DNA of 64,000 nt. It comes from Zygnema circumcarinatum SAG 698-1b (lineage: Eukaryota > Plantae > Zygnematophyceae). The stretch is taken from assembly GCA_037447605.1 (NCBI GenBank), contig CM074808.1, forward strand, positions 372,001 through 436,000, given 5' to 3'. Below the pieces are notes generated by a model that worked only from the letters and a program-made list of their open reading frames with translations, was not told where the DNA came from and made no database searches. The position numbers and the translations under genes are program-made. Below, one piece after another: positions 1 through 64,000 of the stretch (position 1 is its first letter; every line of letters begins with the position of its first letter).

Positions 1-152
1 TCCCCACCTCTCTCCTCTCCTTCTCTCTCCCCCCTCTCTCTATCCCTCCCTCTTTCTCTCGCCCCTCTCTCTCCCTCCTCTCCCTCTCCCTCCACCCTCC
101 CCTCGTAGCCAAGTCTCTCCCTCCTTTTCCTCCCTCTATGTACCGCCCCCAG

Positions 153-1641
153 GTTTGCAGCAGCGCGTGTTGGGCCTCTCGGAGGAGGCCGCCCTCTCTG
201 TGAGGGCGGAGGGGGGAGGAGCGCTGTGCCGGAAACTGCTCAATAGGAGGAATGCGGGGGCTGACGTCAGCCCTAAAGATCTGCGGGGGCTGGCGGGGAT
301 GTGCGGCCGCTTGGGAATCACACACGTGCGTATCATTGAAAAAAAAAAAATCCGAGCTGTTTTGAGTTTTTTTTTTTTTGTTTCTTTTTAGTGGGTTCTA
401 ATTTGGGATCTAGTTTGGATTCTCTTTTTTCTTTTTTTCGATTAATGGAGGTTTACTGCTCTGTTTTTTTTTAGATTTTGGGATTTGTTTATTGGGGTGT
501 TTTCAACTAGATGAGGAGTTTTGAAGCGGGAGAAAGAAGGAGCACGGACTTGATCTTTGAATAGTTATGCTTACGAGTGAGGGGGAGAAGCTTTCTTTTT
601 CTTATTTTTCCTAACTGTATCGCTCCATTGTATATGCTGAAGCAGGTGGCGGGAGTAGACGTGAGAGATCGTCTCTTCCTTCTTCGGAGGGCCCTTCAAG
701 CAGCACTCGACTCTCCCACCTTCACTCAAAGTGAGTCCTATTCAATGCTTGACCACAATTTCAACCTATTAGGCGAGAAAAGAAACAAACTTTCCGGATT
801 CCCATTCTTGTTCACACACCCTCTCCATTCAACCCTTTCTTCTCCTTCTTCTTTCTACTTTCTCTTTCTCCTTTCTCCTTTTTCTTCTCTGCAGGCTCCC
901 CCGCTGAAGCAGCCTTCGAGGGAGAACAAATGGTAGCAATTCTCCAACGAGCCTTTAACCTTCCTCCCAACGAGGTAGAAGTGGTCCATGTGGTAGTGGT
1001 AGGGAGTGCTGCCTCCTCCTCTCTCCTGCAAGCGAGAGCCTCTCTCCAGAGAGGGCAGAGAGAGGAGGCAATGGAAGATATGGGGAGGCTCGGACTCGCT
1101 CTCGGACTCCTTCCAAAGAGGCCCGAACCGGTTCAAGGTGTGAACACCTCCCAAAGTCCACAAAACGATAGGCTCACTTTTCATGCATGCATGAACCATG
1201 GGAGAAAAAAAAGAAGAGAGAGAGAGGAGAGAGAGAAGGAGAGAGAGTTGGGAGAGAGTTGGGAGTTTGTTGGGGTCGCTAGGCTTTCTAGGGTTTCTTT
1301 TTTTTGAGGTTTTTAGCTGTTTGGGGGAATTCGGAGATTTGGGGGCTCTTAGATTTTTGGAGTTTTTTCAGATTTTAGGCTCGTTTTTTTGCCTTTTGGG
1401 TCTTTCGGGGTTTGTTAGAGGGTGGGGTTCATGACTCATGGGTCGTTTTCGGATGGTGGGGGGTTCAGATGTGACGTCACGTGTGGGATCGGAGGAGGAG
1501 GCGGCGGAGCTCTATGGTTTGTATGTGAGCGGATTCGGAAGATGGGGGGAGGGAGAGGCGAGTCTGCAGCAAATTCGGTACCAAGAAATGGAGGGAGAGA
1601 TTCTGGAACGGGTCAGGATATATCTCGGTGTGGAAGGCTGA
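153..1641 (+). CDS. 3' part of a spliced gene running in from the left edge; divergent Tic110-like helical protein
   Basis: GT-AG exons 153-325, 646-730, 895-1137 and 1469-1641 join in frame (phases 0,1,1) to give ...LGLSEEAALSVRAEGGGALCRKLL...RDRLFLLRRALQAAL...FEGEQMVAILQRAFNL...SSSLLQARASLQRG...SEEEAAELYGLYV...ILERVRIYLGVEG*. The motif order parallels the Tic110 C-terminus (REKLF / SNSLVQAVALLRQ / SEELSDLYAIY / RLQYLLG). The gene model is solid; the family call is tentative. Confidence 0.5.
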
Positions 1642-2658
1642 GAAATATCGCGGTATATCGGGCAAGATGCGATATATCGCGGTGGAACAAGAACGGAAGC
1701 TCTGTAGTCGTTTTTATGTGGAGAGCAGTTGAGAAATTTCACAAGCGGTTAAATTTTGTGCATAGAATCACGCGGTTTTGGAGGGAGGGGGGGGGGGGGA
1801 CTTGTTCTGGGATTGAAGGAGGGGGTTTGGATGTACAGCGAGGGTTCAGGGTTTGAGGCGAGAGCTTTTGTAAAGGGAGAGAGCTTGTAAACTTTAGATT
1901 CCATTATGGCGAATGATTTTGGTTTACATATTTTAATTTCTTGACGATGTCTTGATGGCTCGGTGTTTCGTTTTTTAGTCAATGAACTAAATTCGTACCG
2001 AGGCACTTCAAGCAAAATTTCAACGGAAAAACCCATTAATACCTTTAATTAAATATTGGAAGCCCCTTGAGGTCCCGTAGGACAAAGTAGAGGGAGGAAA
2101 CAATTGTCGTCGTGGGACTTTGAAGGGAATATTTTTTTTTTATGCATCACATTCACATTTCGCTTCATCTGGTTACTTTGTTTTAGAAAAGAGTGTATTA
2201 TGGAATGTAGGGTGATAAGCTTTCCCACTATTTTTGTTAACTAATGTTTTTAATTTTTCATCCTCTTGTCGTAATAAAGCATCATCAAGTCAAGAGTTAT
2301 GTCTGACCAATTGAAATTGTGAGGCCAAAAGTGCATTAGGAGAGAAAGAGTGCAGGATGGCAAGTCGAGGGAAAGGGAGAGGTAACGAGAGACGAGAGGG
2401 AGAGGGAGGGTGGGAGACCGGGGGATGCGAGAGAGAGAGGGAAAGGGGAAAGAGAGGGAGAAAAAGGAAAGAGAGGAAGAGGAAAGAAAGAGTGTGGGAG
2501 TGTGTGTGTCCCGTATTTTTCTGCCTTTGGCGGGCCTTTCTGCGGGCCGGGCTGCCAATCAATGTGCTCGAACTCAGCTGCGTGACGTGACAGTCGCTAG
2601 ACGCGCTACGCAGACGAGGTTTTTTTTTTTCAAAGTCGTACGCAGCCAATCAGAGGGG

Positions 2659-2695
2659 GTCCATCGATTGCGAGGACTCCTCGCAATCGATGGAC
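2659..2695. repeat. Perfect 18-bp inverted repeat with 1-nt spacer
   Basis: GTCCATCGATTGCGAGGA-C-TCCTCGCAATCGATGGAC read directly. Confidence 0.95.
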
Positions 2696-3342
2696 ACAGG
2701 ATCACAGGTGTCCCACCGAGGGACACTGTGCGGACGCGGTAAGGGCACGGAGGTGGGGGGTAGAGACACACCGCCGTCGCACGGTGACCAATGAGATCGG
2801 CGCCACGGTGGTGGAAATTTTTCGATTTAGGGCATCTTGGCAGAGGGGGCAATTCTGGAACCGACGCGATATAAAGCGGTATGAAAGTATTGGATATATC
2901 GCGATCTTACAGCGCTCAATATATTCCGGTTTGGAGGAATGCGTAATATATCTCTATGTTGTAAAAATCAATATAGCGATATATCGCATTGGAAGGCTAC
3001 GTGATATTATTCGAAGCCCTTCCGGCGAATCACAGGCTGCCACGTGCTGGAGGCTCCACGTGGCAAAGGGCCCTTTCCAGACCATTCTCCTCTCCACCTG
3101 CCTCTCTCTCTCTCTCCCTCTGTTATGTGTGTGAGGCAGAGAGAGGGGAGGGAGAGGACAGGCTTGTCTGGCAGCCGCGGATGCTCTCCGTCCCCTTAAA
3201 ATTTGCGCCTTTCTGTACGCGAGAGTGTTGAAACCATAAATGCGCAAAGGCACGAAAGTATCACCATTACAACCCCACCGCCCATTGTTCTATTTCTCCA
3301 GCCCTCCCACCTCCCCCTCTCCTCCTCCTCCCCCTCCGCCCC

Positions 3343-4671
3343 ATGGAGGGAAGCACAGAGAGAGCCAAGCTCCAGGCGGGCGTTCAAGCTCTCCGGCGGT
3401 CAGCAGAAAGTTTGAGCTCTGCTCTGACCTCTGCCCGAGAAAACTTCTCAGAGAGAATTAAATCCTATCTAAATGTGCTAAATAAATTACAGAGCAATCC
3501 AGATAGGGTGAAAAATCCAAAGACTTCGCCGCTTTCAAGTGGGTCTGGTGGGCGGGAGGCGGCCATGGCGAGGGAGAGAGAGAGGGGAGGTAGTGGGGTG
3601 GGAGAGAGAGGGCGGAGGAGAGTGTACGGAAATGCGGAGGTGAAGGTGGAGAGGCTCTATGTAGCGGACGCTCACAAATTGGTTCCGAGAATTTACACTT
3701 TTGGGTAAGGAAGGGAGGGAGTGAGGGGGGGAGGGAGAGAGAAAGACATGGAGAGAGAGACTGAGAGGGAAGTGGGGTGAGGCAGAGTGAAGAGGAGCAA
3801 CTGACAGAGAGACCAGTTTGGAACTGGGAGGGGAGAGAAGGTGTTGTGGGAGAGCGTAAAGGAGAGTCGAGAGAGAGAGGGAGAGAGAGAGAGCGGCACT
3901 GAGCGGCTCTCATTTGCTGGTGCTGTTTAAAAGTCGCCCTAACTTTTCCAATGGATGTTTTCTCGATAATCCGAAAGCCAACCAACTAACCAACCAACCC
4001 TTAATACCATCCCTTGCAGGTATGACTTCAAGAACTGGAATGAGTACTGGGCAATTCTTAACACTGGAGAACTATATTTCGGTCTGCCCCCCGGAGACTT
4101 TCACAATTTTGACTATGAGACGGAGCGGCGGGAGAACCCACATCGATTCCGCCCTTATAAGTTGGATAAAAATCTCATTTCTGGGTTTGAATATAATGGC
4201 AGGGAGATCTCTTTTGAATTAGGGCAAGAGTCTGTGGCTGTAGACAGCGGCACCATTTTTAAACGTGTGGATCCATGCACGAATTTTCGGTTTAACGGAG
4301 TTTTTCGCCATGAAGCTTACGCAGATGCCGTCGAAAGCGCTAATGCAAACGGTTTACCGGGTCAAACCACGTTCCAATTTTCAGAAGATGGAAATTTTAA
4401 GGTTAAGGGATGTAGCTCAGGAAGGTGCTTATTGCCGAGACCTCATGCGTGGGAGCTGAGGGAGAGAGGGAGGCGCATTGAGAGCCGCGGATACGATGCG
4501 GGTGTAGAGAGAGAGGGGCTTTATCACATATTGGAGAATAAAATTGAGCTGGAATATAGCGATGGGAGCGTTGAAAGGGCCTTCTTCTTTCGGTATCCGG
4601 GCGATGAGGCACATATTCTGAGCATCAATGGAGTTAACTATTTTAAGCAGGAGGGTTGTAACTATGGGTAA
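3343..4671 (+). CDS. Two-exon gene (~337 aa), unknown function, bacterial-like beta-rich domain
   Basis: Exon 1 3343-3704 (ATG ... TTT GG|gtaagg), exon 2 4020-4671 (ttgcag|G TAT GAC...TAA). The join gives ...VERLYVADAHKLVPRIYTFGYDFKNWNEYWAILNTGELYFGLPPGDFHNFDYETERRENPHRFRPY...FNGVFRHEAY...TTFQFSEDGNF...GLYHILENKIELEYSDGSVERAFFFRYP...*. An alternative ATG lies at 3565. Confidence 0.8.
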
Positions 4672-5205
4672 TCAGTTCAGTTTCTTTCTTCTTGCTGATT
4701 ATGTATGCATGTATTCTATGTACGATGATGAACAGAAGCATAATAATTACAGCGATGTATGGTGATGTCAGGTGCTGAATTATAAGGATGACTACCCTAA
4801 ACCCTAATCCTTAAATCCTAACCCGCGCAGTGATGGCATGACGGTGGTTTTGACTTTCACAAAAGCCCTCCCTAAGTTACCAAACAATTTAGTATTTTAA
4901 ATCATAAAAAGATTAAGTTGTTCACAGTGTTGGGCTGCCAACCATGCCGAAGCTCAACACCATGAGGCCATGCCCCTTGGCATGATGCACCACCACCCCA
5001 CCCCATGCCATGTCACGTCACGTTGTGTCACGTCACATCCCATTCACATTCACAGGGCGCAATAGTCCGCAGCTTCTCAAGATGAGGACGGACGCGCCAT
5101 TTACAGACAGCCTCATGCATGCATGCATGTATGTATGCATGCAGGCATGCATGGGTCAAGCAGAAACCACTCGGAAAAAAGCGACCTGCTATGTTAGGGT
5201 TGAAG

Positions 5206-7503
5206 TTAGGGCTGCCAAAGCTTGAGAGTGCTGTCCTCGCTGAAGGTCGCGAGAAGGTTCCGATGGGGATGATGGGTCACGCCGATCACATCCTTGTCAT
5301 GCACCTGCATGCAACAAAAAGGGGGTTCGAAAAAAAATAGGGTTTGGGAGATGATATGGAAGCTTTCGGAGTCCGAGATACGAAAAAAAAGAAATGGGGT
5401 CTTTTCATCAACTCGATATACGAATGCGTGGCTTAGATTTTCCAGCGCCTTTTATTTTTGTTTCAAGTTTCCAAATTTTTTTTAGGAAAAGTGACTTACA
5501 TTCATGAGATGTTCGAGCTTCCCGGATTGATACCCAAAGCAGTACAAATTTCTGTTACATAAATCCCCACCGTCAAAACACACGGCAGAGAGCTCAAAAG
5601 ACTTAAAAAAAAACTGAAAAAGGGCTGTACGGGTTTAGGGCAAGAAACAAAATATAGCTTCTTAAAAAAAATAGGGTTCAGAAGTTGGTCCAATGGAAGC
5701 TGCACACCTGTCCTCTCCCACGCAATAGATCCAATCTCCTTTTGGAGATAGGCACGCCCCGACAAAATCTCCTCCTTCTCTCTTACCCGAAGAAAAACTT
5801 TTCACCACCTGACCGCATATAATTCAACCACCCAAAATCAATCTTGAAAATAAACTACTCCTTTCCTCCCACCCCTTTTTTACCCATTCCAAGTATAATG
5901 AGTTTTAGGGGCTTTTAGGGTTTTTAGGGTTTTTAATATGTGCCATATTGAAGCGTTAGTTCTTTAGTTGAAGTTCCCTTACATCTCCTTTTCTTCGGGC
6001 AGGAAAAGAAAAAAAGAAAAAAATAGGGTTACCTGCCCTTGATAAGTCATCACATATATCGTCGATGATCGATTGCATACAACAATTTGATCGATATTTT
6101 TGGGCAGAGCCATAACGGAATTCACAGATGCGTCTCCTCCCTATATCCCAAAACAGAGAACCGAAAAGACAACAATAATAATTGCATACTGATCCCTTTA
6201 ATAAATTCCTCCCTCCATCCCACCCTATCGTCTCCATCCCTACGCTCCTCCTCTCCACTCCTCTGCTCTCTCTCTCTCTCTCTCTTCGCCTTTCCTCCAG
6301 CCCTTATCTTCACTTCCCCCCCTTCTTCTCTCCCCCTCTCCTTCCTCTCCTTCTCTCCTCCCCCCTTCCCTCCTCACTCCCGCTTCCCTCCTCTCTCTCT
6401 CTCTCTCTTCTCCTTTCCTCCAGCCCTTCTCCTCTTCCTCCTCTCTCTCTTCCCTCCCTCACACTTCCCTCCCTTCTTCTCTCCTCCCTCTCCTTCCTCT
6501 CCTTCTCTCCTCCCCCCTTCCCTCACTCCCGCTTCTCTCATCTCTCCCACCCTCTCTCTCCGAGAATCACCGAATGCCACAGACCGCATTCGAATAGGGT
6601 TTGAAAATGCCAAAAGCGAAGCATCAAGACTTCCTTGGAAATGCCTTCACTCGAAACCTAAAAAAAAAAAAAAAACTCGAAATCTAATCTGAGGAAATGT
6701 TTTGAGCATTGGGACTTTTAGGGTGTGCGCTTACTCGAAGGGGCGGCGGAGGTTTGAACGTTTGTAAACAATCTTGTGACTTGGCATCCCAAACCTGCAC
6801 ATAACATAGGAAGTAGAGAGAGAGAGCGGGAGAGAGAGAGAGAGAGAAAAATAAGAACCACACATTTAACTTCAAAAGAAAAGGGTGCGAAAATTTTACA
6901 GAAATTGGCAGTCATTGTCTCTCTCTCTCTCCACTCTCTCCCACTCTCTCTTCCTCTCTCACCTTCACACTCCCATCACTTGACGCTGTCACGACGCGCA
7001 GTCCGTCCGAAGAAAAGATGACATTATTCACATATGAAGTGTGCCCACGGAACTCCTTCAAAGTTTTTCCTGACTTCAGGCCATGAATCCTGTCATTCAC
7101 AAGAAAAAAAAAAGGGGGGGAGGTCACAAAAAATCACAACGGAAAAATCATATTTCACCTGAAACCGTTTCAATGATACAAATGATGTTGCGGAGTGAGG
7201 CACGTAGAAGCAAGATTAACAAGGAAACAAAAAGGCAGAATGAGTTGTATTGTAGGAAGAGTTAGAGAAGGTTGAAGGGGGAGGGAGAGGGGGTTGAGAG
7301 AGCGTCTCGTGAAGTAAAAACGAAGGCGAGAGAAAGAGGGGGCGAGGGAGAGAGTAGGGAAGGTAAGAGAGGGGAAGGAGTTCAGTTGGAGGCAGGGAAA
7401 GAGAGAGAGGGAGGGAGAGACAGAAAAAGAGAGAGAAAGGGAGAGAGAGGGCGAGAAAAGGAGAGAGAGAGAGAGAAAAAGAGAGCGAGAGAGAGAGAGA
7501 AAA

Positions 7504-7539
<36 letters not shown>

Positions 7540-9001
7540 CGAGAAAAGGAGAGAGAGAGAGAGAGAGAGAGCGCATGGGTGCCTACTTTGCGGTTCCGTC
7601 AAAGGAGCAGCTCAACAGTTGGCTTCCGTCCCTTGAAAACGTGACACTTGTCACGCCCTGCGAGTGCGCCTTCTCAAAGCGGCGGAGACACTGGCCTGTA
7701 CGGACGCGCCAAACCTGCGGGCAGGGGGGAAATTTTTTTTTTTTTGTTTTTTTTTTACATGGCTTACTCTCTCTACCGTTTGGCTTTTGGGTCCATTTTT
7801 AGCTACTCCAAAAACGTACGAAACAGCGAGAATTGAGGGGCGCGGTTTTACCAGAAACGTGGTTTGGGGTTTAAAGTTGAACATGGTTAGGCTCCTCTCT
7901 CTCTATTACACTCTCTCTCCCCCACTCTATCACTCCCACTATCACTCCCTCTCTATCTCTACCACTCTCTCTCCCACTCTCTCTTCACTCTCTCTCTCCC
8001 ACTCTCTCACTACCCCTCTATCTCGCCCACTTTCTCACCCACTCACTCATCCCTTTCAAACCTTTCACTACACGGAACCCCTTTTACTTATTTTCTCAGT
8101 TTTTCATTCAAAAGGGGACTCGAAATTTACCTTCACTTTCCCGTCCTGCGAGCCGGAAGCGAGCAGTTCGCTGTCACGGCTCCACGCAACGCATAGAACA
8201 GCGTCCTCGTGCATCATGAATGCATCCTGAAATTTTCACATTGTTTCAAAATCTCATTATAATATTGCATCATGTTTTGGTCCAGTTTCCCAACTACATC
8301 CCTTTTTCTTTTGCAGGTAGTGACAGACAGAGCAAGAAAGAGAGAGAGAGAGAGAGAGAGACAGAGGGAGAGAGAGACAGAGAGAGAGAGGGAGAGAGAC
8401 AGCGAGAGAGAGGGAGAGAGACAGAGAGTGAGGGGGAGAGAGACAGAGAGAGAGATGTACTATTACTTAGAAATGAATCGGCAAGCATGAGAGAGAAGGG
8501 GGGAACTCACATCCGCTTGATATTGAAGGTCTAATTTCAGCTTTCCGCTCAAATAATCCCATATCTGCCTCGCATTGAAAACATAACTTTTTTTAGCGAA
8601 TGTCCCATCGATAGTAGTAGAGCTAAGTTTTGGAACCTTTGAAGTTCCAAGAATCTTTCTAACATGAGGCTAAATATAATTTGGAATATCAGATACATAT
8701 AGATGAGATAGACATAGACGTAAACTTTATCGGAAAAAAAGAAAACGATACATTATTATGTGTTAAAAATTGCACCTCAATGAATCCGTCGACAGAGGAG
8801 GAGGCGAGGTATTGCCCATCGAGGGAGAATTGTGCGCTTTCAGGATGACTCTTTTTGCCGAACTGCGAACCGTTAAGAAAGAAACTCAGAACTTACAAAC
8901 ACAAATTTCCTTAAAGCAAAAAACAGTTAAAAAGTCCCTCAAGTTCCTTAAGAATAAATCAGCTGGCGGCAGAGATTCTACGTTCACACTGGGCAATCAG
9001 T

Positions 9002-9040
<39 letters not shown>

Positions 9041-12000
9041 GACAAACAGATCGAGAAAGTGAGTGAAGGAAGAGGTGAAAAATTATGAAAGACACGAGAG
9101 AGAAGAGAGAGAATAAGGAGAAAGAGTGAGACAGCAAGAGAGGCGGGAGGGAGAGAGAGAAAGGAGGGAGGGAGAGAGGGGAAGAGTCGAGAAACATGAG
9201 TGGGCCAAGAGAGAATAGAGAAGAAAGAGAAACGGGTGAGTCAGAGAGGGAAAAGGGGGGGTAGAGAAAAAGAGAGGGAGAGAGAGAGAGAGAGGGAGGG
9301 AGAGAGGACCTTGATGGAGTGCAGTAGCTGCGTGGGATACATCTCCTCCTCATCTGCTTTAACTGCTGCCGTTCCGCGGAACAGATCGAACTGCGTGCCA
9401 GGTGGCAGGAGCCCTGCATCATGCAACATTAGGGTTTGCAATTTCAGCAATTTTAGACATGAATTTCCTATTGGGGCTTCCTATGTTCAGTTAGGCTTTC
9501 CATGCTTCTAAAATCCGTCGGAAAGGAATAGGTGTTCGAGAGAGAGAGAAACAGAGAGAGAGGGGAAGAGAGAAAGGGAGAGTGAGAGAGGGAGGGAGAG
9601 AGAGAGGGGAAGAGAGAAAGGGAGAGTGAGAGAGGGAGGGAGAGAGAAAGAGGGGAAAAGAGGATGGGAGAGTGAGAGAGGGAGGGGGGGAGAGAGAGAG
9701 AGAGAGGAAGCGAGAAAGGGAGAGGGAGGGAGGGAGGGAGAGAGAGAGAGGGTTTTGAACCTTGATGCTGCTGCCACTTCAAGGCCTGTCCGAGAAGCAC
9801 CATGAGTCGTGAAGGGGGGACAACTGTCACCTCTTGAGAAATGGCTGCAATACTCCAAAGGAAAAAAAATATACAATACAATACGTTAAGATACAAAAAA
9901 ATAGCTGAGAGCTTCCCCCTCCTCTTTCTCTTAGATAAATAGGTCAAGAGTCACCAGATGAACAGGAAAATTTTAACTAAATTTTTTGTTACGAAGCTTT
10001 TGAGGAATTTTCTAGGGCTAATCGACCAACTTAACGTTGAAATATTCGTGGAAGTAAAAGATTGGAAAGTTCTTAAGCTCACAAGTTCAGAAAAAATCTC
10101 ACCGTGGGCAATTTGAGCTCTCCTTTTCTCCTTGGTGGAGTCCTGATAAGCCTGAAATCCACCCAATCCGAACAGCCAATTCCAAACCCTAAAACTCAAT
10201 AAAACCCCTTCTCCTCCAAATTACAAAAAAAAAAAAAAACTTGAAACCTCACTCCTTCCGAGCAACTCTCACAACCCCAATTTCTTAAAAGATCCCATTT
10301 TTCAACCATTAGAAAGAAACATTAACCAAATAAACAGAGTTCACTCCTTGATACTTACCTCTTTTGGATCGAAGTATGTTCGCACAAGAAGATGTTCGAG
10401 TCGCAAGTATCGTTCGGGCTCTTCCTGTTTCATGATCGCCATTGCATGCGTTTGCCGCAAAACCGAGCGAGCAGTATCCAGCTCTCTCAGCTCGATCATC
10501 TCCAGCACAATCTGCATAAAGAATTTTCAAAAAAAAGAAAACAAAAAGAAAAAAAAAACAGGAATGGAAACAAATAGAAAACATCACACACCAAAGAAAG
10601 AAAATAGAAAGTAAAAGGGCTCATTGTTGACCGTGGACTATGTTAGTGGTTAGAAGGTAGAAAGGATTGCAATCTAGTCTTTTTCTGAATTCTTCTCTCT
10701 CCGACTCTCGCTTGTGCTCCTTCTCCCTATTTCTCACTTTATCCCTTCCACCCTCTCAATGTTGTTCCTCTCTCGCTCCTCCTCCCCCTCCCCTCCTCCC
10801 GATTCCCTCCCTCTCCACCCTCCCCCCTCCCCCCTCCCTCCCTCCCCATTGCCTCCCTCCCCCTCCCCCTCCCTCCCTCCCCATTGCCTCCCCCCCCCTC
10901 CCTTCCCCCTCCCCCCTTTCTCCCCCTTGCCTCCCCCTCCTCCCTCCCTCCCTCCTCCCTCCCTCCCCCCTCCCTCTCCTCCCTCCCTCCCTCCCTCCTC
11001 CCTCCCTCCCCCTTGCCTCCCTCTCACCCCTCCTCCCTCCCTCCCCCTCCCCCTCCCTCCCTCCCTCCCTCCCTCCTCCCTCCCCCTTCCCTCCCCTCCC
11101 CCTCCCTCCCCCCTCCCTCTCCTCCCTCCCTCCCTCCCTCCTCCCTCCCTCCCCCTTGCCTCCCTCCTCCACCCTCCTCCTCCCTCCCCCTCCCCCTCCC
11201 TCCCCCCTCCCTCTCCTCCCTCCTCCCCCTCCCCCCTCCCTCCCCCCTCCCTCCCCCTCCCTCCCCCCCTCCCCTCCCTCCTCCTCCTCCCTCCCTCCTC
11301 CCTCCTCCCTCCCCCCTTCCCTCCCCCCTCCCCCCCTCCCTCCCTCCCTCCCTCCCTCCTCCTCCTCCCTCCCCCTTCCCTCCCCCCTCCCTCCCTCCCC
11401 CTCCCTCCCTCTCCTCCCTCCCCCCCTCCCTCCCCCCCGTCCCCCACCTGTTCGTAGAGGTCCTGCAGCGCGGCCCGCGGCAGCGCGAGCGGCGCGAGGG
11501 CGGGCAGGAGCGCGTCCCACCTCCCCGCGAGCGCGTCCGCCCTCAGCGCCTCCGCGCTCTCGACCGCGTTCAGGGCGACGCCGCACTCCGCCTCCAGGGC
11601 CGCGCCCGTCTGCGCGAGCCCGTTCTCGCGGCAGAATTGGAGGACGATCTTCACCACGCTGGTAAACAAGGGGGGGGGAGGGTATATGGGAAATTAGGAG
11701 TGAAGGGGAAGTGGGAGGTCGGGGAGGTTATGAGGGGTGGGGACGATGCTGGAGAGAGTGAGAAGGAGGGGAGGGGGAGGGGAAGGGGGTGGATGCTTTA
11801 CGCTTCAGAACAGAGTTCTATGAAGGAGGGAAGAGGTCAAGGTGCAGGGGAAGGGGCGGGGAGGAGGGGAAGGGGAAGGGAGGGAAGGAGGGAGGGAGGG
11901 AGGGAGGGAGGGAGGGAGGGGAGGGAAGGAGGGAGGGGAGGGAAGGGAGGGAAGGAGGGAGGGAGGGAGGGAGGGAGGTAAGGAGGGGTCCACGGAAGGC

Positions 12001-12394
12001 TTTGAGTGGCTTGAACAGGGGGAGGGGAGGGTGTGGTGGAAAAGGTTTTGCAAGGTGGGATTTAGGGGGACATTTAGGGTTCAAGGGTTCAGAGTAGTGG
12101 TGGTCGCAAGAGCCCTAAAACCCCATAGAGCTTTCAGCCCTTGAATGCCCTGAGGACCCTTAAATTCTGCATGAATGAAAACCCTAAGAAACGTTGAGCA
12201 ATTGGAAGACGCTGATGCTGTGGCGCTGAACCCTACAAAAAGAATTTGGATAAGTTCAAAACCCTGCAATGTACCCTCGAAGAAACCCTAAAACCCTAAT
12301 CTGCTCTAATCCCCCTGGAACCTGTCCAAGATGCTTGAAACCCAGTCCAGGTTCAATGAACTTACTCCCTCGCCTCGATGCCGAAGGTCGTCAT
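5206..12394 (-). CDS. SMU1: WD40 spliceosomal protein SMU1 (LisH/CTLH + WD40)
   Basis: About 15 GT-AG exons: [10 protein letters not shown]|[12 protein letters not shown]...LQDLYEQ|[20 protein letters not shown]...YFDPKE|[16 protein letters not shown]|..[22 protein letters not shown]|[13 protein letters not shown]|FGKKSHPE..|[21 protein letters not shown]|[15 protein letters not shown]|[32 protein letters not shown]. Confidence 0.97.
10780..11440. repeat. ~660-bp pure pyrimidine (CCCT/CCT-type) tract in SMU1 intron 2 (G/A-rich on the sense strand)
   Basis: Almost exclusively C and T on the + strand. It is the source of the spurious poly-Pro and poly-Gly ORFs in the track. Confidence 0.95.
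11680..11985. repeat. GGGA/GGA-rich tract in SMU1 intron 1 (C/T-rich on the sense strand)
   Basis: (GGGA)n runs, most regular at ~11860-11985. Confidence 0.9.
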
Positions 12395-12555
12395 GGCGCC
12401 TCTCCCCTCCGCGTAGCGCCGGAAGACGAGGTTTAGGGTTCAGCGCCTCCCCCTCTGTGTTACATCTGCATAAGGTTTAGGGTTTCGGGGTTTCCTTGCA
12501 GGGTTCAGAACCGCACTGTTTTCTGTTTTAGGGTTTGGTCGCAAACCCTAAAACT
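12110..12555. promoter_or_regulatory. Telobox (AAACCCTA) cluster in SMU1 intron 1 and promoter
   Basis: Multiple AAACCCTA / TAGGGTTT copies around the SMU1 start codon. Teloboxes are established in plant promoters of translation and RNA-processing genes. Confidence 0.65.
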
Positions 12556-13829
12556 TCATCAGAGAGAGGGCAAATGTAACGCGGCATGTAGATCGGCGCG
12601 TGTAACTGAGAGGGAACGGGACGGGTCGGAATGAAAAACACGTGTACGGTATGCTCAGATTCAAACCCTGCTTTCAGTTCGACTAGAAAACGGTGAACGG
12701 AACCACGACATGGAAACGCATGAAAATGTGCCCAATCACAGATTTATGCGACGCGTGCGAAAAAGCCCTAGAGCAGTTTTGGCCGCCCCATGAACATGAA
12801 ACTCTCAAAGCCATCTTTTTGTGCAGAGACCTTTTGGGGAAGGTTGGTTCCTTGTGGTTCCCCATGTTGGTCTTTGTGCATTGGCATGCGATGGCATGGC
12901 CATAACACAATTTGGCGACGTTCGCTAAACTCGGTAGCGAGCGAAGCGAGCGCCGTACTCATTGAAATGAAAATAATCGACGCCTGTGATTTCGTCACCC
13001 TTGAGTGGTTTGCTTGGCTCGAAGTGGTATTAGATTGATTGTGGCAAACGTAATTGACACAAATATCCAATAAATCCAAACAAACCCTTGTTTGTTATAA
13101 TCGAAAATGTAATGCAGAGCAAGGCCAATTCATGTTCTCAAGAACATGGGTGTAACGGAAGGCAGGCAGGGGCGGCATACTGTAGTAAGAGCTCCCGTAC
13201 GTCATGCTTAGCGTTGAAGGTTCAAACTTTCAAAAATGATAAGTTTAAAGTACGCATTTGAGAAGTACCAAAATTGGTCATTCCAAAGAGTAGAAGGCCT
13301 CCCCCCCATTCAAAAGTGAAGTGCTCTCGCCGCCCTGCAACGTGACCTATCATCATCTTTCTCATAGTAAACACTGTTTCAGAAAAATAAGGCCTCCAAG
13401 GCTGACTCCCATATTCGTTGTTATACATATACTAAATTGAATTAAATCGCCGGGTTTGGGTCCGACTGAACTCTCAACCACAATTGACCAACACGGACCA
13501 GTCATGGCGACATGATCATCAAACAAGATCTAGCATATCACAAAAACGAGCTGAAAGCTCTCACTTCTACCAATGCTTTCGTTCCTAACTCTTAACAATA
13601 TGCAATTCAGTCCATTACTGTACCCTCACAGCAGACAGGTTCGTGTGAAACCAAGTGTTTCCCCCTCCCTCATCATACCCTCTTCTTTTATCCTCCGTCT
13701 ATACCCCACCCTCAAATCAACACCCCACCAGCAGGATTTTGCTTTCCCTGTACATCTCCATACCCGGATACTTTCGATACAGCAACGCCCAAAAAGTAGG
13801 AAATCCTCCAATCTCGCTCACTACCAAAC

Positions 13830-14000
13830 CCTCTCCCTCTCCCTCTCCCTCTCCCTCTCCCTCTCCCTCTCCTCTCCCTCTCCCTCTCCCTCTCCCTCTC
13901 CCTCTCCCTCTCCCTCTCCCTCTCCCTCTCCCTCTCTCTCTCTCTCTCCCTCTCCCTCTCCCTCTCCCTCTCCCTCTCCCTCTCCCTCTCCCTCTCTCTC
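13830..14000. repeat. (CTCTCC)n hexamer microsatellite
   Basis: Near-perfect CTCTCC tandem array, just downstream of the stop codon of the minus-strand membrane-protein gene. Confidence 0.9.
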
Positions 14001-14010
14001 TCCACCCCCC

Positions 14011-14465
14011 CTACTTCGCTCCCTGCGCCGGCACTGGAGGATTTCCGCTTGGAGCATTTGTTGGATTAAACCCATCGGTGGGTTGCCCTTGACCATAGGA
14101 AGGAGGATATGGATACTGTCCGTACGTTTGGTAGTTCCCTCCTCCTTGTTGTTGTTGTTGCTGCTGTTGGGGGTATGCGCCATAGCCTCCTCCATATGTT
14201 GGGTACATCTGAATATTCCTCTGCTGCTCTCTATAAGCCTTCATATAACGCGCTCGCTTTATAGAGAGAAGAACACAGAGGAGGAGGAGGGAGAGGCCCG
14301 CGAGACATATGAGAAAAATCGACCACCAGCTTAGCCTGTAGTCTCGGTGGCAGTAGAGGCCGTAGTAGTAGCAGTAGTAGGAGTCGGAGTAAACCGCCGT
14401 ATTGGAGAGAGGAGCAGGAGCAAGGGCTACGTCTGCCAGCTTTCGGCCGGTTAAGAGAGAGACAC
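14011..14465 (-). CDS. Last coding exon of a single-pass membrane protein with a Tyr/Pro/Gln-rich tail (upstream exon not resolved)
   Basis: After the acceptor gcgcag| (14466) there is one open frame: (G)[125 protein letters not shown]...AK*. The hydrophobic segment is followed by KRAR (positive-inside). Confidence 0.8.
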
Positions 14466-15709
14466 CTGCGCATGCGAGGGTGGGAGAGAGAGTGAGGGAG
14501 GGAGGGGGGAGAGAGAGAGAGAACGAGACAGTAGTGGGGGTGAGGGAGAACGGTGGAGTGGGAGGGGAAGACGAGGTAGGGAGAGGGAGGAGAGAATAGA
14601 GAGAGTCGGAGGATAGTCAGGAAGGGAGGAAGAGAGGGATAGACGAGAGGAGAGAGGATGGTGCGAGGAGGGTAGTTCAGGAAGCTGTGTGAGCTAAGCA
14701 TAAAGTAGAAGCACACGTGTAATCACAGTAGTCACAAATCATTTTTGTATTTGAACCACGCCAATCAGTCGCATCGTGAAATAGCTCTCGAGAGGGAAGC
14801 GTAAATGAGGGGGAAGTAGCGAACAGAGAGAGAGAGATCGAGGAGTGGGGAGGGACGAGGAAGGGTAGGAAGGGGAAGTGAAAAGCAGTCGATGGATCGA
14901 AGGAGCTGGAGGGGGAGGAGTAAAGGGCCGATCCAAACAGAGAAAAAAGAGTGGAGCGGAATAGCGGTAGTTAGAGAACTGGAGGACGACAGGCGGGAGA
15001 GGGAAAGCGAAAGAAGAGAGGGAGAGGGAGAGGGAGAGGAGAGGGAGAGAGATACAGAGAGAGTGGGCGAGAGAGAGAGAGAGGGGGAGCGAGAGAGGGA
15101 GAGAGCGAGGGACCCGCTACAAGGTCATTGTTCTATCAAACGACTAAAGCAACAAGAGGTAACAGCGCGTGCAGAAACCAATCATGTATTTAACTGAAGA
15201 CATGCACAAATATTTCTTCCAGTATCGTCCAATCAACTCCACAGAACGTTAAAAATATTGTTCAAAAACAAAAATATTTATTCCCCTATTCTCTCCTTTT
15301 ACAAACAAACGTAATAATTGAAGCCTGAAAATTTTAACAACGAGCGGTCCAGAGCAAAGACCCACTCTGGAAGTTTGCCATGGCCGCCATCGCTCTGTCC
15401 TCCGTCCCTCCCTCCGCCTCTCTCCCTCCGCCTCTCTCCCTCCGCCTCTCTCCCTCCGCCTCTCTCCCTCCGCCTCTCTCCTCCCTCCCTCCGCTTCTCT
15501 CCCTCCGCCTCTCTCCTCCCTCCCTCCACCCCTCTCCTCCCTTCCTCCCTCCGCTGCAACAAACTCTTTATCTCCCTCGCCCATTGGGCCCATTTGGGTC
15601 CTGAACATCATGGCCCATCTACTGCTCCATGTACCAGTTACGTTGAATGCCACGGAACAGCGCAAGAACGTTCTTCCGTGTTGGGACGACCGTCGCGCAA
15701 GCTCCATAC

Positions 15710-15967
15710 GCCACGTGGCAGTGGCCAGCAATCGTTGACTGTGGTTCTGCCACGTGGCAATCTTGTCGTTCGTGTTGTTAAGGACCAGGCTCCACATGGC
15801 GCCATCGGACGCCGCCACGTCTTAAAATTTGAGTGACGTGGACAGCTAGGGCTTTAAATCTGCCACGCTGCGTGATTTGATTTGCGGACGTTTGAAATGA
15901 GGTCAATTGACCAAGATTTTATCGAGCGGTTTGTCGTTTTATGGGACCCTTTTTGTCAGGACGTGGC
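15710..15967. promoter_or_regulatory. G-box/ABRE cluster
   Basis: GCCACGTGGC at 15710 and 15749, GCCACGTC at 15814, TGACGTGG at 15834, GACGTGGC at 15960, in the divergent intergenic region between the membrane-protein gene and LCIB. Confidence 0.55.
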
Positions 15968-16024
15968 GGGCCACGGGGCCCACGGCGAGTACGGTACGGT
16001 ATTTTGAAAAAAATCGTGTTCCGC

Positions 16025-16446
16025 TCGATAAAGTCGCATTAGCTGGACAGACACAGACCTCGTATAGTCACGAGAAGCCTCCCCACTCCCCAGTGGTTCG
16101 GTCATTCGGGATCATCTTGATAAAGTCAAAAGCGCTGAATCTTTCTGTAAAGTCACATGTTATTTCTGCTGTCAGAATCTTGACAAGCAGTGTCAAAAGA
16201 TATTTATGGCCATCTGATTAAGTCACATGTGACCTTTTTGCTGCCCGGGTCGTTGAAAGAGTTTTTCAAGGAGTCTCAATAAAGTAAACGATCGTTAGTT
16301 TCCAGTCGCGACTTTCTCGATAAAGTTAAACGAGAGAGATATTAATATGAAACTCGTACCATACCATGACCATATTTTCTATAAAGTCACACGAGATATC
16401 CTCAATTCCTCTTATGAACTGACCACCCAAATGTCTCGATAAAGTC
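16025..16446 (+). repeat. Eight same-orientation copies of a (C/T)GATAAAGTCA-like motif
   Basis: Copies start near 16025, 16117, 16145, 16216, 16276, 16317, 16378 and 16436. Confidence 0.75.
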
Positions 16447-17405
16447 AACTCAAGCTCCCTTCAAGGGTACGCCTCTGTGAGGGCAGAGCAGGCAAGAGGG
16501 CCCCTCCAACTCACTCATTCTGAACGCCGGCAGCATAGAGGGGCCATATTGTGGAGCTTTTGGATATTCCCAGAAAATGCAGAATACAATTCTAATACGG
16601 GTACATGCTTTCTAGTTACAATTTAAATGTTTGAATCGAATCCGAAAGTCAGTGTATGTGTTTGATATAGATCTTGAAGCGCATTGACAGGCGGCGCTAC
16701 TGAGCAGAAGAGGAGGGGGCAGGCCTGCTGCAGAGGGCGATGGAGCAGGCGCCACCTGTCACTCTCTCATTCGACATTCAGAGAGCAGGCGAAGGAATAG
16801 AATTCGTCACAGATGCGCTCGAATTGTAGCAGGAGCGGCGATCTGAGCTACAACACGTGGCAAGCACTTGGCCTCCGTCAGGGGAAGGGAGGGAGGGAGG
16901 GAGGGAGGGAGGGAGGGAGGGCGGAGGGAGACAGCTGGGAGGGAGGGAGAGTGGGATGGATGGATGGAGGGAGGGAGGAATGGAGGGAGGAGGGAAGGGG
17001 AGGAGAGAGGGAGACAGAAAGGATTGGGGGGGGTGGATGGGAGAGAGCATGCCTTTTGCATCCCACCAGCAAGATTTGAGCTGCTGTGTCTTCACCGAGC
17101 CTTGAGTCTTCTAACCTTCCCTAGCCTTGAAGAACTCCTGGCAATGACTCTTTATCTAGATCGTAACCCTAATGCTAACCCTAACCTCAATTCGAATTAC
17201 AAACCCAACCTATACCCTGATCCTTAGCATTTCCTTAATTTTATCCCTCTCCGATATTTAACTCTAGCCGCAACCCTGACCCTACCTCTAACTCTAAATC
17301 GAAACTAATCTTTGCTTTAGCTTTTAACTCTTTTCTCTAGCTCTAACGTTAAACCTAATCCTTCTCCTAACCTTACCTCCATAACCCCAAAGTGATAACT
17401 TGCAG

Positions 17406-20400
17406 AAGGATTTGCCTCCACTCTCACTGTGGAGTTTGCAGGTCCACTCCTCCCACTACGGAGGGAAACTCTTCTCTCCGGGCAGCGGTGGGAGTCTCTC
17501 TCCTTGCCGCTGCCGGAGCAGCTCTCTACTTCTATGGAGGAGGTGCTACATCATTAATTTCCACCTTTTATCCAACATATTTTTCCAGATCAAGACAAAA
17601 ACCGAGTAGCCGAATGCCTCGCGCAGTGTCTGAGGTAAGTCTACTATTTTTTCTTTAAAAATTTTGTTCTTCAAAAAAAATCGCAGTTTTGCGGAGTTTC
17701 GGCTTGTCGGTCGAAGGTGGAGTTTGAAGTTCGCTCAAGGGAGGGAGGAAGCTTTGCCATTTCTCCTTTTTTCTATGCAGGCGGCTCCGGCAGCAATGAA
17801 GACAATTGCGCAACATTTTCCTAATTCTATGCAGGACGAAATTTTTGTAGATTCCGTTGCCAGGGAGCTTTTTAAGTTTGGATTTAGCAGGTGAGTGCAT
17901 CGATATGTTACAAAACGAAAGAAAATCTCTCTCTCTCTCTCCCTCTCCCACTCTCTCTGACTCCCTCTCTCCTCCCTTCTCACTCTCTTCTCTCTCCACT
18001 TTCTCCCCTCCCGCTCCTCCTTCCACCATACATCTCTTCTGCAACATTCCAATGAGAAGAGCAATGTTTTGAAATCGCTTCCTCTTTAAATGTATCTAAT
18101 TTCTCAACTAACGTACAAATATTCCATTTTAGAAATAATGTTGAAACGTATCTCTGGGGTGGAAACAAGTCAATTAAATTTCACGTAAAGTAGTCAAGTA
18201 AATTTCACTATTCGATTAAAACTTTTCTTACGGGGTCTAACAATGCAGGGAGAACTGCATAGCTCTCGTCAACACATGCAGAGATGAAGTGAGTTTCTTT
18301 CACTTTTCCGCACAACCCCAAACCCTTAGTGAAGATAACCCAACTTCTGCCTTCTAAACCCGTCTTTATACAAAGCCTCAATCCCAACCCCTCTGTAACT
18401 GCAATTCTCCTGTAAGTCAGTTTCCTGAAACCCTAATCTGAACCCTCCAATCAACTTCCATGTACTACTACCCTATGTGCTTGTTCATCATCTACAGTTT
18501 TCATTTCACACTTAGTACTCTCACTTTCATTCAACCATCTCCCATTCAAACATTAAACTCTATTTTCAACATGTAGATTTTCAATTTCGCACTTCGTGCT
18601 TGCTTTTTCAAAAACTTTTCAGGTGTGCCGCCCGCTCGCCTCTTACATTGACCAGAAATTCGGGTTTTCTTTCAACATCGCGGGGCTGGGCGGGCTCGTC
18701 AATTGCGGGAAGACGGGGCTGAGGGCGGGAATGTCGCACAGCCCTGAGTTTCCATGTGATGTGGACGGCCGCCCTCGTGAGAGATGTCAGTTTGAGCCTC
18801 TCTATCGCCCTCCCTCCCTCCCTCCCTCCCTCCGTCTCCCTCCCTCTCTCTCTCCCTCTCCCTCTCTCCCTTCCCCACTTTCTCTCTCTCGCTCTGTCGC
18901 GAACTCTCCCTCCTCGCTGTCTGCACCGCATCCACTTCTTGGCTCCTTCTGGGTTTCACTTCCCACTCTTGCTGTCCTTCTCCTCTCCACTTATTCTCTC
19001 TCTCTCTCTCACACACACTCTCTCTCTTCACTCCCAAAGCTCCCTCGTTCACCTCTGCCCTTCCTCGTCTTCCCCTTCTCTCTCGCCCCTCCACCTTTCC
19101 CCACTCGCACTCTCTCACCCCTCTCTCCCCTTGGCACGATCAACTTCCAATATGAATACCTACGCTCTGTCTACCAACGCATCCAAGCCAACAGCCTTTG
19201 TAACTCCTAACGATTATGTCATTTATATTTTTATTATTATTATTTTACATTTTTCTGCAGACGTATTTTTCGCATTTCCGCATGTGTCCGTTGGTGAGAC
19301 GGGCGAAATTGGATCCCTTCTGCGGCGCGGCCGGGGAAAGCCCTCGTATGCTTGCGGAGCACTCATTGCAATTAAAAATGATGCAAAGAGAGGGGCAGAG
19401 GTAGAGGATGACGAGTTTGATTCTGAGTACATTACACTGAAAAGGAAGGTTCTCTCAAATGTGAGTCTCTCTCTCTCTCTGTCTGTCTCTCTCTCTTCTC
19501 CCCCAATGTCCCTCTCCTTCTCCTTCCACTTTGTTCATTCCCCTTCTCGCTCCCTATCTCTGTCCTCCCTCCCTCCCTCCCTCCCTCCCTGCCTCCCTCC
19601 TCCTCTGCTCTCCCTGTGCAAAACTGAAATTAGGGTTTCTGTCATGTATTGCTCTAGGAATCCTGCAGGAATTGTGGTAAAGAAGGGCCGAGTCTGGTGA
19701 CGATCACAGAGACTGCTCTGCAGGTCCGCTTTCCAAACCCTAATTTCACGTCTTTCTCCGTAAATTAACCATCAACTTTCATGCCTATCTTTGAAGCCTT
19801 ATCCCGAACGCTAACCTTAAACTTTGATCCGAACCCTATTCCCTGAACTAGGAACCCTAAAAGATTCTGGAAGTCCAAAAATGGCTGATGGAAAAATGTG
19901 GTTGTGTTTAAAAATTGGTCGTAATGTGGTAAGGTGTCTGGTTGAGGATCGGTTAAAAACTATTCATTTGCAGATATTTTTTTTTACAGGTCATCACTCA
20001 TGATATTGAAGATCTGATCAGTAGAACGGTCGATCCTGCCACGGCTGACTACGCAGTCATCACCGGAATTCAAATTCACTCTGGAAATCAGGTATGTTCT
20101 CTCTCGCTCCTCTCCCCCCCTTTCTCCCTCCACATGCCTTCCCACTCCATTCTCTTTTCAACTCTTCTCCCTTCTCGCTCCCACTCTCTCTCCCCCATTT
20201 TTTTTCTTTCTTTTCCACTCCTGCTCCCTCACTTGCCCCCTCCTCCCCCCCCCCGCACCCCACTTCTTCCTTCTATCTCCCTCTCACCCCCTCCCAACAT
20301 CTCTGCCCCCTCTTACCTTCCGCCTGCCGCTCCTGTTTCATCCCTCGACCTCCCCTAACTCTCTCACTTCCCATCTCCCCCTCTCTCCCCCCCCTTCTCT

Positions 20401-20771
20401 TCCCCTCCCTCTCCCTCCCCCCCATCTCTCCCTCCCCCTCTCCCTCCCCCCCACCTCTCCCTCCCCCTCTCCCTCCCCCCCATCTCTCCCTCCCCCTCTC
20501 CCTCCCCCTCTCCCTCCCCCCCCCATCTCTCCCTCCCCCCCCCCTATATCTCCTTCCCCCTCTCCCTCTCCCTCTCCCTCTCCCTCTCCCTCTCCCTCTC
20601 CCTCTCCTCCCTTTCCCTGCTGCGCAGATCCCCGGCGAGCCCTTCAGACTGGACCGCACGATCGACTACATCTCCCCCGGCGCGATGTATGCCGTCATCC
20701 GCGGGAGGCGCTATGGGATGCGCCCCCGCAAGGGGGGGATGGCGCTGGAGGCTTTGAGGGCATCGTTCTAA
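17406..20771 (+). CDS. LCIB: LCIB/LCIC-family (theta-type carbonic anhydrase-like) protein; 5' end uncertain
   Basis: Exons give MPRAVSE|AAPAAMKTIAQHFPNSM..FGFSR|ENCIALVNTCRDE (18249-18288)|VCRPLASYIDQKFGFSFNIAGLGGLVNCGKTGLRAGMSHSPEFPCDVDGRPRER (18623-18785)|YVFFAFPHVSVGETGEIGSLLRRGRGKPSYACGALIAI|..|VITHDIEDLISRTVDPATADYAVITGIQIHSGNQ|IPGEPFRLDRTIDYISPG... The Cys (CRDE), His (FPH) and Cys (ACG) Zn-ligand motifs are present. Confidence 0.92.
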
Positions 20772-21429
20772 AGATTATAAGGGGAGGGGGAGGGGGAGGG
20801 GTTCAGGATTGGGTATGTTGACAAACTGTATAGGTTTGCAGGGTGCAAGTGGCGAACATCGCTTTGCATTTAGGTTTAGGGGTTTCAATCTTAGCAGAAT
20901 CCTGTTACTACGGAATTCAAAATTTGAAGGCACGGATATGGTCAAAAGTCTTTCTGTCGATAGGGGTCAAAAACTGCAATGTTGGTGCTGTTCAAAACCT
21001 GCACCTGTCCGGTCAAAACCTGGAACCCATTTCTGTTAAACGTTCGGAATCCGTAATAAGCCGCTTGGCGAAAGGGACGCTCAAACATAAGAAAAACCTT
21101 CCGATGCAGCAGCAACATCCCTTCAGAATCTGAGTCATTTTTTTGTCATGATGTGCGCCACAGTCTGAATGGTTCCCGTGCTCAACGAACGAGGACAACA
21201 TCTCGAAAAAGGCATCTTTCGACATTTGTTTTACCTTCCTGACATTGTACAGATCACACAAATCAAGCAGTGCACACCACATGCTTACTCCAGTTTAATC
21301 ACTAATACAGTTATCGTTTGCCATTTCCCCATCTCTCCCTGCCCCCCCCCCCTTCCCTCTACCTACCACTCCTCCCCCACTTTCAATGATTTGTTATTTT
21401 TTGTATTGAATCCATAGTCACAATTTTAT

Positions 21430-21591
21430 GGTAGGGGCCGCGCAAGCGCAGGCCCCCGCTGACACAAATTATGGCGTACATCACCGGGAGTTCCGGCGTG
21501 TTAGGGATCGGGCCCGCCGTAGTGCAATGGCGCGCCCTACCCTAGGCCATCGGCCTTCCTGATCACCGATTGACCCCGCCCAGGTAAGTAT
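21430..21591 (-). ncRNA. U1: U1 spliceosomal snRNA (~162 nt)
   Basis: The reverse strand reads ATACTTACCTGGGCGGGGTCAATCGGTGATCAGGAAGGCCGATGGCCTAGG...CATTGCACT...ATAATTTGTG...GGGGGCCTGCGCTTGCGCGGCCCCTACC: 5' splice-site recognition end, U1-70K loop, U1A loop (ATTGCAC), Sm site and terminal stem IV. Confidence 0.97.
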
Positions 21592-21615
21592 ACATCGTTA
21601 TGCGCCGGCGGGCGC

Positions 21616-21658
21616 TATATGGGTTCGCCGCGCGGCCCTGCGCGACGCGTTGTGGGGG
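21616..21658 (-). promoter_or_regulatory. U1 promoter: USE-like (CCCCCACAACG) and TATA-like (CATATA) elements
   Basis: The USE-like element matches plant RTCCCACATCG imperfectly and ends at -57; the TATA-like element ends at -25. Confidence 0.55.
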
Positions 21659-21809
21659 AAACAAGGGCCGATAATATATGGATATCTGTTTGTGTAGAGG
21701 CCGTACATGAACGTACATATGTATGATAAAATTGTTCGGTTCGGTTTGTTTTGTATTGTTCGGTTCGGTTCGGTTTTTTCTTGCATTGCATTGTTCGGTT
21801 CGGTTTGAT

Positions 21810-22150
21810 ATCTGGGAGGAATGGGATCTGATACGACACGTCATTAGGCACGTGTGGAAATTTCAATGACGAGCGTTTAGTATCTGATATGGATTCGGTT
21901 ATAAGGGGCAGCTGGATCTTCAGAAAATCTGGGATTGATGAGATCTGATACGACCCGTCAGCATGCACGTGTGGAAATTTCCATGGAGAGTGTTTTTACC
22001 TGATAGGGATTTGGTTCAGGAGGAAGCTGGATCTTGAAAAAATATGGGATTGATGGAATCTGATACGACACGTCAATAGACATGTGTGAAAATTTCAATC
22101 GAGAGCGATCTGTTGATCAATTGTTATCTGATATGGATTGATCGAATCGT
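21810..22150. repeat. Three degenerate tandem copies of a ~116-bp unit
   Basis: Core ATCTGATACGAC(A/C)CGTCA at 21826, 21943 and 22058, each followed by CA(C/T)GTGTG(G/A)AAATTT. Confidence 0.85.
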
Positions 22151-22382
22151 TCAGGGGATCTTTCTAGATTTTCAAGAGCCTTGAAGCACTTTTCAGCGCC
22201 TAGGGGGAAGTCGCAACTTTGGGCCGTTCCAAGAGGTCTGCAGGGACAGTCTACAGTTTGCAGTTGTTTTTGGCTTCCTGCAATCCTGCATGCGATGTAG
22301 GTTTGCATGTTCTGATACCATGCTGTATTAGATACCATATTGGAAGGTACTTGGCAGCTGCTTTCTGATCGAGGCGATAAGA

Positions 22383-25300
22383 ATGGCAGCAAGCATTGTG
22401 AGCCTGCCAAAGCAAGTAATAAGCAGGCTGCGTTCTGGAGTAGCCATATCTGGAATCGCACAGGCAGTGGAAGAGCTTGCCAGCAATAGCATAGATGCAA
22501 AAGCAACACAAGTACGAGCTTTGAACATCCCAAAAGCGCTTCCCTTTGTGTAATTTGGCTCTTGATTGCAGGTTTAGTCAACATTGCTTAGTTTCCAGTT
22601 TTGATCATCGGCTTTAAGGTTATACTTTTTTGCAAGATTCAAGTCGAGAGAAATAGACTTGAATATCTAGTGGTTAAGCATTTGGTTTGCAGACCAACGT
22701 CCTATCAATCATTATGTGCGCCTGTTTTTCAAATAAACAGTCTTGTTTGTTGTAGACTTCTTGTCTCTCCTGATTTTAAAATTTGCCATTTTTACAATAA
22801 ATTCGACAGCTCTATTCTTAAAATAGAGCTGTCGAAACCTGGCCTCGGAAAAAACTAGTTTGACATTATCAAAACTTCACACAGAAAGCCTAAGAGTCTA
22901 ATCTAAGTAGTTTCTCTCGTTCCCCGGACAATTGGCGCCTTAGACTACAGGAGACTCAAATAATAAGCAGAGTGATGCCGCTCCTTTACTTAAACATGCG
23001 AACACTTTTGCCTTAGAATGGCCAATGAATCACAAAAAGTTTCGATTTAGCAAGAATTATGCTGAGAATCTGCTTCAGCACGACAATGCAGAAAGAGCAG
23101 CTGCAAAACGCCAAGGAAGACGGGGAAATATAAATATTTACGTGTAGGCTCGTGGTTGTTTTCTTTTTGCAGATCTCAATACTTGTGGATCTAACTAAAG
23201 CGTACATCAGAGTGGAAGATAACGGTATGCGCACTACCTGGCAGGGTGGTTTTTTGAAAAATGACCCTGTTATAAAAATGAATCTTGACGAGTGCTTCTT
23301 TGATGGATTTTTTTGCAAGTGTATGCCAGCATTGGCTTTGTGAGTGCGATCTTTTAAATTTTTTTGACCGTTTGAAAAAATAAAAGGGCAATCGTTTTTG
23401 TATCCAATCTCTCTGAGATATGATATCACCTTTGAACATTCATGATCAGCAATTGCTTTGGCAGTAATGGTTGATTTAACTTTCCAAGAAATAGTGTACT
23501 GTCTTGCGATTTCAGTCATTGCTTTTTTATATGTAACATTTTTGGATACAAATCAGAAGGATGAAGGCTACTGTTGTTTGCTCTTGTACTTTACCCACCT
23601 TTTTTCCCATGGTGGTTCCGCCAGGGCTTGGAATCTGCCGGGAAGATTTGAAACTTATAGGGGAACGGCACGGTGAGCTCCTAGTAGTCCCAGGAGGCTG
23701 GTCCGAAATTTTCACCGATGCCTCCAAGTCCTTGAGATAGTCCTTGAGATGAAACTTTTTGTTTCTCTAACGGGTTTTTTGTCGTTTCGTCATGTTCATT
23801 ATTGTTAGGCTTCATCTCGAACCCCTAGAAGTGACACTTTCAGCATGCTGACTATAGACTCCATCATGTCCATACTGATTAACTTCATGATGAAGGTGTT
23901 TTCATCCAGTATTGTCTATTTTCCTTTGTTGATGGAAATAACCTACACTTATTGACGTAAATGTGAGGCTACGTTAACGTCGTTCCTCTGTTTAAAATCA
24001 GCAGTATTTTCCTTTGATTGAATGTGTGCAGCAACGTCCAAGATTAGGTCCTTGGATGAACTTGAGCGTGGACCTTCAACACTGGGCTTCCGTGGAGAGG
24101 CTCTTAGTTCATTATCTGATGTATCATTGGTCGATGTAACTTCATGTGCAAGGGGTTCAGCTTTAACACACTGTAAAATCATGAAGGTCAGCGAAAACCT
24201 CCTGAATATCTTAAATGTTGGATGATTTTCCTTACATGGATCTTGAGATAATAGTGTCAGCTTACGCTGATTTTACGATAACTTGCATGTCTCCCTTTAA
24301 ACCTATGCCTTCGCCAGTGTGACTGTTATTAACTTTATTTGTTCCCTGTGTTCTCTACTTTGAAGCAGGGAGGTCAAACGCTTTCATTGGGGCTGTCATC
24401 AGACAATCGACCGTCAGGAACGTCAGGTACATTACTATGGCAGTTTTGCGATTGATGAAAACCATTATGTGGCCTTTGTGAAATGCACTTGACAAGAAAC
24501 ACATAGAATAGTGTTTGGAAAGGGTTTTTTCAAGAAGCAGCGAATGTTTGTGAATGAAAGAACCAATCCTCTTACATGTGCAGGCTTATTATATCCAAAG
24601 ATTTCAGTCTCAAATAGATGATTAATCTTTTTTGACATCTTGATGGTCCGATATGCCTAACGCAGTAAAAGCTGTGTTTGCCTGCTTTATGCATTAAGCT
24701 GTTCTTGTCAATGACCTTTCGGCATCTTTCAAAGCTATTGTGATAATCAATGCTGGCATTTTGACTGACAGTCTGATTTGCCTCCTTTATGTGAAGTGAC
24801 TGTTCGTGATATGTTTTTTAATCAGCCCGTACGAAGGCGCCTGCTACATGCAAGGTGAGGATTGTCGTAAAGCTCCGTTTTTAGTAAGTTAAATGTAATC
24901 TCTTGCAGCAGGAATCTCCCTTCCAATATTACAGGAGTGATTGCACTGTTGTCTGTCCAACCCAAGCTTGCCTGCCCAACTGCCCGTTTTACTCGTTGTA
25001 CTCTTTTTCCAATCTCTCCTTCCCTTGTTCGCTGGGAAAGCTAGTGGAAACTGTCTGCGAGACGTTTCATTTATCTTTAAGTTACTCTTCACCTAGGCAA
25101 AGATATGTTCTTCATCAACATGGTTCCCTCGCTTCTTTCATACCCAGCCTTAATGCACTTTCCACTTTTTGTTGGCCGATACAGCCTATCCAAGGAGTTG
25201 CTAAACATCAAGGAACGAATTCTGCGACTTGTGTTGGTAAACCCCGAAGTGGCTGTTACCTTCATAGACAAGAACAGGTTCGTGCCTGACCTCCGTAATC

Positions 25301-28300
25301 GGGCTATATCAGTGAAAATGAGCATCACACAAGTCATTTACTAGAACTAATATTAAAACATGGATTTCAGAATTTTACATTAATCAACATCTGACGGTGC
25401 TTTCCTGTTGTTCTGGGTATTGAACTTGATTTCGCTGTTAATCAGTAATATTGGATAAACCTCTGCCTGTTCTCTTTCTCTTTTTAGCGACAGCCTGTTG
25501 ATATTATACATTTGGCAGTTGACGATCACGACTGTGATATCTTAAAGAGTGTATAGTCCTGATGGAAGGGTATTTCTACCTAGATTTCTCAGTGAAATGA
25601 CATGTTGTTAATCTTGTTTCCGTTTCTAAAGTATCTCATTCTTGGGCGTAAGCTTAGATAACCAGGCTACATCTCAATATGTTTATCTGATATTTTTCTA
25701 CTCAAGGGGTTTGATACACTCAACGGAACACAAACAGCTTGTGACTACAGGTGAGTTTATGATGAGTAAAGAGTATAAGTTCCGATTGACAATCATGCCT
25801 GGGGCCATAGTAGTAAGTGCTAATCTTTGTCGATAGAATTTGCAGAAATCTGGAAATCTTCCGCACCCCCGCGTCTCAGACAATGCTCGGTTCTTTGAAG
25901 GCCATCTTTGGAGAGAACTTAGCAAACGGTTTGCAGGAGGTACACGTTTGCAAGGGCCGCTTTAAGCTGTCAGGATTTATCAGTCGTCCTCAGCGCGGCC
26001 AGTCATCGAAAGCAATTCAGTACTTTTGTATCCTCCCATGCCACACAACTATGAACTTGATGTTTTCTTTTTCAGAAATTTCAGTAGGATTCGAAACGGA
26101 TGCGTCTGCTTTGGTTACTGTGCTTTACCTGCAGTGCTACTCTTTTTGGCGAGGCATGGCCAAAGGAGCAAGTTTTTGAATATAGGTTACACGTGTTTCA
26201 CCTATCCGTAGTCATGGATGTTTGTCTGTCATGGGCCTTTACCTTCAACATAGCCAGCATGACTGAGGTTAACTATGTACGTTGTGTCAGAGTCTCTGAA
26301 GCCTCTGCGATTTGTATTGCTTTCTGGGCTCCTTAACATTTCTGTCAGATCTAAACCGAAGATATGTGGCAAAAACACCAGCTCATAAACTCCTAAACTC
26401 ACAATTCGCAGCCTGCTTTACTCAGAAAGCAGTCAATGTGAATTCCGGAAGGCTCGTGGAGGGAAAAAATGCGCACATTGGAGGAAAGCACGAGAAAGAA
26501 ACGGCTGCAGCTGTTGGGGCCATGAAATGTTCTTTCCCTGCGTTTGTTGTTAATATGAGCTGCCCTTTGGTGGACTATGACATTACTTTCGACGTTACGA
26601 AGACGCACGTGCAGTTCAAGGTAACTCTGGACTTCCGTTTTCATTGGGTATGCTGCTATCTGTAGGATATACATCGCTCCATTTCTGTACTCAATTAACC
26701 TTTGTTCCCGAGCTTGTGGTCAAGGAAACAAAGCTAAAGCAGAACAGAAAGAACAAGAAGTGAATCAGTGTGCTCATATTTTCTACCCGTTCAATGTTGC
26801 CTTCTGTACTTTATTTTTGAAGTACAGGACTGGGCTCCAGTTCTTGCATTCCTGCGGGAAGTATTACGCGAGTTGTGGGGAGATCTGCTGCCGAAGGGTC
26901 CATTCATTGAAGGCATGGTCCCATGACGCACTTTTAGGATTCAGCATTCTGCATTGATTTCCTAGTCTAGCTTTAGTTTAGCTTATGTATGTTCTATAGA
27001 TCTGCTGCATGGTCTGATATCTTCCTTTGGTCTGACAGGAAAGAAAGAAGATGCAATTACAGGCGACCTTCAGAGCCCTACACGGAATAAGCAAAAGAGG
27101 ATTTGGCAGCATGATGACCCGTCTTACAAACCACGGCATTTGTCTGCGGTGGCAACTACCACCCAACAGGTTGGGTTTAGTGGAGAAATTGAACATGCGG
27201 AGGGTCTCTTCAGATACCAGCGGCACAATAACACTGAAATAGGTCGGGAATGCTTCACTGAAGATAACTCGAAGGAGAATATGAACTCGGATCAAGGCGA
27301 GCATCTGGGGGTTAGAGGTCTCGCAACGCCAAAAAAACGCAAGCGGATTGGATGGCTTCCGGAGCTTCCTATAGATGTCGGAGTCCCATCAAGAAGGTTG
27401 TTTGGAGCAGAAAGATTTTGGGAGCACGATCAAGATGTTGCGAGGCAACTCTCACTAGGGAAAGACGAAAACGTGCCCAGCGAACCATCACTCGACAGAG
27501 GATCGCTGAATCTCAGCGACGTTTTGTGTGAAGATTTTCCCGAAGGGGTTCGTCAACTTGGTTGCAAATCTACTGATGTAACCCTGAATCCGTCTACTCC
27601 TTCTGCATCTTCAAATTCGCTATGTGAACAGTCAGGTGGACGTGATTTTCCTTCCTTGGCGCGCAGCGATAGTGACGAAGTCATCTCTTATGGACTGACC
27701 AGCCCAAGAAAGAGAAGAAGCTCATTCTGTTTGCTTGATGAGTTGCCACAAAATGGACAATTGGACAGCGAACCTCCACCAACCACCTCTTCCCTGAATC
27801 GAGACATGGCCAAGGCCGGCCAAGGGCACTGGATAGGCAGCAAACAGATCAGGACATCTCCTTCTTCATATATTCAAAATATTCAGGAGCCTTACAGGTC
27901 AATAGCGTCTGAAGCTTTCTATTTTGAAGATGAATTTGAACCAAGAACCGGCGCTAAACCTCTTCTGTGCGAAAGCGAAATAAGCAAGGAAAAATCTCCA
28001 TTGAGACAGTTTGATTCAGTGATGTGTACATTCGGGTCGGGCAATGAGGATTCTGATGAACTACCTCCGTGGGATACCTATGAGATGGAACGGACTTGCA
28101 CTTCACCGCAAGAATGTGTATCTCGTGGAGGAGGCTATAGACGAGGTAAAGAAAAACATCCCTAAGCTTTAGGTGCTCTGATAGCATATACCCGTGTTTT
28201 GTGTTTTTGCTGTTGAGTGTTCATAAGAGGACACATGTGGATGAGTGCAGGCACAGGACAGAGGAGGTCAGAAGATTTCTGGGCAAGTCCGCATGGGGAA

Positions 28301-30495
28301 AACTATTCGAAACAAATCTCGACTGACGCCCACATAAACCAATCATTTCCTGTATCTTTTGATAGCCATTCTTTTGGAATGGGTGACAAGGGTCTCAGTT
28401 CACTTTATAGTATGGGGGTGGGTGATAGAATGTTTCAGGGTCTTGAGGAGGAATCTTTTTTCAATCTTAAGGAACATAGCGTATATGAAACCTTTCCTAC
28501 TTCAAAACCAGAGTGCTTTTCGGAGTCAGTGCAGATGTCTGATTGCGACCCAGAATTCTGTAAGGAGGATTCTTGGCTTACGTCTAGAGGTGTAGGAACC
28601 TGTCTTGAAAACAGATCAGCTCAATCTGGTTTTCATTTGCAACAGCAGCTGAATAACATTCGTTCGGGTCATAGGCAAATCTCTATTGAGGATCCGTGTA
28701 AGTGCCTGTCCCCAGTGCATACCCGATTAAGTTCAGAAAGCCACAAGTTTAAGTTCTCAACTAGTCCATCTGCACATCAGGATAGCCTACCTCGAGCATG
28801 TGAGCAATATCTTTTGGAAAGTACTCCCGGTAGAAGCCCATCTCTGGGACGAATGAGTAGCAGTAGTACAAGTGAAGGTGCGACACGAGTTAGACGGGCA
28901 AGTTCTGCTCCTCCATTTTACAAGCCAAGAGGGAAGTTAAGCGTCCATGGTAATCCACTGAGCAGTGTGGCTACCAAAAGCTCTCGGGCAATGCGGCATA
29001 ATGGAGCACTTGCAACTGCAGGTGCTTAGCTGCCGTAGTTCTGCCACTGAGCCAAACTAACTGGGCAGACATGTTTGCTTCAAATTGGTTCAAGTTTGAC
29101 CAAGCTGTCCGAACCATGCCCGTTTGTTGCGATCCATCACTTTTCTAAGATCAGTGGGGGTGGGGGGTGGGGGTCGGGACTTGATAATGCAGCATCACAA
29201 AAGAGCCTATTTCTGGAGGTGCATGATTCCCCAAGTCGTCAGGCACTCAGGTTTGAGGTTCATGGCCTTCCCAGATGGTTCTCCCAGATGGCTGGCGGAA
29301 TTCATGACTTGTTCTGAAGTTAGCAACCTATTGTCATTTTGACGTCAGTTTCAATTTCAACTTCTGAGTTCTGGGGCTAAAACTAGCTCTGTCTCTGTTT
29401 GTTGGTATATTCAGAATTGGATGCATTTATTTCAAGTTTTAGGTCTCTCGTCTTGCTAATTCTATTCTATGTCGTACTGTAACCTCAACACTATTCCAGA
29501 AGTTAGTTATATTCAAGCCAAGGACTGTCATTTTTGTACGACAGTTTAACAGGTACATTTTTCCTTAAGTTTGGGCAGAACTGGAAAAAACGTACCTTTG
29601 TGCTTCTCAGGTGTGGAATTTCCTCTTCCCCTAAAGAAGGACCCAATTTGTCAAGAGACTTAGGACTCGACGTTTCAGATCGATGCACAACACCACCGAG
29701 GCAGGCAATCGAACAGCATTCACATAGTTTGCTACACAATTTTGATGATCAAACTTTGGATAAAGGAGAACGACTGTCTGAAACTATATCCGGGAGAGCA
29801 AAGGAGCCAACTGGAACGAGTCAGACAGTGGTTGAAGAGACGGTGAAATTGTCAAGTGCGAAGGAAAATGGTATCCTGCCGAAGTTTCACAACTCTTCCT
29901 CACGCTTTGATGCCCATGCTACAGTGGTATACGTGTCATACTCCTCCCTATCGAGGTCTAAATACAGAAAGCGGAACAACTTTCGCAAACGATATTCTTT
30001 TTTCTTCATTCATTTTGTATTGACTTGTCCAGTATACACACAGCTTGAATCGTATAACTTAATAATCGGAATTGGCTCTGTTGCAACGGGGTACCTCTCA
30101 ATGGCCCCACTCTAATTTCGGGAAAATCACAGTGCAGGCCGGGTAGGCTTGGTGTCGTCTTGGTAGTTTGCCTCGTTTTCATTTCCAGATTCTGGTATTG
30201 GATGATTCTTGACTCTGTTTTCAGCTGCCATGCCAATGGCCGTTGAGCGCTTGGGGTCCGGAGAAAATGAATCTGAATGCTTCATGTCCAAGTGGAGGCA
30301 GGAACGTTTCTGTGAATCTGTTCAAGCTGTTGATGGTAATTTGGAGCCTCAAATCGATGATCGGACAGTGGCTTCCATGTATCAGGTGAGAGTTGAAGTT
30401 TACTGAGGACATTACAGCATATTAAGCGTCCAGGTTAAGCCAGCAGAAGCTCTTGCTGGCAGTTGTATTACGACACTCTCTCTCTTTCTCTCTCG

Positions 30496-30541
<46 letters not shown>

Positions 30542-33500
30542 CCTCTGGAGACGTGTTTTTTAAGGAGATGCGGGTTGAACGAAAGGAGAACGGAGTAACA
30601 TATGATGCTTCAGTCTTGTCCCTGAGGAGCATGATTTCACTTCTTATCTGTATGTAGCGTTTGCTGTAATGCAGATGTGGAAAAATCCTTGCTTTCGCAA
30701 TGAGCAGACGGGCATTCTGGACCTGGCCACATTGGTTGTGGGACATGGGATTTCCTCAGGGGCCAGTTTGGTCCCAAACTCAATTGCTGCTGGGAAATTC
30801 CAAGAGGCCCGGGTGCTACAGCAGGTTGATACAAAATTCATCGCCGTGACTGCTCAAAACACACTGCTGTTAGTAGACCAGGTGGGGCCTCAGACTTATC
30901 TGCTGCTATGATCTTGTTGCCTTTGAACGGTGGTTTGGCCTCATTCCACACAAGCTGGTCCACTCCTTAAGCATGACTGACACATTGATCTGACCGTATA
31001 TGCATGCAGCATGCAGCTGATGAGCGAGTTCGTTTGGAGGAACTTCGGGAACAGGTAGGAGTAATGGAGCGGCTCACACCCACTACATTTGTTGCTCTCA
31101 TGGTGTTAATAAGGAAGTCTTGACTAGTGATGAAGCTTTTGCCTCTCGCTTGCTGTTAGTGATGTGCTTGCTTTGGTTTGTTGTTGCCTTCTACTTTCTG
31201 GAATTATGTCCACAAACGCCTGCACTTCTGAGTTTTCGCTGAAACTGATCTGCTGTAACCGTTGACGGAAATCGACTGCATGTGCTGTTATGACTGTCCT
31301 TTGACTGGTAATCAGATCGTTGGTTGATACAATGCCTTGTGAATGACCAGATTCTAGACCCATCATACAGGCATCAGGCTGTACTTCTAGAACGACCGAC
31401 CGAAATGGTAAGTTTCATTCAATCTTGACTTTCTTCACATTACTGCAGCTCCGTTGTGTGTGAATCGTAGTTACTCCATGTGTATGGATCCTCACCCTGA
31501 GCAGGTTCGTGTAATGGATTTGGACATACTAGCCAAAACCATGTATGTAAAATCGCTCTTTTCTTTTCGGTGCTCAGCTCTAGACTGTTGTTGTCAGTTC
31601 AGACATAGAAGATGTTTGTCGAGTCCCTTCAGGCCAGCTCTGTTAATCAATCTTGGACGTATCTTTTAGTTGACGGGACAGTCTGCATGCGGCGGTTCAG
31701 GCATCTTGTGGTGTTCAGAGCGACATGCGAAAATGAAAGTAGAATAGTACTTGAGGGCAAGTAAGTCTTATACGATCTTGTATGCTTGTGGATTGCAGGT
31801 TTTGACTATGGCGGAAGAACAGGCCCTTTTGACATATAAAGAGAGAATTGAGGCTTGGGGATGGCGATTGAAGGTTGTCCATAGCTCGTCTAATCAGGGA
31901 AGGTGAGTTCTTTAGGGAAGGAGAAGGAGAGTCCTCTCTGGATTCCTTCAATATTCTTCCATGCCGAGAATGTTACAAAAAATTTAACGGCCCACTGCTG
32001 CGTATTATAGCGTCGGAAAAGCAGAAAACGAGTTTTTTTGTTTGTCTGTTTTGTTTTGATTCATTTGCTTACTAATTTGTTTCAATTCGCCTCTTTGCAC
32101 TATTGACATTCCTGTTGCTGAAATTCTTTCCTGGCAGACTTGGAAGCTCTGCAAACTCCTTCAGCAAAGTGCTTCTGAGCGCAGTAAGTTGACTGCCCAG
32201 TCGGGGCTCGAATGTCATATATCATTTAATGTTTGGGGGTTTTCAAATTGCGACCTTAAGCGGCCATTAGGAGCGTGGCTTTTAAAGCGTTATTATTTTC
32301 ATGCTTTCTATCGCACTCATTTTCTTGAACATCAATTCTCTTTTAAGGGGCATGTGAGGTTTATCCCTATCCTCATGATTTTTCCATCATGGCAAGCAGG
32401 TTCCCTGCCTTCTGGGTTCCAATCTTACGTCGAAAGATCTAAGCGAATATTTGTGCCAGGTGAGCTGAAACTTGTTTCTATCTCTTGCTTCCATCGTTTG
32501 CACCCTGTTGCTTTTTATTGTCTCCTCTTTCCTGCAAGCGCCAAATGGCCATTGTTTTAAATCCGTTTCCTGCCCTTGGCATACGGCGTTTTATACACTT
32601 GTATGAACTGCAAAAATGCAAATACTCTTTCATTTTTGCCCACACAACTGATTCATGAGATGTGATCTCACTAAGTAGCAGATTGAGTATTGAGAACTGC
32701 TAACTTGCGTCTGATGGTAAGGCTGGGAGCAGTTGATGGAAACACACGGAACATCGAGTGCACCTGCTGCAGTGATTCGTTTGCTGAACTCGAAAGCTTG
32801 CAGAGGTGACAATATTCACTCTATTTGTTCATGCAGCGGTCCTTCATGTGCTATCATTCATCCATCAATGACGACTCTGTTTGTTAGAATTCATCATGTT
32901 TCCTATTTCTTAAGAGTCGAGGCAGGAAGTGTAATGCCGGGTAATACATAGTACAAAACCTGGGATACCTCAACTGTGAGTCCTGCTTCATACACATTTT
33001 TACTCGAAGTCTTTCAAGGATTTGTCAGTTACTGAGGGGACATCCTCTGTACGGACCTCTTATTGTAATACCCAATCCTTCTTTTTGGCGAAGCGTCATC
33101 GATAACTTCCGCCAGTAACGTTTCTTTCGTGATGTTATTCTCACAACTTGTGTTGGGATTTGTTGCATACCCAGGGGCCATTATGTTTGGAGATGCTCTT
33201 CAGAAATGGGAATGCCAACAGCTAATAGAGCACCTGAAACTTACCCAGCTTTGCTTTCAGGTGAGTTCTGTCTTTCTGCTTCTATCATTGTGAGCAACAA
33301 AAGCAGTAGTTTCCCTTAGCTAGCTTACTGAGTAGATAGCCCTAAGCAGGTAATCTCCAGCTTGGATTTACACCCAATGACATAGCGAAAAAATTCAGAT
33401 GTAATTGTTGGTGCCTTAGTGAAGTAAAGTGAGTACAATCTGCGGTCTTGATGATCTCAAAGCTGTTGGGCCTGCGACTCTGTACATGTGTCATCTCTCC

Positions 33501-34050
33501 CCTCTCCTTCTCCTCCTTTCCTCCCAGCTTCCTCCTGTCCTCCCCTTCCTCCTCCCTCCGTCACCTGCTTCCTCCCATTCTCTTCCCACTAATCCCCCCT
33601 CTCCCCCCGCCCCCCCCCCTCCCCCTTCTCCCCCCACCCCCCCTTTTCCACTCTGTCTCCCTTCTCTTCCCCCGTCACAAACCAACGCCTTTGGTCCCTC
33701 CTTTACTGTCCTTCCAGTGCGCCCATGGCCGGCCCACCATGGTTCCTTTGGCCAACCTTCAAGCCTTAAGGCGGAGGCTTACCCTCTGCATGTCAGCTTC
33801 AGCCAGAGACTCGCGTCTTGTGTCTGACCATCCGAGCCATAACCACAGCCTTGTAAGGGAAGCGCCAGGGGGAGCGAGCCTCCAAGCCAGGCAGCAAGAT
33901 GTGAGTGCCTCCTTCCTAGGGACCCGCAGGGATGTGGCTTTCGCTGTGGCTGTGGATGCTTCTCTTGGGTCCCCTCCCCTTATGAGCCGCCGCCCCATCA
34001 CCGCTGCTCGGGCTCGGGAACGGCTCTCCAATGCTCAGGAGATGCTGTGA
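22383..34050 (+). CDS. MLH3: DNA mismatch-repair/meiotic MutL homolog MLH3
   Basis: N-terminal GHKL ATPase: MAASIVSLPKQVISRLRSG...QAVEELASNSIDAKATQ, VEDNG, LGFRGEAL. Long S/E-rich linker exons at ~27040-29020. C-terminus: ARVLQQVDTKFIAV..LVDQ|HAADERVRLEELREQ (intact DQHAxxExxxxE), NSKACRG|AIMFGDAL, CFQ|CAHGRPTMVPL. Confidence 0.96.
26028..26348 (+). other. U12-type (minor spliceosome) GT-AG intron in MLH3
   Basis: Donor GTATCCTC, branch TCCTTAAC at 26330-26337, acceptor CAG at 26348. Splicing restores KAIQYF-Y-LNRRYVAKTPAHKLLN. Confidence 0.85.
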
Positions 34051-35156
34051 CTGGCCTGCGATGTTTAAACGGGAGCGATTATTGTTTTAGCGGGGGGGGG
34101 TGGGAGAGGGGGATTGGGAAGTTGAGGGTAAAGGAAAACGAAGAGGCCACTTTCTTCGTATAATTAGTGTGGTATGGGTCCATGATGCATGTATGACTTC
34201 GTAGCTTCTCAATTGATCACGTTTTGATGATGCGATTCTTGATCTTTAAACCCAGTAGCATACTCGATTTTCATATTGTTGGGGAAGTTGGAAAAATAGC
34301 CCAAATCAAATTTTCACACAAAAATTGAGCCTTTCGCAAGCGGCAAATGCCGCTCCAAATTGAAACCGGAGCCTGCAGCTGCAACCCGGGGGTGGGGGGG
34401 GGGGGGGGAAGGCCCGTCAGACCGCATCCATAGTGTAAATCCGTAGCTTTTGGAATTTGAAGCCAGTCGGAGGAAAGTGGGGCTTTTCCACTTATATTAC
34501 GCGACTCAGCACACCTGGAAGTGCTTTCATCGGCTTGCTCATAATCAATTCGGGCAGAGTATAACGTTTTGACGGCGAATCATGGCCATTTATAGCGTGC
34601 CACATGTTTGTCGCCTTAACGCTTTGATTCGGAATTTCAATTTCGCAAAATTTAGAACTCGTATAGGTAGAGGTTAGCTGGAACATGTACAAAACATTCC
34701 AACAAATTGTGAAGCATGCCAAGTTATCCTGTTGCTCTTTGACCTCATCTTCCTGGTCTTATTGGAACGGAAATGGGAATAGCAACATCGATAAACGCAG
34801 CTGTCGGTTTGAAGGATTTTCTGTGCCTCTATGGCTGCGAGAGTTTTTTGGGCTCTCCTCGAAACCTCGGATTTTGCCCACCACGGGTGTTTTGTGGAAC
34901 ATTTCAAAAGCTCGGGAATTAGCTTCGAATTTCGAAAATTTGGAGGCTGTACCGAAATTTACAAGAGCTGAATGTTTACGACCTCGCCACAAATTTTCCA
35001 ACTCGTCAAGACATTTACGAATTTTTATGAACAAGTCATCGATTTCTTTACCACCAATTAACAGGATACTGAAAATAAACCGCACCAGAACAGAATCGAC
35101 AACAGTTTAACTCATGAAAAAGAAAAAAAAAAAACAAGTTTAAACAATAGTTTATC

Positions 35157-43348
<8,192 letters not shown>

Positions 43349-43721
43349 GGCCGGAGAAGCTGCCACGTGGCAGCTGCCGCCTAGCGCCCTCTCGGCCGCG
43401 TGGCGGGGAGGGAAGGGGAGCGGATGGGAAGGAAGTATCGCGATACATCGTGCTACATCGCGATATATTGGAATATACTGGAATATGTCGGAATGTCTAT
43501 TGAAATATGGAGTCACGGTAGATCGAACGAGAGTGAGCGAAGTGCAATGTTGAGTACATGATCAACATTTGTTCAAACGACCAAAGAAAAAAAATGTTGG
43601 GTTAGAAACTCTCATGAAAGGACTTGACTCACTTGGATGGTGCGCTCGAGAATATTGTTTGGATAGTTACGTATTGCTGGGTAACGCTCGAGAGTACCCT
43701 CACTGCTGGCTATTGTGAGTT

Positions 43722-43821
43722 NNNNNNNNNNNNNNNNNNNNNNNNNNNNNNNNNNNNNNNNNNNNNNNNNNNNNNNNNNNNNNNNNNNNNNNNNNNNNNN
43801 NNNNNNNNNNNNNNNNNNNNN
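43722..43821. other. Assembly gap (100 N); further 10-N gaps at 41763-41772 and 45297-45306
   Basis: Runs of n in the sequence. Confidence 1.
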
Positions 43822-43961
43822 AGGGAGGGGGAGGGAAGGGGGAGTGGGGAGGGGAGGTGGGGCAGGGAGGGAGGGGAGGGAAGGAGGGGAGGGGAGCAGG
43901 ATCTAGAGGGGAGGGAGAGGAGGGGGAGGGCAGAGGAGGGGAGGGTAGAGGACGAGAGGGG

Positions 43962-46644
43962 CGGGAAAGAAATATTCAAAACAGGGGGCGATCTCCTCCC
44001 GAAATATCCAAAACGGGGAGGGGGCGTAATAGCCGAAATGCGAGGGTCGGATTTCAAAAAAACAGTGGCGGGATAACCAAGAAAAGGGGGGCGGTATATA
44101 GTTCTCCATAATCAATCATAACCTTACAATGACTAACTGTGAGACATGTTGACTCGTTGACTTGTCCATAAGAACCATAAGAAAGCGACCCCTATTTCTC
44201 CACCTTTAGTCCTACTGTTTTCTTCTTATCTCCTACTATTGTCCCCCTCGTGCCCTCTCCCTTTGCCTTTGCGAGCGAGTGCCGCCTTGAGCGCGTCTCC
44301 GAGTGCGCGAGCCAACGGCGGGGGAACCGCGTTTCCAATCTGCCGGTGCTTGGCCTGAGTTGTGCCCCAAAACCTAAAGCTATCCGGAAACCCCTGGCAA
44401 TCACAAAAATAGAAAAACAGAAAGAGAAAGATAGAGAGAGAGAGAGTGAGAGAGAGTGTGTTAATGAGAGTGAGAGAGAGAAGTGAGAGAGGAAGAGAGA
44501 GCACAGATTACTGAGCATTAAAGGAATGCTCGTCTTTAATGTTCTTTTTCAGAAGGGTTGATGGGTCTTGCTGTCTGTACCTGTGAGCGGGCGCACTCCC
44601 TCACAGAGACGATGCGGTCTTGGGAGGGATGGAAGCACATCCCAACTTTCCCCATTGGCTGCGGATCCGTCACGGAGGTCGGAAAGTTTCCCTCCCAATC
44701 GAGCCGCCCGAAGAGGCCCTTCCATTGGTTGTGCCTCACCGCCGTGTTCGGAAGACACCAAGGAATCATCGCAGCTTGTCGTCCGTCGCTTAACCTTACC
44801 TGTTTAAGAAGTAGTTGAAAGAAACAGATTAAAACAGAATAAAAATAAGATAAACAATTGAAAAAAAATCAATAGTTTAATTTAGTTTAGTTTAGTCTAG
44901 TTTAATTTTAGTTTAGTTTAGTCTAGTTTAATTTTAGTTTAGTTTAGTTTTAGTTTAGCTTTTGGATTCTTCCCTTTTACCATGATTTCCGGAAGAGTCC
45001 TCCAGTCGGCCCCCGGGGTCTCCTTTGGAATGTGCTCACACCTCGCCAGATTCAGTTCATTCATCTCCTTCGTTACATGGTCCCGTAGAACGGTTTCCGT
45101 TCCACGCACTTGCTTCTGAAACCAGGACTGCGGCACATCTCCGTACTGCATAGAGCACGTTCTCAGACATGAGATCGTTTCTACAGGACGGGGCCAACTT
45201 ACGGTTCATTGTTCCGTGTAAAACGCTCAAATAAACAACAAAGTGGAAAACAAAGAAAAGAAATGAGATAAAGTAAGAAAAGGGGCAGTAATTAAGNNNN
45301 NNNNNNCGGGAAAGAAATATTCAAAACAGGGGGGCGATCTCCTCCCGAAATATCCAAAATGGGGGAGGGGGGCAGAATAGCCGAAATGCGAGGGTCGGAT
45401 TTCAAAAAAACAGTGGCGGGATAACCAAGAAAAGGGGGGCGGTATATAGTTCTCCATAATCAATCATAACCTTACAATGACTAACTGTGAGACATGTTGA
45501 CTCGTTGACTTGTCCATAAGAACCATAAGAAAGCGACCCCTATTTCTCCACCTTTAGTCCTACTGTTTTCTTCTTATCTCCTACTATTGTCCCCCTCGTG
45601 CCCTCTCCCTTTGCCTTTGCGAGCGAGTGCCGCCTTGAGCGCGTCTCCGAGTGCGCGAGCCAACGGCGGGGGAACCGCGTTTCCAATCTGCCGGTGCTTG
45701 GCCTGAGTTGTGCCCCAAAACCTAAAGCTATCCGGAAACCCCTGGCAATCACAAAAATAGAAAAACAGAAAGAGAAAGATAGAGAGAGAGAGAGTGAGAG
45801 AGAGTGTGTTAATGAGAGTGAGAGAGAGAAGTGAGAGAGGAAGAGAGAGCACAGATTACTGAGCATTAAAGGAATGCTCGTCTTTAATGTTCTTTTTCAG
45901 AAGGGTTGATGGGTCTTGCTGTCTGTACCTGTGAGCGGGCGCACTCCCTCACAGAGACGATGCGGTCTTGGGAGGGATGGAAGCACATCCCAACTTTCCC
46001 CATTGGCTGCGGATCCGTCACGGAGGTCGGAAAGTTTCCCTCCCAATCGAGCCGCCCGAAGAGGCCCTTCCATTGGTTGTGCCTCACCGCCGTGTTCGGA
46101 AGACACCAAGGAATCATCGCAGCTTGTCGTCCGTCGCTTAACCTTACCTGTTTAAGAAGTAGTTGAAAGAAACAGATTAAAACAGAATAAAAATAAGATA
46201 AACAATTGAAAAAAAATCAATAGTTTAATTTAGTTTAGTTTAGTCTAGTTTAATTTTAGTTTAGTTTAGTCTAGTTTAATTTTAGTTTAGTTTAGTTTTA
46301 GTTTAGCTTTTGGATTCTTCCCTTTTACCATGATTTCCGGAAGAGTCCTCCAGTCGGCCCCCGGGGTCTCCTTTGGAATGTGCTCACACCTCGCCAGATT
46401 CAGTTCATTCATCTCCTTCGTTACATGGTCCCGTAGAACGGTTTCCGTTCCACGCACTTGCTTCTGAAACCAGGACTGCGGCACATCTCCGTACTGCATA
46501 GAGCACGTTCTCAGACATGAGATCGTTTCTACAGGACGGGGCCAACTTACGGTTCATTGTTCCGTGTAAAACGCTCAAATAAACAACAAAGTGGAAAACA
46601 AAGAAAAGAAATGAGATAAAGTAAGAAAAGGGGCAGTAATTAAG
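43962..46644. repeat. Direct duplication of ~1.35 kb (43962-45296 vs 45307-46644) containing the last MET1 exons
   Basis: Identical ORFs recur at an offset of 1348 (44226/45574, 44536/45884, 44939/46287). The copies are separated by a 10-N gap and differ mainly in the first ~80 bp. Confidence 0.95.
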
Positions 46645-49600
46645 AGAGTTACGCACCTCAATTTCCTCTTTGCTTGCTCCGTTTCCGACAGGTGGCAAGT
46701 CCCCAATGGTATCCCGAACAGTAACTGAACGGAACGGCGCCCCTTTCCCTGCGTGAGGAACTGCCACATAGATCTGCCCTTTGCTGTTGAGAGAGACGCC
46801 GGTCTGGGAGCTCGCGAACACGTGGCGCTGCTTCGGCCAATCAGGGAGCACCTCTCCCGGAGCCGCCGCCCATATAAACGCCCGTTTCCGTGATTGGGCA
46901 ACTCCGTAATTTCCAGCTTGGAGGACCCCAAATCGAACCTGAACGGAAGAGAGAAGAGTAAGAAACTGAAAATGAACGCATTCCTGTTCCCGAAGGGGTG
47001 TAGGCGGGGAGAGAGAGGGAGAGAGGGGCGGGAGGAGAAAGATGGGGGGAGGGAGAAAAGAGGAGGTAGGGGACAAGGGGGAGAGTCGGAGAAGGGGGAG
47101 AGGTGGAAAGGGCGGACAGAGTGGGGAATGGGAGGGCGGGGAGGAAGGGTTTGGGAAGGAAGAGAGAGAGAGAAGGAGGGGAGGGGGGTGGGAAAGGGGG
47201 AAAGTGGTGAGAGAGGGAGAGACGGGAGGGAGGGGAGAGGAGGGAGAGCGAGAATGTGCACATACCTGGTAACCCATGGCTAAGAGAGAGGCGAGAGTGA
47301 GGCGAAAAGTTTGGCCCTTGTTGAAAGACACGAAATTTCGCACATTTTCCAGCAAGAAGTATCGTGGTCGGAGATAGTCCGCAAAGGAAAGAAAAGACAA
47401 AATCATTTCACACTGCACTTTACTCCACGTGCGGTTATTGAACCGATTCATGCCAGAAAAGCCCTGCATTGAAGGGACCCCAACATGATTAAAAGTAAAA
47501 CAGACAACCCACACAGGTTTGATTTTTAGATCAAAGCATCTGTTCAGCTTATGCGATCAGTTCCACAGTCAGCTTATAAACAAACCAGAGGTTACAGTTT
47601 CATGGTTCAAAATCCACTCAAAACTGGATAGAGTTGCCTCCTCGAGGAGCAACGAGGTGGATGCAAGCTTTCAAAAGAGCAATTTTTGAACCTTCAAAAT
47701 GAAATGAAGTAAATATATCGTACCTGGCAGGGGGGACCCCCATTGATAAAGTCCACTTGGCCAGGCATTGGTAACTTCGCTTTTTTGTCTTCAGGAATTG
47801 CGGCAGCCTGCTCGACTGCCTCCGGGCTGGACAAACAGTCCTCTGCGTCTCCACCTTTTTCCATGATGCTCCTGGGATAACACCAGTATGGGAGAGAGTG
47901 TGGAAGGAGGGGAGGGAGGGGGGGCGAGAGAGAGAGGGAGAGAGGGGGGGGAAGGGAGACGTGAGGGGAATGGGCAGAGATGCGAGCGGGAGGGTGAGGG
48001 CGGTGGGGAGAGGGGGAGGGGAGGGGCAGAGGAGAGAGGGAGAGAGAGTCAGAGAGAAAGAGATGGGGGAGGGGAAGGAGATAAGCGATTTAGCAAGGCC
48101 ATGATTTTGAGCTGGCCAGATCGACCCTAAAGAGTACCTCAAAACCACGTTGCAGTTTTCGCAGAAAACTTCCGCGTCCAGGTGGTTCAGAGCAAAGGCT
48201 TCAGCTGCTGGGCGTTCATATTCAATAGCCCATTTAGTGCGGCACACTCCTGCACAAGGAGAGAGTGTGTAAGAGAGAGAGGGGAGGGAGAGAGAGGATA
48301 GAGGAGGGGAAAAGAGAAGAGTCGAGTTGTTTACATTTTTTAAGTTATGAAGTTTTTTTGAGTTTTGAAGCTTCAAAACCTTCCTGGGGTTTGCAGGTGT
48401 TTGCTGTCCGGCATTTTTGGGTTTTTTTGTGAAAACGGAGCCTTTTGGGTTGAAAAAATTACTGCTAACCTGACTGCTGTAATCCTTCCGAAAGACCCCC
48501 ACACCCTGCAAACACATCAAGAGTATCGAGCCTTGTATATTTTCCAATGTCAACTTCCTTCTCAATGGCTTCGCAATTCTCTGCCATTTTCCCCTTTCCT
48601 TTGATAATGGCTTCCGCTTCGTCCGAATCGATAGGCATTTTTCCTTTGAATTTTAGCCTAGCCACTGCTGTCTCAGAAATTCTTGTGGAGAATTTCACAT
48701 CTCTAGGCACCTGCATGGTAGAGGGACAAGAAAGTTTAAGTAAGACTCGAGGGATGAAACAAAGTGCAGGAAAAAAAATTGAGGTAGCTTCAAAACGAAA
48801 AAGGATCAAGTCCCTACCCCACTGGTTAGTTTGCCAGATTTGGGGTCAAAGCTGCAACAGCAGAAAAATACATCGTCTCCTTCTAAAGACTCGCGGTTCG
48901 ATCCCTCTTGAAATATTTCACATTTTCCCATGACTTCAGTCACGTTCACAGTGGCCATTTTTTGGGAGCAATAAACCTGCTCCATCAAACAATAAAGGTA
49001 AATATTTCAGGAAGGATTCAACGCAACTGATTGATAGAATTGGTGAGCATAAAGAGCTTAAAAAACTGAAAGCTGAAGGCACCCATCTAGATTAGACTCA
49101 GCTTTGAACACTTGTACTAAGGGAGAGAGAGCGGCGTAAGGAGGGAGAGATAGAGCGAGGTGCGAAGAAAGAGAGGGAGAGACTTTAAATAGAGCCAGTT
49201 TCACTAACACGCAGAAGCAGAAGAAGTACCTCACGCAGGTCGGATTTGTAAGCCAAATCTTGATTGATGTCCTCCGGCCGGAAGAATCTTCTCACTGTTA
49301 TTTTTTTTGGGACTGCTTTCCCTGATGACTTTTCTATTTTGCTATCCACCTTCACCAGCTGCCCTAAAGCCCACGCCTTCAACCCCACATTTCTGCTTCC
49401 TTTGATTTTTTCTGCTGCGACTTCTCCATCGCCCTCATTGTTGAACGCTTCTACCTCCAAATACATGAAATCATCCATTTTGTATTCTACTCCCCGTAAC
49501 CGAAACCCGCCATTGTTTGAAAGCACGGCAGTCTCATTAGCCATCTGCTCTGCAGCTGCAGCTTCACATGCTCTGCAGTTTCCGTCACCGAGAGAAATTC

Positions 49601-52600
49601 CGTTCGGTAGATCAAAAAAACCCCCTTTCTCAGGACTGTAGAGCTTTTGGTAAAAATACTCCGGCATTAATCCGTCCCGTTGTCGCTCCTTTGCACGTAG
49701 ACTCTCCGCTTCATCATCTGCAAAGTTTTTTTTTCGATGTTGGTGACCCGACGGTCGTTCCCTTCTCTGTAATGAGATGGAATGCCTGTTTTATACCAAA
49801 ATAAAGATCCACATAGTAAGTAACCCACAAGCTATTTACTTTTAGTCAAACCTAAAACCAATCCAGAAAGCCACTAAGGCTCAGAGTCTTCAGTATCTCA
49901 ATTTTCCTTTGTGTTTCGGGTGATACTGTGTGAGGAGTCCCATGGATTCTACATGACATGTCACGTAAATAATAAAGAGGAAAAGGCACTACCTGATGGA
50001 GCCCAACGGAGTATCTTCACATCGCTCCGTCAAGAAGAGCTCTCTCTCACTAGCAACATTCTCAAGTACTGTATCACGTCCGTGCTCCAAAACTCTTCCA
50101 TGTATCATAGAAGCCCCATCTTCTTCCTTATACATGTACTCCACAAGCATAAAGTTCAAACATGGGCTTCCCTCCTCACTCTCCCTCTCCACTACCACTC
50201 CCATACCCACACTTACTTTCTCTCCCTTGATAACAGCATTTGCATACAACCTCAAACCGTTCGAAGTCCTTCCGGTCGATTTCCCAACAAATGTATGGTC
50301 TACATCTGCACCGTTTAGATGTGCCTTTTTGTCAACAAGGAACAGTTTCGTTTTCCCCCTCGTCTTCGGCAAAGTCATAGCACCTTCGACTTCTTCCTCG
50401 TCGCTATCCTCCTCCTGCACCTCCTCCAGTTCATCTCCTCCATTCTCCTCTACCACTTCTTTCATTGTTTCCACTTCAGCTTCGCCTGCCATCAGCGCCA
50501 TCTTCTCATAATAGCTGCTCCATATGTTCTTCACAAGTCTTGTTGTGGTTGCCGGCATAGGCTTCCGCTTTGTAGCATCGGGTCGAAGGTGTGCACTAGG
50601 ATTATTGTTTCGGCCTAATTTTCGAGCAACTTTCAGAGAGACCTTGAGTTTTGTGTGCTGCTTTTCGACCATCATTTGTTCGAGCCCGGATCCGAAGGCA
50701 CTTCTTTGAACGTTTTGGTCTGGATATTCTCGTAGCTGCTGAAGAATAATTTGACCGTGTACGACCATGTACCGCTCAATCTGTTCTAGCTCGTGCTTTG
50801 TGCATGGCTTGCTGTTGTCCTTCCTTCTCTGCAAGGAGAACGGCGAAGGGAGGGTGGGAAGAGAAGAGAGCAAAGAGAAGGGCAAACAGGTTTTTAGGCT
50901 TTGAAGGAAAAAGTGAAGATATTCATAGAGAAACATCCATCACAAAAGGGAAGAACGCACAGCATTTCAAGAGGACTCTTGAGAATCAGAGGAGATAGAA
51001 ATGCATACCTTGTTCGCTATCCTGCTCACAACATCGAGGAAAGAAAGACGGGAAACTCTTGATTCTGCTTTCAACAGAGTAATCACATCGATCGCCAGTC
51101 TCGCAATCTGTAAGATGGGCTCATAGAACGCCTTGTATTGTGCAGAGGGCCGACCCAATCTATACCAAAACATGTCTGTTTTGATCCAAACAAACAGCAG
51201 GTTTGCTCCAAATTCAATCTTCCACTCTCTGATTGCACTCAAATATATTCGGAGACCTCCGCATTCCGTTTTGGCCAATCCATGGCTGCCTTCTCCAATC
51301 TCATTGGTGAGTCCTTCGCCTTTGAAAGAAGAATTTGAAAGATTTTCGTTTGACGTAGAGTTAGTTTCCTCTGGAATGCAATAGCCTCCTCCGTCATCAG
51401 CAGATACAATTCCTGAACCAAAGATGGTAATATCTTCATCTACTCCAGCCAACATTGGCAGCATTTCGAGTGAAATGAGACGCAATTCCCCATTGTAAAG
51501 TGTCCAGTCCTCAAGGAGTTTCTCCTCTCGGTATTGGAAGTCCACCTCATCCTCCCCTTCAAAGACAACGAGCTCGTTACATTCGTCGTCAGACTTCTGC
51601 AGAAATGAAGGAGAATAAAGAGATGATGACCTGCATGAGTTTTTTTGTTTTCAACTCGATTCTGACGATCATTTTCAAAGCGAGTTCATCAGGACTCTCG
51701 CTTAGCTCCTCAAAGTGTGCTTGAAAGGTAAGCTGAGGATGAGCTCACCTTTAAATACGTCGGTTGTGGATAATCCGGAGCAATTTCCTTTTCATTGATC
51801 TTAATGTACGTTTTCAGTGACCCTGCAATGCAACACGTGCACGTGTGAGGTCCACTAGTGAGTGTTGGCTATCCTTCCTTTGATCATTTTTTCACGATTA
51901 GCTTACTTTCACAAAATTGAAATAGAAAGACTTATTCTGCTCACCTTTCATTTGCCGCCCTCCTCCTCGGCCCACACCCATCTTGCGTTCTTCTTTCAGA
52001 GCTAAATTCAGAACATAATCATCTGAAGTGACGATGGAAGCTGCTCCGCCAGAGCTCGATGAGTTTCTGCTCCCATTTCCTTCAACACAAATTGTGATGC
52101 CTTTACTTGACGAACTACGTGCACTTGTTTCCTGCTCCGTAAACGCCAGATGCTCCGCACTTGCGGCAGCCATGGCCCTGCAGAAGACAAAAGCAGAAAC
52201 CATGCTTCAAAAAATCATTTCGTTTTCTTATCACAAAGGTTCCCGATATAGTGTATCGACTAGATTCGGATGCTTTTCGGAGAGAAGGGAGAAGACAATA
52301 GAGAAAAAGAAGGAAGAGAGAGGGGCGGGGAGAGAGAGAGAGAGACAGAGAGAGAGAGAGAGGAGGGGTGGAGAAGGGGGCATGGACGGAGTGCTCCCAC
52401 CTGATAGCCTCCAGGTGGGAAAAGAGCTGGTCATCACCGCTTGCGTGGTGATCGAGCTCTGACAGCTGCTCTGCCACAAAGGCTCCATGCTGCTTCAGCG
52501 GTCCATTTGCAAAATATGCTTTTGCTCCGGCCTTCTCTCTGTTCCTCATAGCCTCTGAAACCTTTCCTACAAGCTCTGAAAAAATTAAATCTGGATTCCC

Positions 52601-54197
52601 GCCGTCGGGTTTGGATAAGGCACGGAACACCTCCACACAAAGATCTGCTTTTTCCTGCAAAGAAAAAGATAATCCAAGCATTAGAAGCGAGCGAAACTGT
52701 TGTTAGTGCGTTGATTGTTCCACGGTTGACTCTCTAGAATTGGGGCTTTCGGGGCCCAAGGACCTATACAGTACTTGTGATCTGAATGCGAATGCAGTAA
52801 GAAATAAGAAACTCTCACCTGCAATTTTTCAAAGAATTTCCGATATTTTGGAGCTGGCTTGCTAATTATATAATCCGCTGATTCGGTCGAGACACGGATC
52901 GTAGCTGGGGAAGGACTCTTATATCCCTCAATATGCCAAGTGATGATTGGTCCAATATCCAAACAGCGAAATCCCTGTGGAAAGTCCATTGAAAAGGTAC
53001 GATATCTCCACGGTTAGTAGATGTTCCTACTGTTCAAATCTTTAGCTTCAATGTATCTATCTACCCGACAAGTCAGAGAGTGAGGGACTGGGAGGGATAG
53101 AAGTATAAACTATACAGAACATACAGAATATATAGAATATACACAGATTAATGGAATATCAAGGCGGTAGACCTATTTTGGATTTGCAAGAATCATCTAC
53201 TGACCGTAATGTATTATTCTCTCGTAGAAACAAGCAATAATAGAGAAATAGCAAGTAGAGAGGGAAGAGAGATGGAGAGAGTGGGAGGGATAGGACCAAG
53301 AGGCAAAAGAGGAGAGAGGGAAAGAGAGAGAGAGACAGATTGGTTTACCTGAGACTTGCAGAGAGGCTTGCTGTATGGCAGTATTAGGCCCTCCATGTAC
53401 AGGGAAGCATCCTCAGCCCATGCCATGGCTTCCAGCGCCATGGCTTCCCCCTCCTCGTTTGTGATCATGAAGTCCAAAAGTCTCCGCAGAGGAGTCCCCT
53501 CTGAGTCCACCCCTTCAGAGCACATGGTATCTGCAACAGCTGCCGCTTCTGCAAAGAAGTATTGCATTGCAATCAAATTGAATTGAATTTAATTGAAACG
53601 AATCGAATCGGGTTAGACCGCATGAGCATGACCCAAAAAAACAAAACTAGGTGCGAAAAATGTGGCGCAGTCATCGAGGAAGGGGATCGCAACGAAGGAC
53701 AAACATGGTTTGTTTGAGAGGATGGTTCACTTAGAGCGGCGGGAGAGCGAACGAGGGAGTGTGTGAGAGAGAGAGAGAGAGAGTGGGAGAGAGAAAGAGA
53801 GAGAGTGGGAGAGAGAAGAGAGAGAGTGGAAGTGAGAGAGAGAGGGGGGATCACCTCTAGGTCAAAACTGAATCACCACTTGCATTCCGCGTCCATCCCT
53901 CTCACCTGTATCCGCCACCCTCTCCTTCTTCAAAGGTATCACGGCATCTTCATCCCTTTTTTTCATTTTTTTCTCCTTGTAAGTCACATTTGCCTTCGCT
54001 GTCAATCGCCTGGGCCTGTTGTTGTGATAAGTAGGAGAAATTTCGTCGCTTTCTTCACACGCTACCTCTTCTCCTCTGCTCTCAGATCCGCATGACTGCT
54101 TCACAGTTTTTAACTTCTTTAACTTATTTCCCTTCTGAGCCGTATGGGGGGGGCGCTTCCTCTGGTTCATTGAAAAAGCAGCCTCAACATCCGCCAT
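45574..54197 (-). CDS. MET1: Maintenance CG DNA methyltransferase MET1 (2 RFTS, 2 BAH, C5-MTase)
   Basis: [24 protein letters not shown]; RFTS1 ([23 protein letters not shown]); RFTS2 ([33 protein letters not shown]); BAH regions; [82 protein letters not shown]. Confidence 0.97.
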
Positions 54198-54505
54198 GGT
54201 TACGTCTGCTACTTTCCCAGCTCTATTCCTGCACTCTTCTGCTGCTCTCCCCTCCACCTCTCTCTATCTCTCCCTCTCCCCTCCCCCCTCACCAGTCTAC
54301 CTGCCACTTGGCGCCACTCTCTCCGTTCCCTCCCACCCTCCCTCTCTCTACCCACACCCCTTCTCTCCCCCTCTTCCTCTTCCATTCCCCGCGCCCATTC
54401 ACTTCCACTCCTTCCCTCTCCCACTCCCCCCTCTCCCCCCTCTCCCCCCCCACTCCCTCCCTCTCCGACCATCCCTGGAGACAGCGAGAGATTGAGAGGG
54501 ATGCG

Positions 54506-54573
54506 TTTGGCGCGGGGGGCGAAAGTTCGTATTCAATTGCGGCAGCCGAAAGGAGAGACGGATTCGCGCCAAA
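54506..54573. promoter_or_regulatory. Pair of inverted E2F sites upstream of MET1
   Basis: TTTGGCGC at 54506-54513 and GCGCCAAA at 54566-54573, ~310-375 bp upstream of the ATG. MET1 is an established E2F target in plants. Confidence 0.7.
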
Positions 54574-55140
54574 ACCTGCAAAATTTTTATGCGGTCCAGC
54601 AAAGCAACTTTGGGCAGAAAAAATTCAGAATCGATTTTTAGTACATTTTTCACTTCATTACATTTTCTTTTTCATATTATATTGTTTTTCCATTTTCTAC
54701 AGTATATGGCATCGTCCATCGTGAGAACAATGCCACATCCGCCCCTCGATGTAAATTTCCTTCTCTTTATCTTCTTAAAATTTATACTGAGTCGTGCCCT
54801 CGTCAAGTTTGCAAGAGTGTCAGACGTGCGTCCAGTTGACGGTTTTTTCTTCTAATAAAGGCACATGTTAGAGAGTTCATTGTGATGAACAAGGATCGAC
54901 AAGGATGTCGCTATTCTCTTCCATGCAATACGGATATTTTTTGGGTTGCAAATAGAGTTCTGTGCAGGCAGGCAGGCGAATTCATGATGCATGCATGGCC
55001 ATGCAACTGCATCACAGCCACATATACATGTATGAGACCAAACCAAAACGTGAGCTCAGCAGATAAAGTTTCTAAAGGGGCGCAATAGACATGGCTTCTG
55101 TCCAACCAGGCACTACGCGAGTCTCTGACCCACCCAACAG

Positions 55141-58100
55141 CTACACCAGTGTCCTCCTTTCCTTGCGCAAGCTACCCTTACCAGTTGATGTCCAATTCCT
55201 GCTAAAGAAAAATCCCAACAAACTCCCTCCTCTAATTTCCCTCCTTTCCAAACCCGCACCCTGCCCCTCGTCCTCCCCCTCATCGGCCCCAACACTCATC
55301 AGTCTCCGTACATTCTTTGAAGGCTGCGTCTCCTTCACCGTCTCCTTCACCTCAATCTTTGAAACTTCGGTTGCATTGGGTGCCTGTTTCGACCCTTTCG
55401 TTGTCGTCGAGTTCTGTAGCTCAGCTCCTTCCTTTAGCGCCGTTATCTCCATATCAGACGGCCCACTCTGAGAGCCCTTTGTCTCCGAAGACTTAGCCTC
55501 TGCAGCCTTTTCGGACTCAGTCTCATCCTGTGTACCTTCTTCCACTGTTTCTTCTTCCTGTGATCCAAAAATCACCGGGTCGTCCCACATCATATTCACC
55601 ATCATGTTTGTCAAGGTCAAGGAAACCACGTGAGGAAACAAATTAGGGTTCCAGCAGCAGTCTTGAATCTCCTTTGTGCCGTGATCGCACCGGACCCCTC
55701 CCATTGAACATTTCCGAGGGTAGAAAACGACCCCATCTACAGTTCTGTCCGATCGGGCGAATGCGACATTGAAGGCATCGAGATAGAGGAGGCTCCCGTC
55801 CGCTGTTTGAGCATCACCAGTCAGAGAGAAATGGTCCTGAAACATCTTCTCTACAGCTGAGTTAATAGCGCAAGCTTTTCCAAGGGCGAGATCGTCACCA
55901 GGTTTGGGTCGACCGCAATAGTTATCCTCATCAAATCTGCAAAATGAGCATGATGATGACTTTGTCAGTCATTTCCAAGAAGCCCTTCAAGCACCATAAG
56001 GGATTTGTGTAAGCAAGCTTTCCCCATTTAGACCTTACAGTATGCGTAACATTCACAAGCAAGCCGAATCGGTCGTTCAAATTACTGAACGGGAAGTTAC
56101 CACCTCGATATCCACCCAGTATATCTGTGTATCTGTGTGTGTATAGTGCTGGGTGGATATCGAGGAATAGGTTAAGAACACGGGGTCTATTACTTGTTTG
56201 TTTTCGGACTTACCTGCCCGTATTTGATCTGTATAGTACACGGCCCTTAAAGGGTTTGCCGCACCATGACCGCCGTTCCTTGGGACACTTCAAATTTTCA
56301 ACGAGCTCACGAACAGCTTTGCCAATGTTCTCATCTTCTTCAAATTTTGACTCTTCCGAGACGAGAGTTCCGAACCACGTTCCATAACTAAAAATAAGCA
56401 CATCGTAAGGAGAAGTCGAATTTGTTAATGGACGTTGTTCTTGAAGAGTCGACGTTTCTGGACGGTCTCCCTGCATATATTTCAGCAACATGGGGACAAC
56501 AATTGAGAAGAACGTCTTACCTCAGAGTGTGTCCTTCTAGAAGCTAAGAAATTAAGGAAAAAAAAAAACTGCACGCAAATACCGGGAGGCAGAGAGAGAG
56601 AGAGAGATGGGAGGGAGAAGGGCAAAAAAGGAAAAGGGATATGAGGAGACAGAGGGGAGAGATAGATGGTGTAGAGAAAGGGAGAATGAGGACGAGAGGA
56701 GAAAATGAGGAAGATAGGAGTGAATGGGGGAGAATGGGGGAGAATGAGGGAAAACGAGGGAAACGTGGGACAAGGGAGAAAGTAGAGAGTTGCAAGATGG
56801 ATAGAGAGAGAGAGGACAGGAAGAGAAAAACGTCAGAAGAGTTGTAAGATGCGAGAGTTGAGGATTCCACCCTAAAACATCTTCATTAGAGAGGAAGGGA
56901 ACTAAATTGAGTCCAAGAAACGTACATTCATTACAGCGTGTATTTTGGGCCACCATTCATTTCTCTGGCTAGCTGGAAAATACGCGATTTTGATACCCTT
57001 AGAAGTAAGTGGATTCGGCATGACAATGTCCGCATCTTGCTCGAACGGTTCTTTGTTGAACCCGGCAACAATCCCGTCCCACGATGATTGAAATGTAAGT
57101 TCATCCAGTTGATAGCCTTCAGGATCCTGAAGGATGTCTGGCCCTACACCCTGCTCAAACATGAAAAGTAGCCAAGAGTTACTTATAAAAATTACCAGCT
57201 TTGCCTTCGAATGCAAGCAGGAATAGCATTCTTTGCGACACTCACCCTTAACCAGTTGGAAAAGTCCACAAAATGGCCTTGGACACTTTCGTCTCCCACG
57301 AATGCGATCGACTTCCCCTTGAACCGCCGCAAGAAATCACTTCGCTTCCGAAACGGAATAGCACATGTTCTAGGGGCCCATACATAGTCATCGACAAACC
57401 ATTCATTTATCGCCCCCATAACCTCCTCGCCACATTGACATTCTAGAACATCTCTCCGCACCCACTGCCCGGGCTCGTTAATTGCAGCAGCATCACACGG
57501 ATCACATCCTCGAGCCTCTTCCTCAGGGTTGGGCTCCACTACGAGGTCATAAGGGCTATACATTGTTGAGTATTGATGGAGGGCGGGCGGGAGGAAGGAC
57601 TCATCGGGAAGCGGCCTCTCATGGTTCAGAATTACGCTATCGCACATAACCCAAAGTTTATATTCACCTTCTTGCTGTGGGACATAGTCAACTCGGAATA
57701 CTGACTGTCGGTGCTGGGTAAGTTGTGGAAGAATAATTCCAACTCCTGTCGCCCTAACATAGCAGTGCACAGTTGGACCTGCTGTCCGAATGAAGAAAGT
57801 GGCTTTTTCCATAAGCTTAGCGCGTATAAGGCCACTACCCCAGATACAGGGCTCCTGCAATGGGCTTGAGGAAGCACATCAGACATTCTAGCCACAAAGG
57901 GAATTCTCAGCCATAGGTGGGGGTTAGGACATGGGCTGAGAGGCTGAACAGTGTTGCATGTGCTCAAAAAAGGAGTACAAAACGCAGCTCAGGTCACTCA
58001 CCCATCTGTTCACAGCCAGTTCTGGGCACCAACTCGGAACCTGGTTATCAGCTAGCACCGATCGGAATTCATAACCAATCAAGTTGCCTCGAGCTTGTGC

Positions 58101-59289
58101 CTTTCCCACTCTATCGTATTCTCCCAGAGGTTTGCTGAAGTTCACACATTCTGTAAACCAAACAATCAGTCATTAAATTATCATTCTTAGAGCAGATTTC
58201 CACGTAAAAAGCTCCATAAACCCCAAACAAGTAGGTGAATTTCAAGTCCCAAACCAAGAAAATGACGCTTTAAGCGTGCGCTTTCTGACTGTATCCATGC
58301 ATGTTAACTGATGGCACCTATTGACTCAGTTACCAATACTCAGAATTCCTTATATCAAAAGAGGCATCTGTGTCTTACTTTCTAACATCTGTTTTTTGTG
58401 AACTTTGCCTTCGAACATAAAAGGCAAGAGCCACTTTTCAGTAAGATCATAGCTGCGTGTGCTGATATCTTCATCCTCCACACCACCTGTGACTCTTGGC
58501 AATCGCCCTACAGATTCCTTCTTGAAGGCCATACACATATGCTGCTGTATTTAGAGCCTAAATCTTACCAGAAGGGGGCAGTTTATTAAAAATATTTGGC
58601 CGATTGAGTAGCCCGCTAGCTCCCGGTTTCACTTGTATGACTTCATGATGTAAAGCTCTCATAAGCTGTGCTTCATTCGTATAGAAACCAGTCGCATTTC
58701 CTAAGGGATTGCGCTGCGTAACTATTCTGTGTTTCGATTTTTTTTTTTGTTTGTCAATTTGGTGAATCTCTTCTTCCTTGACTATGTTTGGAATAATCTC
58801 CTTTTTAAGAGAATAAAACTTTGCAGCCTGTACCATATCAGCCTCCAAAAACCTCGCCACTGCCTCCGAAATCATCTTTAATGTACTCTCAATGCTAGAT
58901 ACTGTTTCTGGAGATAAATAAAACCCATTCCTGTTACGCACACCGCCCCATTCGTTCCTCCAAAATCCGACACCGTGCTTCAAAGTCTCCTTCTTGAAAT
59001 GTGAAATCTTCTCCTCTCCCCAACCAGCATTCTTAAGGATCTGCTTGACTTCTACATTTGCAGAAGTAAGAAGTTCCTTCCAAGGCAATGTTTCCCCAAA
59101 CATTCTTTGTACAAGTAGCACCGTCAGTGCAATCGAAGCGACGCACGAAATGAGCACTATACACGACTTTAAAAAACGGCGCGCTGCTCCCTTCCTTCGC
59201 ATACTAAACACAGAAGAAAGTTTAGTTGCACTCCTTCCTCGAAGCGGAGTGCCTCGAATATCTCCTGCCGGGCTGCGCCTGCTCTCCAT
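55141..59289 (-). CDS. Type-II membrane protein: TM + filamin/Ig-like repeat + PC-esterase (TBL/NXPE-like SGNH) domain with catalytic substitutions
   Basis: TM SCIVLISCVASIALTVLLV; filamin-like CIWGSGLIRAKLMEKATFFI...FRVDYVPQQEGEYKLWV; PGQWV..YVWAPRTC..RRFKGKSIAFVGDESVQ; YDVLIFSYGTW; VLYRSNT; LDAFNVAFARSDRTVDGVVFY; acidic low-complexity tail. Confidence 0.85.
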
Positions 59290-61312
59290 TCTCGTACGGA
59301 TAAGAATTCACTGTAGACACGGGAAATCCACCAATCACGCAAGAAAATATGAGACAGCGTAAAGAAGAGATTTGGGGAGGTTGAACGGGGCGAAGAGACA
59401 TGGGCGGAGGAATGGTGCGAGAAATAAGAAAGGAAAAGGAATGTGCGAATTGATACGAAGGAAAAAAGCTTCGATGGAAGGCTACTCCGACGCACACATA
59501 GCTGCCAACACCCTAAAAAATCTGATCTTTTCAATAAGGTCCAGTTCCACAAGCATCGCTCATCACCTATCGGGCGCATGCAGGACGCATGCACAGATCC
59601 AGCTACATTATGAACTAAATTTGAACAATCAACAACTTGCAAACATAACTCATGCGCTTTGTGACCGTACAACTCCATACGCCCATGTACGCGCTTCAAG
59701 AAGCTTCCAAGCAAATTGCTGCTCCACAGAGGGACAGAAACAAAACATATCTTCCATCGTCTCTCAGTGGGAGAGAAGATGGAAGATATGAGACGGAAAT
59801 GGAGACAACAAAACAAGACAAGAGCAGGACGGAAGAGAGAGAAAATGCATCTGGCGATACACTTCTCCATGTACTTACACTTGAAGAATAACTTTCGTTT
59901 TCCTGCCCCTGCTCCTGTTCCTGCTGCGGATCCTGCTCCTAATCTCGCTGAATACCTGTTTCTTCTCCTGCTCCAGCTCCTCCTCTACTCCTGCTCCTAC
60001 TCACTAACTGATCCCAGTCCTGCTCCCGGTCCAGCTGTTACCCTCTCCAAGCCGCGACCTTTCTAAAGCTCCCGCCTTTCGCTCTGCAGGATGCCATCCT
60101 CCCCCATCCTTCCCTGTGCTCACCTTTGCTCCTCCTGCGGCGCGGCACTCCTCAAGCATTCCATGGATGCAAGCTTGCAGGCAGCGCAGCGCCCATGTCC
60201 TACTCGCAGAGGCAGAACACAGCAGAAAAAAAAACAACTCCTCCCCTTACATTGAGGACCACAGCGGCCGGCGCCTCGAGGGCCTGCTGAGAACGGCCAA
60301 GGGTCCGTGTGACACAATCCCGTAAAATAACGTGAACTGTAACGGCTACACGAGTAATCATGGAGTCCGTTTTTTCGAACATTGAACAAATTTGTTATGT
60401 CACGGAACTGTAGCATGGCACGGTTTTCCACTATTGAGCATAGAACTGTTGCGGAAAACGACATTGATGACGCCACGTGACAGTACAGTACACGGATGCA
60501 AGTGTACGGCTGGAGAGATTGTACGGGTGTCGCAAGTGTAGTAATACTGGCCGTTCAACAACCGTCGTAGCACAAAGAAATGCGATTGTTTAGGGTCGCC
60601 TCTAAGAAATTTGAGGCGACCGAATTGGCTTCGACCTCACTCAGGATGGCGATGCCATGAAATGAGTATGAACTAACAACAACATGGGGTTACTAGGAAC
60701 GGGTCGGTCACAAAGGCTTCAAAGCGAAAGAAAAGGCCATGACTATGAGCGTATGGACATGATGCGGCAATGTATGGAGATGCTTTTTTTCCATGTACAC
60801 ATGATGTCATCGCCATTGTGAGCTCACTGTCCATGTCCAATTCATGTCCCTTTCTGTGCGCAAGTTTTCTCCTAGGCCTAACAACAACGTCGTCCGTCTT
60901 CCGTAAATTAAGTTTGTACCACTGATGGAAAACTTTCGGTTCGATTTTTCCAAGTCTGACATTTGGCACCATGACAGCCGACTTTCCGGGTGGTCTCATT
61001 TGTCGTATTAGCCGATACGAGGCACCGGAAAACGCGCCTGCCGAAATTTGACTATGGGCAGGGCGGCCAGCCAAACACAGCACGACCGTACAGAAAGCGC
61101 TGCTTTGACGAAGCTTCCAAAAATGTACGGCAAAGGCTGCATGTGACTTCAAACCAAAACGACAAATAGACCGCCGGCATTTTTGTACAAAAATTACGTG
61201 CAAAACGACAAACTACGTCAGCACTGCCACCAGCTCATGGACAAAATTCTGGTGTGCATTTATCACATTTCCGTGTGTCCTTAACAAAACGCTCCCATAA
61301 AGTTAGAAAACG

Positions 61313-61443
61313 CTATTTTCACACCTTTTTGTATATATACACATATTTTTAGTCGGTCGGGCTTTATTTCAGGATTTCTATGTTATTTAGGAGTTTTTCT
61401 TAGTTAAAGGTGTGTTTCTAGAAACAGAAAGGTGTGGAAATAG
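61313..61443. repeat. 131-bp mini foldback with ~19-bp terminal inverted repeats
   Basis: CTATTTTCACACCTTTTTG ... CAGAAAGGTGTGGAAATAG. The TTTCACACCTTT motif is shared with the adjacent element's TIR. Confidence 0.65.
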
Positions 61444-61475
61444 TTATTCACATAAAGTATACCGTGTTTTTACAT

Positions 61476-62421
61476 GGGTAGTGATATTTCCACCCCTTTT
61501 TTGGATCCAAACACCCCTTCCCGGCCGGGCAGATTTCAGAAGGGATTAAAAACAGAAAATGCTTTTTCACACCTTTTTGGAATCGATACCCACCTTCTTC
61601 CGTCCGCTGATTTTATTTTTGCTAACCAAGGAAAATGATACCCCGTCAACGCATTTTGAATACTGTCTCCCGCCTCCCTGAATTTTTTTTTTGAGGGAAA
61701 GAAATATCTGCCTGCCCGAATCCGCTCGGAGCGGAAGATCCGTCCGCCACGAGATCGTTCGCGGGTGTCCGTCCTTTACACGTGTGTGTCCATCGCAGCT
61801 GTCGATTCCCTCGCAGATCACACCACTGCAGATCACCGTTCGATCTGCAGCCGGGCTCGATCTTAGCGAATGGAAAGCGCCCACGAGTCCCGTCAAAGCC
61901 AAATCGCACGAGCGAGTGCGCGCGTCCTTCGGCCCGAGATCTCGTCATTGTTAGCTCTCAGCCAATCAACATCTGCCACGTGCTACATTTTTGACGTGGA
62001 AATTTGTGATTGGTCTAAGATCTCAATGTACGAAATTTTGGGTTCCTCAGGTTGCGACCGTATGACATTTGTACGGACAAACTTTTGAGAGGACTTTGGC
62101 GGGATACGTGGACACGTGCCATGCGCTGTGACCGAGCCCGGCTGCCGATCAAATATTGATCTGTCGTGTTGGGATCTGCGAGGGAATCGACGGCTGCGAT
62201 TGACCGCACGCGTGAAAAAAAATTCAGGTAGGCGGGATATTCAAAATAGGGTGACGGGTTATTATTTTCCTTGTTTCGCAGAAATAAAATCTGCCGATGG
62301 AGGGTGGTATCGATTCCAAAAAGGTGTGAAAAAAGCATTTTCCGTTTTTAATCCTTTTTGAAATCTGCCCGGCCGGGAAGGGGTGTTTGGATCCAAAAAA
62401 GGGGTGGAAATATCACTACCC
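61476..62421. mobile_element. Non-autonomous foldback/Mutator-like DNA transposon (946 bp, long TIRs, 8-bp TSD TTTTACAT)
   Basis: The left end GGGTAGTGATATTTCCACCCCTTTT..GGATCCAAACACCCCTTCCCGGCCGGGCAGATTTCA is inverted at the right end. The imperfect inverted match continues inward (CGCAGCTGTCGATTCCCTCGCAGATC / GATCTGCGAGGGAATCGACGGCTGCG). TTTTACAT flanks both ends (61468-61475, 62422-62429). No transposase ORF. Confidence 0.92.
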
Positions 62422-62991
62422 TTTTACATTTTCCAGTTTCCAATTTCAGAGTTTCCAGTCTAGTTCCGGTTCAGTTTTCCGCAGCGAACTAAAGAGGAAA
62501 TACCGTAAATTTCTTTTTGGAGGGAAATGGCGAAATTCGAAAAGTTCAAAGTGTGGGATTTTGCTTGTTTGCAGCACTGGTTGGAGGAAGGGGCCGCCCC
62601 TCTTCACCATGAAGCCGGAGCTCCTTGGCTGCTGCTGCTGCTGCTTTGGATAAAAGGAAAGAAGGCGCCTATCTATGTATTTGCCTATGCAGCTTTTGCG
62701 GAAGCTTAGTGTCCAGCGCTGGCCGCACTTATTTTAAGCTGCTTGGCGAGTTGTTTTGCCATCTCATTGCAAGCCCATCTGTAAACTGCTGCTGCTGGCA
62801 GTTTATTTCTTTATTTCTTCAGGGAGAGGCAGAGGGAATCTTGGTCTAGAAACTCGGGCTACTGCAATCAGTCAGAGCATGTTTCGTTTGCATGGTTCGT
62901 TGCTGGCGGAACATTGCAGGCTGTAATCGCCTGATTGCTCGGCACTTGTAGCTGAAGATTTCAGCATTAGTAGAGGAGGGCTTGTTGTTTG

Positions 62992-63276
62992 ATGGCTCTC
63001 GGTGTCGTCTGTGCGAGATGCGGGGAAGGGCGACTGCAGTGGGTAGAGCTCTCAGATATGGGAGAAGGACAGTACTTTTGCGAGTTTTGGAAGAAGCATG
63101 AGCCAGGAGAGCAGTGCGCGGTTCCAGTTACGGAAGAGGAGTACAGGGAACTTGCGGAAGAGGCGAGAGAGGCGCGTTCAACGCAGCCTGCTCTGCTGAA
63201 CAAGGGAGCTACGGCGACCTTGGCAGGTCCATCCAAGGCAGCAAATGTTGCTGCGCTACAAAGGTTCGCACACTAA
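62992..63276 (+). CDS. Putative small Cys4 zinc-ribbon ORF or exon
   Basis: MALGVVCARCGEGRLQWVELSDMGEGQYFCEFWKKHEPGEQCAVPVTEEEYRELAEEAREARS...; protein-like composition. There is a possible donor GCAG|gtcc near 63226, and the gene may extend beyond the window. Confidence 0.45.
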   Translation: MALGVVCARCGEGRLQWVELSDMGEGQYFCEFWKKHEPGEQCAVPVTEEEYRELAEEAREARSTQPALLNKGATATLAGPSKAANVAALQRFAH

Positions 63277-64000
63277 AGAATTTTTGCTCAGAAAGCACAC
63301 GCAGGACGTCAAAATGCAAAAACAAGCTACACGATCGAGTAAAGGATGGCTTTCATTAGATTTTCTTGCTCAACTTGTGTTAAGTACGTACCTGCAGAAA
63401 AAAAAAACCTTTACTTCAAAATATTGATTCGCACTTAATCGAATCGAATAGTCGAATTATATCCAACTGATATTCATACGAATGCGTACATGGTACTTAC
63501 TGCACTCTCGGAAAAAAATTATGGTAGTACATACTATCTGCTCAAAATCCTTTTCCACAATCTTGGCCAAGGGCCCAATAAACTTAACAGAGATGTTCAG
63601 TAGGCGAGCGGATGTTGTAAAATTTTGAGTCTCCTTTTTATCATTCTTCCTTTTTAATCTTAAAAATCGCGTGCTCTGCGTCGAACTGAGCACTGACAGA
63701 AATCGTGAGTTCGGAAAACAAGGTGTGAGCACCAATACTTGTATTTATACTAATACTACACCAACGAGATGGTCGGCAACCTTTGCTTTGGTAGTGCAAT
63801 TTACGTGACAAGTAGACTGACTAGTATCTTGTACAACATGAGGATGTGAACCTTATTGTGAGTCGAGATTCTCCTAAGCTGAGGCCCATATAATGTCCAT
63901 CAGATTTATGTGAATGCAAACTTACATTGGCAGGCAGTGCTGTGTAATTTTGTATGCAGTGGACAGCTGGTGGTGAAAAGGCAGTCGTTACTTCCCAAGG

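Follow-up and report, generated by a model that had tools for sequence, protein, structure and literature searches.

A spliced gene of probable bacterial origin encodes a predicted pair of lipocalin-like barrels in Zygnema circumcarinatum and other Zygnematophyceae

Organization of the locus

The window analyzed here is a 64,000-nucleotide stretch of the Zygnema circumcarinatum SAG 698-1b genome, and all coordinates refer to it. It contains a compact forward-strand gene facing a convergent WD40 gene. The features of the locus are as follows.

3200..3342, + strand: transcribed, CT-rich 5' leader, covered by RNA contigs from 3200
3343..3704, + strand: exon 1, with the start codon, the N-terminal extension and the first strand of predicted barrel 1
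3705..4019, + strand: sole intron, GT..AG, 315 nt, phase 2 within a Gly codon, rich in GA repeats
4020..4278, + strand: first part of exon 2, remainder of predicted barrel 1, bounded according to the 47-sequence alignment
4279..4671, + strand: second part of exon 2, predicted barrel 2 (Lipocalin_4-like), assigned from structure matches and the Lipocalin_4 matches of relatives
~5209..10500, - strand: convergent multi-exon WD40 gene, from six-frame segments, with Pfam WD40 matches in four exon pieces

On the + strand of the window sequence, an ATG at 3343 opens a reading frame that runs to 3708. The donor TTTGG/GTAAG (the slash marks the splice site) places the end of exon 1 at 3704, and the acceptor CCTTGCAG/G, which follows a pyrimidine-rich tract, places the start of exon 2 at 4020. 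The frame of exon 2 is open up to a TAA at 4669-4671. Together, the 362 nt of exon 1 and the 652 nt of exon 2 amount to 1014 nt, or 337 codons and a stop. The compact one-intron GT-AG gene proposed in the first-pass annotation was thus borne out (exons 3343-3704 and 4020-4671), and all of the motifs quoted there are present in the translations: ERLY..., YWAILNTGELYFGLPPGDFHNFDY, FNGVFRH, FQFSEDGNF and GLYHILENKIELEYSDGSVERAFFF. No paralogue of the gene was found elsewhere in the 64-kb window.

The product begins with a lineage-specific N-terminal extension encoded by approximately 3343-3636, after which barrel 1 opens with its first strand at approximately 3637 (EVKVERLYVADAHKLVPRIYTFG). Barrel 1 is the N-terminal lipocalin-like unit and carries the motif ...LNTGELYFGLP...FDY... 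in the first part of exon 2. Barrel 2 holds an algal-specific disordered loop and is followed by the stop codon. The product of exon 1 contains neither a hydrophobic export signal nor a match to PsbP, and its extension is polar.

Transcription and splicing

RNA evidence was obtained in the form of assembled contigs, and the stretch is represented in runs from eight studies. An exact 315-nt GT..AG skip at the intron of the gene is present in contigs of four runs, each from a different study; the spliced contigs have a depth of 109-281, compared with approximately 14 for the intron in two of these runs. The 3704/4020 junction, for which RNA support had been named as a check, is therefore both expressed and spliced. 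Two RNA contigs reach at least 39-78 nt upstream of 3200. The leader that they cover also contains an out-of-frame ATG at 3240, which opens a 73-codon reading frame (3240-3461, + strand) that overlaps the main start at 3343 and may act as an upstream ORF.

Another organism provides an uninterrupted cDNA for comparison. P0001 is a 357-residue protein, 59-63% identical to the window protein, encoded on intron-less 1.6-kb contigs from three runs (including SRR8128903), and its cDNA is continuous over the position of the junction (...LVPKLYTFGYDFNHWNEYW...). As in the window, the 5' leader of this cDNA is CT-rich. P0001 was the only close relative found in the 90% clustered collection, from which the window's own protein is absent. 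The protein start M-E-G/A is common to the window protein, P0001 and the Closterium proteins.

Integration in the host genome

The WD40 gene, which from its exon peptides we take to be SMU1-like, has many small exons and ends approximately 540 bp from the stop codon of the gene on the opposite strand. RNA contigs of two runs extend 1.9-2.5 kb past 4900, which suggests that the 3' ends of the two genes overlap or are merged. The long ORFs flanking the gene have no Pfam match because the exons of its neighbors are short. The GC content of the gene is 0.47-0.53, compared with 0.475 for the window, and GC3 likewise matches the window. Microsatellite-like GA/CT (AG-rich) tracts occur at 3560-3900, 6200-6650, 7200-7600, 8250-8500 and 9000-9800. 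They fill introns and intergenic DNA, and many long ORFs on either strand are spurious products of them; one such tract encodes the linker of exon 1, which is rich in Arg, Glu and Gly.

Genomic DNA of Closterium sp. Yama58-4 contains an orthologue whose exon 1 ends ...TTCGG/GTATG and whose exon 2 starts ...CAG/C TAT, so that its intron interrupts the same Gly codon in the same phase as in the window. This Closterium intron measures 1.3 kb (L004:6637-7939), and a YSFKEWTEYWALLSTGE... segment is repeated in it in tandem, in roughly seven copies that are partly degenerate. The repeated unit corresponds to the first ~22 codons of exon 2, and the array looks like an expansion of the acceptor-side exon edge within the intron. 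The Closterium gene models P0002 and P0065 read through the intron and the repeat sequence after ...LTFG. Model P0004 splices out an open in-frame stretch (L004:8318-8494) that forms part of barrel 2, and it lacks profile positions 148-214. All three of these public models look mis-annotated.

A gene that has bacterial relatives (see below) and a compact one-intron structure unlike that of its neighbor might be suspected of being bacterial contamination or the result of mis-assembly. Against this stand the removal of a spliceosomal GT..AG intron in RNA contigs from four studies, the same intron site in Closterium genomic DNA, a CT-rich leader resembling that of the orthologous cDNA, a host-like composition, the WD40 gene only 540 bp away, and the representation of the stretch in runs of eight studies. 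The first-pass annotation had argued from the intron that the gene is not a contaminant, and these observations uphold that view. The gene is integrated in the host nuclear genome; contamination is effectively excluded, and we regard it as hardly conceivable.

Relatives are confined to Zygnematophyceae and bacteria

Scans against Pfam and NCBIfam, in which the two exons were searched separately, returned nothing meaningful for the window protein. Exon 1 showed sub-threshold matches to L-fibroin, TPR_MLP1_2 and THOC7, attributable to biased composition or to coiled-coil character. PDB sequences searched with a profile yielded nothing beyond matches to the WD40 region of Apaf-1 (E 0.43), which are due to chance. 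A HMMER profile in which P0001 and the window's two exon pieces formed separate rows was then used in an exhaustive search of 1.84 billion representatives; 64 relatives were recovered at the threshold of E <= 0.001. P0030, P0035 and P0052 proved to be repeat-protein false positives (WD40 or FG-GAP-like repeats) and were excluded from alignments and trees.

Eukaryotes among the 64 matches are exclusively Zygnematophyceae, namely several Closterium strains, Netrium digitus and two transcriptome contigs. When a word search was made with a profile of algal sequences alone, the sole additions were further Closterium proteins. No other eukaryote was found by HMMER in the 1.84 billion representatives or by the word search, in collections from which some streptophyte algal annotations are perhaps missing; EukProt entries were included and are the source of the Netrium match. 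The first-pass annotation had expected bacterial relatives and no land-plant family, and neither a land-plant nor a wider eukaryotic family emerged from these searches.

The named bacterial matches are hypothetical proteins from metagenome-assembled genomes (MAGs) of five phyla, with sources in Meiothermus (E 2e-40), Chitinophagaceae/Chitinophagales, Fimbriimonadales, Blastocatellia and Gemmatimonadales. More than 15 bacterial proteins match the profile at E 2e-40 to 1e-11 over both barrels (profile positions ~10-250). Many unnamed metagenome matches bear bacterial-type signal peptides or lipoboxes, and the unnamed non-eukaryotic matches look bacterial. All members of the gene family are named 'hypothetical' or 'unnamed' in the databases. 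Peptide patterns drawn from the algal proteins led to no confirmed relative in a scan of bacterial and archaeal species genomes, and the pattern of the closest bacterial clade hit only four MAG loci among 185,579 species genomes. The 47-sequence alignment was too divergent to give a search pattern, and a feature-based Atlas search returned leads at 0.90-0.91 only.

The conserved region is a predicted tandem duplication of a Lipocalin_4-like unit

Structural predictions were made on the orthologous domain (P0001 residues 108-357) using AF2 and the 47-sequence alignment. The model is all-beta with two disordered loops (pLDDT 83, pTM 0.79). Whole-domain matches in the ESM Atlas have TM scores of 0.58-0.66 and all fall in bacterial clusters, some of them with Lipocalin_4. 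In VIA-align comparisons with the PDB, the C-terminal half (model residues 112-250) matched 3hty and 4gzv at Z 8.4 and 2jmb and 5jk2 at Z 8.0, scores that are middling by the calibration of the tool, within a uniform match list; the superpositions with these bacterial barrels have rmsd values of 2.3-3.9 over 79-99 residues. Foldseek assigned a probability of 1.00 to YedD (4hwm), BACUNI_03114 (2mhd) and Atu4866 (2jmb) with the P0001 model. The C-half thus resembles the small antiparallel barrel of BT_0869 (3hty), BACOVA_00364 (4gzv), Atu4866, Tp0751 (5jk2) and YedD.

The N-terminal half folded alone with a pLDDT of 93, and its structural matches are weak (Z <= 4.6), so structure alone does not show a barrel in this half. 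The claim is borne instead by the internal repeat: hhalign aligns the N-half with the C-half at a probability of 95.6% (E 1.2e-8, 105 columns), and this homology identifies the conserved region as a tandem duplication of one Lipocalin_4-like unit. On sequence grounds, then, the ~230-residue conserved region is a predicted tandem pair of Lipocalin_4-like barrels.

At the family level, PF13648 (Lipocalin_4) is matched by 31 of the 47 aligned relatives at E <= 0.1, with a best value of 1.1e-7. P0017 is the sole relative above the gathering score (23.1 versus 22.4 bits). The P0001 domain scores 14.5 bits (E 0.066), below the gathering score, and exon 2 of the window gives no match even at E 10. 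These matches suggest that the gene family is a divergent, duplicated relative of Lipocalin_4, and it is not a demonstrable member by the Pfam threshold. Compared with single PF13648-type barrels, it has two fused units, the N-terminal one very divergent (best Z 4.6). Within PF13648 itself, few functions have been assigned. The suggestion that the protein is a lipocalin-like barrel therefore holds at the level of the family (31/47 relatives with PF13648, C-half Z ~8) and required amendment in one respect, as the region is a tandem pair and not a single barrel.

Neither the window exons nor the relatives match the classical TIL- or CHL-type lipocalin families in Pfam. The plant lipocalin TIL (8wb2) shares a calycin-type barrel with the model at Z 6.0, a likeness at the fold level only; its architecture and origin are unlike those of this gene family, and the two have no sequence relationship. 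Columns conserved in at least 70% of members hold Gly, Pro, aromatic and aliphatic residues, turn Asp and one Asn, with no catalytic-type residue conserved across the family in these columns. Most of the family-conserved residues are retained in the window protein. A His and a Cys are conserved among the algal members.

Bacterial homologues are exported, typically multidomain proteins

The typical bacterial form consists of a signal peptide or lipobox, a domain of ~180 residues with weak similarity to PsbP, and the shared region of ~230 residues. The PsbP (PF01789) matches have E values of 0.005-0.02 and cover residues ~30-170 of P0005, P0007, P0010 and others. Shorter lipoproteins, TPR fusions and GDSL-lipase fusions were also observed. 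The combination of a PsbP-like domain with two Lipocalin_4-like barrels suggests an undescribed family of envelope proteins.

The Meiothermus sp. protein (WP_295395376.1 / MCS7067679.1; P0005, 403 aa) is homologous to the algal proteins across the ~230-residue double barrel (E 2e-40), as is the Chitinophagaceae protein MCX8020830.1 (P0008; E 4e-31 to the algal profile). Identity between the algal proteins and these two is ~31-34%, and they share motifs such as LYVA..., ...GG/TGxxYFGLP...FDY and F..DG.F...G.Y.I..N.LEL.Y.DG...FFF.YPG. On the bacterial side, the proteins begin with a signal peptide or lipobox, continue with the ~180-residue domain of weak PsbP similarity and are encoded without an intron. 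Neither of these two parts is present in the algal proteins, which have acquired an N-terminal extension of their own and whose barrel 2 contains a longer disordered loop.

Examination of bacterial gene neighborhoods revealed no conserved operon and no functional clue; the Meiothermus and Chitinophagaceae genes stand alone. On two metagenome contigs (L008:466-5490 and the JGI contig of P0015), GGDEF, CinA/MoCF-like and rhodanese genes precede the double-barrel gene. This order probably represents synteny of related bacteria, not a functional operon.

Phylogenetic placement and direction of transfer

A tree of 47 domain sequences was computed with IQ-TREE; fragments, Closterium models that nearly duplicate one another and the three false positives had been removed beforehand. 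In this unrooted domain tree the five algal rows are monophyletic (100/99), with the Meiothermus protein as their sister (96/88); four other bacterial proteins complete the clade that encloses both (98/91). The clade formed by the algae and these five bacterial proteins sits, in the same unrooted tree, within a wider family that is entirely bacterial. Since an unrooted tree gives no direction, the internal duplication served to root the family, each half of the domain acting as outgroup to the other. The two sets of halves split at 100/100. In each half-tree the algae are placed several nodes below the root, next to the same bacteria, and SH-aLRT values on the relevant nodes are moderate (82-94). 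The phylogeny asked for in the first-pass annotation thus places the algae among bacteria in the domain tree and in both paralogue-rooted half-trees.

This nesting, together with a distribution that pairs a single algal class with at least five bacterial phyla and several architectures, makes transfer from a bacterium to an alga the best reading of the data. The earlier proposal that a bacterial-type gene was acquired horizontally gains support from the same trees and from the exclusively bacterial relatives outside Zygnematophyceae. We consider it very probable that the gene is of bacterial origin and was acquired by a single capture. The donor cannot be named; the closest bacterial sequences belong to a handful of MAGs from different phyla, apparently produced by related projects.

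Two other histories were considered. The gene could be an ancient eukaryotic gene, or a plastid gene from the cyanobacterial endosymbiont, inherited vertically and lost nearly everywhere but in Zygnematophyceae. A root on the algal stem is compatible with the unrooted tree, one feature-based Atlas lead is a cluster labelled mostly cyanobacterial, and algae are perhaps undersampled in the collections. Vertical descent nevertheless requires many independent losses. It also has to accommodate the lack of any other eukaryote in the 1.84 billion representatives or the word search, EukProt entries included, and the deep position of the algae in both half-trees beside Deinococcota and Bacteroidota MAG proteins; we judge it improbable. 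Transfer in the reverse direction, of an algal invention into bacteria, would fit the rarity of the nearest bacterial clade, with its four loci among 185,579 species genomes. Yet the bacterial members span at least five phyla with far greater sequence diversity and several architectures, the barrel duplication is older than all of these, and the root lies among bacteria, which makes this history highly improbable.

Proposed history and function

Taken as a whole, the observations are best explained, in our view with good confidence, by an expressed nuclear gene that derives from an old bacterial capture and encodes a re-tooled double barrel. A bacterial gene would have been captured once, before the lineages to Zygnema, Netrium and Closterium split. 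Its bacterial ancestors were presumably exported proteins or lipoproteins that acted outside the cytoplasm. After the transfer, the alga would have kept the double barrel alone, without the export signal or the PsbP-like domain, and one intron would have arisen inside barrel 1. As the window and Closterium have the intron site in common, a single gain of this intron, later than the transfer and earlier than the split, is most likely; the same codon and phase in Closterium make the capture older than that split. The protein would also have gained an N-terminal extension of ~95 residues, predicted to consist of a probable helix followed by a low-complexity, Gly/Arg/Glu-rich linker, while the composition of the gene would have shifted to that of the host.

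The present-day product may be a soluble, probably cytosolic and non-enzymatic binder that accommodates a small, probably hydrophobic ligand or a peptide in its barrels, and its N-terminal extension may mediate assembly or localization. We put forward binding of a small ligand or peptide only as a tentative, putative function. Under the same bacterial origin, the product could instead be an enzyme or a protein-protein adaptor and not bind small ligands. Protease inhibition and adaptor functions are known for lipocalin-like barrels, the structure comparison also picked out potempin E, VtrC/ToxS and YedD, and the conserved His and Cys of the algal members could be read in the same way. No polar residue typical of catalysis is conserved family-wide, however, and the gene context suggests no partner; this alternative is possible and, to us, doubtful. 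For the putative binder, the helix might moreover couple ligand binding to a partner, a lineage-specific parallel to the origin of the PYL receptors from another ligand-binding fold; the bacterial family might then comprise undescribed envelope ligand-binding proteins. We hold this extension of the proposal to be unlikely.

Comparison with known gene gains

Cheng and colleagues reportedly described, in 2019, GRAS and PYL-like genes gained from bacteria. Literature linking Zygnematophyceae, horizontal transfer and lipocalin-like proteins was sought, and none was found. Bacterial gene gains in Zygnematophyceae are otherwise well documented and include WI12, subtilase domains and cell-wall enzymes (PMC11096116). 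Published screens depend on Pfam domains or on occurrence in land plants, and no reference to the double-barrel family was found in them. A screen built on Pfam would overlook this family, and the lack of both a Pfam model of its own and a land-plant member makes it a clean additional case of bacterial gene capture.

The case illustrates a gene that gained one intron after transfer, at a site common across orders, and lost its export signal, and it can help to date transfers within Zygnematophyceae. It also defines an uncharacterized bacterial double-barrel family and points to a secreted bacterial module that was re-tooled for what is probably intracellular use. Its value is modest pending a ligand or a phenotype. 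Compared with the known gains of Zygnematophyceae and land plants, the double-barrel family differs in having no Pfam domain of its own and in being, so far, found in Zygnematophyceae only and not in land plants. It follows the same pattern as those gains: a bacterial-type gene, intron gain, expression and class-wide retention.
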